64,000 bases of DNA from NCBI GenBank assembly GCA_965644315.1, contig CBFFRQ010000018.1, positions 372,001 to 436,000 on the forward strand, read 5' to 3'. The first letter of the stretch is position 1; each line of letters begins with the position of its first letter. A model generated the notes under the pieces. The model made no database searches. It worked only from the letters and a program-made list of their open reading frames with translations, and had not been told where the DNA came from. The translations under genes were made by a program, and so were the position numbers. Positions 1 to 64,000 of this stretch are shown piece by piece. The stretch is from Caecitellus pseudoparvulus (Eukaryota > Protista > Bigyra: Bicosoecida).

Positions 1-1569
<1,569 letters not shown>

Positions 1570-1692
1570 TCAGGTCAGAGGGGGGGTAGGGTGGGGGGGG
1601 CATTCATGCCCGTGCGCGTGTCAATTCACCTTTTTCGACACTGCCCACTCCGCTGCATGCGCGCCTGCGACCTGCGCCACGTGCGGCAGTGC

Positions 1693-3108
1693 ATGGAGTT
1701 TCACGTCAAAATCCGCAACGCGCCTGGAGCGAGGACTGCCGCTGCCCCAGAGCCTGCTGCCGCGTGGAGCGACATCGCCTTCGAGCCTGACATGGCAGAC
1801 TTGGAGGCTGGAGGCACTGCCAGCCATGCCAGCTACGCCCGCATGGACCGAGGCGGGGAGCCAGGCACCGCCCCTCCTCCCACCAGCATGGCCGGCAGCG
1901 CAATGGACGCCCTCTCATCCTGCGCTGCGGCAGTGGCACGGGCTGTGACAGACTGCTTCGGCGGGGGGGCAGCCTCCACTCCTGGCTCCAAGCCTCGTCA
2001 GGCAGACTTCCCCGCCCTCACAGTGGGCTCGGAGCCTCTTCGAGTGCTGCGCCTGGTAGGGGAGGGTGGCTTCGCCTACGTGTACCTGGGGCAGGGCGCC
2101 CGCAGCGGCAAGCAGTACGCCATCAAGCGCCTGCGGTGCCAGACACAAGAGCAAATCGCGCAAGCCCAGTGGGAGGTGTCGGTGCACCGAGAGCTGGCGC
2201 CTGGGCGCCCCCGCCTGCTGAAGCTGCACACAGCTGCCTTCCAGCCACTGGCCCCCACAGGTCAGGAGGCGTTCCTGGTGCTGGACTTCCACGGGGGCGG
2301 GACAGTGGACGACGTCCTGGCCTCGCGCCGCGCCCAAGCTGGCGTCACGCCCGCCGGCCACAGTCCCTGGTGCTACCCTGAGCAGGAGGCACTGGCGCTG
2401 GCGCTTGGCGTGGTGGAGGGCATGGCGGCCTTCCACCACCACTCGCCTGCCTGGGCCCACAGGGACATCAAGCCCGGCAACATCCTCCTCTCAGACAGTG
2501 GCGCGCCGGTGTTGATGGATTTCGGCTCCACTGCCGTCGCCCGTGTGGCGGTGGCCACACACCAGGACAGCCTTCGCCTGCAAGAGACAGCGGCGGAGAA
2601 CTGCTCCATGGCCTACCGAGCGCCAGAGCTGTGGGACCCCCCCACACGCACGACCGTGACGGAGGCCACGGACATCTGGGCCTTTGGCTGCACTCTGTAC
2701 GCGTTGGCGTTTGGCTTCTCGCCGTTTGAGGTGAAGTGGGTGGTGCCGCGCTCCGAGGCCAGTGCGGGGGCTGAGCCACCGGCACCACCCGGCAGCAGCG
2801 ACGCGCGGGTGACCATCGGAGGCAGCGTGCCCCAGGTCGTGGATGTCACGCACCTGCGTGTGCTGGGCAGGGTCCCCTTCCCCGCCCAGCACCCCTACTC
2901 AAGCCACTTCACAGACCTGATCCTGGACTGCCTGGCGACGGACCCTGCCGCACGCCCCGACGCTGACGTGCTCATGGAGCGCATTCGAACGCTCATTGAT
3001 GTCGGCTCGCAGGGGGGGCATGCGGGTGAGGCGGGGGAGTTTGTGGGGGACGGCGCCGTGTACGGCAGCATGGCCTCCAAGCACGGCGCAGCTCATGAGA
3101 TATTCTGA
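1693..3108 (+). CDS. NAK-family Ser/Thr kinase, STK16/MPSK1/Env7-like (start codon uncertain)
   Basis: [32 protein letters not shown], the NAK-type activation segment [26 protein letters not shown]. Confidence 0.88.
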
Positions 3109-3268
3109 CGTTGCACCCCCTGCACAAAACGCGCCTGCTCAGTAGACCCCGGTGAGGGAGGACTTGGTCTGTTCGATTTGGATTCCAATGCAAGCTTGCC
3201 TGTGACAGGGCTTGCTGCCGCCTCTCCAGCAATGCAGCCAGGAGTTTCGCTGCCGTTTCACGATCGCC

Positions 3269-4794
3269 ATGGACGTGTTTGACGCATGGCTTGCCATGGG
3301 CAGGGCGATAGCGCACCATGCTGCATGTGGAGGTGGGGCGAGGTGTGCATTCCTGGGGCCGCACATGTCTTGCACGCCACCTGCTCACGGGAGTGGCTCC
3401 GCCCGCAACGCAGGAGCATTGTTGTGCGTGGACTGAGTGGCTTCCCCCACAGCCGCTGCACGCTGGAGCAGTGCTACGCCTTGATGGCAAGCTTTGCAAA
3501 GTGCGTACCGAGCGGGACCCCCAACTTGCTTGCATTCCGCCGTCGTGACTCTGGCCACGCCACCTCCTGCAGAGCCTGCCCCGAGCCCAGCCTCAGCGTC
3601 GTCGCGCAAGCAGCAGCTGAGACAGCCAAGCTCCACCCTTGCCTGGCTGGGACCATCATGGCGTCCACCATGGCCCTCTTCCAGTCCTGGAGGTGGGATG
3701 ACTCCGTCACCTACTCTGGCCTGCGGGCAGCCACGCTGCAGTTCGCCGCGATGAGCCCCCCCCAGAGCCCTCTGGCTCCGCCCACCGCAGATGTACTGCT
3801 GGAAGCAGCTGCACACAGCCTGCACGCAAGCGCACGGCATGTCTTGACAGAAGTGTCCCGCAAAGAGGCCGCCTTCGCTGTGCTGGATGCGCTGCTGTCC
3901 GCTGTGCAGGGGGGTCGGGTCTCTCTCACGCCCCCCCTGCACATTCACTCCACCTTGGCATCGGCATGCTCCGTGACTTCCAGGCCTTCCGCCTGCACCT
4001 TCACCCTGCCCATGCCACGACAAGCCATCCTGCACGCCTGGGCTCGCACCCACGGAGCCCGTGCCCGTGTGCTCGTGCTGGGGGGTGCTCTCAAGCCCTC
4101 CTCAGCCGAATCAGCCGGGCGCGCGCTTCGTGCTCTGGCTGCAGCAGGCTGCACGGCCCTTCTCCTGCAGAAAGGCACACACAAGGCTTTCCAGGTCCAG
4201 GCATTCAGGGCAGGGGTGCTCATCCTGCCACACCTGGGGCTGGCACCCCTGCCTGACGCAGCGAGGTGCGTTGGCGGGCAGGTGGTCCCAGATGCTTCAG
4301 CCTTGGTCAGTTGGAGTGCAGAGCAGCTGGCGCAGTGCATGGGGGACGCAACGCTGAGGCTAGAGCCTTGTGCTGTGGAGCCTGGGAGGGCCCGGGTGTG
4401 GCTGCAGGGCGGGGAGTCCGCCCCACCCGCCATTTGCATTACGGCACCCACTGAGTGGCAGAGCAAGGCCATATCTTGCGCCGTGCGGTGCACAGCAACA
4501 GTGTTAGCGAGCATCGTCTCAGGGATTTCCACGGAAGGGCCGGTGAGGCCACATGTTCCGCTGCACGTGCTCGCAAGCGCAGCGGCGCAGGTGGCTGCGT
4601 TGCCGGCGCGGGTTCCACGTGGCGCTGCAACGCCGCTGTACACCGGGCCCCACCCAGTGCTGAGGATGGTGAGGACAATCACAGGCTTGGCATTGGAAGC
4701 AGGGGCGTTGGTGGTTTCCCGGCCCTCCGCCTCACTGACCTCCTGCGGGGCAGGGAAGCCGCAAGTCCCCGTCGCTCTTTGGCAGGGGTCTTGA
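3269..4794 (+). CDS. Highly divergent chaperonin-like protein, possibly MKKS/BBS6-like (two probable introns near 3343-3413 and 3501-3572)
   Basis: ALLLQKGTHKAFQVQAFRAGVLILPHLGLAPLPDAARCVGGQV resembles the MKKS apical motif (LVLCQKVIHP...IDRIG...L..MTG.Q). The N-terminus loosely follows the CCT equatorial layout. No GDGTT motif. Confidence 0.4.
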
Positions 4795-5085
4795 GCAGGG
4801 TCACGTGCGTGCCTGGGAGTACGACGTGTTGCATTGGCAGGTGTAAATTCAAAATCACGCACCATACGGCACTGGAGAAAGAGGTTGCTTGGGTGGCCGC
4901 GCGAGAGGCCCCACACCACCCCCTGCTTCCGGCTCGCCGCGAAGGGTGGGCTTGCGGTTCCACACCAGGGCCAGGCAGTCACCAGGCAAAGCGCACCGAC
5001 AGGTTGACTCCTCGAACAAGCCCCAGAGCGAAGGCTCCGCGTTTTTAGCAGGCGCACAGCACAGATAGTTGAAGTGACTTTCGCC

Positions 5086-7139
5086 ATGCGCGCCCTTTGT
5101 ACATTGCTGGCCTTGGCTGCGGCCACCGTCGCCTCTGGCTCTGCCGCGCTGAAGCTGCCCCTGCGCCGCCAACAGCATGACGTGAGCATGGCTGCGTACG
5201 CTCTGCCGTTGCGCTCTTTCTTCTCACGCACCTAATCTTTGCTTTCATAGGGTATCAAAATGGTGCCTAGACGACTGTTCGCGGAGGGCGCACCCATTTA
5301 CGGAGCATTCCGGGAGCTTGCGTGCGTCTGGCGTTTCATGCATGCAACGCGTACCTTCTGGCTCCAACACCGCAACGCCCCGTCGAGGCCCTCAGGTACT
5401 TCTACTCGGACGTGTGGGTCGGCACTCCACCCACCAAGTACTCCGTCATCACCGACACTGGTTCCACACTTATGGCTTTCCCGTGTGCGGACTGCCCCAA
5501 GTGTGGCAAGCACGAAGGGGGCAGGTACGACGGCACCAAGAGCAGCACTGCCAAGAAGGTCGGCTGCGGGTCTGGCTGCCCGGGTTCCTGTGACAACAGC
5601 CGCAGGCAGTGCTCCTACAGCCAGTCGTACACGGAGGGGTCGTCGCTGCGTGGCGTGTTCTGGGAGGACCAAGTCTGGGTGGGGGCCAAGGTCTCCCAGC
5701 CGGCAGAGGGCGAGTCAGGCAAGTACGGCATAAACTTCAAGTTTGGCTGCCACACGTACGAGAACGGGCTGTTCACAAGCCAGCTGGCCGACGGCATCAT
5801 GGGACTGGGCCGGGACGGCAAGAGCATCATTGCCGCTCTGCGCTCCTCTCAGCGCCTCGACAAACAGCTCTTTGGCATGTGCCTGTCCCTGAACGGGGGT
5901 GCCCTCACCCTGGGAGACATTGACACGTCGCTGCACACTGGGGAACTCAAGTGGCAGGCCTTCACGGGGCGGACCGGCTTCTACACCGTCGCCACCGGCG
6001 CTCTGCGGGTGGGCAACAACGTCGTCAAGTCCTCCGCCGCCACTGCCATCGTGGACAGCGGCACCTCTTTCACGTACCTGCCCGGGGCACACTATGCTGC
6101 ATTCATGGCTGCCATCAAGCCTGCAGCGGCCAGTGTCCCTGGCGCCACGCTCGCCACTGTGCGGGGCGAGGACCTGTGCTACCGCTTGTCCGACCCCGCC
6201 AAGCAGCTGCCCCAATTCCCCTCCATGGACCTGGCGGTCGGGGCCCTGACTTTCCACGTCCGCCCCGAGCACCTGTTCTTCAACATGGTGTGGGATGGCG
6301 ACAACGTCTTCTGCCTGGGGGTGTACAACAACGGCGGCTCCTCCGGCGTCATCGGTGCCAACGCCATGATGGGCTACGATGTCATCTTTGACCTGGAGCA
6401 GAACCGCCTGGGGCTGGCCCCTGCCACTTGCACCCAGCCGGCAGCAGCCCACGATTTGGGGGAGAAAGCTGCCGCATCCCCCGCGGCGCAGCCTTCAGGG
6501 GAGCCCACTGTGAGTCCTGCCCCTGCTGCTGCGTCGCCCTCCGCTGCTGCACCAGCGTCTTCCACGTCAGCTGCTTCAGCGTCACCAACCCACGTGCCCG
6601 CTGAGTCCCCCTCCCAACCTGCCCAGGCGGCACCTTCCCCTGCAGCTGGGGCTGCCTCCCCCACTGCCACCACCTCACCTGCTGCACAGGGCGAAGTGGG
6701 CGAGAGCCAGACAGGAGGCACCAGTGTGCCCACTGACCTGCACTGGCAAACTCAGGAGCCCAGCTCTGTGTTTGGCGCAGGCTTCGCGGCTGGCTTTGCT
6801 GTGCTGCTGGCCATTGGCTTGACAGCCCTCGGCTGCGTGAACTGCCGTCGCTCGTACTGCTCGTGCGGGGGCCTGGTGCTGCTCAGCACCAGCAGTCAGT
6901 TGTGGGTCAGCATGGTGGACGCCCAAGCTCGCGGTGCGGTCGCGTCAGCCACCACAGCCACAGGCTCCAAGTTCACGGACCGGGAAGGGGAGGACAGCAA
7001 ACCCTCGGCCGCCCCGGCAGCTTCCATCAACACACCCCAGACTGGCACCTTAGATGCAGACGTTGAGGCTCAGGTGTCTCTGGCACAAGCTGCAGCAGAC
7101 TCACATCCAGCAGATGCGGACGTGTTTGACAGCGAGTGA
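5086..7139 (+). CDS. Membrane-anchored A1 aspartic protease, plasmepsin V/ASP5-like; introns 5182-5250, 5322-5395
   Basis: Signal peptide MRALCTLLALAAATVA. Catalytic DTGS followed by MAFPCADCPKCGKH (nepenthesin-type insert). Second motif VDSGTSFTYLP. Pro/Ser/Ala stalk and a C-terminal TM helix. Confidence 0.85.
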
Positions 7140-7328
7140 GGCGCCCCTCGCCGCCTCAGTGCCCAGCGCAGCTCAGCTCAATGCACACTTTCTCGACTTG
7201 CATGGCACTGCCCAACCAACGGCAGAGAGCTGGGGTGCCTAGCAGGAAACGTCACTCGTCCTGCTCACCGCTGTGCTGTCGCAAGCAGTGGTTGTGGTTG
7301 GTCGCTGCGGCAGTGCTGTGTCGTCAAC

Positions 7329-10300
7329 ATGGGTGCCGCCAAGGCTTACGAGTCCAAGTCGCGGTTCAGCCGCATGTGGCAAGATAGGTGCGACTGATCC
7401 ACTCAACCTGGCCAGCCCCGCCTGCCCCTTTTTAACGAAATGACGCCGCTGCGCCCGCTGCAGACGCGTTCAGCTTGTCATTGCTGGGCTGAGTGTCATC
7501 ATGCTGGTGTGGGGCGTCACTGGCGGCAAGGGCAAAGGCCTGCGCTCCATCGTGGAAAGTGCAGTGGTGGACACGGACTTGCCTGTCATTGACGAGGTCT
7601 TCCAGCCCACGCCAGGCCCGCTGAACACTCCCCACGGCGGGAAGCTGGTGAACCTGGTGGTGGAGGGGGACGAAGCCAAGGCTGCCGTGCGTGGCATGGG
7701 CTGCCCCCTGCCGGGTCTCGTATGCGTGTAGCGTCACCTGCTCCCCACCTGGCTTTTATCGCAGTTGCTGACGTCTGCCCAGGACCTGCCGTCGTGGACT
7801 CTGACTTTGCGCCAGCAGTGCGATATTGAGCTGCTGATGAGCGGTGGCTTCTCACCCATTGACCAGTTCATGGACAAGGCAACCTATGACAGCGTGGTGA
7901 AGGACATGCACTTGGGGTCCAAGTATGATGACGCGGTGTGGCCCATGCCCATCACGCTGGACGTCACTTCCGAGGTGAGGCAGGCACTCTGCGGATTTTG
8001 AGCAAACGCCTGCAGGTGTTTAGCGAGCCCCCAACCGCGCGACAGCGCCTGCAAGCATGAGCCTGCTGGGCATGGGCCCTTTCTTACTTGTTGCTGCTGT
8101 CCGCCCTCACCCTTGGCTGGCACACCTATCACGCTGCACGGCAGCGGCTCCACGTGGCAACAAGCATGCCGCCTTCTGGCTTGTGCGGCGCCGCGTGTCA
8201 CCCCGTGCCTCCCCTCGCTTCCCAGTTTGGCAACACACTCAAACCTGGAGCAAAGATCGCCCTGCGTGACGAATTCTTCAACCTCATCGCCATCATGACC
8301 GTGCAGGAGACCTGGGTGCCCGACAAGGCCGTGGAAGCGCAGGGCGTCTTCCGCACGACAGACCAGAGCCACCCTGGCGTGGACTACCTCATGAACATGG
8401 CTGGGCCTGTGTACGTCTCGGGTTCCCTGCAAGGGGTGCAGCTGCCCCTGCACTATGACTTCCTGGACCTGCGCCGCACCCCGACAGAGCTGCGCAGCCA
8501 TGTCAAGGGTCTGGGCTGGAGCAACTTCCTCGCCTTCCAGACTCGCAACCCCATGCACCGCGCGCACATTGAGCTGACTCGCCTGGCAGCGGAACAGACC
8601 AACCTCGGCGTGGTCATCCACCCTGTCGTCGGCATGACCAAGCCTGGTGACGTCTCATACCATGTCCGGGTGCTTTGCTACAAGACCATGATCGCAACAC
8701 ACAAGTACTACAAGCGCAAGGGGGTGGTGCTGTCCCTGCTCCCCCTCGCCATGCGCATGGCAGGCCCCCGAGAGGCCCTGTGGCATGCTCTCATCCGCAA
8801 GAACCACGGCGCGTCCCACTTCATCGTGGGGCGCGACCACGCTGGCTGCAAAAACGCCGCTGGGGAGGACTTCTACGGCGCCTACGACGCGCAGGAACTG
8901 GTGGCGTCCGTCAACGACAAGATCGGCATCACCATTGTGCCCTTCCAGAAGGTGGTCTTCGTGCCGTCCCTGCAGAAGTACCTGCCGCAGGACAAGGTGC
9001 CGCCCAACACAGAGACTATCTCCATCTCTGGCACCAAGTTCCGCGCCATGATGGCTGCTGGCTCCGCCATCCCTGCCTGGTTCTCCGAGCCCAAGGTCAT
9101 CAAGATTCTGCAGACAGTGGCGCCGCCCCGCCCTCGCCGTGGCTTCGCCATCTTCTTCACGGGGCTGTCGGGCGGCGGCAAGACCACCATCTCCCACGCG
9201 CTCATCTCCCGCCTCCGGGAGCTGGTGCCCACCCGCCACCTGACCATCCTGGACGGAGACGTCGCACGCACACACCTGAGCAAGGAGCTGGGTTTCTCCG
9301 TCGCTGACCGCAACACCAACGTTGCGCGCATGGGGTATGTTGCTTCGGAGGTGGTGCGCCACGGTGGCATCGCCATTGCCAGCACAATTTCCCCCTTCGA
9401 GAAGGCGCGCGCTGAGAGCCGTGCCCTGGTGCAGGCGGCAGGTGGGGCCTTTGTCTTGGTGCACGTCTCCACGTCTGTCCGCGTTTGCGCTCAGCGCGAC
9501 GTGAAGGGGCTGTATGCAAAGGCGGACGCGGGCAAGCTGCCGCTCACTGGCGTTGCGCACCCATACGAATTGCCGGACTCGCCAGACCTTGTCATCAATG
9601 CGGACGTGGTTGAGGTGGACAAGTCAGTGCGTGCCATCCTGCGCTGGCTGAACGAGAACGAGTACTTGGAGGACGCCACAGTGGGCAGCGACGTGACCCA
9701 CTTTGACCTGCAGGCACTGGGCCTGAGCACCACAGGTGTCGTGGACGTCTCTGCACGCCAGTGCAACTTGCTGCCAGCCGGCACCGCTGGCAGCAAGCTG
9801 CCTCGACTGGTGGTGGTGGTGGCCCCCACGGCCTCCCGTGTCTCAGCCATCACTGACGAAGCATACCGTGGTGCAATTGCGGGGGACTACGCCGCCGAGT
9901 GGATGGGTGTCATGGACATGTGGGGGGCCAAGCACCCTGGTGACTCCAAGGCAGCCCTGCGCATGACCTTGACGAGTGAGAACGTCGACGACGCGGCGTC
10001 CTCTGTGCTGAGTGCCAGGGGCGTGAAGCCTGAGGATGGCGCCAGCGTCCACCAGTTGGTGGTGGAGGATGACCGCACCGAAGTTGCGTGGGGCCTGTGG
10101 ACTGCCGTGCGCACGTCAGCTGCCACGACGGCCGGCGTGGAGAAGTCTGTCTTGGAGAGCAACCTTGTGCAGCGTGTGAGCGAGATCCCAGGTGCGCCTG
10201 AGCACGTCTTGGTGTCGGCACCGGCTGAGGCGCTGCAGTACCTGCCAAACTTCTTGCGCATGGACCCTTGCGCCAGCGCCATTATTTTGGCTGATGATAG

Positions 10301-10481
10301 TGGTGAGGCACCCAAAGGCATGTCCAGCTCTGCATGGAGCCAGTACGTATCTGCTGCCCAGAAGCTGCGCTCCACCTTCATCACACGGGTGTCTTTGCTG
10401 GATGCCAAGGGTAAGCAGGCACAGAGCCAGAACCCCCACGCAGCTGATGCAGAGCAGCTCTTGGCTGGCCATGCAGCCTAG
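7329..10481 (+). CDS. Bifunctional ATP sulfurylase-APS kinase (Sat/MET3 domain order) with N-terminal membrane anchor and extra C-terminal domain; introns 7388-7463, 7687-7764, 7975-8225
   Basis: PHGGKLVNL, DIELLMSGGFSP, WPMPITLDV, AFQTRNPMHRAH, MRMAGPREALWHALIRKNHGASHFIVGRDHAG (ATPS). FFTGLSGGGKTT, LDGD, RDVKGLY, PYELP (APSK). Splice junctions checked for frame. Confidence 0.93.
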
Positions 10482-10584
10482 GTAGCCACAATCCATACCC
10501 CACCAGAGCTCTGTATGTGAGTTTTCATCCCAGACAGCATTGATTGCCTGGTCTCGTGATGAGCTGGAAGGGAGGGCAGTGTGC

Positions 10585-12687
10585 ATGGCGGGGCAGGCAA
10601 GTGATTTCCGCATCCAGGCTGGGGCAAGCACCTGCTCTCTTCACCGAGCCCTGGAGGTGATCCTTGCAAATCGCTGGATTTCATGGCTTGATACATGCTC
10701 TTTGCGTGCGGCAAGCTCGGAAACATGCGCTGTCGCGTGCAGGTCGATCCGGAAGCTGGCGTTTCGCCCTCCACTGCCCTGCGCCGCTGGCCCGGCCCAT
10801 GCCCCTCCAACGAGACCGCTACCATCCCTGGCCCCAGCGCTGCTGGAGTATGTTGTGGACTTGAGACATGCACGTGAAGTGCTGCTCTTGGGTGACATTT
10901 CACGCGGTGCCTATCTGCTTGCCAGCCACCTCAAGCACCTACCACACAGCACGACAAGCCTCAGGTGCTCAGCACTTGCTTGTGCCATTCCCCACGAGCA
11001 CCACCCGGGAGGGTTCGTGCAAGCTGCGATACACTGCGCTGGGGACTTTAAGCTGCCAAGCAGCTTGGAGAGCCTGGAGCTGCTGAGGCCCCGCCAAGCT
11101 CGAAGTGTGGATGGCACAGACATCGCAGCGGCACTGCTACGATCAGACCTTCCCAGCCTCCGCTCCTTGGCCCTCCCCGGCTGGGACCTCTGGGGGAGTG
11201 AGGCAGCAGATCAAGCCTTTTCACAAGCGCTGGGGTCCTTCTCGGCACTGCAGACCCTCACCATTGGTTGCAGAGGAGGGGAAGCTGGTCGGGCCGACAG
11301 AGTGGCCTGCAGCATTGCAGCTGCACACAGCCTCACACAGCTGCGACAGCTTCAGCTGGTAGATGTACATGTACAGTGTTCGGGTTTGCCTGCCGCTAGC
11401 GAAGCGCCATTGGAGTCCCTGTGCCTTGACGGGGTGCGCCTGTGCTGTGACGCGCAAGCAGATGTGAACGGCCTGGCAGCCTGGCTGGCTGCGTGTCCGT
11501 TGCGGACGCTAAGCCTGAGCCATGTCAACGTGGGAACAGTGGCCTCCCCTGCCATTGCCACAGCCCTGCACGCCCTCGCACCCACTTTAGTGGAGCTGAG
11601 GCTTGACTGTTGCTACCTCCCTGCGGCTGCTGTGCGTGGCCAGCTCGGCATTGCCCTCGCAGCGTGCAGAGGACTATCGAGCGTATCTCTGCAGGCGCTT
11701 CCCAGTGATGGAGACGTGCTCTTCCCAGTCATCAAGCGCCTGCCCCTTTTGCTCTCATTGGACTTGAGTCACAGCCCTAGCCTGCTGCGGGGCACAAAAG
11801 CGGCACGCTTCTGCCGCTGCGTTGCACCCCACGCGGCAGCGCTTCACACACTTCGACTCGCTGGCTGCGGGATGAGCACACAAGGCATGCAAGTCCTTTC
11901 TTTGGCCCTCTCGCAAGGGCCCACATTAAGCTTGTCTTGCCTTGACTTGCGGAGCAACGCCATTGGCAGTGACGACGGCGCGACGGCCCTGATGCACCTG
12001 CTGGCACGGAGCAGCGCTTGGAGTGAGGTGTCTGTCGAGGCCTGTGGACTGCAACCGGTGGGGGTCACCAAGGCCTGCTTAGGTTTGGTCGCAGGGGGCT
12101 GCAACGCGCTGGGGTGCCTCCGCCTCGGCAGCAACCCACCCGCTTCAGCCTTCTCACAGCACTTGGCGAATCCTCACATGGATGCAGGTGCGGAAGCCCT
12201 TGCCAGTGCATTTGAAGATGCAGAAATAGGGGCCAGCGAAGTGGTGGAGCAAGCGCGAGCGAGTGACCTCTTTCACCTTGATGTTGGTCCAGAAGGAGTG
12301 TGCAGTGCAGCCCTCGCTGCTGTATGTGCTGCGGCACCCAAGCTGACCAGCTTGCATATCGGGCACAATCACGCTCCTGCACCGATGGTCTCGTGTGTGA
12401 TGGCCGCACTGGAGGCCTCTGGTGCGGCGCAGCACCTGAGCTGTCTCGATTTGGACGAGTGTGACGTGCGCGACGAGCATCTGCAGGGCATGCTGCCTAC
12501 AGATGCTTCTGGAGCATGGCACAGCCTGCAGCGCCTGCATATTCGCGGCTGCAGTGGCACGTCGTCCGATAGCATCTTGGCGCTGAGTAGGGCGCTGCCC
12601 TCCGTCACAGTGGAGACGAACAAGGTGTCAAAAGAGCGCCTTGCCGCAGTTGCACTGTGTGACGCCCCTACGGGAGAGCTCGGCTAA
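10585..12687 (+). CDS. RNI-like leucine-rich repeat protein with a possible N-terminal F-box-like segment
   Basis: Repeated LxxLxLxxN/C motifs (LRTLSLSHV, LVELRLDCC, LSCLDLRSNAIG, LTSLHIGHN, LQRLHIRGC) in a 700-aa ORF. Confidence 0.75.
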   Translation: MAGQASDFRIQAGASTCSLHRALEVILANRWISWLDTCSLRAASSETCAVACRSIRKLAFRPPLPCAAGPAHAPPTRPLPSLAPALLEYVVDLRHAREVLLLGDISRGAYLLASHLKHLPHSTTSLRCSALACAIPHEHHPGGFVQAAIHCAGDFKLPSSLESLELLRPRQARSVDGTDIAAALLRSDLPSLRSLALPGWDLWGSEAADQAFSQALGSFSALQTLTIGCRGGEAGRADRVACSIAAAHSLTQLRQLQLVDVHVQCSGLPAASEAPLESLCLDGVRLCCDAQADVNGLAAWLAACPLRTLSLSHVNVGTVASPAIATALHALAPTLVELRLDCCYLPAAAVRGQLGIALAACRGLSSVSLQALPSDGDVLFPVIKRLPLLLSLDLSHSPSLLRGTKAARFCRCVAPHAAALHTLRLAGCGMSTQGMQVLSLALSQGPTLSLSCLDLRSNAIGSDDGATALMHLLARSSAWSEVSVEACGLQPVGVTKACLGLVAGGCNALGCLRLGSNPPASAFSQHLANPHMDAGAEALASAFEDAEIGASEVVEQARASDLFHLDVGPEGVCSAALAAVCAAAPKLTSLHIGHNHAPAPMVSCVMAALEASGAAQHLSCLDLDECDVRDEHLQGMLPTDASGAWHSLQRLHIRGCSGTSSDSILALSRALPSVTVETNKVSKERLAAVALCDAPTGELG

Positions 12688-12696
12688 CGTGTGCAT

Positions 12697-15122
12697 TCAA
12701 TGGAAGCCACCGAACGACCCATGGTACGTGCTTCCCGTCCCAGCGGCGAACTTGGCCTGGGAGTCTTTCTGTCGCAACAGAGGACGCACTGCGCTGCGGA
12801 CATACTTGTCCAGGTCATCGCTGCCCGCAAACTCTTTGTCAATGCGCGCCGCCTGCTCGGCATAGGAGCTGTTCAGCATGGGAATGCAGATATCAGCGAG
12901 GGCCATGTAGTAGCGGCACACTTCCTTCTCGCCCTTGATCACCACCAGCGCATTGCGCCTGTTGCTGCCAAAGGCGTGCTTGCCTGAGGCCAGCTCACGA
13001 ATGTCATCCTCCAGCGTGCTGCCATACTCTGAGTATTGCTCAGCCATGAGGTCTGCCAGCTTGCGAAGCACCAAGATCTCGTTCTCAGCAGAGACAGGCG
13101 TGACTGGGCGAGCGGCAAAGTCTGTGTCGCGTGTGATGGCAGGGAGCATGAGGAGCTGCTCCTGGGTGGCGAATGCAAAGCGCAGCCAGGAGAAGATCTC
13201 ACGGGTGGCAGCGTGGGCGTAGTAGGTGGAAACACGGAACGCCCTCCATGGGATGCCTTCCCGGCTGGTGCCAGAGTTCAGCGCACTGCCCGTGCACACG
13301 CCGGCAGCTAGGAGGTGTGACACCTTCTGCTGGAACCAAGGGTCCACACCGGGTGCCTCCAGGGAAGCGATGATGCGCACTTCGTTGTGGTTCTGACCAG
13401 TGTCATCGTCCCGGTTGTGCTCCACAGCGAAGCCATAGTTCAGCAGGAAGCGAGAGTTGCACTTCTTCCCGTAGGAATCGTACACTTGCTGGCCCTTGGC
13501 CAGCCGCGTCGTGGAGGTGATGGTGAAGCACTGGCGCGCGCTGTTGTACGTCCACTTGGTCTCCCGCGGGCGGTAGTGGTTCAGCATATCCGCATAGGGC
13601 ACCATGGCGTCAGTTTTGCGGCCGTCAATGGTCACGCCAAAGTTCCTGGAAGCCACGATCATGCGCACCCACATGAAGGTGTGCAGGTCAGCAATGGCCT
13701 TGAACTCCGGAGCCACCCGGATGATCTGCTCGTAGTCCCGCTTGATGTTTGCCTTGCGGTCTTCCACCTGCTGCAGCAAGTAAGAGCCTTGTAGCCACTG
13801 CAGCTGCTCGTCGCTCCAGAACAGAGGCATGTTCGGGAACGCCTCGGGCAGGATTCCTGAGCGGGGCGGGGGCACATAAGCGAAGTGCAGACTAGCGTTG
13901 CAGCGGCCTCGGGGGGGCACATCCCTGCGTTGCACGGCACTCACGGTAGTAGGGCTGAAAGAAGGAGTCCTCATTCAGCATGTCCATGCAGATGAAGACC
14001 GTCGTGTAGCAGTGCTTGGAGGCAGAAAAGATGAGGGGTGGGTTGGCAGCCTGCATCTTGCGCCCGATGCTGCAGGCACGCCCCATCTCCACTGTGATGA
14101 GGAACTTCCTGTCGATGGCCATGATTTCCGTCTCAGGCTGCGAAGTGGGATGCAAGCGTGGGTGAGCACTATGCTGCTGGCTACGAGCACACGGCACCGC
14201 CCCGCAGCACGCACTGGCACATCCTCCCGGCAATGCACGCCCCGATTGCCCTCCATGTACTTCTTCATGTACAACTTGGGGAAGGAGGTGTTGTGGTCCG
14301 TGTCGCTGGCAAGCCAGCCCTCCAGTCCGTCAAACTTGTCCGCCTCCCCGCCACTGGCACCACCGCCCTCTGCTGGAACAGCTTCAGCTGGCGCCGCCTC
14401 CCCCGCCTCCGCCACTGCCTCACCAACAGTGACCGACTCTAGGCGCATCTTGGCGAGTCGGCCCAAGGCAGCCGAGAGGGCTGCCGTCCGGATGCCACCA
14501 CAGAGGAGCTCCCCCTTCCGCAGCACACTCTCCGCCTCACTGAACTTCAGCTGCAGCGTCAGCACGGAGCCCTTCAACAGGAAGGCTTCGGGCCACTGCG
14601 AGTCAACAGCTAGAATCTCCTCGGCGATTGCCGCTGCATCCGTCAGGTCCTGCGCGTGCCGTGTGCATGGCTGTGTCGAGGGTTCCCCGTGCTGAGAACG
14701 AGGCACTCCCATGCCTCCACGCTGCGATGGCGTGCAGGATGGAGTCTCAGCACCAACGAAAGCAGACACCCACCTGAGGAGAGCCACGATGCAGCAGGAA
14801 CTCCCCTTTGGCCTTCAGGATCTTTTTGTGGGAAGGGTACTCAAGGAGCGCCTGCCAGAGAAAGTGCAGCGGAAGACCAGTGCGAAGCTCGAGCACCGGA
14901 TAGGCTGGAAAAGCCACACACCTTGTCAGCTGCCTCCAGGACAGCGGGATCGTTGCGTCTCAATAGTGCGTGCAGATTTGACTGGGAGGCGAGGTCCGAG
15001 TGTGGAGCTCAGTGCACTTCGAGCGATGTGCTGGCGTGTCCGGCTGCCGTTTCGCTCACCAACACAACTTCCACCAGCTCCTCCGAGGACACCTTGCCCA
15101 CAGCGGCTGCCGCAGTTGCCAT
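12697..15122 (-). CDS. TPR + SET-domain methyltransferase (SETD3/Rubisco-LSMT class); five introns
   Basis: GNRGVH, FFQPYY, VASRNF, MVPYADMLNH, GQQVYDSYGKKCNSRFLLNYGF, a Rubisco-LSMT substrate-binding-like C-terminus, and N-terminal TPR-like WPEAFLLKGSVL...FSEAESVLRKG. Confidence 0.88.
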
Positions 15123-15433
15123 AGCAGGCAGTGGATCAGATATTGGCTTCAGTGGGCAGGCCTGGCACGACCAGCTCACGTTGCGCTGCAGCTGCAGGCC
15201 CCGGGACGCCCTGTGGCAAGTGGCGAGCCTGGGACAGCCGAGCCGAAGCTCAGGAGCCGGGGGAGGGGGGTGGCACGGCCGAATGGCTGGAGCCGACCAC
15301 CAAATTAATCTTTCGCAGAGTTGTGGTGAGTTGAGAAGTGCTTGAACTATTTTCTTGCGCGTGCGTCACCCTGCTTTCGTCCAGCAGTAGGCGACTGGCC
15401 TGCCCGCCCCAGGCACCTTTCAACTCTGGCACC

Positions 15434-18176
15434 ATGCGACTGCTGCTTTGCCTTTGGGCTGTGGCAGGCATTCTCACTGGCACCAAGGCCGCTGTTCCAG
15501 ACTCTCCCTACATTGAAGTTGTGGCGCAGCGCTTCACAGCAGGCTCAGGCCAGGCAGTTGTGCGTGCGCCGTGACGTGCAGTGCACCTGCGAGGGAAGCC
15601 ACCACGCCAATAGCGCTCCATCCCAGGCACACTGGGGAACCATTCCCGGGGACAGCGTGTGGGATGCCGTGCATGAGGTGAACTTGGGCCTGGTCGCGCT
15701 CACGTCGAATGGCCTGCTGTCCCTGAGCGCAGGCAGCGCTGCCAGCACTTCGAGCTGGAGCGCTGTGCAGGTCACCCCTCCCCTTCCGCAAACCTTCCCA
15801 CAACAGGGCAGACTTGTCCTGACCCCGGCAGGGGCTCTCTCAGCGATCGTTTCGCCTGCTGCTGTGCGCTTGCTGGCTTGCAGCAAGGGGGCCTGCGTGA
15901 GCAAGGCTGTGCCCGCAGGTTTTGGGGAGGTGTCCGACGCAGCCTGCATCCCGGCCTCCACCTCTGGCTGCCAAAGCATCTGGGTGGCCGCCTCCACAGG
16001 GCTATGGGAGGTGGATCTCAGCACTGGTTCGGTCCGGCGCGTCACCGCAGCCCCCCAAACGGCTGTGGCTGCGGCAGCCGATGGCAGTCAGGTGTTCTCA
16101 GGAGGGCAGCGCTTCGTGTCGCACTGGACACCCACACCCCCCAAGCTCGTCCGGCGGGAGTGGGTGACCAACGTCACCTCTGGAGAAGGCGGTGTCTATG
16201 ACGGCGTTGTCACAGCCATGGCCATGGCCCCTGACGGCACCCTCTTTGTAGCTACACCCCAGGCACTCAACGTGCGGTACGCCAACCGGACTTTGGTGCG
16301 TGTAGCAGGCCTGCAGGGCCTGGTGGTGGGGAACCTCACCAGCGTCGCGGTGGGCACGGCGCAAGAGGTGGACCAGCGCAGCGCTGCCCTGGCAGGTGGG
16401 GGTGGGCAGTCGACGTGGCAGCTAGTGCTGGGATCCACTCAAGGATCAGCAACTGTTCAACTTGGCGGCGCACCCAGCTCAAACCCCGGCACTTGGACCA
16501 ACTGGCGCTTCTTCAATGGGCCCAGGTACCTGCCCACTCTCTCTGCAGCACGAGGCGCTGTCGGGAACGCAGTAGCACGCGTCGTGGCGGGCCAGTGGAG
16601 TCCTGGCGCCGACCAGTGGGTGTCCAGTCCCCTCATCGTGACCACAGCGGGGCTGTCAGCCCTGGCCCCACAAGTCTGGACCCTCGCGAAGAAGGCTGCT
16701 GCCATGGAGGTCATTCAGGCGCGGCACAATCGGCACGGCATGACCAGCGACTGCTCTTTGCTGGAGTTCGGCAACTTCACTTCCTGCACCAACCACCCCA
16801 GCGACAACAACGGCTTGTGGACCAGCCTGGTGGTGGTGGCAGAGGCCATGCGGTGGGCCGTCACCAAGGACCCTACCGCTGCTGAAGCTGCACTTGCTTA
16901 CCTTCAAGGCATGCACTTGCTGGTGCAAGTCACCGGCGTGAACGGGCTCATGGCACGCTCCGCTGTTTCTCCGGGCGAGAGCACGGGACCGGGCGGCACA
17001 TGGCACAACAGCACAGCGCCAGGGCTGGAGGGGTGGCAGTGGAAAGGTGACACGAGCAGCGATGAAGTCACTGGGCACACCTTTGCATACCCCATCGCGG
17101 CGTCCTTGCTAGGGCCGCTGCAAATGCCGTCACCCGCGTGGGCTCCTGGCTCCCCTGGTGGGCGCGCGGATGACGTCGCCCTCACGCTTCTGCACACCAT
17201 CGTCTCCTACATTGCTGCCAACAACATGACACTTGTGGACGTGACAGGGCTGCCTACTCGGTGGGGGCACTGGGATCCCCCCACCATGAATCGTAACCGG
17301 GTTTACTCTGACGGGCGAGGCGTGAACTCCCTGCAAGCACTGGCCTTCCTCCAGGCAGGTGCCGTGACGGCGCACCCGCAAGCGCCCTTTGCAAAGCACT
17401 TGCTGGGCACCTACGCCAGCCTCGTGCACCAGCATGACTATGGCGGAAACGTCGTCAACTTGAAGATCGAGTCGCCAGTGGACGACAACTACTCGGACGA
17501 TGAGCTGACGTTCCTGCCTCTCTACCTATTCGCCGCGTGCAACGCAGCAGCAGGGCCCTCCGCACTGGATCCTACAGACGTTCAAGCAGGCTTCCGGCGT
17601 ACGTTTGACTTCGTCCGCCCCTGGCGCTCGGATCTGTGGGGCGCTATCTGGCTGGCATCAGGTGGCGCTGCCTGGAGCGCTGGTGCACCCTCCCCACTGG
17701 CGGCCGCGTGCGCAGCAGTCGGTGGAGGGGACAACGCCACCTCCACAGCATCCGCTGCCACCAGCTCAAGCCCCTTGGACGACATGGCAGAGCTTGGCGC
17801 CAGCTCCCTGCGCGGAAGACATGCGCAGCCAAGCGGCCAAACCTTGAGCGGGGAGCAGCAACCTGTCCAGGACGCCACCTACACCGCTGCAGTGGCGGAA
17901 GACATCGCGTGGAACCTGCGCACCTGGCCTTTGGACTTGGTTGACTGGCCAGTGGACAACTCCAATCGCTTGGACGTGTTCTTCAGGCGGTCGCCAAACC
18001 GCTTTGGGCGATCGAATTCGGACTCTGTGAGGGTACTGCCTGCAAACGAACGAGCGCAGTTTCGGTGGAATGGGAATCCCCATGCCTTGAGCGGCGGCTC
18101 CGGGCGCAATGAGTACGATGCAGGTGCTTGGCTGCTGCCGTACTGGCTTGCAAGGTACCACGACATCTTGCAGTGA
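15434..18176 (+). CDS. Secreted protein, beta-propeller plus putative (alpha/alpha)6 catalytic domain, resembling an uncharacterised bacterial family; intron 15560-15626
   Basis: Signal peptide MRLLLCLWAVAGILTGTKA spliced in frame to the 944-aa ORF. Propeller-like repeats, then acidic motifs SDNNGLWTS, WKGDTSSDEVTGH, DNYSDDELTFL, WLLPYWLARY. Confidence 0.7.
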
Positions 18177-18288
18177 TGCTGGTGCCATCCATAGGGCGAG
18201 TCAAATTCACACACCCAAGCAGGACATGGGCGTGCTTAGCTTGCTCGGTCAGTGGGGGTCGTAGCGAATGCAAAGCAAGGGCGCAGAC

Positions 18289-19669
18289 ATGGCAGACTCG
18301 CAAGGTTTGCCACCTGCCTCGGCGGTGGTGGGGCAGGAGGAAGCGCCAGTGTTTCCTCTGAGCAAGCTCCAAGCACCCCCAAGTGCAGCAGATGGAATGG
18401 AGGTGGATGAAATCGATGCATATCGCCATTGGTCTATGGATCTCGTCCAAGAAGCGACCATCATGCTGCGGCTGTACGTCTGGCTGGGCTGGAAGTGCCT
18501 CGCCCGTTTCGGTGGCGTTTCAACTGCTTCCCGTGCCCATCCGCAGTCCACAGCGGTGCTGCATGACGGCACAAGCACTTCTGCATCGGGTTTTCTACAA
18601 TATGAGCCTTCCACTTATCGATGTTCCGCTGGGTAGGTCTATGTCTGTGATGCTTTGGCTACTGCAACCCGGAAACTGAGCCCCTGCTTGTGCAGTTTCA
18701 ATGGCGTGCGTCTTCCTCGCTGCCAAGGCTGAGGACTACCCGCGTGAGATCTGGCACGTGATGGAAGTGCACTATGATCAGTTCAGGAGGCGCCGGGGAT
18801 TGAAGCCTCAGGCACTGACCTTGGGCGGACGAGTGCGTGAAGCCGCAGCCCAGATCGCCAAGATCTTGGTGCCACAACACTGCTCTCGCCCACCCCAGCT
18901 CTACAACCACTGGAAGGAGCTGATCGTGGAGTATGAAGCAGAGGTGCTGCGGCAGTGTGGATTCAAGCTGTACCCTCTGCAGCAGCACTCCATCGACCTG
19001 CTACCCCCCCTTGTCGCTCTGCTCACATCTGGTGTGGACGGGCTGCAGCCATCCTTTGCAAGCGCGCTCCAAACTCAAGCGACTGCCTTGCTTAATGATA
19101 TGGGTAGGCTGGACGTGTGTGTGCGATATCTTCCTGAGACAATAGCGGTGGCAGCGGTTGCCATCGCAGCCATGTGCGTTTCCAGCCGGCCCCTTGCTCC
19201 CCCCCCCTTGCGTACCACTCCCTCGCTCGCCTCCCTTCCCAGCGACCTCGACTTTGAACTCCCTTCGGGGTGGAGCCTGGTACTGCACACGCGCTCAGAG
19301 CACATCACTGCCATCGCCACTGAACTCCTGCAGCTGCATGAGCGCCCTCCAGAGGCGTGGATGCCGCCCTCTAGTCAAGGAGGTGACGGCAGGCGCCCCA
19401 CAGCCAGTGCCGACGTGTGGAAGCACACCCTCATGCTGGACAAGGACGAAGATGAGCGACAGGATGAACTGCAGCGCCTGCGGGCCGCAGAGGCGGCGCA
19501 GAGAGGAGTTGCCGCCCCAGCCGCATCACAGGGCGCCGCCCCCCCACCCCAGGCCTCAGCTGCCCTCGCAGACAGCGTTGCACAAGCTCGTGCAGCAGCA
19601 CTGGCCTTGGCTGCGCGGGCTTCTGCGGCCATCGCCCAGCCAGCAGCTAAGCGAGGGCGCCACGTGTGA
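18289..19669 (+). CDS. Cyclin L-like transcriptional cyclin (at least two introns)
   Basis: PPSAADG...LVQEATIMLRLPQ...TAQALLHRVFY...VSMACVFLAAKAED.PR and E.EVLRQCGF, LLNDM.R.DVCVRY.PETIA: two cyclin boxes of the cyclin L type. Confidence 0.82.
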
Positions 19670-19703
19670 AGGGCGTGCGTGGAACGCTGGTTCGCTGCAT
19701 TGC

Positions 19704-20991
19704 TCAGTATCCATCATCCTCTGACGCTGCGCCCCCCCCCGCTGCAGGCGAGGCGGTAGTCAGCGCAGGGGATGCCTGCGGTGTGCCTGATCCACGGGGG
19801 CGCGTCACCTGCCGTGCGATGGAGGCAAACCGGTTTCCACCGCCGGACCGTCCCCCAGAGGAACTTCGCTGCGGAGCGGTTCGGCCAGACGACCGACTGC
19901 GCGAGGGGGCGGTCTCCTCCGGAGCCGCAGCGCTGGAGCGGGACGTAGATCTGGATGGACGGGCGGGCGCATCGCGGCTGGACGAGACGGGGCCATCCAG
20001 CGCGCCGCTGGCACGCAGTCGTTCGAAGCTGCGTAGCACTTCATCAGGGGACCGGGACGGGCGCGAGTCCCTGACGCTGGCGCCAGACTTCTGCGAAAGG
20101 GCCTTGGCGACAGATGCCACGCTGGCGAACGCCGCCCCAGGTGCTGACGTGGGTGCTTGGCTTGACGTGGCGGCTTGACCAGGCGCCAGGCCAGAATCCG
20201 GGGGGCCACCCGTGCTGAAGCCGTGGGCCGCCATACCGCGGGTCAGGACGTTGATTTGCACACGAATAACCCCCGTCGACTGCACACGCGTCACTGTACA
20301 GCAAGGGGGCGGGCGGGGGGGGGTGCCAGTGGACGGCAGGCCCTCGCAGTGCAGGCAGTCGCTCACCTTCTCTTCCCTTGTTCTCAGCCACAAAGTCTGG
20401 GCGCACGAATTCTGGGCGGTTGGCTGTCAGCCACGCCAGAAAGCCCTGCACGACGCTGCCCGAGACGGGGGAAAACGTCCGCACATAGCGCACATAGCGC
20501 CCAGGCAAGGTGGGCACGAGCAGCGACCCATAGCCAACCACGACCTCTCGCCCCAGCATGTCCAACTGCTTCACCTCCAGCACCATGCGCGGCCACCCGA
20601 ATACATTCGTGGATGTCCACGTCACGTCAAAGGGCATGTTCCACACCACCTCTGCACCGGCTGAGCTGGAGAGCTGCGCGATCTGGGACTCTCCCTTGCC
20701 GACTCCCTGCATTGAAAGGGGCAAAGCTTGTCGTGGAGCCTGCCGGCGCGCAGCAATGAGCCACGCCCTCGGGTGAACTCACGTGCACCTCCCTCCAGTC
20801 CTCGCCTCGCGTAAAGTGAAAGCTGCAGGACAGAGAGTCGTCTCCTTTGAACTGCGCAAATGGGTTGGTGCTGCATCCGTTGAAGGCCAGACGGGTCCGT
20901 TGCGTGGGCAGACGCAGCCACGGACATCTGCTGCCTCTATTTGGCCATTGGCCATCACGTAGAAGCCCGAAAGCTCCCCCTCGTCGGCCAT
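19704..20991 (-). CDS. B9D1: B9-C2 domain transition-zone protein B9D1 (MKSR1); introns 20852-20925, 20707-20782, 20294-20366
   Basis: ANGQIEAA, GEDW..VHGV..G.SQIA, VVWNMPFDVTWTSTNVFGWPRMV, GYG..LVP.LPG, PEFV...FVA...GREVTRVQSTG. Confidence 0.9.
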
Positions 20992-21361
20992 TTCTGCGCT
21001 GTCCCTCTGGAGGGTTGCTTCGCAGCGGAGGAGTGCGTGCTGGCGTTACGACGGGCGTTTCGCCTCTTTGCCAGCCCTAGTTCGCCCTGCTGAGGGAAGA
21101 AAACAAGGCAAAATATCGACGTGACGATTCATTTATTGGGCGATCATTCTGTCTTCGCCACAGAAGTGGCTGCATCCGAGGATATGCCGAGCCCTGGGCC
21201 CTGGTGCCTGGTGCAGCTGCATGGCGTCCAACGTCGAAAAAATGCATCATTCGCGCACTTCATAAATGGCCCACCAGACCACTGCAACCCCTTCACGACC
21301 CAGCCACCAGCCAGCACTTTCCCAGAGCCCGTCCATAGTCCCATCTCATGTATTTGTTGCG

Positions 21362-21649
21362 GTGAGTGTTTTGCGTCACCCCCCTGCGGCTTTCCTCGAC
21401 TTGCTTTGGAGCATTTCTGGTGGCCTACAGCTCAGCGCTCCCTGCACCTCCCGCGGCGTTCCCCACAGACCTCGGTCAGCAGCAGCTCCTGTTGTGAACA
21501 TTGCACAGCGGGTACGTGGCGCCTTGCGTGTAGTGGTGGATTGCCTCCCCATCCCCCTGCTGGCGAGGCAAGCGCCCTGGCGTGGCCGGCAATGGGAGCT
21601 GTGCTGTGTCCTCTATTTCCGCACGTGCGCCCTCCCGCCCTGCCCACAG
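21362..21649 (+). other. Probable 5'-UTR intron of RPS4 (288 nt)
   Basis: GTGAGT donor, pyrimidine tract and CACAG acceptor 14 nt before the ATG. Confidence 0.65.
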
Positions 21650-21663
21650 ACCACATATCAGCC

Positions 21664-22449
21664 ATGACGCGCGGCCCCAAGAAGCACCTGAAGCGCCTGA
21701 ATGCGCCCCACCACTGGATGCTCGCCAAGATGGGCGGCGTGTACGCCCCCAAGCCCATGTCCGGCCCCCACAAGTCCCGGGAGTGCCTGCCTCTGGTGCT
21801 GATCCTGCGCAACCGCCTGAAGTACGCCCTGACCCGCCGCGAGGCCCAGGCCATCTGCATGCAGAAGTCCGTCAAGGTCGACGGCAAGGTCCGCACAGAC
21901 ATGAAGTTCCCCGCTGGGTTCATGGATGTCATCTCCATCCCCAAGGCTGGCGACAACTTCCGCCTCATGTACGACGTGAAGGGCCGCTTCGTGCTGCACG
22001 CCGTGAACACCAAGGAGGCTGGCTACAAGCTCGCCCGCGTCATGCGCCAGGAGTTCACCAAGAAGGGCATCCCCGTCATCGTCACCCACGACGGCCGCAC
22101 CATCCGCTACGTCGACCCTGACATCAAGGTCAACGACACCGTGAAGGTGAACCTGGAGGACGGCAAGGTCACTGACTTCATCAAGTTCGAGCAGGGCAAC
22201 ACCGTCATCATCACCGCAGGGCGTAACCGCGGCCGTGTTGGTGTCCTGCGCCACATCGAGCGCCACCCTGGGTCTTACGACATCGTGCACGTCCAGGATG
22301 CCGCCGGCAAGGAGTTCGCCACTCGCCTGCACAACGCCTTCATGCTGGGCAAGGGCGACAACGTCGACAGCACCGCTGTGTCCCTGCCCCGCGGCAAGGG
22401 CATCAAGCTCAGCATTGTGGAGGAGCGTGACGCCGCCCGCCGCGTCTAA
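21664..22449 (+). CDS. RPS4: 40S ribosomal protein S4 (eS4)
   Basis: [20 protein letters not shown]...[11 protein letters not shown]...THDGRTIRY...[12 protein letters not shown]. Strong codon bias; CDS has no intron. Confidence 0.98.
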
Positions 22450-22568
22450 GCCTCGCAGCTGCGCGCCCTGCTGTGGGTGCAACCCGGGCTTCCCGCCCTT
22501 GATTGGAGAATGGACAGGAACCACACTTGTTTGCGCTCACACATTATGCATTTCGCTGCTTGCTTGCT

Positions 22569-23602
22569 TCAAGGCGAACCGCCGGCTGACTTGGGAGCGA
22601 GGGTCTCGACCGTCGCTTGGCCCTGCGACGACTCCTCGCCTGGATGCACGACGAAGGCAGACACTTCACGTGCCGGCGACGGCGACTTTCCCCGCCCTCG
22701 CCGACTGCCCGAAGAGCCACCTAGTGGTCCGGATACGAGCAGTTTGTGAGGCAGCGGGTCTGTCTCGGCGGGCCCACCGCTAACTGGTTCTTCCTGCTGG
22801 CTGCTCTCGCTCGCAGGGGGACCTTCCGGCGCCACCAAGCCACGAGGCGGCAAGGCAATCGCCACAGTGCTGCAGTCACGCAGAGAAGGCATGCTGGCGA
22901 TGTCTTCGGGGGTGATGTACACATGGGGCCCAATGGAGGGGGTGGCTGGCCCCTTACCTTGTGCGGCCCCGGCCTCCTCCACTGCCTGCATGATGCCTGC
23001 CAGCTCTGCCTCGGCAGTGTGCAGTGCAGCATCCACGTGGCCTTCCAGTGCGACCAGCCTCTGAGTATCGGCAATGACGGCATCCAGCTTCGCCCTCACA
23101 GCTGCGCTGTACGCCAGGACAGGACTGCACGAGGGGGAAGGCGAGAATGCTGTACTTCGCATGAAACGCCAGTGCCCCGTGCCTCGCCAGAAAGCGGGGC
23201 CAGCTGAGCGCGGAAGCCCCTAAACACAAACCAAATTGATGGAACAGAGCATCACCAGACAGTCACACCGCTGGCTGCAGCAGGGAGGCCCACCTGGACC
23301 TGTACACACTGCAAAAGCGTGCTGCCGTTGCACACTCACCTGCAGTACAGCTTCCCTTTTGAAGTCTTGGCCACGAGCCGCATGCCCTCCAGCACGTTGA
23401 TAATGTCATACACTCTCCTGCGTTGAATGCTGAGGTCGTCTGCCAGCTTGAAGTAGTCCACGGGCTGGCTGGCCTTGTGCCCTTCCAACAAGTGCGCCAG
23501 GCAGCGCCTGGCCAGGCCGTCCACGAAGCGCCGTGTGGACATGGCCAGGCTGGAGGCCACCTCGGCCCCCTTGGCGTCGGTCACTTCATCCGTCGCTGCC
23601 AT
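22569..23602 (-). CDS. E2F-family transcription factor (splicing between 23100 and 23339 not fully resolved)
   Basis: Winged-helix motif RRRVYDIINVLEGMRLVAK, a coiled coil, and marked-box-like YITPEDIASMPSLRDCSTVAI. Confidence 0.8.
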
Positions 23603-23808
23603 GCTGCGCAATGTGGCTTGGTGAGCTCTTCCCAGAGCTGCAGCCTCAGACCTGTGTGACAGGGCCGATGGTGCCAGCAAGCCACGCAGGTCAGGCAAGG
23701 AGGCCTTCCCAGTCGTGCCTGCTCAGAGCGCCAAAGCCGTGCTCAGTCACCGCGCATTGCACACAAACTTGCAGCTTGACGTTTTTGGTGGACCCAGTCA
23801 AGTGTGCG

Positions 23809-25713
23809 TCACGCACGTTTGCGCTTCGGGGACGCGTGGAAGAAGGCGTGCAGGCCCTTTGCCTTGAGAGCCGGTGCAGGCGCAGTGCTCACGAGCTCCA
23901 CTTCATCGCCATCGTCATCACCATCCGAAACGTCACATGCTGACTCCGCTGCGGCTGCCCGGTCGCGCTTGGCCCCCCGGGGCGGTGACTTCGCGAAGGC
24001 TGCCGCAAGGGGCGAGAGGTGTCTCGGTCGGGGTTCGCTCCCACCAACGAGACACGAGGCCACTGCGGTGGGCATGGAGCCTCTGGCCTTTTCAGCTGGC
24101 TCACCCCCAGCTGCCGGGCCAGATGTTTGTTGCTGAAAGAACGCTGAGATGCCCACCGGCTTGGCGTGCCGCTTCACGTGTTGCTGCCAAGGGAAGACCA
24201 TTGCCGTCGGGAGGGCGCCACACACAGCCTTGGCATTCAACAGCGGCTGGTCTTCCCAGTCCGTACCCCACATCAAGAACAGTGCCCCCACAGCTGCCTG
24301 CCCGCCCTCCCCGCACACCAGACTTGCATATGCTGGAACGCTGACCACCATACCTCCACTGCGAATTTGCGCAGGAGTGGGCCCATACCCAGCAGATGGC
24401 TCCACAAACTCAGCGGCACTGCTCTGGCTACCAACCCCCAAGCCGGCATCAGCTTGGGGGACCGGGGGTGCCGTGGGCAGGCACGCCAAGTGCCCCTGCA
24501 ACGTGCGCAGCTGGGCTGCCATGGCCTGCAGCCGTAGCGCCCACCGCTGCACTTCCGCATCAGCCAGGCACCGCTGCTGCCCTCGCCTCCGATGCACGCG
24601 CACATACGCTGCCGCAGGAGACGTGACAAGTGGGTACACGGGCAGGCGGGTGGAAGGAAGGGTACCCCTCGCGAAGTGCCCTTCTTCCGCCGGCCCTTGC
24701 TCCTGCAACAAGTCGTCAGACGCCACATGAACGATGCCCAGTGCCATAAGCCACGCTGCCGTGAACACCTGCTGGCAATTCGGCATGACGGGAGAGGAGT
24801 CGGGGGGCACCGTGGCGGGGGCTGCCGCCCACTCGCTGGCGGCGCTGAGGACGCCTTCCGCTGATCGGGTGGCGAGGGCCGACGTCAAGCAAGCATGGCC
24901 CTCATCCCAAGGTCGGCACACATACCGGCTGGCAAGTGGCAAATTAGCCACAGTCGCAGCCGCCACGTGGCCCAGGGTGGAGCCAGGGCCCAGGGCAACG
25001 CCATTGCGGCCAGGAGGGAGGCTGGGCGGCCGCTCCATCCCAGCCTCACGCCTCAGCGCGCCCTCGTAGGAGCAGGCAGCATCAGTGACGTACCAAGCCC
25101 TGCACCGAAACTCCACTGCCATCGTTGCCACAGGGGTCAGGCGGCGACGAAGGTCTGTGATGAACTGGACGTTGTGCCAGGTCGGTTTGCAGCCACGATT
25201 GAACTGAAACACCACCAGTCCCAGCTTGCCCCGGTTGTAAAGCAGCTCACACAGGGAGTTGAAGCGCGACCAGAGGCCCTGTACCACTGCCTCTGGGAGC
25301 TCCTCCAGCTTTACGTTGGTGCGCTGGGCCAACCAGGGTGCCTCCTTCTCGGCCGCCTCTCGGGACTCGCGAGGCAGGCTGCGCCACTGGCAGGTGCGTG
25401 AGGCGAACAGGCCGAACGCCTTGATGTGGAAAGTAAAGCCTGGAGGTGTTGAATCTGCCCATGTTGCGACACTCTTATGGCTGGGGAGGCTGTAGTTGGA
25501 TGTGTCGATCTCCACGGTGCCGCCAAAGCCCCTGGGGCCGGAGTAGAAAGCCAGGCGAGGTCCAGCAGTTGCAGAGCGAAGATGGCGTGGATAAAAGCGC
25601 CCGCATTGGAGCAGTGTCGGGTCGCTCCAACCACAGGTTCCTGACAAAACTTTGCCGCTTACGTCTGGCAGCGTTTCGGAAGAAAAGGGTGCAGCAGGCG
25701 CAGCTGCAGCCAT
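23809..25713 (-). CDS. DUF72 (UPF0759/YecE-like) TIM-barrel protein with low-complexity insertions
   Basis: GTCGWS...FYP...LAFYS...TVEIDTSNYSLP...WADSTPPGFTFHIKA, KLG.VVFQF, AVEFR.R.W, YVRVH. Confidence 0.85.
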   Translation of the reverse strand: MAAAAPAAPFSSETLPDVSGKVLSGTCGWSDPTLLQCGRFYPRHLRSATAGPRLAFYSGPRGFGGTVEIDTSNYSLPSHKSVATWADSTPPGFTFHIKAFGLFASRTCQWRSLPRESREAAEKEAPWLAQRTNVKLEELPEAVVQGLWSRFNSLCELLYNRGKLGLVVFQFNRGCKPTWHNVQFITDLRRRLTPVATMAVEFRCRAWYVTDAACSYEGALRREAGMERPPSLPPGRNGVALGPGSTLGHVAAATVANLPLASRYVCRPWDEGHACLTSALATRSAEGVLSAASEWAAAPATVPPDSSPVMPNCQQVFTAAWLMALGIVHVASDDLLQEQGPAEEGHFARGTLPSTRLPVYPLVTSPAAAYVRVHRRRGQQRCLADAEVQRWALRLQAMAAQLRTLQGHLACLPTAPPVPQADAGLGVGSQSSAAEFVEPSAGYGPTPAQIRSGGMVVSVPAYASLVCGEGGQAAVGALFLMWGTDWEDQPLLNAKAVCGALPTAMVFPWQQHVKRHAKPVGISAFFQQQTSGPAAGGEPAEKARGSMPTAVASCLVGGSEPRPRHLSPLAAAFAKSPPRGAKRDRAAAAESACDVSDGDDDGDEVELVSTAPAPALKAKGLHAFFHASPKRKRA

Positions 25714-25854
25714 GGTGCCAGAAGGTGCTCAGCACAAAATCCGCAGGAGGCAGATGTGCCCGCGCAGCCCTTTCGCTAGGTTCAGTGGTATGGGTGGGGG
25801 GCTGCCGATGAAGCTAGGCATGAGGGCAACGTGCGACAGGTCTGCATTTTGCGA

Positions 25855-28455
25855 CTAAAGGCCGTACGCCTTCCTGACTTTGGCGAGGGCCTCTGGCTTG
25901 CTACCTGCAGCCTGGCCAGCAGCCACCACCTCCTGGACGATGGCCCGGTCTTGCTTGCCCAGCATCAGGGACGTCGTGGAGAAACCTGGCACGTCACCCA
26001 AGGCCTTCACCAAGTTCACACTGAACTTGGGGCGAATCGGCACGAGCTGTGACTGCACCACCTGCAGCAGGGCAGACATGGTGTCAGGCTCGGGGGCTCT
26101 GTGCAACTGCTTCTTCAGCTTCTTTGGCGTGAGGGACAGCAGGTACTTCCCGAACACTTCGTCTCGGCCTCGCAGACTGTTCACTGCTGTCTCCAGCTCA
26201 TACGTTGACTTCGGCGCCTCAGGGAGAAAGCTGTCTGCAGACTTTGACGCCACCACCCGTGCAGCAGCAGCTGCCGCTGCCTGCTCCGCCTCTGTGCGGC
26301 CAGGGCTCACCACCGAGGATGGGCTGGCCCGTGGGCCACCCTCACCAGCAGAGGCAGTTGGTCGGGATGGTGTGCCACTGGCCACAGCGGCAGCTGCCGG
26401 GATACCTGGGGTGGAGACTTCTTCGATCTTGGGTCTGGCTGGCGATTGCTGCGCCGCAGATGGCGGCGGCGTGGCAGCGGGCTTTGAAGGCGAGGCAGCC
26501 TGAGAAGCCAACTCAGCTTCAATGGAGCTCATCTCAGTTTGGGCTCTGGAGTTGACCGGCTCCAGGCGCAGCACCTCAGCAAGGCAGGCTAGCGCCTTAC
26601 GCAGCGCCCCGGTGGCCTTGAAGGCCAGAGCCTGGCGGAACAGCAGCTTCACCGCAAGGGCAGCTGCAGAGGGTGCCGGCTTCCCGCCCGCCGCCTGAGC
26701 CTCAGCAGCTGCGGGCGGGATTCTCAGCTGCTCTGCAGCGCACCCCGCGGCATACTTCAGCTGCTGCAGCCCGGCACTGCAGTCGGTCAACGCAGCGTCT
26801 GGCTGTGCCAGCTTAATGTGCACCAGCGCCCGGTTGCTGTGCACAGCCGGTTGCAGCGGCACTGCGGCAAGGGACTGGGTGTAGGCCTCCACCGCCGCCT
26901 GCAAGTTGCCAGAGGCAAAGGCCCGGTTTCCTCTCACCTTGGCCTCCGCAGCCACCACCTCCGGCGCAGGAGGTGGGGCAGGCGCAGCCTGCGGCTCATC
27001 TTCCATCTCGCTGTCATCTGAGTCCACTTCTTCGATGCTCACGCGCGTGAAGCCCGTGGAAGCGACCGGAGCAGGGGGCTTCGCCGGTTCAGACTGGGAG
27101 GGAGCGAGGTCAGGCTCACTGGACTTGCTCTCCAGGGCGCCCCCCGCCTCGTCCAAGTAGGGTGACCCTGCAGGTTTGTCGGCTGCCTCACCGTCGCTGT
27201 CATCGCTGTCTTCCTGAATGGCCACACGCGTGTAGCCAGTCGCGCCTTGTACCGGCGCTGCAGTGTCGGTGGCGTGTCCGGGTTGTGTGCCACGGCCCCA
27301 CGGTTTGCCCTGCTTGATGGCCTCCAGCACGCCCTCCACGCCGTGCTCCTCCAGGGTTTTCTTCGCTTCTTTCCCTTCCACCTCGCTGAACTTCGCTTTG
27401 GCCTGGCGCAGCAGCTTCGCCACCTCTGCCTTGTCAGGTGCGAGCTGTGAAGCCCGGTGCAGGTCCCCCATCGCACCGGCATACTTGCCCTGCTTGCTGC
27501 GGGCTGTGCCACGGCGCACCCATGCCTTCAGCAAGGTGGCATCGGCGGCCAAGGCGGCGTCGCAGTCAGCCTCCGCTTCGGCCCAAGCAGACTTCTTTAG
27601 GTGGGCCATGGCCCGATTACACAGCACCACTGGTGAGCCTGGGACATACTGCAGAGAGCGGGAGTAGTACGTGACAGCATCTGAGTACTCCTTGGCGCGG
27701 AAAGCATCGTTGCCCTTGGCCTTTTCGTTGTTGGCAGCCGCAACTCGAGCAGCAGAAGGCATGCCTGCTGGGTCCTTCATCTTCAGCTTGGCAAGGGCTG
27801 CTTGCCGCGCAGCTTCTCTGCGCTTCAGTTCGGCTTCGTCCATCTCGGGTGTCGAGCCAGTCTCTTCGAGTGCCTGCAACCAAGCAGTGCGGGGTGGAGG
27901 GGTGCGTGCGCGCTTCGAATGTGCAGCTGAGCTGGTACAGCGGCCGTATCTCACCTTGTCCACGTCGAACTTGCCCCACCTCTCGTAAAACTTCCCCAGG
28001 TCCCCAATCTTCCAGTCCACTCGCTTGGGTGCCGATGAATCTGCTGTTCCCACCGGCTTTGGCGCAGCTGAAGCTGCCAAGGTGGCCCCAGCAGCTGACC
28101 GAGGGGGGGGGAGGCCACTGTCGCTTCCCCGGGAAGACCCCAGCTCGGCGTCTGCAGCCTTGACGGAGGAGATGAACGTCGCGACATCAGAGCTGGCTGC
28201 GCCCACGTCCTCCCTTGAAGGCTCCGTGGTCAGAGCCAGGTACTTCTTCTTGTCAGCGGGGTTCATGACAGCCAGCATGCGCTGCTCCACAAACGCCTCC
28301 AGCTCGTAGTACCTGCCCTCCTTGCCCGATTGCAGCACACGAAGGATGGCCAGGAGCTCCTCGGGGTCCTTACACTCTTCAACATAGCCGTAGTCCAAGT
28401 GCTCGATGGGGACATCAACATCCTTTCCCTTCGAGTCAAGTCCTAGGAAGTCCAT
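25855..28455 (-). CDS. SPAG1: SPAG1/RPAP3-type TPR co-chaperone (dynein assembly); in-frame intron 27874-27954
   Basis: SPAG1-like N-terminus VPIEHLDYGYVEEC.D..EL..IL.VL.SG.EG.Y, two TPR clamps (KAKGNDAF, KVRGNRAF), and an RPAP3-C-like tail PKSTYELE...VPGFSTTSLML. Confidence 0.85.
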   Translation of the reverse strand: MDFLGLDSKGKDVDVPIEHLDYGYVEECKDPEELLAILRVLQSGKEGRYYELEAFVEQRMLAVMNPADKKKYLALTTEPSREDVGAASSDVATFISSVKAADAELGSSRGSDSGLPPPRSAAGATLAASAAPKPVGTADSSAPKRVDWKIGDLGKFYERWGKFDVDKVRYGRCTSSAAHSKRARTPPPRTAWLQALEETGSTPEMDEAELKRREAARQAALAKLKMKDPAGMPSAARVAAANNEKAKGNDAFRAKEYSDAVTYYSRSLQYVPGSPVVLCNRAMAHLKKSAWAEAEADCDAALAADATLLKAWVRRGTARSKQGKYAGAMGDLHRASQLAPDKAEVAKLLRQAKAKFSEVEGKEAKKTLEEHGVEGVLEAIKQGKPWGRGTQPGHATDTAAPVQGATGYTRVAIQEDSDDSDGEAADKPAGSPYLDEAGGALESKSSEPDLAPSQSEPAKPPAPVASTGFTRVSIEEVDSDDSEMEDEPQAAPAPPPAPEVVAAEAKVRGNRAFASGNLQAAVEAYTQSLAAVPLQPAVHSNRALVHIKLAQPDAALTDCSAGLQQLKYAAGCAAEQLRIPPAAAEAQAAGGKPAPSAAALAVKLLFRQALAFKATGALRKALACLAEVLRLEPVNSRAQTEMSSIEAELASQAASPSKPAATPPPSAAQQSPARPKIEEVSTPGIPAAAAVASGTPSRPTASAGEGGPRASPSSVVSPGRTEAEQAAAAAAARVVASKSADSFLPEAPKSTYELETAVNSLRGRDEVFGKYLLSLTPKKLKKQLHRAPEPDTMSALLQVVQSQLVPIRPKFSVNLVKALGDVPGFSTTSLMLGKQDRAIVQEVVAAGQAAGSKPEALAKVRKAYGL

Positions 28456-28570
28456 GCTGAAATGACTGCGCAGAAGCTCACGCACGCGGCGTTTCGCTGC
28501 AGGAAACGCCTATCCAGTGTCGGGTTTGAAGCTCCAAAAGCTGCGAGCCAGACTCGCCAGCAATGCAATC

Positions 28571-30723
28571 TCAATGCTGGGCGCACTTCATGTAGTGACG
28601 TTTTAGGTAGGACCCAATGTCATTTGGCACACGTGTGAGAATGCCCATGACCACCCACAACGGATGCTGGCTCCCTCTGTCAGTGTGCACGTGCGAGCGC
28701 CAGCAACCATGGACAAGCTCAAGAAGGTGCATTGAGCAACTGCAGAGTAGCGCAACGACAGCCTGGGTAGGCAGAACGGTCGGCAGGCAATCCAGGAACA
28801 GGATCGAAGTAGGAATCTGTGCCGCAGGCCACGCTGGCTGGCCCACGACGAGGTCAAGGAAAGACATGAACAAGATGCCACCTAAGCAGACGTGCCCAAG
28901 GCTGAGCTGTCGAACTGGGGTGTCGTCTGTGTGGATGAGGGCCCTTGCGTTGCAGTGGGCTTGCCGGCAGAGTGCATGGCTGTCACATCGTCCTCCACGT
29001 CGTCCACCATACTGCGGGGCGCAGACTGCAGCAGGTCCACCGCACCGCTCCTGTCGGCAGATTTACCGCGTTGGTGCTCCACCACGCCACCGCCACTGGA
29101 TGCAGTGAAGACAGTCTCGAACTGGGGCAAGAGATCCGCCGCGCCTGTAAAGGTTCGGTGGGAGACGCCGTGGGCTGCGTGCCGCCCGGCATTAGATGTG
29201 CGAGTTTGGCCCACATTCACACGCACTTGTGCCTTGCATGATGACTGGGAACTTGAGAGCCGTCTTTGCCTGCGCCAGCAAATCGTCCAGGCTGGACACC
29301 GTGAGCTGAGCCAGGCCAGCAGAGGGGAGCGTCGGAAACAGCCATTTGGACGGATCCTGCACAGATTTCACCACAAGGCACTTGATAACACTCAAGGATG
29401 ATTTCTCTTCCGATAGAAGGTCCAGCGAAAAGCAACTGCATCGGAGGCAGCGCTCCCGGTGATCGCGCAGCGAACGAAGTTTCGCCAGCGTTGCGTGCTC
29501 ACCCGGGACGAGAGGAGCTGGCCCGCAGGAGGAAGGCTCCAGGACGCGCAGTTGCCAGAAGCAATGCTTGGGAATCAGATGGAGGTAGGTATCCATGATA
29601 GAACCTGGGTGAGGCAGCGAAGGAGCTGGTGTCTTGACCTTGCCAGCTCGGACGCGATCTGGCTTCACTCACGCTGGCTCCCCGGCAGCGCCAAGTCCCA
29701 AGCTGCCCCCTTCCGGGGTCGAAGAGTCAGCCCCAGCTGCCATGGTGAATCAAAACACGTGGCATACCCCGTGGTGCTTCCATGGTACGCTTCGCATGCA
29801 TTTGGGTTGTGCGGTAGAGTCTCCATCTGTCAGAATGTGCAGCACTGGACATGCCAACAGGACGCCACGCCCGCCCAAGCAAACGAAGGTGAAATGGGCC
29901 CAGAAGCTTGTTCCAAGGGGTGCTTGAGGTGCGTGGCGTTGGCACAGGTGCGTAGAAGGAGAGCAGTGAGTGAGGCTGGCGTGCGCACCTTTTCTTCACG
30001 GTGCCGGCGCGTCAGCCGGATCCTGCCGCAGCGACCGCTGCGTCACCACTATCCACCTCTTCATCCAAACTGCCCAAGCCTTCGGACAGATCTCCAGCGA
30101 CTTGGCACCCTTGTGGCGCGGACGCTGCGTTCGACACCCTGCAGCCCGTGAAGTCACCTTGAGAAGCTTGGGCGTGCGCCGCAGCCCGTCGAGCATGCAC
30201 ACTGGCTTTCAAAGTTCGGGGGGGGGTTGTTGGAGCCTGTGGCGCCCCGGCGATCAGCAGAGATGCTGACATATCCCATGCAGCCTGCACCGCTCCTGAA
30301 GTGTCAACGGTCGTGTCAGGGTCCTCTTCCACAGCCTGAGGCTTGGCAGGCACAGTCTCCGGAGGAAGCGCATCACTCTCCGAAGAGACTCGGGCGCTTT
30401 GAGGGGCAGTGCTGCACAGGAAGAAGCGGAAGTGCAGATTCGCAGGGTCTCGTTTCATGCGCGTTACGCAACGAACCTGGCTTGCCTTGCGCTCTCCTGT
30501 CGCGACCCTTCTGCCCGCTGTGCTGCAGCCTTCAGGGCTCCATGTTGTGTGAGAGTGTTTGCATTTGCTTGCACGAGGCCTGTGGCGAGTCATGAAAGCA
30601 TGAGGGCAGCTGCAGCAACACTTCGGCGCGCCTTCCCAGCTTACCCGCCGAGGCTCTGGCTGTGCTGCTGCCTCCAGCTCCTTGCTCAAGACCTTCGTCA
30701 AAGACATCGAACTGCCTTGACAT
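28571..30723 (-). CDS. Probable multi-exon hypothetical protein (structure uncertain)
   Basis: A chain of minus-strand ORFs (30532-30723, 30012-30845, 29192-29668, 28882-29226, 28571-28873) with intron-like GT..CAG segments between them. No family recognised. Confidence 0.35.
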
Positions 30724-31299
30724 GAGTGATGTACTTGCCTTTCAGGCTGAAGGCTGCGGACCCGATGGTCTTCGCGGGCAAGCCGTCCCTTCCTTGTCTG
30801 ACTCGAAGCAAAAAAACTCGATGTCTTGCCGTCACGCAGATTCAAGCAGATTCAAGCAAACGCAGACACAATGCCTCTGAGGGAAGCTGGAAACGAGAGA
30901 CAAAAGGGAAGGTCAGCGTGTAAAAGTGTGGTACGGATACAAATGCTCACTCCGACGCCCAGATGTGAGGCGAGAGCATTAGCACCCACTCTGCCAGGTT
31001 TGTCTAAGGCCCTCTTTTCCTCCCTGTCTTCGGCTTAACGTGCGACATATTGTGTCAATTCGTACTTTGACAACACCCGAAAACCCTCTCAGAGCAAACA
31101 CACGTGACAGCGAAAGCCCTGAGCCTGCTGTTGAGGCAGCACCGCTGCAGCTGCTTGGATTGGTCGACGTGGGTGTCCCAAGCTCTGAGGAAACGCTACT
31201 CGCCTGTTGCGCCCTCTGGCCAGTCCTTCCTGCGCACAAGCAGCGCCCAGAGGAAGCGAGACGAAGTGCAGCCAGGAGTGAACCCTTGCTTGTCTCGCT

Positions 31300-32001
31300 A
31301 TGAGTGACCTGGGAGCACACGTCGGGACGAAGGTGAGTTGCGAGCTTGGGTGGGTCGCCGCGACAAGCGCCGTACTCGCAAACTTGCCGCTCGTACAGTA
31401 CGCTGGAGAGGCCCACAACCACCGCATGGAAGGGAAAGGCGAGTATACATTTGAAGATGGAGTAGTGTACAAAGGGGAGTTCCACGACGGCATGTTTCAT
31501 GGCAAGGGTAGCCTTCACTACCCAAATGGCGGTGTGTACACGTCTACCTGGCATGGGGGCAAGGAGGTTCAAGGCGAGTACACGTTCCATGATGGACTGG
31601 AGTTTGGAGGGAAAGCATGGGACTATGTCACTCCATCTGACCGGCGATTCTTCACTGAGCGCAAAGACGGCATCAAGCCAAGCGGCGACACAGCGTTGCG
31701 AGACCGACCTGACAAGCCCGACGTCCCTGAGGGCTGTTTCGACATGGGCAATGGCATGCACCTGGACCCCACATCAGGCTCTGTTGTGCTCACAAGCTCA
31801 GGGGAAGTCTTGCGGGCTGCCTCTAAGCGTGAAGTCGCGTGGGCTACAACCAAGACCCGTGAGAACAAGGGCAGCTCAGGCCCAGCTGCCTCTGCACAGA
31901 TGCAGCAGGTTCACGCCCACTTTGCACCTGTACCAGGGCATGGACCAGCCACTGGAAAGGCCACCCTTCGGTACACTGGTGCTGCAGGGGGGGCAGACTG
32001 A
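31300..32001 (+). CDS. MORN5: MORN repeat-containing protein 5; in-frame intron 31333-31398
   Basis: Three MORN repeats followed by YTFHDGL.F....WDY....DRRFFTE...GIKPSG and VPEGCFDMGNG, the MORN5 pattern. Confidence 0.88.
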   Translation: MSDLGAHVGTKVSCELGWVAATSAVLANLPLVQYAGEAHNHRMEGKGEYTFEDGVVYKGEFHDGMFHGKGSLHYPNGGVYTSTWHGGKEVQGEYTFHDGLEFGGKAWDYVTPSDRRFFTERKDGIKPSGDTALRDRPDKPDVPEGCFDMGNGMHLDPTSGSVVLTSSGEVLRAASKREVAWATTKTRENKGSSGPAASAQMQQVHAHFAPVPGHGPATGKATLRYTGAAGGAD

Positions 32002-32393
32002 GTTGGGCGACACCTGGGGCAGCTGAAGAACGCCACCAGTGCTCCCATGTTAGGCGGTAGCACGGCATCAACGACCTCAAGCTTCTATGACGGCGACTGC
32101 CAGCCTCTGGTGTCCATTGGTCTTACTGGGCAGGGACGGCATGTGCTGTGTCCACGGCCGTGAAGCCGAGGTTCGGGTATACCCCCAGCGGGCACAATCA
32201 AAGCCTGAAAAAGCCCAGCTCAATGTAGGGTCAGGAATGGATGTCTTCTTGTGCCTGAATTCTCATCGTGCTGAGCTTGAATCCCTGAGCGCAGGGCATC
32301 TGGACTTGCCTGGCTCAACGGTGCCACCTTTGAGCGGTGCTCCAGGCGGGAAGGGCAGCGATGGCTCAGGCAGAGGGCGGAGACAAGGGTAAC

Positions 32394-33541
32394 ATGGGGG
32401 ATGTTGACGCATGGATCGATCAATTGATGGAGTGCAAGCATCTCAGTGAGGGGCAAGTGAAGCAGCTGTGCGAAAAGGTGGGTGGTGGGCACGGATGAAA
32501 TTCCGCACACCCCTCGCACATTGTTTGACCCTTCGATGCTGGCTCAGGCGCGGGAAATTCTGGTGCAGGAGAGCAATGTGGTCACTGTCAGGTGCGTCCA
32601 TCCTCGCGACAGCATGTCCATGCATGCGCGGAGGGCAGGGTGTTCGCTGGCCGTCCTGTGCCTGCACCCTGGCGCTGGCTCCCATGTGCACAGTGCGCCA
32701 GTCACCGTGTGCGGAGACCTGCACGGCCAGTTCTTCGACCTCATGGAGCTGTTTCGACTGGGGGGCGACTGCCCTGACACGAACTACCTCTTCCTCGGGG
32801 ACTATGTGGATAGGGGGTACTACTCTGTGCGTCGGCTGCTCCGCTCCAGCCTGAACAGCCCGCCGCAGGGCTCGTCACCCTTCTGCCGCACAGGTGGAAG
32901 TTGTGACGCTGGTCACTCTGCTGAAAGTTCGGTGGCCTGATCGCATCACTTTGTTGCGGGGCAACCACGAGAGCCGCCAGATCACCCAGGTGTACGGCTT
33001 CTACGACGAGTGCCTGCGCAAGTACGGCAGCGTGAACGTGTGGCAGTGCTTCACAGACTTGTTTGACTTCATGCCATTGGCAGCCCTCGTTGAGGAGCAG
33101 GTTTTTTGTGTGCACGGGGGGCTGTCCCCGGCCCTGGACAAGGTGGACAGCATTCGGTCCCTGGACCGTGTGCAGGAGGTGCCCCACGAAGGGGCGCTGT
33201 GCGACCTGGTGTGGTCTGACCCCGACGATCGCATCGGATGGGGCGTGTCTCCTCGCGGCGCAGGCTTCACCTTTGGTGCAGACGTCACAGCGGCGTTCAT
33301 GCACAACAACAACTTGCGCCTGCTTGCCCGCGCTCACCAGTTGGTCATGGAGGGCTTCAATTGGGCCCATGACCAACGAACGGTGACGGTTTTCTCAGCA
33401 CCCAATTATTGTTACCGCTGTGGGAATCTCGCTGCCATCATGGAAGTGGACGATGCTTTGCAGTACCGCTTCCATCAGTATGAGTTTGCACCTCGGAAGG
33501 ATGAGCAGGTGACCCGTGTCACGCCAGAGTACTTCCTGTAG
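32394..33541 (+). CDS. Ser/Thr protein phosphatase 2A-type catalytic subunit; three introns
   Basis: [52 protein letters not shown]-terminal TPEYFL. Confidence 0.95.
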
Positions 33542-33846
33542 TGTTTCCCGTTTGGTGCCTCCCGCACAATAGGTGTGGGCTGGCGCTCCTACCGCAGCTG
33601 ATGAATTATGCAACTGTTCGCCAAGAATGCACCTGCCCTTGTTTGCCCGGTGGCTTGCAGTCGACCCAGCAAGCATGTTGGTTGGTGGCCCTCTCGTCAG
33701 GTCAGAGCATTGGCACTCACATCATGCGGTTGCGCACAGTAACGGTAGTTTTGCAAACTCGTTGTCTGACCCTAATTGTCCAGTCTCCCTCTCAGGACCC
33801 CGGCAGCGTGCCTAGTCGCACTGGAGGATGTATGAAACGCAACGGC

Positions 33847-36119
33847 ATGGCAGCCGCTTCCCATGAAGGTACGATTCGTGCGCAGCGCAGCCTGCGTGTG
33901 GGCTTGGATACAGCACCTCCTGCTACTACTCTCTCTTCCCAGTCCTTATCACTCGCAAGGGCTTTGAACCTCTGCAGGTCACGTCTGCAATGCCTGGCGA
34001 TGTCGTGGCGTTTCGCGTCGAGGCTGGCGTGCCTGCCCGGGTGTCTCTGTGTGCTGCCAAGGGAGACATCGCCCGGAGCGGAGTCAGCAGCTCAATGCTG
34101 TGCACGGGAGAGGTTTGGGAATGGACTATCCCACCAACCGCTCGTGATTGCGCCGTTGAGTACTGGAATGCTGCCAACAAGGGATTCCAGCCTGGTGTGA
34201 TTCACGTCCCAGGGAGGTCAGCCGCGGGAGGTCACTCTTCAAACGCCCGCAGCCAGCTGCCAAGCCTCCCCAGCTCTCTCCAGCAGCTTGCGTCACCACT
34301 TCCTCGTGCTGCCCGAGGCTCCACTCCTCCGAGCACCGCACCAGCTCTCTCCGTGCACACGATGGCAACGCCACCACGGAGGAGACAGGGCAAGGGACCG
34401 CGAGGCCCCCCCTCCTCAGCGGTGCACAGTTCCCCAAAGTTTGCGCGGGCCATCGCAGCAGCAGCACAGCAAGCTAGTGACCTTGCGGTGCCATTGCAAT
34501 CCGCGCTGGGCGACTGTGCGCTGCCGCCCCAGGTGCCTCGCAAATTGCCCGCTGGCTTCCATGAAGCGCCACCAGCAAAGCCGGGCAAGGCGCTACATTC
34601 AGCTCTGCAGCGAGTCGGCCTCCACATGTGTGATTCCGATGGCTATGCCAGCGATGGGGCAGGCAGCCTCGTCTCATCCTTGTCTCTAACTTCAGCCTTG
34701 TCGCTGGCTGATGTGGACGACGGCCCCTTTCCCTGCCCTTCACAGCCAGCTGCTCGGCCAACGCTGAGGTCGCTGTACAAGTCCCAGTCCCACATGCGTG
34801 TCCGCTCCTTGGCCAACACGGACTCGGGCAAGGAGCGGAAAGAGGCAGGAAGCCCTTCCAGGAGCGTACAGTTCACCCCGCCTCGCCGCTCTCCGCACCC
34901 CGACGAAGCCTCGGGAAGCGACGGCGACGCCTATGAAGTGCTGCACGCAGAAGACATCTTCCAGCCGCATGAGTTACTACGGGTATCCACCCCGCCAAAG
35001 GCAGTGTCCGCAGCGCCTGCGCCTCCTGCGAATAGCACCACACCTCACCCTGAAGTCGACTGCTCAGACATTCGCTCAGCGGTGCAATCGGGGCAGTGGG
35101 AGCGCATCCCAGCACTCATTTTAGGCATTTCCCCGCCCACACCAGCTCCCAGCGTCAGGGCGCCGCGCTGCGCGGAGGTGGTGGTACTGCCTGCTGCCAG
35201 GCGGCACGCTGAACGGAGAGGGGTGTTTCAACCCCAGCATGTGCATGTTCAAGCGGGTGGAATGGTCAAGTGGACCCTCCGCTGCTCAGAGGCGCCCCCT
35301 CCCGTAGTCATCGTGCAATTCCAGCCTTCTGCTGCTCAGAAGGCGGCGCTGCACGACGCCAAGCAAGCGTGCGAGGCCAGCGGGGTGACCGCCACGTCCC
35401 CGACATGGTGGGCCATCGAAGCAGCAATCGACCGCGCCTTTGTGCTGCCTGTTGCCCCCATGGGTGGAAATCGGAAGTCGTCGTGCCATGTGCGCATCCC
35501 ACCCACCTTGCCTCCCGGGCAGTACATGTACGCCGATGAAGCGCGAGGCGGGGGGGCAAGCAGCTGTGGATGGCTGCATGTTGTTGCAGGAGAGGTTGAG
35601 GAAAGCACCGGGCAGGCTGGCTCGCGTGCACCTGTCGGCACCAGCTCAGCTTCCAGTGTGGAGCCAGTGCAACTGGAGCCACCCTTAACTTCAAGCGAAG
35701 TTGGGCGGACAGAGCCCTCTGAGCTTCGCCCCGGGCAGCCGCGGAACCCGACTCACACTCGCGCATCGTCCCCCGTGGCACCACTTGCTGGGAAGACCGA
35801 CGCCGCAGCTGGGCAAGAGGGGAAACGACACGCGCCGTCGAAGAAGTCTTCCCAGAGAAAGCGGACCCGGCGGGGGCGGAGGCGCAAGCGAAGTGCGAGC
35901 ACTGTGCGTGTGGAGCGGCCAAGCCAGCCTGCATGGTTGGCGAAGGCAGTTTCTGAGGCCAAGTCCGCGGGCATCACGGATCATTGCCATGCACGGCCTG
36001 TATCCAGCAGCTTTGTGAAGGCTGCTGAAATGCTCGGTGAGCGTACACGGAGCGTGGAGCGCTCTGTGCGCGGGGAAAGCAGCGAGCCAGTGCAATTCTA
36101 CACCACACAGTGTGGTTGA
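33847..36119 (+). CDS. Hypothetical protein with two cupredoxin-like segments and a basic NLS-like tract; intron 33869-33942
   Basis: Spliced N-terminus HEVLITRKGFEPLQV...PGDVVAF and internal FQPQHVHVQAGGMVKW...PGQYMY...GWLHV match the cupredoxin strand pattern. Confidence 0.5.
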
Positions 36120-36205
36120 GGAGTCGAGCCAACAATGCAACGAGTGGATGTGTGTGTGCATTGGAGAATGGCTCCGAGAGAAGTCATCCCCCGACAGCAA
36201 GTCGC

Positions 36206-36985
36206 TTAGTACATGCGCTTCTTGGCCTCCTCCAGAGCCAGGGCCTTGGCGCGCTTGTCCAGCTTGACCTGGGTCTTCATGCCCATGATGCCGCCACCGC
36301 GCTTGCGGATGTCCAGGTTGTTGTTGAAGCGGGCCTTGGCGGTCTCAGTGAGCTTGCCAAGAGCACCCTGGTCGCCGCCCTCCACGTCGGTGATGGCCAC
36401 GACGGCAGTCTTCTTCATGTTGACGAGGGCTCCCAGGCGGCCCTTGTTGTTCACGATGACGTAGGGGATGTCCATGGTGCGGCACAGCATGGGGAGCCAG
36501 ACGACGATCTCAATGGGCTCCACATCAGCAGCGATGGCGACCAGCTTGGCCTTCTTCTGCTCAACCAGGGTGGTGACATGGTTGATGCCGAACTTCAGCA
36601 CGGTGGGCTTGTCGCCAGCGGCGCCAGTGCCGCCAGAAGCACGGGCAGCAGCCTGGGCCTCCAGGCGCTCAGCCTTTGCCTCCTTGGTCTCGGGGGTGTA
36701 CTTGGCGAACAGCTTGAAGAAGGGCACGGCCTCGGCGCGGTCCAGAGGGTGGCGGAACTCGTTCAGGGTGCCGGGCACCTTCAGGCGGTTCAGCAGCACC
36801 TTCTTCTGACGCTGGACACGCACGTAGCGGGGCCACTTGACAAAGCGCCCGACATCGCGAGAGGGCTGCACAGTGCCGCCGATGCGCAGGTTCTTGGGGT
36901 TGGAGGGGTGCAGGGGGTTGCCGGAGCCAGCGGGGGCAGCCGCCTTCTTGCTCTTGGACACCGCCTTGAGGCCGCGCTTAGGCAT
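36206..36985 (-). CDS. RPL7A: 60S ribosomal protein L7a (eL8)
   Basis: RFVKWPRYVRVQRQKKVL..RLKVP, LKFGINHVTTLVEQKKAKLV.IA.DV.PIE.VVWLP.LCR. Confidence 0.98.
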   Translation of the reverse strand: MPKRGLKAVSKSKKAAAPAGSGNPLHPSNPKNLRIGGTVQPSRDVGRFVKWPRYVRVQRQKKVLLNRLKVPGTLNEFRHPLDRAEAVPFFKLFAKYTPETKEAKAERLEAQAAARASGGTGAAGDKPTVLKFGINHVTTLVEQKKAKLVAIAADVEPIEIVVWLPMLCRTMDIPYVIVNNKGRLGALVNMKKTAVVAITDVEGGDQGALGKLTETAKARFNNNLDIRKRGGGIMGMKTQVKLDKRAKALALEEAKKRMY

Positions 36986-36990
36986 GGTGG

Positions 36991-37284
36991 CTGTGAACAA
37001 GGAAGTAAAGAGAGTAACATGATATTCTGCTGCTATTAGCGAGGCACAACGGGCAGGGATGGGTATGCCAAGAAGGGCAGCTGGCGAGGGGAGTTCCTAA
37101 TTCCGCAACACACTTCCAGCTGCCCTTCTGCCTCGCAGGTAGGCACCCGGCACCAGAGCCGGCTGCCACACGCATGAAAGGGCACAACTATTCAACCTGC
37201 CAGGGCAGCCTGCTTCAGCATGCTGCTGGTCGGTGAGGTGCAGCACTCCCTGGCCCCCATCCACGCTGCAGGAAACACACGCAC
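36991..37284 (-). other. Probable 5'-UTR intron of RPL7A (294 nt) with a strong stem-loop
   Basis: CAG|GTGCGT donor, long pyrimidine tract and CACAG acceptor 5 nt before the ATG. Perfect 14-bp inverted repeat at 37071-37084/37116-37129. Confidence 0.7.
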
Positions 37285-37649
37285 CTGACTGAGAGTCTGC
37301 TAATTCACCACAACGGAGCTGGCTGCGTTGAAAAACACAGGCAACACAGGTGGAAGCGATTGGGAAGGTCTCTGACACACACTTGAAAGTGCCTGACAGC
37401 TGGAGGCCCACGAAAGCTGCCAACCCGTCCTAGGGACCCATATTCGAGGTACGCGAATGATACGTTTGTTAATGTTTGGCGCGGCTGACGACGCCTTAGC
37501 GTCTGAGCGTTCACCTTGACGGCAATGAGCAGTTCCAGTGAACAAAAATGAATCCTAGCGTTGAAATAATCCACACCAACACCCAGAATAGCCTCTGAGC
37601 GCGCCAAGCGCTTTGTTGCCAGCTTGAGTTCTAACCGATTTCCGCAGTG

Positions 37650-38175
37650 ATGGCTGGCAGGGCTGCTCTTCCTCCGGGCGCCGCTAAGGCCGTCCCACAA
37701 GATGAGGCCTCGCCCAAATCCTTGTGGCAGACAATCACAGACACCACTACGGAAGGATACTCGACGTATGTTGCTCCGGTGAGTGCCCTTGCTACCCCCC
37801 GAGCTCGTGTTACTCCTGCTGTCACTGCGCACTCCGGGGCTTACGCACAGGCTTTCTCGTGGGCAACAGACAAGGGTAGCGAGTTGATTTGGTTCGGTGC
37901 CACTGTCAGCATTGTCTTTGGTCTGCCGGTGCTGCTTGAGGTGCGCTTCCCGTGACCCGTAGCAAGCCCGTTCGCTGGCTCGGCGCCACCTTTGTTCCTA
38001 GTCCCTGTCCACTGTGCAGCTCCAACGCGAAGCCATGTTCCAGATGGAGAAGGACCAACTGCAAGAGCAGCAGGAGATGATGCAAAAGTCTGTCCAAGAG
38101 CAGCTGCAGAAGGGCATGATGGGTGGCCTGCTCGGGGGCGGAGGCAGCGGCGAGGGTGATAAGGCGCAGCAGTGA
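37650..38175 (+). CDS. Mitochondrial import receptor subunit Tom22-like; introns 37779-37850, 37941-38019
   Basis: Single TM with the W...T......P..LE.QRE pattern (IWFGATVSIVFGLPVLLELQRE) and a Gln-rich C-tail after splicing. Confidence 0.7.
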
Positions 38176-38220
38176 GCGCCCGTGCGACTCTCCAAGTGGT
38201 GTGCACGACGCTGCTGTATT

Positions 38221-38907
38221 CTACTTTTTCGTTGCTTTCAGTTGGGGCCACCCAAACGCGTCTTTCTTGACGAGGGTCAAGGTAATGCGTTTACTGTTTG
38301 CCCGGACTTTCACCGCTGTGATTGGATCATACAGGGGCTCCAGCAGTAGCTTGTGCACAGCTGGCAACGCGGCAGCGCCTGTGGCCCCTTCCTGGGGCTC
38401 CACAGTCACTGTCAACAGCGCGGCCTTGTCTGCTTCTAGAGTGGCAGCGATGGCGCCCTCCGCCAAAGCATCAGCCCCAGGCCAGTCAATGTACACCTTG
38501 ACGTTCTTGTTACTGTCCGACCACCCGTACTTCTCTATCCTGACCCGCTTCACTCGCTCCTCTTCTGCAGGCTGCTCATGACCCTCAATCTTTGGAGGCT
38601 GCGAAGCGCGTCAACTCGCATCAGGCACGAGCGTGGGGCAGCTTCACGGCGCAGGCACACACTGGTCCACCGAAAGTCCGCCCCATTCGCTTGGATCCCG
38701 GAAGGTTGCTTGCATGTGCGTAGTAGTACGCGTTGGTGCCTGAATACCGTGCCAGGCACAGAAGGTTTAGCTGGCCGAGCGAAGCCAGCAGCGCACAGCA
38801 GGGCTGCTTCGCGTGATCCGCAGTCACTCACCCTTCCTGGCGATATTGTCGGCCAAGGCACTCGTTGAAGCGGCCTCTGTTGCGCCAGCTGTTGCCTCTG
38901 CTGCCAT
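38221..38907 (-). CDS. CS (p23/CacyBP/SGT1-like) domain protein; first intron 38740-38831
   Basis: IEKYGWSDSNKNVKVYI...LYDPI...RITLTLVKK...WPQL, with N-terminal KGTNAYYYAH after splicing. Confidence 0.78.
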
Positions 38908-39251
38908 CTTCTACAGCCGTCCAGTGGTGCGGAAATCGACTGTCCAGGCAGGGAAAGGTGGCCCTGCTACAGGCCCGCACGCTAACAGGATAGGTGTTTG
39001 TCCTAACAATCAACGGGAGAAAACTACGCACTTGACATTGCGACCACAGGTTGTTGATTTGAATCGCGGACATCCTTGCTCCCACGTCTAGCTTGCTTGC
39101 CTGCACCGCAGAGCCGACAGTGTTCCACATTTAAACCAACAATCCTATACGCTATTGCTGTTTGTGTCGCTTCACCCAGTGCTGCCTGCACGCTTGTTGC
39201 CAGCGCACTGCCAGCCGTGCACGGTGTCTCCAGCTCTGGTCCAGCGGAAGT

Positions 39252-41877
39252 ATGGCAGGTCAACAAGCCTCCAGCGGGGCAGGCACAGCGGTCATTGCTA
39301 CAGCTGTTGGCTTGTCCTTCGCAGCAGGTGCTACTCTTCAAGCTGCTAACTTGCTCCCTTTCTCTATCTTCTTCGAAGGCGCTCAGCTAGACGTGCGTTG
39401 GCATGGTTGGCTGCCTTCAATCTCCGCAGCACTGCACCCGTGCTATTCTTGTGCCCTTGCAGTCACTACCCGACGCTGTGGAGGATGCCGGACGATCCGA
39501 GCAACCCAAACCTTCTGAGGGTGGTATTTCTGACAAAGGTCAGGCCGCGAATGCTGACGTGGACCTTGTCGGGAGTTTGCAGGAGTCCTTGCGAGAGTGC
39601 AAGGAGAAACTTCGGACTACCTCCGACAAATTGTTGGCTACCAGGGAAGAGGCAAAGGGACTGCGATCAGAACTGGCACATGCCAAGTCTCAATCTGTTG
39701 CGACGCGTGAGCGAACCAGGCAATCTGAAGCCATGCATTCTGACCAAGGTGCTGGGGCAAGTGGTCGCGCTGTGCAAGAAGCTCGAAGCGCTGCAGCTGC
39801 AGCTCTCAAGCGGGCAGCTCAAGCCGAGGCAGCACTAGCTGGTGAGCAGGAGCGGGCAGCTCAAGCCGAGGCAGCACTGGCTGGTGAGCAGGAGCGGGCA
39901 TCCCGAGCCGAGGCAGCACTGGCTGGTGAGCAGGAGCGGGCATCCCGAGCCGAGGCAGCACTGGCTGGTGAGCAGGAGCGGGCATCCCGAGCCGAGGCAG
40001 CACTGGCTGGTGAGCAGGAGCGGGCATCCCGAGCCGAGGCAGCACTGGCTGGTGAGCAGGAGCGGGCAGCTCAAGCCGAGGCAGCACTGGCTGGTGAGCA
40101 GGAGCGGGCAGCTCAAGCCGAGGCAGCACTGGCTGGTGAGCAGGAGCGGGCATCCCGAGCCGAGGCAGCACTGGCTGGTGAGCAGGAGCGGGCATCCCGA
40201 GCCGAGGCAGCACTGGCTGGTGAGCAGGAGCGGGCATCCCGAGCCGAGGCAGCACTGGCTGGTGAGCAGGAGCGGGCATCCCGAGCCGAGGCAGCACTAG
40301 CTGGTGAGCAGGAGCGGGCATCCCGAGCCGAGGCAGCACTGGCTGGTGAGCAGGAGCGGGCATCCCGAGCCGAGGCAGCACTGGCTGGTGAGCAGGAGCG
40401 GGCATCCCGAGCCGAGGCAGCATTGGCTGGAAGCAGGGCAGGTGGGACAGAAGTCCCACCGAAGGAAGGCCGGGAAGCTGAACTTGAGCAGCAACTTAGG
40501 GCTTCACAGAGGGCTTATGCAGAGTTGGAGGCCATGTGCAAGCAGGATGCCGAGACTATCCAAAAAGGAAGCGCAGAGCTTGCGCGACTCCAGCAGGTAT
40601 TGGAGGCTTCCACTGGGAGTGCTGCAGCGGCCCCCCAAGAAGTCCGATCGGATGCTGACGCTGGCCGCATCAAGGCTGAGAAGAAGCTGGCAAAGTTGGT
40701 GAAGGCCCACGAGACACTGCTCGCGCTGGCAAGCGAAGCCGGGGTGGACCTCCCGGATGAGATTGCCTTCCCTACCAAGGCAGCTGCAGACGCGGCTGGG
40801 GGCATCACATCCGGACAGGTGCAGGCAGTGCCAGCGCCAGGGCAGCTGTTCGCCTCCCCTGCCTTGCCATCTGTCTTGCGGGTCGCGGCTGTGGCACAGT
40901 CACCATTCCCTAAGCGCCATGGGGTGCCTCGCCAAGGCTCCCTTGCACCGCACGTGCGCACTCGCATCGTATTGCACCCGGACTTCAAGGCCGGAGCGGT
41001 CTCCCACTTGCACATGTATAGCCACATATGGGTCCTCTTTCAGTTCCACAAGAACACCACGTCTGTCAAAGAAGCAGAGCCGCTGTTGCCTCACGCCATT
41101 AGCGAGGCTGCAGAGTCGCCTGGCGCTCCCCGAAGGAACCCGCCCAAGGCTACCCAGTTCCCCGCCAACCAAAGCATCTCAGTCCCAGGGCTGCAAGGCA
41201 AGAAGACGGGTGTGTTCTCGTGCCGCAGCCCTCACCATCCCAACAACATTGGCTTGAGCCTGGTGCAGATTGACAGGGTGGCAACAAAGCAGGTGTACGC
41301 ACCCTGGTACAATGCTAGCAGAAAGAATGGCTTGGTTCAGTGCGTAGTCTTGGACGTCTCCGGCGCCGACTTTGTCGATGGCACCCCCATCTATGACATC
41401 AAGCCGTATGTCTACTTGTCTGACGCTCCGCACTTCGACTTGACCGAGTGTGGGCCTCCCAGCTCAGCGCCGACCAGCCCAGCGCCTGGGCCAAGCTCAC
41501 CCCAACAAAAACGGCGCCCAGCTGATTCATGGGTGGTGGAAGGCACTTCTCACTCCCGGGCTCCCGGCTGGCTGGTGCAGGCGGAGGGGAAGCGGCTGCC
41601 GGTCACCTTCGGCGGTGATGCCGCTGCGGTTTTGGCCTCGCACTGTGACCACAACCCCGCGTCACTGTACTCCGGCGAACCTGATGTCCTCAAGGCGGCT
41701 TTGGAAGAAATTTTGTCGCTTGATATCCGCGCTGTCCATCAAGGACGCCTGAGTGGCTCCACAGCGGACAGCTCCCCTCCGCAGGAACTCCTGTTTGACG
41801 GCTTGCGGCTGTTATTCACGGTTATCGAATCAGATGGCGGCCTAGCGGTGAAGGTAGATTCCATCTCAAAGGCATAG
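39252..41877 (+). CDS. tRNA m6t6A37 methyltransferase TrmO/TsaA-like with N-terminal hydrophobic segment and repeat coiled coil; intron 39393-39462
   Basis: QSPFPKRHGVPRQGSLAP, YSHIWVLFQFHKN, GVFSCRSPHHPNNIGLSLV, DFVDGTPIYDIKPY. Confidence 0.88.
39811..40431 (+). repeat. Coding tandem repeat, 42-bp unit x about 14.8 (RA[AQ/SR]AEAALAGEQE)
   Basis: Units start at 39811, 39853 ... 40399. Two variants in the order A2-B4-A2-B7. Confidence 0.97.
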
Positions 41878-42549
41878 CGTGGCCGCTGCCCAGCCACGTG
41901 GGTGGGCAAGGTAGCGCCAAGGGTGCCCAGCTTCAGTTTCTGTGGAGCAACTGCCGGCCAGTCATTGCCTCAACTTCGTTCGCGTGCGTGTGGTCACTTC
42001 CACGTGCCTCTTTTGGTGGGTGTGGACATGTTTGGAACCCTTTGCAACAGCCAAACACCCAGTGTCAGTTGTGCTGCCGACGTTCCTCGTTGGGCCCCTA
42101 AGTCCCGCTGTGGAAAACCTGAGGGACTCGCTTCATTTTGCAGGGTGAAACTCCCCCACCCCCCCCCACCTATGCACTGACGAAGAGCGCCCCGCAGCTC
42201 CATGCTTGAATTCATTGACGTGGCTTGCATTCAAAATTCTTCACCTGAACACCCCACCTTTGCCGGAGCCCGTGCTGCGGCAGACTCAGCTCGAGGTGTT
42301 TTTCGAGCTGTTGGCGTTCAAGTGGTTCTCGCTGGAGCTGCAGTGTGGGACGTACGTAGCACAGCCTCGCTCTCCTCAGCGGGGCAAGCTCCCGCGGTGC
42401 CAGCATGACCAGGCTCCACAATTAAGCCTGCACACACATCCCCTCTGCTTGCAGGGCCCGCCTTGCTCTCCGTCTCGAGAGGTTGGAGCTGATTCGGCAC
42501 CGTTGCCTTTCACTTCTTCCGCACCATCACTCCACCGTGCAAGGGCAAG

Positions 42550-45500
42550 ATGATTTACAGTCCAATGATGCAGAGGGTTGCATTCCTCGGCGTTTGGGTG
42601 CTTTTGACTTGCGCTGCATCTGGGGCATCAGGGACGGCCAGCATGGATGACTTGGAGGGGTTCGAGTGGCTGTCTTACACTTCCCCCCCGAGCGGAGTTT
42701 CCCTCGACATCGACCCCAACCCTGCTCTGGGCAGTACTCAACCATCCGCCATCGGCATCGAGCTAGACACGGTCAGCATCGCAACGCAAGGGCAGTATGT
42801 GCGCTGGGATACCGACCTCTCGTACTCTGGAACGCTTCCACCCGTGGGCGAAGAAGAGTACGCTGTTGCGTGGGGGCTTGGCGCCGAGGCAGACGTGGAT
42901 GCCCCGACCTTGTCCCGCTCACGTCTGGTCGGCAGCAACAGCACAACTTCCCGCCCCCCTAGCCACGCGACAAGTGGCGTGCTCACAGCATGCTCAACAG
43001 GCTCTGGTGCCTGTGATGATGCTATGAACTTGTATGTCGGCTGGAGCGTCACATGGGGACCAGCCCTGCCTGAGCCGCAGGCAGCGGTGGAGGTCTGGGC
43101 CTGGAGGCAGCACCGCTGGGAAGATGTGACAACCCTGGCTGCATGTACTGCAGTGGTAGTTGGGCATGTGTCCAATACGACGCTGCACGGTGTTCAGACA
43201 CCGTCCTCTGCACCGGAAGTGATGGGTGCCAGCGCTTCCGTCGTCACCCACTGCCGCATGGGCCCGCTCTTCGCAGGCACCAGGGACCTGGCCATGTCCA
43301 CAGGGGACATGGTTGTGCACATTGATGCCTTTGCAGTTGGAGTGCCTGCTGCCTCTTCTCGCAGCGTGGAGGCTTTGCCCACTGCTGCAGTCCTGAGCAT
43401 GCCTCAGCATGACTTGGTTTCCACGGCTGGACAGTTCGCAGACATCTCTACTGGGCGATCGCACACATGCGCCCTCTTGCTCACTGGGCAAGTGCGCTGC
43501 TGGGGCTTTGGCACACTTGGTCGCCTTGGGTTGGGCAACGAGGAGAATGTGGGGGACGACGAAGAGGCTAGCGCCGCGCCCTTCGTGCAGCTTCCTGGAG
43601 GATTGCGTGCTGTGTCCATCCACGCAGGCGTTGAGACCACGTGTGCTGTTCTGGAAGACGGCACCGCAAGCTGCTGGGGCTTGCAAGATGAGGGCCAGCT
43701 TGGCCTGGGCCTGGGGCCTACGCTGCTCAACATCGGAAACGACGAGTTCCCTTCCTCACAAGACCCCATCGCCCTGAATGGTAGTGTGGTAAGCATGGCA
43801 CCAGGCGATAAACACACGTGTGCTCTTCTTGTTGGTGGGGACGTCCAGTGCTGGGGTGCCGCGGACAAAGGCCAAACGGGATACGCTTCCGTGACCCAGA
43901 CAGGGCAGACAGAGACCCCCGCTGCCTCGGGGAACGGCTTCGTGGAATTGCCAAGCAAAGTCGTGCAGCTTGTAGCTGGAGATTGCCATACTTGTGTGTT
44001 GCTTGACACTGGTGCTGTGCACTGCTGGGGCTGTGCAGATGATGGTCAGCTTGGAAGGGGGGACACGGAGGACATCGGCGACGATGAGACGCCCAACGCA
44101 CTCCCCATAACCCTGCCCGAAGCCGACCCCGTCTCAATTGCTGCCCATTCGCTACACACGTGTGCCTCCTTTGCCTCTGGCAATGCGTATTGCTGGGGCT
44201 CCAACTCTGATGGCCAGCTGGGTCTGGGCTCTACAGATGACTACGGCGACGACTCAGGTGAGACTGTAGACAACTTGAGCCCCATTCCGCTCGCTGGACG
44301 CGTTGTGGATGTGTATGTAGGACGCTACTCATCTTGTGCGCGTTTGGAGTCGATGCGCATGCAGTGCTGGGGGCTGAATTTCGATGGGCAGCTGGGTCTT
44401 GGGCACAGCGAGTCTGTCGGTGACGACGAGACCCCAAACACCCTGCCGGGTGGAGTAAGCCCCCTGGCAGAGTACGCAGTGCTGGCTGCTGCCGGGGGTT
44501 GGCACGTTTGCGCCGTGGAACGGGAAGGCAAGTTGAGGTGCTGGGGCCGTGGTACGCTTGGTCGCTTGGGGTACGGCACCCTTGATTCTATCGGTAACGA
44601 TGAGACGTTTGTGCGGGCTGTGTCAGCTGAGCTGCCTGCGTCCGAGGCTCCACGGCAAGCGACCCCCCAATGCCTGCTCCAGAGCGACGAAACTGCCTCT
44701 TTCGTACTTTCCATCCATGCGGGATTGTCATCTACTTGCGTCCTACTTTCCGGCAACCGGCTTCGGTGCTGGGGCCTGGGGTCAGCTGGCCGGCTTGGAA
44801 TCGGTTCAGCCACAGATGTGGGGGCGAGCGGGAGCCCCTTTGTGGGCCCATATTCTGGCACTGAGGGGCGGACGATCCAGTCTGTTGACTCGTATTTTGG
44901 CACTTGTGCGGTGCTGGATGGTGAGGTCTTTTGTTGGGGTCGGGGCAACTTCGGTGGCAACGGGTACGGGAATCTGCAGGATGTTGGAGACGACGAGCCG
45001 ATCCTTTCCGTAGGCGCTGTCAGCTTGGCGAGCCCCGCAAAGACTGCTGTCAAGGTAAGTCGTGGAGATGGGCATTCCTGCGCTGTCTTCTCTGATAACA
45101 CGGCTCGTTGCTGGGGTCGAGGCTTGTCCGGTCGCCTTGGCACTGGTGCAACAGACAACGTAGGCGATGACGAGATTCCCTCTGACGTCCTCAGTGACAT
45201 AGGTGTCGGTGCCGGTGTTACCGATATTTCTGCCTTTACCAGCCACACCTGCGTTACAACGACTTCCAACACTGCACGCTGCTTCGGGTTCGGCAGCTTT
45301 GGCCGCCTTGGCTACGAAAACACAGACAATGTCGGAGACGGCGGGACGACCATTACCGGTGCTGGCGACATCGCCATCCAAGGTTCTGCCAGCGTCGCAG
45401 TGGTGAAGGCCGGGTTCCAGTTCTCATGTGCCCTTACCACTGGTGGCAGCGTTCAATGCTGGGGCCGAAACGAGTATGGGCAGCTGGGACTGAACTCAGG

Positions 45501-48500
45501 TGCAGCCTCAATCGGTGATAGCCCGGGGGACATGCCCACCAATTTCGTGGGACTGTCCAGCAGCGCGGTGAAGCTCGATGTTGGCTTTTACCACGCTTGT
45601 GCCCTTCTGGACGACGGGCGCGTGCAATGCTGGGGCCGCAACTCGAATGGGCAGCTGGGCCTGGGACACACAAACCACGTAGGCGATGACGAGACCGTGG
45701 ACTCGGCCGGTACAGCAGTGCTGCACAGCGCTGCCCTGGACATTTCTGTTCACGACGCCCAGTCTTGTGCAGTGCTCCTGCGCGGAGCGGTGTTTTGCTG
45801 GGGCGAAGGAGGCTTCGGGCGCCTCGGGCAGGGCAACCAAGACGACATCGGTGATGACGAGCTCCCCACCGCGTACCCCGCAGTGCCACCTGTCCCTCGT
45901 GATATGGTGTTGCCGTTTTCTCCCGTGGTCTACGAGTCCTTGGCTGAGCCGGCGTGCCCAGGCAGCGCGCTGCAAATCCTCAATCCCCGCCTCTTCTACA
46001 TCCCATCGGCCGTCGACACTGCTGGCTACCTCACAGTGCCGCCTTGGTGGGCTACCCTTGTGAAGCTCGCTGCTGGCATGGATGCCCCCTCTCTGCCATT
46101 CAAGACCTCGCTTGTATGCAGCCAGTCTGAAGGCGACCTTTTGGAACTGTCCACCGCGAACCGCATCGCTCGTTCTGGCGGGCGTGAGGAGCGAGTCATG
46201 TGCACTTGGCCCGCGACATGGGCGGCCGAGGCAAAAGTCCGCATCACAAGCCTTACAGAGCGTGACGGTGTGAGCCCCATCACTGCCTCAGCACTTGGAG
46301 GGGATGTCCTCATGCTGCACGGCACGCTGTGGCCGTTCCCGCTTGTGGCGTCCATCCCAGCCCCTTCAGTCTTGGTGGGGGGCAGGCCGTGCACCGGTGT
46401 GTCCCTGTCAAGTATCACAGCACTGACTTGCATCGTCCCTGCCCTGCCAGTCACCGTCAATGGCAGTGCAGTGCCTGTGCAGCTCAACCACACTGTTGAT
46501 GGGGTTCCGACTGTTTACACAGCAGAGGTTGCGCTTCGGTATGCCCTACCTCGAGTCTTCGCGGTGAGTGTGCCGATAGGGCTGCCTATCGCCGGGGCAC
46601 GGCTTCAGATAATTGGCCAGGAGCTGGGTGGTGTTGCAACCGAGGCTGACACGCCCTTGCTCTCCACTTCAGCGGTTGATGTGGCAATTATGGATGCAAT
46701 GACGGGCGGGACTCAAGTCGGGACGTGCACCGTCGTCGATTTCTGGTTTGCTGGCATTCTCTGCGACATGCCTGCTGGCACAGGAGTGGTGTACCTTCAA
46801 GTTTCCATCGCTGGCCAAGCTGCCTCGTCGCGCATGAGAGTCCAGTACGCCTTGCCCACTCTTCAGGCCGTTTTCCCGCCGTTCGCCCTGACTGCTGATG
46901 CCGGGCCTCAGTCCCTGTCCTTCCTCTTGCAAGGCTTGTCGCTGGGTCTGCCCACATCTACTATCACTGTTTCCATCGGATCCACGGCGTGCACCTCAGT
47001 GAACCGACTGAATGAGTCCCACGTCCAGTGCTCAGCCATTGACGGCACCGCCTTGCGTGGGGCCACGCAGGCATCTGTGACTATCAGTGTGGATGGGGCA
47101 ACGGCTGTTCTTCAAGATGCGGTGAGGGTGTATGGGGCCATGTCCTTGAACCCTTTGGCGTCTCAGCGCATCCCCCGCGACGGGGGCCCGCTGGTGCTTT
47201 CGGGCCTTGCCTTTGGCCGCTTCCCACAGTCTGACCCAAGCGTCGGACCATCAGGAGATATCCTGGGAGTGCAGCTTGGTGTCGGGCAGAACATCTCCTG
47301 CACAAGCATTCAGGTGGTAGGCGATAGCTTGACTTGCACAGTCCCACCTGGCTACGGGGGCTTGTCTCCCATCTCCGTCCAGCGCGCGGGGGGCGCGGTC
47401 GCCTCCATCACCGCAGACCTTGCGTTCGCTCGGGCGACCATCGGAAGCGTCTCCCCTGATGAGTTCCTCCACACCCCCATGGGCCAGGGATCCAGTATTA
47501 CTGTGGTGGTCACAGGCACAGGTTTCGCGATATCTGGCGTGGCTCAAAGCACAGGGGCGCTGGTGGGCACTCTTGCGGGAGCCCCCTGTCAAGGCGGCGT
47601 GCGCAATCTCAGCCCGACAAGTTTTGAGTGCGAGGTGCGGGCTGATGCCATGCAGCCATCGTCTGGAAGCTTAAGCGATGTGGCTTTTACGCTCTTTGGG
47701 GCGCCGGTGACAGTTCAGGAGGGCGCTGGAATCGCAGTGTCTGACAGAGTTGTCGTGTCAGCCTTGCAACCTTCCATTGTGGCAGCTCCCGGAGGCGAGC
47801 GTGTTGAAGTGTTGGGCAGCAACTTTGGCCTCGGACGTGCAAGCGACATCGCCAACGTAACATTCGGTGCTGGACTTTGCATGGCAGTCACAGTGAACTC
47901 ACGAAACAGCCTCACTTGCACAGCACCGTCAGCGCAGGCGGCTGGGCTGGGAAGCGGGGAAACGCTAGCAGACGTGACAGTTACCACAGTAACGGGCGAC
48001 CGCAGCACCTTCGTCTCCGGCGTTTCGTATGCTCGTCCGGAAATCCTCTCTGTGCAGGGCGGTGTCCTTCTTTCTCATCCACCCACTTCCACGGCTCGGG
48101 CGACTGTACGAGTGGGTGGTGTGAACCTCGTGGACGGGGATGGGACGTCGGCCCAGCTCTCCATCGCAGGGGTGTCTTGTCAGGCGTTGGGAGGGAGCGT
48201 CTCCTTTTCACCGCTGGGACGCTCAGCAACTTGCGCCGACCTGCGACTTGCAGCGCTGCCATCCCCTCCCTTGGGAAGCTCCGTTCTCAGTAACGTTACT
48301 ATTGTTACAACTCTGCTACAGGTGGCTGTGTCGAATGAGGGCTCTGTGCAGCTCATCGGCGGGCCGCTCATCAGCCGCTTGACACCCACACGCATCGCCG
48401 CTGGAGGGGAGGCGACTTTGGCTGGCTCCAATATGGGATCGAGTGCAGATGACATCACCAGCCTTTCAGTTGGTGGGCAAGTGCTCCCTCGAACAGACTG

Positions 48501-51500
48501 GGAGTGGAGCAGCTCTTCCTCAATTACCATCCTCAACATGCCACCCTCTGTGGGTGATGCAGTAGTCGATGTGCCCATTTCTATCACAACCTCTGCCGGA
48601 TTCAACGCCACCACGAGCGCTGGTTCAGGCGCCACATACATCATCCCAATCGTGGCTCCCTCCAATGTGCCCGCGCACGTGTGCGGGTACCGCGTGGGGA
48701 GTCAGGCCCGAGTGGTTTGGGTGTGGCGTGATGATCGGACAACTCTGTCGAACCCTGTCGCACAGTGGTGGCTGGACATTTCGCAGTCTCCATTCTTCAG
48801 CGACCCGACCGACTCGACCTTGCTCGTCATTCCCGCAGAGAGCGGCGAAACGTCGGCAGACCACATCCAATCGTTGCCTCCATCTTGCCGGCGTCTGTAC
48901 GACACACCCGCCATGGCCGCTCTGCTGCGCGCGCCTGAGGTTTACTTGGTAGATGTTCGCGTCTCAGACGCACCCATTCAGCCTTTTTGGGTGAAAGCGC
49001 GAGCTGTCACCCAAGACTCGGCGCGACGGGTGTTTGCTGGCAACTCCAGCAGCGTCATCGGCCCAATTTTCGAACAGTGCTTCCCAGGTGAGTACCTTGC
49101 GACTCAGTTTGTCCGGGGTGCAGCGAAAGACTGGTCGCGGGTGATTTGTGAAGAGTGCCCTGAGGGCGCCGAGTGCAATGGTCGCCCGTGGGAGGGCATT
49201 CGCAACCAACCAGGCTTCTACGCAGCAGAGTGGGACTCTCTTCGCCTCACATACCTCCCATGCGAGTTGGACGGCGTCTGCCCACAGACGCCCCTTCGGC
49301 GGGTGACGCTGAATGACACGACTTACCTGCTGCGGGACGGCCAGCTAGCATCATCAGCCGAAGCAACTGTGCCTGACGCTGTCTTCGACTTGATCCTTGA
49401 GTCGGAGAACAGCTCTGTCACTCTGAGCAGCACAGTGCAGCAGTGCCGCGAAGGTCACACCGGCGCGCTTTGCGCGTCTTGCGTGGATGGCTTTGCAGAC
49501 CAAGGCGACGGGCAGTGTGCCCCCTGCGCAGACGACACGACGATTTACGGCGCTATCTTGGGCGGCACCCTCGTGGCTGCGATTGTCATTGCCTACCTTA
49601 TCTACTCCACCATCGCAGCAGCTGGTGAGCCGACGGCAACGTATGTTGCTCTGAACAAGATCTTGCTTACCCACATGCAGCAAGTGGCCCTGGCAGCGGC
49701 CTTCCCCTTGCAGTGGCCGGGCTTCCTGATGGGCATGTTTACAGTCTTTGAGGCCACGTCAAGTGTCAGCGAATCACTGATCAGTGTCGAGTGCCTTCGC
49801 CTGGACAGTGTCAGCCAAGCACGGGGGACAGCCGTCACGACACTCCTTATTCCCCTTGTTGCACTAGTGATTCTGCTCTTGTACTGGTATGCTGTGTACC
49901 CTTGCATTCTCTACTGCCGCGGCAAGCGTGTGAGCACGCGCATTGATGGTGGCTACACTCCTCGTGCAGGGGATCCTGAACCTGCCGCCACAACTGCCGT
50001 AGTTGCAGTTGCAGTGACGTCTGCCGAGGATCTGCCGGAGGAGCAGACACATGTCGCCAAGGTCGAATCAACCAGCAGCGACCCGGAGTACATTGTCTCC
50101 TCTACCGAGGGACTGATTGTGTCCGTGATCATCGTGCTCTTCCTGTTGCACCTGGGACTTGCAGAGGCCAGTCTGAGCCTCATGACGTGCGTGCGTGTGG
50201 ACACCAAGTTGCTCCTGGCAGGGGACTTGAGCATTGACTGCGGAGACGCTTCAAACCAAAGCTGGATGTATGGCATCGGTCTACCAGCTTTTATCTTCTA
50301 CGGACTGGGCATTCCCGTTGCTTCAGCGGTGCTTCTGTATCGCAACAGGCACATGCTCTTCACCAAGCGAGGCCGAGCAGTGTATGGCTTCCTGTTTGGG
50401 TCTCTGGAGGAGAAGTACTACGCTTGGGAGTCTGTGGTGCAGGCACGAAAGGTGGTCTTGACGGTCATCGCGACGGTGCTGGCACCCCTTGGCTTGGGGC
50501 TTCGCATCACTGTGTCCATGTTCCTGATGGCGACTGCCATGGCGATACACCTTGTCACCATGCCCTATGAAGATGAATTCTTGGATTATGCTGAGGCAGT
50601 TTCAAGCCTTATCACTTTGATCACCCTGGCCGCAGGCAGCACCTTGGTGGATGACACGGTGCAGCGCCCGGCCAAGATTGCAATCAGCATTGTGGTGGTG
50701 CTGGCCAACGCTATCTTCATGATTGCTGGCATTTCAACTCTCGTCTTTACTGCCCTGCGTGATCCCCTGATCCAGGAAACCCTCGAAATGGCCCACCTTC
50801 CTATCCACAAGTGGCTGCGCATCAAGCCTGCCGTTGTACCTGGCAGCATCGGAGCGGTCGAATGGGAGGGGGACTCGGACGATGACGGCCAAGCCACTGC
50901 AGAGTCTGAGCAAGCCACCAGCACTGTGCCTTCAACCTTGGTTGCTGTAACACCTTCTGCTGCTGAGGATGCTGCAGGTGAGGAGGAGGAGGAAGATGAA
51001 GCTCATGAGCAGAAGGATTCGCCAACATCCAAGCCAAACCCGCCTGCAGCTGCAGCAACCGCATTTGGTCGAAGGACAGCCTACATAAAGCCTGCCGCGA
51101 AGCCAAAGGCCCCCAGCGGAGCTAGCAACAGTGCGGGGACAAAAAACGACGGCGGGAAATCAGACAGTGATGACGAAGCAGTTGGCTCGGGCACCGGCAG
51201 AGCACCCGCTGCCAAGGACGACGATGGCGGGGGCGGCTGGGGTGCCAGCACCGCGTATGCTGCCGAGGACGACGATGGCGGGGGCAGCACGGGTACCGGC
51301 AGTGCACCCGCTGCCAAGGACGACGATGGCGGGGGCGGCTGGGGTGCCAGCACCGCGTACGCTGCCGAGGACGACGATGGCGGGGGCAGCATGGGTACCG
51401 GCAGTGCACCCGCTGCCAAGGACGACGATGGCGGGGGCGGCTGGGGTGCCAGCACCGCGTACGCTGCCGAGGACGATGATGGCGGGGGCAGCACGGGTAC

Positions 51501-51615
51501 CGGCAGTGCACCCGCTGCCAAGGACGACGATGGCGGGGGCGGCTGGGGTGCCAGCACCGCGTACGCTGCCGAGGACGATGATGACGAAGCAGGTGGCTGG
51601 GGCGCCACGTACTGA
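42550..51615 (+). CDS. Giant intronless cell-surface protein (3021 aa): signal peptide, 14 RCC1-like repeats, IPT/TIG-like domains, Cys-rich segment, multi-pass TM domain, acidic repeat tail
   Basis: 14 C[W/F]G...G[R/Q]LG.G...[I/V]GDDE-type blocks in two groups of 7. Several IPT-like ..P..G..L.I.G..LG...C...C..P units, CEECPEGA.C and CREGHTGALCASC, then TM helices with YGFLF...YYAWE.V...RK. Confidence 0.85.
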   Translation: MIYSPMMQRVAFLGVWVLLTCAASGASGTASMDDLEGFEWLSYTSPPSGVSLDIDPNPALGSTQPSAIGIELDTVSIATQGQYVRWDTDLSYSGTLPPVGEEEYAVAWGLGAEADVDAPTLSRSRLVGSNSTTSRPPSHATSGVLTACSTGSGACDDAMNLYVGWSVTWGPALPEPQAAVEVWAWRQHRWEDVTTLAACTAVVVGHVSNTTLHGVQTPSSAPEVMGASASVVTHCRMGPLFAGTRDLAMSTGDMVVHIDAFAVGVPAASSRSVEALPTAAVLSMPQHDLVSTAGQFADISTGRSHTCALLLTGQVRCWGFGTLGRLGLGNEENVGDDEEASAAPFVQLPGGLRAVSIHAGVETTCAVLEDGTASCWGLQDEGQLGLGLGPTLLNIGNDEFPSSQDPIALNGSVVSMAPGDKHTCALLVGGDVQCWGAADKGQTGYASVTQTGQTETPAASGNGFVELPSKVVQLVAGDCHTCVLLDTGAVHCWGCADDGQLGRGDTEDIGDDETPNALPITLPEADPVSIAAHSLHTCASFASGNAYCWGSNSDGQLGLGSTDDYGDDSGETVDNLSPIPLAGRVVDVYVGRYSSCARLESMRMQCWGLNFDGQLGLGHSESVGDDETPNTLPGGVSPLAEYAVLAAAGGWHVCAVEREGKLRCWGRGTLGRLGYGTLDSIGNDETFVRAVSAELPASEAPRQATPQCLLQSDETASFVLSIHAGLSSTCVLLSGNRLRCWGLGSAGRLGIGSATDVGASGSPFVGPYSGTEGRTIQSVDSYFGTCAVLDGEVFCWGRGNFGGNGYGNLQDVGDDEPILSVGAVSLASPAKTAVKVSRGDGHSCAVFSDNTARCWGRGLSGRLGTGATDNVGDDEIPSDVLSDIGVGAGVTDISAFTSHTCVTTTSNTARCFGFGSFGRLGYENTDNVGDGGTTITGAGDIAIQGSASVAVVKAGFQFSCALTTGGSVQCWGRNEYGQLGLNSGAASIGDSPGDMPTNFVGLSSSAVKLDVGFYHACALLDDGRVQCWGRNSNGQLGLGHTNHVGDDETVDSAGTAVLHSAALDISVHDAQSCAVLLRGAVFCWGEGGFGRLGQGNQDDIGDDELPTAYPAVPPVPRDMVLPFSPVVYESLAEPACPGSALQILNPRLFYIPSAVDTAGYLTVPPWWATLVKLAAGMDAPSLPFKTSLVCSQSEGDLLELSTANRIARSGGREERVMCTWPATWAAEAKVRITSLTERDGVSPITASALGGDVLMLHGTLWPFPLVASIPAPSVLVGGRPCTGVSLSSITALTCIVPALPVTVNGSAVPVQLNHTVDGVPTVYTAEVALRYALPRVFAVSVPIGLPIAGARLQIIGQELGGVATEADTPLLSTSAVDVAIMDAMTGGTQVGTCTVVDFWFAGILCDMPAGTGVVYLQVSIAGQAASSRMRVQYALPTLQAVFPPFALTADAGPQSLSFLLQGLSLGLPTSTITVSIGSTACTSVNRLNESHVQCSAIDGTALRGATQASVTISVDGATAVLQDAVRVYGAMSLNPLASQRIPRDGGPLVLSGLAFGRFPQSDPSVGPSGDILGVQLGVGQNISCTSIQVVGDSLTCTVPPGYGGLSPISVQRAGGAVASITADLAFARATIGSVSPDEFLHTPMGQGSSITVVVTGTGFAISGVAQSTGALVGTLAGAPCQGGVRNLSPTSFECEVRADAMQPSSGSLSDVAFTLFGAPVTVQEGAGIAVSDRVVVSALQPSIVAAPGGERVEVLGSNFGLGRASDIANVTFGAGLCMAVTVNSRNSLTCTAPSAQAAGLGSGETLADVTVTTVTGDRSTFVSGVSYARPEILSVQGGVLLSHPPTSTARATVRVGGVNLVDGDGTSAQLSIAGVSCQALGGSVSFSPLGRSATCADLRLAALPSPPLGSSVLSNVTIVTTLLQVAVSNEGSVQLIGGPLISRLTPTRIAAGGEATLAGSNMGSSADDITSLSVGGQVLPRTDWEWSSSSSITILNMPPSVGDAVVDVPISITTSAGFNATTSAGSGATYIIPIVAPSNVPAHVCGYRVGSQARVVWVWRDDRTTLSNPVAQWWLDISQSPFFSDPTDSTLLVIPAESGETSADHIQSLPPSCRRLYDTPAMAALLRAPEVYLVDVRVSDAPIQPFWVKARAVTQDSARRVFAGNSSSVIGPIFEQCFPGEYLATQFVRGAAKDWSRVICEECPEGAECNGRPWEGIRNQPGFYAAEWDSLRLTYLPCELDGVCPQTPLRRVTLNDTTYLLRDGQLASSAEATVPDAVFDLILESENSSVTLSSTVQQCREGHTGALCASCVDGFADQGDGQCAPCADDTTIYGAILGGTLVAAIVIAYLIYSTIAAAGEPTATYVALNKILLTHMQQVALAAAFPLQWPGFLMGMFTVFEATSSVSESLISVECLRLDSVSQARGTAVTTLLIPLVALVILLLYWYAVYPCILYCRGKRVSTRIDGGYTPRAGDPEPAATTAVVAVAVTSAEDLPEEQTHVAKVESTSSDPEYIVSSTEGLIVSVIIVLFLLHLGLAEASLSLMTCVRVDTKLLLAGDLSIDCGDASNQSWMYGIGLPAFIFYGLGIPVASAVLLYRNRHMLFTKRGRAVYGFLFGSLEEKYYAWESVVQARKVVLTVIATVLAPLGLGLRITVSMFLMATAMAIHLVTMPYEDEFLDYAEAVSSLITLITLAAGSTLVDDTVQRPAKIAISIVVVLANAIFMIAGISTLVFTALRDPLIQETLEMAHLPIHKWLRIKPAVVPGSIGAVEWEGDSDDDGQATAESEQATSTVPSTLVAVTPSAAEDAAGEEEEEDEAHEQKDSPTSKPNPPAAAATAFGRRTAYIKPAAKPKAPSGASNSAGTKNDGGKSDSDDEAVGSGTGRAPAAKDDDGGGGWGASTAYAAEDDDGGGSTGTGSAPAAKDDDGGGGWGASTAYAAEDDDGGGSMGTGSAPAAKDDDGGGGWGASTAYAAEDDDGGGSTGTGSAPAAKDDDGGGGWGASTAYAAEDDDDEAGGWGATY
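51190..51585 (+). repeat. Coding tandem repeat, 102-bp unit x about 3.9 with internal 51-bp subrepeat
   Basis: Units start at 51190, 51292, 51394, 51496 and encode GTGSAPAAKDDDGGGGW-GASTAYAAEDDDGGGS[T/M]. Confidence 0.95.
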
Positions 51616-51796
51616 CGCACGGGCAGAGCCACACCGGCCCTTTATGGCTCCTGATCCTGGATGACGGGTCATACGTGGGACTGTTGGACTGGGCGGCCTG
51701 GGGACAAGCACTTTGCTTCACAACCCTGTCGTATGCAATGCACGACCACGCGGCCAGCTGTGTTGCCACCTCTCACAATGAGATCATGCCCAGCGC

Positions 51797-52996
51797 CTAT
51801 GGTGGGGCCACCTCAACAGCCACGGCCCCTGGAACCGAGGGAGCTTCGATCGCTGGCTCGGAAGCTGGCAGAACTGACCGAACCTGCATGAGTGTGGTGA
51901 CGGCGGAGCGGCACACAGGGCAGGTGAAACGCCGGCGGGCTCGTAGCTCCTGTGCGCACCCGTCGCACACACACACGTGCCGACAAGGGAGCATGATCGT
52001 ATTGCGAGCTTCTGTCAAGCAAATTAGGCAGAGGGTACCTTCTGAAGCGGCGGCCAGGCCTGTGTCCGGCTCCTGTGCTGTCGGCGAAGCCTGGCTGAGT
52101 TGCGAGTCTTCCAGCCCGAAAATTTCCTGCACTGAGAAAGCCTGTCCTTCAAGGTGCAGGACTTGCTCCTCCACAGTTGCTCGAGGGGGGGCTGCATCTC
52201 GTGCGGCTGAGCTGGAGGGAGAATGAGGCGCGCTGTGGAACGCAAGGCTTGTGAGTTGCACTTGCAGGGGTGAGCCCAGCGCAGGGGCATTGGCCAAGTG
52301 CTCAAGCACATCCTTTGAAAGGCGTTGAAAACCCACAATGCAGCGGAGTGAGGCGGCTTCGCTGCTTTGCACGGCATGCACTGGCCCAGATGTTTCGTCG
52401 TCCCATCGTAGGCCGGAGCCGCTCTCGAGGACAAGGAGGGCATCCTCATGGCGCAGCGAGAACTTGCCGCCTTCCAGATCCACAGGTGGATGCTGGCAGT
52501 CACCCATAGGGGGGCTGCACCACTCTCCAACAGAGGCATCGAAAGTCGATGCATGCTGGAGCGCTAGGGCGATGCCCTCAGGGGTAACGTGCTGCCCTAG
52601 CCCGGCTGGAAGCAGCACCGAAGGACATGCCCGGTGGAAAGACAACGAGACGGTGGTGTTAGCCAGCGTCAAAAGCTTGCGTTGCACCCCAAAGAGGAGC
52701 GTTGCCCGCGCAGGCTCGGATGTATCAGCGATAAAGCTCAGCGTGTACAGGGGTCCAGGCGGTGCAGATGCACCTGGCTCGGCAGCGCTTCGGCTTGTTG
52801 TGTCCTCCACTGGGACCCAGGCAAGGCCAGCCCTCCGGACATTGCCAGAGCTTTTTATTGTGAGGGTCTCTTCCCAGCTGGGGGGTCGGGCAATGTTCGC
52901 CTGCAAAGGTGGAGAGGCCGGGCGCTCCAGTGAGGCCATAGCCAAGGAGAGACAGCCCTGAGCCACGCACAACGCCACTTCCTGCAGCGCCCCCAT
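51797..52996 (-). CDS. MGRN1/RNF157/LOG2-like RING E3 ubiquitin ligase
   Basis: N-terminal MG, EQVLHLEGQAFSVQEIFGLE, and RING CLICLTEARNTIMLPCRHVCVCDGC...CPVCR. Confidence 0.85.
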   Translation of the reverse strand: MGALQEVALCVAQGCLSLAMASLERPASPPLQANIARPPSWEETLTIKSSGNVRRAGLAWVPVEDTTSRSAAEPGASAPPGPLYTLSFIADTSEPARATLLFGVQRKLLTLANTTVSLSFHRACPSVLLPAGLGQHVTPEGIALALQHASTFDASVGEWCSPPMGDCQHPPVDLEGGKFSLRHEDALLVLESGSGLRWDDETSGPVHAVQSSEAASLRCIVGFQRLSKDVLEHLANAPALGSPLQVQLTSLAFHSAPHSPSSSAARDAAPPRATVEEQVLHLEGQAFSVQEIFGLEDSQLSQASPTAQEPDTGLAAASEGTLCLICLTEARNTIMLPCRHVCVCDGCAQELRARRRFTCPVCRSAVTTLMQVRSVLPASEPAIEAPSVPGAVAVEVAPP

Positions 52997-53509
52997 CTTC
53001 TATGCCTGACAGGAAGACCTCGCTTATCATCTCAGCAGTCAAGTGCTGGTTTCTAACGGTGAGGCCGGTCGAGAAGGCGCTTGGGCCAAAGACACCTGAA
53101 CAGGCACAGTGTGCACAAGTCAGGCGTGGCGTTGCTGCACTGCCACTGGCCGTGCGAGAAGGACTTACTCTGCTCGTGGGCTGCTGCCTCATCACCAGTG
53201 TCCACCTGCTGTCGCGCTTGGGCAGCTCCCATGGCCGATCACTTCTCGATGGCTCGAAGGCCTTGCTCGCTCTTCAGCCGACGCGGCGTGGGGCAAGGCA
53301 CACTCCCTGAGCCTGCGTGGGCACCTGTGGGGCACTCGCACGCAACGGAAAAATCGCACAGCACTGCGCTGAATGTGTGTCAATCACCTTGCGAGCATTC
53401 AGTTTTGTAGTTGGCGTCCGAAGGCCCGCCGCCCTGCTCTTTGCCACTGTGAGCTGAAGTCTGCACTGGTCGGCTTCCCTGCGGTATTTGGACTCTTCAC
53501 GCAAGCCAC

Positions 53510-55351
53510 ATGGCAGGAGTCGAGCTGCCTGTGGTTGGGGCACGCGCACCCCAAGCACCAGAGCACATGCCTCCAGTATCTCCCACACCAGTGCCTTCTT
53601 CTAGCCCCACCAAGGTGGCTGCTGTGGCATGTCCGCCTCCCATCAGGCTGAAAGACTCAAGCATGGCCCAACACCTGATGCATGCATACATTGGCTCAGT
53701 AAAAGCCAAAAGCAAGTTTCGTGCGCATGCCGCTGACCGGCTGATGTCCTTCTTAGGGGGGCTGCGAGGCATGGAGCTCTTTACAGCCAAACATGCTGCC
53801 GAGTGTGCGGTGCACTTCTCCTCCGCCGAGTGGACCAAGACTTCACTTCTGACCATGGCGCAGAAGCACGCCAGCGAAGCGGCCGTAGCCGCCCTGCAAC
53901 ACAACCAACGGGAGCAGTTCCTTGCCTTGACACCTGCCCAGCGCGCGCGCATCGCCTCTGTTGCCTTGCTCTTTGACGTGGACGATACTCTGGCGCCGCT
54001 GCTCCAGGACACGTCCTTCCCCGGCAGCATCCCGGCGTACCCGGGCTTGCGGCCATTCGTGCACCGCCTCATTGATCGCTGTGCAGCCTCAGGGCATGTA
54101 TTAAGAGTTGGCTGCCTCACTGCGAGGCCTGGTTGGATGCGGTGGATGGCCGCAGCAGCGCTGCGCAATGCGCTACACCTGCCAGAGGTGACTTCCAAAC
54201 CTGGCTCTGCGGCTGCCGCAGCAGTTGCCCATGCTCATTCCGGTCACGCAGGAGGGATGTCCCCCGTTTTTCATGCAGTGTCGGCTTCTGCATCTCCCGC
54301 TCCTCAGATGCTGTCCCCTGAAACTCGGTTTTCTGGCCTCGGAACGTGCGACGTGCTCACCGGGCACCTCAGTGACTCCTTGCGCTTGCGAAGTGCAAGC
54401 CGGAACACCGCCATCGCCGCCACGAAGAGTTCAAACTTTGAGGAGTTCGCGAGGCTGCATCCTGAGTGCGTCGTTGTGTTCTGCGGCGATTCGGGGCAGG
54501 GTGACGCCATCACGGCGCAGGGCATGCAGGTCTCGGCGCACACACTTGTGCGCCAGGATGGTCCATCTGCTCAAGCGAGCCCTGATGCCAATTGGTTGTG
54601 CTACAGCGTGTGTGGTGTCATTCACGACATTGTCCCGTTGACAGGGTCGGGCCACTCGCCAAAAACAAGCGCCCTGGAGCGTGCCACTCTGCGTGCCAAA
54701 GGGGTGCACGTGTTCGATTCATACGTCGAGGTCGCGGGGGTCGTCGGAGTTACTTTGAGGCAGCTGCTGCAGCCGTTGCACTCGGCAACAGGCCCTGTTT
54801 GGAGCTCGGATGACACTGATGCAGTGGCCTTTGCGACCAGGCGAGACATGTGGCTAGAGGATGAAGTTGGCGGTGGACCGGGCGCGGCTGCGGAAGAACC
54901 GCCGCGACTGCAGGCACAGCGCAGCGTGAGCGACGACGCCCTGGTCAGCGGGGAAGGAGCTGTGATGTCAACCACGGCGAAAGCTTTCGCAGGCATGCCA
55001 CAGGAGGCACCTGCGGCTGACGCTGGCTCGCAGGCTGGTGCGACTGAAGCAGCTGCTGGCCAAGTCACGCCGCCTCATGTGGCATTGCACCATGCCACAG
55101 CAGACCCTTCTGCATGGTCTCAAGCGTACACCCCCATCCCCCACTTCAAGTTCTCATCAACGAAGCAGCGCCAGCTGCGAGCAAGGGAGCTGGAGGAAGC
55201 TGAGATGATCTGGTGTTCATGGGGAGGCGGAGGTGCGCACTGCGAGGAGACTGCTGCGTGTCACACGCTGCCTGTTCCGCCCAGTGAAGGACCAGGCGTA
55301 TCTGCAGAGGCATCCACGCCTCGTAGCTCACAAGCGGACAGACAAGGCTGA
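53510..55351 (+). CDS. HAD-family phosphatase, APP1/DUF2183-like phosphatidate phosphatase candidate
   Basis: LFDVDDTL, YPG, LTARP, conserved K, VVFCGDSGQGD. Confidence 0.7.
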   Translation: MAGVELPVVGARAPQAPEHMPPVSPTPVPSSSPTKVAAVACPPPIRLKDSSMAQHLMHAYIGSVKAKSKFRAHAADRLMSFLGGLRGMELFTAKHAAECAVHFSSAEWTKTSLLTMAQKHASEAAVAALQHNQREQFLALTPAQRARIASVALLFDVDDTLAPLLQDTSFPGSIPAYPGLRPFVHRLIDRCAASGHVLRVGCLTARPGWMRWMAAAALRNALHLPEVTSKPGSAAAAAVAHAHSGHAGGMSPVFHAVSASASPAPQMLSPETRFSGLGTCDVLTGHLSDSLRLRSASRNTAIAATKSSNFEEFARLHPECVVVFCGDSGQGDAITAQGMQVSAHTLVRQDGPSAQASPDANWLCYSVCGVIHDIVPLTGSGHSPKTSALERATLRAKGVHVFDSYVEVAGVVGVTLRQLLQPLHSATGPVWSSDDTDAVAFATRRDMWLEDEVGGGPGAAAEEPPRLQAQRSVSDDALVSGEGAVMSTTAKAFAGMPQEAPAADAGSQAGATEAAAGQVTPPHVALHHATADPSAWSQAYTPIPHFKFSSTKQRQLRARELEEAEMIWCSWGGGGAHCEETAACHTLPVPPSEGPGVSAEASTPRSSQADRQG

Positions 55352-55388
55352 GGGTGCATTGGGCATGCCCGGATTGAAGCGAAGTGCA

Positions 55389-56830
55389 TCAGTGTCGCCT
55401 GGCAGCCTCATGGGCAGCCGCAGCAGCCCCTTCCACGAACTCTGCGGTGGTACTGGACACAGTGTCCACCTGGGTGGCTGGAGGCAGCTTTGAGCTGCCT
55501 GTGTTGCCCAGGGTCGGCTGGCTGATGTCGCCGAGGGGAATGTTGCCCGCAGCCTTTGTAGCCTCCACGTGCGCTCGTGCTGCTCTAAATCGCGGAGCTT
55601 CGCGGGTGATTTTAGCGAGCTTCTTCAGCAAATCTGGTCGGCGTTTTACCTTTACCGTCAGGCGTGGCATGCGCTCTTTCTGGGGCGGGGCAGCGTCCAG
55701 CCCAGATCGCGTGGACAGCACTGTTACGTCCCCCACTCGCTCCAGATTGGCTTGGGCCCGCACGACAGACGCAATGGCACTGCCTACGCCAGTGATGTTG
55801 ACTTCTTCTTGATTCTCCAGCAGCCACCTCACAGAGTTTGCGTAGAATTCAGCCTTGTGCTTGAGGGTGCAGATCACGGCATCCTGTGCCTTGACCCTGC
55901 CCGTGCGGTCCACACGCGAGAGCATGCCACGAAGCTGCACCCAGTTGTGTGCCCTCAGCGTGCCTTGCGGCAGGCCCTCTCCTTCCGGCAGCGAGTTCCA
56001 AGCGTAGTCCCCGAAGAGGATGACGGTTGGCAGCTTGCCGCTGCACTCTTTCACGTACTTCAAGCTGTCATCCACCAGGACCGAGGCACCCACTGCCTGG
56101 CACAGCTCTAGCTTTGTCCTGTACACACACACACCGACGCGCATTGCAAACACATGAGTCGCTGCGGGTGGCCATTCAACTGCGCATGGCTGGGGGCTGG
56201 CGAGCACTCACTTGGATGGGCCTGAGCCTTCCTTTGCGTAGTGATTGGCAAGCAGCACCTGCTCAAAAATGCCGTCGAAGTGGCGCCTTAGCCATGTTCG
56301 CGTTGCATCCTCAATGGCCAGCTGCCGCGATGTGACGACGACGAAGCGGTGGGTCGCTCGCATGCCAAGCAGCGCCTCATGCGCGCCAGGCAGTGGCCTG
56401 CGGGAGGGGCCGGGGCGCGTGGGACCGGCTGTGTGTGGCATACAGAGGGGAAAGGACCCACTTGATGTTTTTGAAGTCATCGGATTCGAAAAAGGCCCAC
56501 ACCCGCTTCGATGCCTGCGGGGGGAAGGCGAGGCTGTGTGCGGGAATTGAGCCTGCCACCACCCCTGTCGGCCGAGCACCCACCTCTGCGTCGCCGCAGC
56601 CCCACACGTCAGCGAAATGGTAGGAGTCATAGTCTGCCACATTATGCGCCGTGGAGAATGTGGCATTGTGCCAGCCAGCCAGTGCCGCGACGAATTCGCC
56701 CTGTGAGGTGCGCGAGGCAGCATGTGCTTGCCACTGGCGTGTCTACCTGCCGTGTCGAGTGCCAGCTCACAAGCACTTCGTCCAAGTCCAGGGCGATGAC
56801 TGGCCGCTGGTCCTTCTGTGCCGCCGCCAT
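55389..56830 (-). CDS. 5'(3')-deoxyribonucleotidase (NT5C-type HAD) fused to an Alba domain; four introns
   Basis: VIALDLDEVL, PLPGA, VVVTSRQ, TRTWL..HF, VLVDDS, LFGDYAWN. Then Alba-like FYANSVRWLL...EEVNITGVGSAIASVV...PRLTVKVKR. Confidence 0.82.
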
Positions 56831-56950
56831 GGCGTGGCTGGTGGGCGGGTTTCCACTGCGAAGCCAGCACAAAGGGCGATGCTGCGGCTCATCCTGATGC
56901 CCGAGTGCGCAGGCGAAATGTATTGCTCAGCGCCAACTGCTCCACAGACC

Positions 56951-58341
56951 TCAAGCCATGTCCATGAGGTCCAGGAGGTCGTCACCGGCTTCCTTGCCCT
57001 CTGGGGCCTTGCCGTCGCCCAGATCCCCCCACTCGTCGTCCAGCTGCGCCATGAGTTTCTGCAGTCCAGCGGCGTCCGAGGCATCCACGACCAGCACATC
57101 TGATCCCCAGCCACTCCCCGCACCCGCTCCCGCGCCCTCCCCGGTGCTGGCGCTGAACAGATTCAGCGCAAAGGTGCCAGGCGAGCTGTCCTCAGCCTCT
57201 TGTGTCACGCCCAGCAACCCGGCCAGCAGGTTCAGCCCCGCGGAGGCGCTGTCTGCCCCCTCCCCCGCCTTGCCCTCCTCGTCTTCCTCCTTGCCCCCCC
57301 CCGCCCCCCCCGCCCCATGCTGCACATCCTGCCCCGTCAGGACTGCAAGGGATGTGGCTGCAGCGGCGGAGGCGCTGACCCCCAGTCCTGCTCCCAAGTA
57401 ATTCGCCCCGCGGGAAGCCAGTCCGTTGGGCCCTGGCATGGGCGGGCCGCCGCGCAGCTTGGAGCGATCAGCAGAGTACATGTTGAACCCCAGGGCGACG
57501 GTACGGGCGGAGGCGTCCAGGACAACTTCCTTCGCGTATGGGAGGGAGCCTGGGACAGCCACTGCTGGCAGTGGGGTTTGCTCGGCCCGGGAGCCATCCC
57601 GGGCAAAGTATGTCACAGAGCCAGGCGGAGTTCCCCCCGGGGGTACGGGTCCTGCTCGGTGCAGCACCAAGCTGCCGTCCAGGTGCTGCATGCCGCCTTG
57701 CAGGAACAGGGACACCTTCACGCGCTTGCCCTGAAAGAAAGTGAGCAATGCGTGCTTGTGTCGGTACAGCTCAGCGGTGGACATTTGGCGGTACATGTCC
57801 ACCATGCGGTCTTGGGCATCTGAGAGGAGTCCCGAGACGACGGGGGATACCACCATGCCCTGCAGGGCATCCAGGTGGTTCAGCGTGATGGCCAGCAGCT
57901 GCCGTGGGTGGCTGGTGGTCATGATTTGCTGCTTGATGCCCATGGTCATGAGGTCGTACAGCTTGTCCATGCTGGTCTTGTTCAGGCGCATGATGGAGCT
58001 GTGGGCGAGCTTGTCAAACACGGTCCGCGTGTCAGCCAGGGAATACGGAGCCTGGGGCTTGAACAACTCCTCCAAGAATACAGGCGAGTACATGGCCCTC
58101 ACGACATCAATGAGCACTGCACAGGGGGGCGCCGCGAGCGTGCGTCAAGCTTGCATGCCGCTGAGGCCAGTCACCACACACCCTTCTTGCTCTTCTCAGA
58201 TGCGATGCTCTGCGCTTGCAGGCGCTGCTCCAGAATGTACAGCATCTCTGCACCAAGATTGATGATGAGAAATGGCATGGTCATGAGGCGCCCAATGCCT
58301 GCCTGGCGCATGTAGTCAGCGGCTTCCCCCGGATGTGCCAT
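56951..58341 (-). CDS. OSCP1: OSCP1 (organic solute carrier partner 1; cilia-associated); one intron near 58117-58180
   Basis: MPFLIINLGAEMLYILEQRL.AQ.I...KS.KVL.DV...ELFKPQ...LAHSSIMRLN..SMDKLYDLMTM. Confidence 0.92.
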
Positions 58342-58649
58342 GGCGTGGTGTGAAACGGAGTAACGCCAGTGCCTGGCTGTTTGAGACTGTGGGGCAGCGA
58401 ATGTGGGGAGCACACGAGATACTGCAGCACGGCAATATGTTAGGGTTGAATAGGCAAATTTGTGAGTTTTGTGCGCATACGCAGTTTTTATCACGCTGCA
58501 GCCGAGTCCACGCCTCAACCTTGGCTGTCCAGCCCACCTAAGTCTGTTGCTACTGAGCCAATTCTACCCCGCAGCACAATTCAACCCAGACAGTACACCC
58601 ATTTTGTGCACGCCCTCCGGTGGCATTGACTGTCCAAGGTTGAGGGAGC

Positions 58650-59295
58650 ATGGCTGGCGTTTGGGCGACTGCCGCCAGGCAGCTGCGCCTGGCTTCTGCT
58701 CCGCTGCGGAGGCGGAAAGCCAAGCGGTTGACAGCAGAGGCCAGGAAGAAGCTGCAGGTGCGCTTGAACCTGAGGCAGGATACCCCCTTGACACCAGAGG
58801 AGGCGAAGCGGCACGATGTCTTTCTGCGGTGCTTGGATCCGCCCAAACCAGACTCGTGAGTGGAGCGTGCCAGTATTTCCGCACTCCGCGGCGGCTTGCA
58901 AGCCTTGCCCGATGCTGCTACCCAGGCCCCAGTTGACTCCCGAGCAACTGGCACACGGGGAGGCCCTTGCAAAAGCATACCAGAAGGGCATGAATGCGCG
59001 CGCACACCGGCATCGGGTTGACTTGAATCACAAGCAGGAAATGAAGGCCTGTGCCATCGCGGCACTGCCCACGGAGGAGCTGCAGGTGGATGCGATGCTG
59101 GTGGACGACCCCACCGTCCCGCTCATGCTGCGACTGCCAACAGTGACCCCTCCACACGCCGGCTGGCACCGCCCGGATAACGTGCTGTTCTTGTCGCCTG
59201 AAGAGGAAGAGGCCATCGCCACGCGTGAAGCGAAGACAGCCACTGGTGTCGTCACCGGCTCTGCGGCAGGTGAGGGGTGGGATGAGGACAGATGA
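58650..59295 (+). CDS. Mitochondrial ribosomal protein mL40-like; one intron near 58856-58925
   Basis: Arg-rich targeting-like N-terminus, then LAKAYQK...AIAALP.EEL...A...D...P....LPT.TPP. Confidence 0.6.
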
Positions 59296-59466
59296 CGAGG
59301 GCAGCATTGCATTCAAGCTCCTGGGCTTCCCATGTCCATGTCCCGCGTGAGCTGGCTGAGCTGTGAGCTGCGGTCTGCCATGCCTGCTCCAGGCCGGCAC
59401 GGCTGCACCCCTGAACGTGTCCACACAGCAGAGTCAGGCGCAGCCGGAAGAAATGCAAGTGCAGCG

Positions 59467-61827
59467 TCAGTGAGCGACAACCTCCTCTTCCAGGCCCTGT
59501 GCCGAGGCCAGCTGCCTGTTCCACATGTCAGCGTACAGCCCACCCGCCTGCAGGAGGGACTCATGCTGCCCAGCCTCCACCACCTGCCCCTGGTCCAGGA
59601 CGTAGATCAAATCGGCATCCTTGACAGTGCTCAGGCGGTGCGCGATGAGCAGGCTCGTGCGGTCGGTGCTGAGGGTCTTCAGGGCGCCCATGATGCCTGC
59701 CTCGGTGGCCGTGTCCAGGGCAGACGTGGCTTCATCGGCCAGCAGGATGGGCGCGTTCTTCAGCATGACGCGGGCGCATGCCACCCGCTGCTTCTCCCCC
59801 CCACTCAGCTTCAAGCCTCGTTCGCCGACGTGCGTCTGGAAACCCTGAGGCATCCGCTGGATGGCCTCGGTCAGCTGCGCCATGTCGGCCGCCTTGTGCA
59901 CTTGCTCCTCGGAAGCTGTCAGATCACCATAAGCAATGTTGTGCTGGAGGGTGTCATTGAAGAGGACCGTGTCTTGAGGCACCACGCCCACCACAGAGCG
60001 CAGCGAGGGCAAGGTGACGTCACGCACGCTCTGGCCGTCCACTGCCACCGACCCTGCTTGTGCATCAAAGAAGCGGAAGAGCAGTCGCACGAGGGTTGAC
60101 TTGCCGCAACCCGATGGGCCCACCACGGCCACAGTGCGCCCAGCAGGCACCACCAGGTCCAGGCCCTGCAAAATGCCCCTCTCTGGCGCATCGGGGTAGT
60201 GGAAGTGCACGCCTGAGAAGCGCAGCTCTCCCACGGCGCCCGGAACAGGCGGCACAGTTGCGAGCGCGCCCTTCACGATGGGGTTTGTCAGGCCGTCTGT
60301 GGACGTGCCTCCTGTGCTGCTGGCCGGCAGCAGCGCGAGGGGCTTGGCGTCTGGCGACTCCACAACGTCAGGCTCCGTGCCGCGCAGGGCAAACATGTTC
60401 TCCATGTCCACGAACGCCTGGCGTAAGTCCCGATACACCGACCCGATGAAGTTCAGGGGCACGGAGAGTTGGAACAGCAGCCCGTTGACGAGGATGAGGT
60501 CGCCGACAGTCATGGTGCCTGCGACGATGTCCTGGGCTGCCATGATCATCATGGCAGACAGGCCCACGGAGAAAACGACGTTCTGGCCGTAGTTCAGCAT
60601 GGACAGCGACGTCTGTGTCTTGATGCTGGCCTGCTGGTACTCTCGCAGGGACTCCTCGTACGTCTTGGCTTCGTGCTCCTCGTTCCCGAAGAATTTGACC
60701 GTCTCGTAGTTGATGAGGGAGTCAACGACCTTGGATGACGCGGCGTTCTCTGCCTTGTTCATGTTCTGCCGGAACTGAGTGCGCCACTGCGTGATGCCGA
60801 CGGTGTAGGCCACGTACGCGGCAAGTGTGCCCACCGTGACGCCGGCGTACGCTGCGCCACACTTGGCGGCGAGGATGCCCGCCACAAGGCCGATCTCCAG
60901 GATGGTTGGCACGACATTGAACACCATGGAGGATAGGACGTAAGAAATACTGCGGTTGCCGCGGTCAAGCACTCTGGACACTGCCCCAGTGGAGCGGTTC
61001 AAGTGGAAGCGCAGGTCCAGCGCGTGCAAGTGCCGAAAGACTTGGTTCGCCACGCGGCGAATGGCGCCTTGCGCCACTGTGGAGAACACGGCGTTGCGCA
61101 GCTCTTGCATGCCGGCGGCTGAGCTGCGTGCGAGGCCGTACCCAACCAGCAGGGCCAGGGGCACGGCCAACACCACGTCAGAGGCGGTGTCTGCGGAGAC
61201 GTTCAGGCGGTTCACGATGTCCTTGAAGATGAAGGGCACTTGGATGTTCAGGAGCTTCCCCCCCACCAGCAAGGCCAGCGCCAGGACGACGCGGCCCTTG
61301 TGCCCCCACCCGCCCTCAGCCGGCCAAAGGTGGGCGAGAAGGGTCCTGCGGAGAAGGAGCCCAGCAGGAGCGGTGCTAGGCGGCGTGTGTGGACAGCCAG
61401 GATGCTGGTACCATACCTGACAATTTTCTTTATGTCAGTGCCAGACTCTCCCGCAGGAGAGGCCTTGCCTCCTTGTCGCCAAGCCGGCGTGCAGGAGAAT
61501 CCTCGACTGCGCACTCTGTGTGCCACACGGGGCACTGCTTGACGAGCCAAGCTAGAGAACAAGCGGGGGACCTGAAATACAGCGCCCTGTCTGAGAGCTA
61601 TGCTGGGGCTGTGAAAGGCACTGGGCTGAAGCGTGTGGTGGCAAGACTGAGGTGCCTGCGGAAGTTGAGCGCAACCTACAAGCCGTGCGCAGCTGGGGCG
61701 ACCCAAGGAAGGCCTCCCTGGGAAATTCGGGAAAATGGGAGCGGGTTGTATCAGGTTACGTCGCTGCAGCGATGCACGTCCTCACCCTCACTGCCGTGCG
61801 GCGCAGCACAGCTGCTGCAAACGCCAT
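59467..61827 (-). CDS. ATM1: Mitochondrial ABC half-transporter ATM1/ABCB7 (three 5' introns inferred)
   Basis: [47 protein letters not shown], Walker [28 protein letters not shown]. Targeting-like N-terminus [14 protein letters not shown]. Confidence 0.95.
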
Positions 61828-62257
61828 GCCGTGCCTGGCAGTCCCACACGAAGGAACTGGGCTGCAGCGTGCGAGGGCTGGCACTGCTTCAGAGAGACGC
61901 AGGCGCCGGCGGCAACGATGTAGCAGGGCCTCTGGCATTGCCCGTGCAATTTGCACATATGAACTTGTTGCATAGGCAGCTTCGTCGCTGTGCGTGTCTC
62001 CGAAAGGGGGGCTCGACAGCCACATCCTCGACGAGCAACCAACGTCCCCTTTTGCGGGGGCCGAGCACTGGTATCAACGGACCACATACTTCCATCCCCT
62101 GAATGTAGCCTGCCACTGGAAAGCCCCCAGCACGACCCTGTCCGGCGCACCTACCCACCAGAAGCGGGCGGTTTGCTCTGAGGCGTGTTGAGCTTGCAGC
62201 CAATTTCCGCGCTGCGAGGAGGCTTGTAGTCGTGCTGTTGCTGCGCAACCGCTGGCC

Positions 62258-62749
62258 ATGGCGATGGGGAAAGCCTTTTGGGCCATTGCCTTGGCTGCAA
62301 CATGTGGAGTTGCCGCTGCAGATGACAGCATTTCCACGCAGACCCTCGTGAACATCATCACCGTTGCGCTGGTGTTGGGCACGTGGTTTTTCTGGTGGAC
62401 CAGCATCACCGCCGAGCGCAGCTACTTCCTGCTCCTGGGCACTTTCTGCTGTGCCCTGGGCAACGCAGTGTTCGGCGTCATGATCATTGAGGAGCAGGGC
62501 AACGTGACGTGGGGCACGCTGTTCCTGTGCCTGGTGCTGCCGGCGCTGCATGGGCTGTACGCGCAGTTCCTCCGGTACCGCAGGGAAGGGGTGTTCTCCG
62601 ACTCGGACGAGGAGGAAGGGGAAGATGGCAGTGGTGTGCCCCCCCCGGCACTGGCTCCCCCCACAGAAGGAGGCAAGCCCCTGCCCAAGCTGCTGGCTGA
62701 GCAGGCAGCAGTCAAGGCGCGTGCCGAGCAGCTGAAGAAGCGGCGGTGA
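62258..62749 (+). CDS. Small membrane protein of unknown function (signal peptide + about 3 TM + charged tail)
   Basis: 163-aa ORF with coding-like codon bias and clear hydrophobic segments. Confidence 0.65.
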   Translation: MAMGKAFWAIALAATCGVAAADDSISTQTLVNIITVALVLGTWFFWWTSITAERSYFLLLGTFCCALGNAVFGVMIIEEQGNVTWGTLFLCLVLPALHGLYAQFLRYRREGVFSDSDEEEGEDGSGVPPPALAPPTEGGKPLPKLLAEQAAVKARAEQLKKRR

Positions 62750-62802
62750 CGCTCTCGCCCGCCGCCCCCCTGTGTCTATCCGGTTGTGCAATGCATTGCT
62801 GT

Positions 62803-64000
62803 CTACAAGTACATGCCCTCGGGGACATTGCCCTTCTTCTTGTACAGCACCTTCTCCTTCGCCTTCTCGAAGTCCGCTTGGGACACGCGCATGCGCCGTT
62901 CTCGCAGCGCCAGCAGCCCGGCCTCAGTGCAGATGGCCTTGACGTCTGCGCCAGACAGCTCGTCCTTGGCGGAGACAAAGCCCTCCACGTTCACATCCTC
63001 CGCCAGCGCCATTTTCCCCGTGTGAATGCCGAAGATGCGGCGCTTGGTGGCTTCGTCTGGCAGGGGGAACTCGATCTTGCGGTCGATGCGGCCAGGTCGG
63101 ATGAGGGCCGGGTCCAGCGAGTCGATGCGGTTGGTGGCCATAATGACCTTCACATCGCCGCGCTCATCGAAGCCGTCCAGCTGGTTCAGCAGCTCCAGCA
63201 TCGTGCGCTGGATCTCCTTCTCCCCGCCGCTCCCCGTGTCGTACCGCTTGGAGCCGACAGCGTCAATTTCATCGATGAAGACGATGGAAGGCGAGTTCTC
63301 CTGAGCCACCTTGAACAGCTCACGCACCAGCTTAGGCCCCTCTCCCAGGTACTTCTGGATGAGCTCACTGCCGACGATGCGCAGAAAGGTGGCGGAGGTG
63401 TGGTTGGCCACCGCCTTGGCCAGCAGCGTCTTGCCCGTGCCGGGGGGGCCGTACAGGATGACGCCCTTGGGGGGCTTGATGCCGATGTCTTCGTACAGCT
63501 CTGGGTGGGTGAGGGGCAGCTCGACGGCCTCCTTGATCTCCTGGATCTGCTTCTCCAGGCCGCCGATGTCGGCATAGGACTCCTTGGGGGCCTTCTCCAC
63601 CTTCATCACGTTCACGGCGGCGTCTGCGTTCTCCGAGAGGATGCCGACGATGCTGTGGGTTTTGTTGTGCAGGAGCACGGTGCTGCCTGGCTCCAGCTGG
63701 TCAAAGTCCACGAAGGAGAGGATGGTGACGTAGTACTCTGGCCCATTGGGCGTGGAGATGATGGCGTGCTCGTCATCGATCATCTCCTCCAGCGTCCCGA
63801 TCTCAAGCGGCGCGCCACGAATGTCCTCCACCTTTGCCCGCTCTTCCTGTGTCGAAGGGCAGTGTGTGGGGCGGCGTGAGCAGCACAAACTGCTCACGTG
63901 AGGGTGACGGGCATCCACACCCACCTTGTCGCTGGCCTCCTTGGGGCGCAGGATCTCTTGGTTGCGGATGAACTCTTCCTCCATCAGCAGGAAATCCTTG
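62803..64000 (-). CDS. PSMC1: 26S proteasome AAA-ATPase Rpt2/PSMC1, 5' end outside window; in-frame intron 63847-63924
   Basis: [50 protein letters not shown]-terminal PEGMYL. Confidence 0.97.

What the first reader, a model, noticed from the sequence alone, without database searches (positions are those of the whole stretch)
7329..10481. Membrane-anchored PAPS synthase (ATPS-APSK) with a Golgi-enzyme-like architecture: candidate secretory-pathway sulfation module
Seen: splicing intron 7388-7463 joins a hidden first exon, absent from the ORF track, to give MGAAKAYESKSRFSRMWQDRR-VQLVIAGLSVIMLVWGVTG-stem-PHGGKLVNL. That is a 21-aa basic tail, a short hydrophobic helix and a stem of about 35 aa, followed by ATP sulfurylase, APS kinase with an intact P-loop (GLSGGGKT), and about 250 extra residues. 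Established: short tail + short TM + stem is the type II layout of Golgi glycosyl- and sulfotransferases. Characterised PAPS synthases are soluble (cytosol, nucleus, plastid, mitosome), and PAPS normally enters the Golgi through PAPST/SLC35B transporters. Inference: this enzyme may make PAPS in the lumen, or while tethered to a membrane, to feed glycan or protein sulfation directly. I do not know of a description of this arrangement. Topology is ambiguous because basic residues flank both sides of the helix.
Basis: partly seen in the sequence, partly recalled or inferred. Interest (0 to 1): 0.85.

Follow-up and report, generated by a model that had tools for sequence, protein, structure and literature searches.

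The report
Golgi-anchored PAPS synthase in marine flagellates
This marine flagellate's only enzyme for making the cell's sulfate donor (PAPS) is built like a Golgi membrane enzyme and probably works inside the secretory pathway, not in the cytosol; the layout is conserved in Cafeteria and other protists, and I found no description of it.

Summary
Real and conserved. RNA-type (spliced) contigs confirm all three introns and start upstream of the ATG. The 915-aa protein has a 21-aa basic tail, an 18-aa transmembrane helix, a 36-aa stem, ATP sulfurylase and APS kinase with intact motifs, and a ~270-aa tail. It is the genome's only ATPS and APSK. Orthologues form one clade (SH-aLRT 99, includes Cafeteria), and all 19 whose N-terminus I read carry the anchor. 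Indirect evidence for a lumenal enzyme: type II charge bias; strong loss of N-glycosylation sequons (2.6% vs 13.8% in bacterial homologues); two invariant cysteines. The genome has type II-anchored sulfotransferases, a gPAPP-like phosphatase, an anchored pyrophosphatase and an SLC35B1-like ATP importer, but no detectable PAPS transporter or sulfate reduction. The tail has a P-loop/sulfotransferase fold without catalytic motifs, probably a pseudo-sulfotransferase; another note on this same stretch guessed that too. Best model (0.72): PAPS is made in the Golgi/secretory lumen, bypassing PAPST. Location is inferred, not shown. No paper found; the scan had not reported it on other DNA.

The parts
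7205..7328 (+). 5' UTR (transcript contigs start at 7205-7232; the upstream gene's contigs end at 7196-7197)
7329..7387 (+). Exon 1 (coding): start codon and basic cytosolic tail, aa 1-20
   Evidence: conserved in L022
7388..7463 (+). Intron 1, GT..AG, 76 nt
   Evidence: skipped in X3, X16, X18
7468..7521 (+). Type II signal-anchor helix, aa 22-39
   Evidence: helix 24-43 in the AF2 model of orthologue P0004
7522..7629 (+). Stem, aa 40-75, predicted disordered
   Evidence: pLDDT<50 at 44-74 in P0004
7630..7686 (+). Start of the PUA-like domain (PHGG), end of exon 2
7687..7764 (+). Intron 2, GT..AG, 78 nt
7765..7974 (+). Exon 3, PUA_2 domain
7975..8225 (+). Intron 3, GT..AG, 251 nt
8469..9113 (+). 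ATP sulfurylase catalytic domain (QTRNP, HRAH, GRDHAG intact)
9138..9599 (+). APS kinase domain; P-loop at 9162-9185; DGD..R, R..N..R, ISP and RD.KGLY motifs intact
9657..10481 (+). C-terminal P-loop/sulfotransferase-fold domain without PSB or 3'-PB motifs; invariant Cys677 (9762) and Cys846 (10269); stop at 10479-10481

Best explanation
A bacterial/fungal-type ATPS-APSK bifunctional enzyme was recruited to the secretory pathway as a type II membrane protein. SHOWN: transcribed, spliced gene; single conserved N-terminal anchor and stem; intact ATPS and APSK motifs; sole copy in the genome. INFERRED: the tail stays cytosolic and the enzyme faces the ER/Golgi lumen. There it converts ATP (imported by the SLC35B1-like carrier) and sulfate (import route unknown; five SLC26 genes exist) to APS and then PAPS. 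A second type II protein, an anchored inorganic pyrophosphatase, removes PPi and pulls the unfavourable ATPS step. PAPS goes to type II sulfotransferases, and a gPAPP-like phosphatase clears PAP. This makes the PAPS transporters SLC35B2/B3 unnecessary, and none was found. The C-terminal domain is most likely a catalytically dead, disulfide-stabilised sulfotransferase-derived module used for packing, oligomerisation or docking to active sulfotransferases (inferred; about 0.6 by itself).
For: Splicing and 5' end. Sole ATPS and APSK. Monophyletic family of 28 rows, SH-aLRT 99. Anchor in all 17 distinct full-length proteins plus upstream TM exons in L021 and L022. C-minus-N charge <0 in 17/18 rows and 0 in one; N-tails of 9-68 aa, all net basic. 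Sequons: 4 of 156 variable Asn in the family core vs 13.8% in 97 soluble, mostly bacterial homologues; 0/500 subsamples as low; Q/D/H-x-S/T controls normal at 9-13%. Other proteins of this genome are not depleted, and STT3 is present. Sequon loss on recruitment to the lumen is a published signature (PMC5562741). One subclade is instead sequon-enriched (18 vs 9.6). Two Cys are invariant in 22/22 tails. Type II sulfotransferases L011 and L012; type II PAP-phosphatase L032; type II PPase L026, with anchored orthologues L035 and L054. UAA family holds only a B1-like and a B4-like member. No sulfite reductase, and the PAPS_reduct hit is FAD synthase. Sister-group proteins carry TM+PPase (P0138) or a short signal-peptide-like N-terminus (P0163, P0170, P0184).
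Against: No localisation or activity data. No DeepTMHMM or SignalP was available; topology rests on hydropathy and charge, and in this protein the margin is small (+3 vs +2). PAPST absence rests on an exon-wise Pfam search of one assembly with no positive control, and the B4 call for L003 rests partly on motifs recalled from memory. One sulfotransferase (L010) shows no anchor and may be a cytosolic PAPS user. No lumenal sulfate importer was identified. The disulfide was not measured because model coordinates are not returned. Tail-to-sulfotransferase homology is only suggestive (Z 7.1-7.3, tied with NMP kinases; HHalign E 0.056). Family members are related, so the sequon counts are not fully independent.
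Confidence: 0.72

Rival explanations
1. Reverse signal-anchor: the enzyme is tethered to the cytosolic face of ER/Golgi (P450-like) or of mitochondria, makes PAPS in the cytosol, and an unrecognised carrier imports it.
For: Basic residues also follow the helix (GKGKGLR). ATP and sulfate are plentiful in the cytosol. L010 looks like an unanchored sulfotransferase. Many uncharacterised DMT carriers exist.
Against: Tails of 9-68 aa are net basic and the charge bias points to N-in in 17/18 rows. Sequon depletion and the invariant Cys pair have no cytosolic explanation. An anchored PPase is redundant beside the soluble one (L028/L029). Sister proteins have signal-peptide-like starts.
Confidence: 0.13
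2. Lumenal topology, but the protein works beyond the Golgi (endosome, food vacuole or cell surface) and uses sulfate taken in with seawater.
For: Same topology evidence; no lumenal sulfate importer identified; the organism is a marine phagotroph (inferred).
Against: Short 15-21 aa helices in most members are Golgi-like (rule from my own knowledge). Partner enzymes are of Golgi type. An ATP supply in those compartments is unlikely.
Confidence: 0.07
3. The C-terminal domain is an active, divergent sulfotransferase, so one polypeptide activates sulfate and transfers it.
For: Fold matches TPST/Sulfotransfer_3. It keeps nearly invariant Arg and Asp residues. An unrelated fusion of sulfotransferase + ATPS + APSK + PAP phosphatase exists (P0152).
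Against: The PSB loop (G.[PK][RK]SGTT) and the 3'-phosphate R...S motif are absent and not conserved in 22 sequences. Mean column identity is only 22%, against a strongly conserved core.
Confidence: 0.07
4. The N-terminus is an organelle import signal (mitochondrion or cryptic plastid), as for Euglena or Entamoeba sulfate activation.
For: Basic, Ser-containing tail; organellar sulfate activation is known (PMC2275785, PMC7465240).
Against: A true hydrophobic helix plus a long P/S/A stem is conserved, which is not a presequence pattern. There is no sulfate reduction to feed. Sequon depletion is not expected for mitochondrial import.
Confidence: 0.04

Closest known systems
Bacterial Sat-CysC bifunctional ATPS-APSK (Aquifex/Rhodobacter type) and fungal MET3; same clade as Dictyostelium and Toxoplasma ATPS in Patron et al. 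2008 (PMC2275785)
   Same: Domain order PUA-ATPS-APSK, 50-54% identity to bacterial proteins, catalytic motifs.
   Different: N-terminal type II anchor and stem; extra ~270-aa domain; sequon depletion. The APSK P-loop is intact, whereas the fungal domain is regulatory.
Animal PAPSS1/2 with PAPST1/2 (SLC35B2/B3)
   Same: One polypeptide makes PAPS, for sulfation only.
   Different: PAPSS is soluble, APSK-first and from another ATPS lineage, and needs Golgi import by PAPST (PMC6709370). Here the order is reversed, the enzyme is anchored, and no PAPST is seen.
Golgi type II enzymes: TPST/Sulfotransfer_3 sulfotransferases and gPAPP (BPNT2/IMPAD1)
   Same: Tail-TM-stem layout; the C-terminal domain shares the TPST-like fold; gPAPP is the precedent for lumenal PAP metabolism (own knowledge).
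   Different: These use or clear PAPS/PAP; none makes PAPS. The C-terminal domain lacks their catalytic motifs.
Organellar sulfate activation (Entamoeba mitosome, Euglena mitochondrion, plastids); ATPS-PPase fusions of diatoms, oomycetes and haptophytes
   Same: Relocated sulfate activation; coupling to a pyrophosphatase.
   Different: Those are soluble matrix or stromal enzymes. Patron et al. do not mention Golgi or transmembrane forms.

Membership tests
Bifunctional ATPS-APSK (Sat-CysC type PAPS synthase) | PUA_2 + ATP-sulfurylase domain with QTRNP, HxxH, GRDHAG | tested here: met
Bifunctional ATPS-APSK (Sat-CysC type PAPS synthase) | APSK with intact P-loop and APS-binding motifs | tested here: met
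   the FTG phenylalanine is L/M/V/I in most family members
Bifunctional ATPS-APSK (Sat-CysC type PAPS synthase) | PAPS formation from ATP and sulfate | not testable with these tools
   needs an assay
Golgi type II membrane enzyme | Single N-terminal 15-22 aa TM after a short basic tail, followed by a low-complexity stem | tested here: met
Golgi type II membrane enzyme | N-cytosol/C-lumen orientation | tested here: inconclusive
   indirect support only: charge bias, sequon selection, Cys pair
Golgi type II membrane enzyme | Golgi residence | not testable with these tools
   needs imaging or fractionation
Sulfotransferase (PF13469/TPST) - C-terminal domain | P-loop-type alpha/beta fold with five parallel strands | tested here: met
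   AF2 pLDDT 81; TPST Z 7.1-7.3, tied with NMP kinases; most Atlas top rows are Sulfotransfer_3, TM 0.43-0.48
Sulfotransferase (PF13469/TPST) - C-terminal domain | Sequence-profile homology | tested here: inconclusive
   no Pfam hit; HHalign score 20.4 over 91 columns, E 0.056, shuffles 11.6+/-1.9, max 17.6
Sulfotransferase (PF13469/TPST) - C-terminal domain | 5'-PSB loop (G.PRSGTT-like) and 3'-PB Arg/Ser motif | tested here: not met
   so not filed as a sulfotransferase
Assimilatory sulfate reduction pathway | APS/PAPS reductase and sulfite reductase in the genome | tested here: not met

The most novel reading that the evidence does not exclude
Bicosoecids and related protists run a complete, PAPS-transporter-independent sulfation system inside the secretory lumen: anchored ATPS-APSK (with a sulfotransferase-derived docking domain), anchored pyrophosphatase, Golgi sulfotransferases and gPAPP, with SLC35B2/B3 lost. 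Secretory targeting may extend to a sister group of signal-peptide or TM ATPS-APSK-PPase proteins in other protists.
Probability: 0.55. Interest if true: 0.87.

Novelty: new variant of a known kind. Interest (0 to 1): 0.78.

Why it matters
The textbook scheme has PAPS made in the cytosol, nucleus or an endosymbiotic organelle and carried into the Golgi by PAPST. A conserved protist clade that makes it in the lumen would be a new compartment for sulfate activation and a second solution to Golgi sulfation. It raises testable questions about how sulfate and ATP reach the lumen. It also gives a direct experiment: a Golgi-lumenal PAPS synthase should rescue sulfation in SLC35B2/B3- or PAPSS-deficient cells if lumenal sulfate and ATP suffice, which could be a glyco-engineering tool. 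Automatic gene callers miss the anchor exon, which may be why it was overlooked.

Tried and rejected
Artefact of gene prediction: rejected by spliced contigs and orthologues. The apparent hydrophobic N-terminus of database protein P0001 is intron 3 read through and is not used as evidence. Tail homologues: a single-sequence search found only itself; the profile search found no standalone relatives, no PDB sequence hit, no Pfam hit and no paralogue in the genome. The Atlas feature search was dominated by the neighbouring ATPS. Foldseek gave nothing at E<=0.001. Tail as a duplicated APSK: only a 16-column match, at about the shuffle maximum, so not supported. PF03567 and PF06990 searches were blank but their controls did not ring, so they are uninformative. 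I could not confirm from papers that TSA GECG01 is Halocafeteria. Most of my ten paper searches looked for a membrane-anchored or lumenal PAPS synthase and found none. The joined spliced protein was not sent to any search tool: searches used exon references or database orthologues, and the joined frame was built only inside scripts from window.fa.

Full report
Observation. Laying four public runs on 6900-10900 shows three GT..AG skips: 7388-7463 (X3, X16, X18), 7687-7764 (X3, X16, X18) and 7975-8225 (X16, X18, X11). X3 and X11 are on record as RNA; X16 and X18 have no library record but give spliced contigs. Contigs of this gene start at 7205-7232, and those of the upstream aspartyl protease end at 7196-7197, so the anchor exon is in the mRNA and 7329 is the first ATG. 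The protein is 915 aa: basic tail 1-21, one hydrophobic helix 22-39, stem 40-75, PUA-like domain, ATP sulfurylase, APS kinase, and a ~270-aa tail with no Pfam match. All ATPS and APSK motifs checked are intact.

Organism. The genome is a 30.6-Mb eukaryote assembly found in marine samples. The nearest named relative of the gene is Cafeteria roenbergensis KAA0156045. A closer one is a complete ORF from EukProt TSA GECG01, which I recall as Halocafeteria but could not verify. So this is probably a bicosoecid stramenopile (inference). A near-identical protein is filed as 'MET3, Symbiodinium sp. KB8', most likely contamination of that assembly.

The anchor defines a family. A search with exon 4 returned 18 long eukaryotic-type relatives ahead of about 8000 mostly ~575-aa bacterial Sat-CysC proteins, and the exhaustive search added more. 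On the ATPS-APSK core, 28 rows form one clade with SH-aLRT 99 (quick method). Every member with a complete N-terminus has tail, helix and a mostly Pro/Ser/Ala-rich stem of 21-126 aa (17 distinct proteins). For two of the truncated gene calls I read the DNA upstream and found the helix exon in both (L021, L022); L022 keeps exon 1 and the same intron position. The other truncated members were not checked. P0004 lies on a transcript-sized contig. Its AF2 model (pTM 0.81) shows helix 24-43, a disordered stem and three packed domains.

Which side? Four indirect lines point to the lumen. (1) The 15 residues before the helix are more positive than the 15 after in 17 of 18 rows and equal in one, and the tails are 9-68 aa and net basic. 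(2) N-x-S/T sequons are depleted: 4 of 156 variable Asn in the family core (2.6%) against 13.8% in 97 soluble, mostly bacterial homologues. None of 500 subsamples was as low, and Q/D/H-x-S/T are normal. Other proteins of this genome are at expectation (11 vs 13.4; 35 vs 33.9), and STT3 is present. Loss of sequons on recruitment to the secretory pathway is described in PMC5562741. One subclade is instead enriched (18 vs 9.6). (3) The tail has two cysteines invariant in 22/22 sequences, the only two in this protein's tail, which suggests a disulfide; this was not measured. (4) Sister-group proteins carry a TM plus PPase (P0138) or begin with a short hydrophobic, signal-peptide-like stretch directly before the enzyme (P0163, P0170, P0184).

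Genome context. This is the only ATPS and the only APSK. There is no sulfite reductase and the PAPS_reduct hit is FAD synthase, so PAPS serves sulfation only. The UAA family has two strong members, an SLC35B1-like one (E 7e-32 to human SLC35B1) and an SLC35B4/YEA4-like one (plus motifs from memory). The weaker hits belong to other families. No PAPST1/2 was seen. Type II-anchored partners are present: two sulfotransferases with intact PSB loops (L011, L012), a PAP-phosphatase of gPAPP layout (L032) and an inorganic pyrophosphatase with a TM exon (L026). The two closest PPase relatives in metagenomes (63% and 54% identity) also have a TM stretch upstream (L035, L054). Soluble and mitochondrial-looking PPases exist separately. 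ATPS needs PPi hydrolysis (PMC2275785), so an anchored PPase fits a lumenal ATPS well. Five SLC26 genes exist, but their location is unknown. Against the model: sulfotransferase L010 has no evident anchor, and the PAPST search had no positive control.

The C-terminal domain. It folds confidently (pLDDT 81) into a five-stranded P-loop-type domain. VIA-align gives Z 7-7.8 with TPST1/2, tick TPST, NMP kinases and CTP synthase tied, and most top Atlas rows are Sulfotransfer_3 (TM under 0.5). HHalign places its conserved PRL..Y...LR.DPC and FP.RV motifs on the EKTP....LFP.AK and YEDL segments of Sulfotransfer_3 over 91 columns, score 20.4 against shuffles of 11.6+/-1.9, E 0.056. The PAPS-binding PSB loop and the R...S motif are gone. 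I read it as a probable pseudo-sulfotransferase and do not file it as a family member. I reached this reading before seeing note s1-661297, which makes the same guess on this stretch; it is not independent support.

Mechanism and verdict. Most likely (0.72) the enzyme sits in the ER/Golgi membrane with both catalytic domains in the lumen. It makes PAPS from imported ATP and sulfate, helped by the anchored PPase, and supplies neighbouring sulfotransferases, removing the need for PAPST. Gene, anchor, conservation, motifs and gene inventory are shown; orientation, compartment, activity and the role of the tail are inferred. Rivals are a cytosol-facing tether (0.13), a post-Golgi site (0.07), an active C-terminal transferase (0.07) and organelle import (0.04). 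Paper searches found no description, and Patron et al. 2008 contain no 'Golgi' or 'transmembrane'; subscription literature was not searchable. The chemistry is known, while the architecture and probable compartment appear new: new variant of a known kind, interest 0.78.

Noticed in passing
L026 2401-1435 (-), G000:C52: Family I inorganic pyrophosphatase with a type II anchor exon (67-nt intron, not RNA-checked); catalytic residues look intact; the closest relatives L035 and L054 are also anchored.
   Followed up: partly
L032 (-), G000:C68: gPAPP/BPNT2-like PAP phosphatase with a type II anchor in a stramenopile.
   Followed up: partly
P0138 (L020): TM + PPase + ATPS + APSK single polypeptide in the sister group.
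   Followed up: partly
P0163 (L170, GCA_013115145.1), P0170 (L171), P0184 (L023): ATPS-APSK(-PPase) proteins that start with a short signal-peptide-like stretch and no transit peptide; I recall the P0163 assembly as Perkinsus chesapeaki (unverified).
   Followed up: partly
P0152: Four-domain fusion sulfotransferase + ATPS + APSK + inositol-phosphatase-family (PAP phosphatase) domain, a whole sulfation cycle in one chain; origin unknown.
   Followed up: no
P0161: ATPS-APSK interrupted by a Hint/LAGLIDADG intein near the start of the APSK domain.
   Followed up: no
P0121, P0301: Both this organism's gene and a Cafeteria-type gene are deposited as Symbiodinium sp. KB8 MET3, which suggests bicosoecid contamination of that assembly.
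   Followed up: no
window 7180-7197: AATGCA lies 11-12 nt before the 3' end of the upstream protease contigs, in line with the reported poly(A) signal; only about 8 nt separate the two transcripts.
   Followed up: partly
L022 4067-8824: In the related species two long ORFs and a SET/Rubisco-LSMT-type gene follow the PAPS synthase in the same orientations as in the window (local synteny).
   Followed up: no
L010 1126-2556 (+): Sulfotransfer_3 protein with intact PSB loop and no evident anchor; possible cytosolic PAPS user.
   Followed up: partly
L040-L045, L057, L061, L029: EF-hand-fused soluble pyrophosphatases recur in many marine protist contigs.
   Followed up: no
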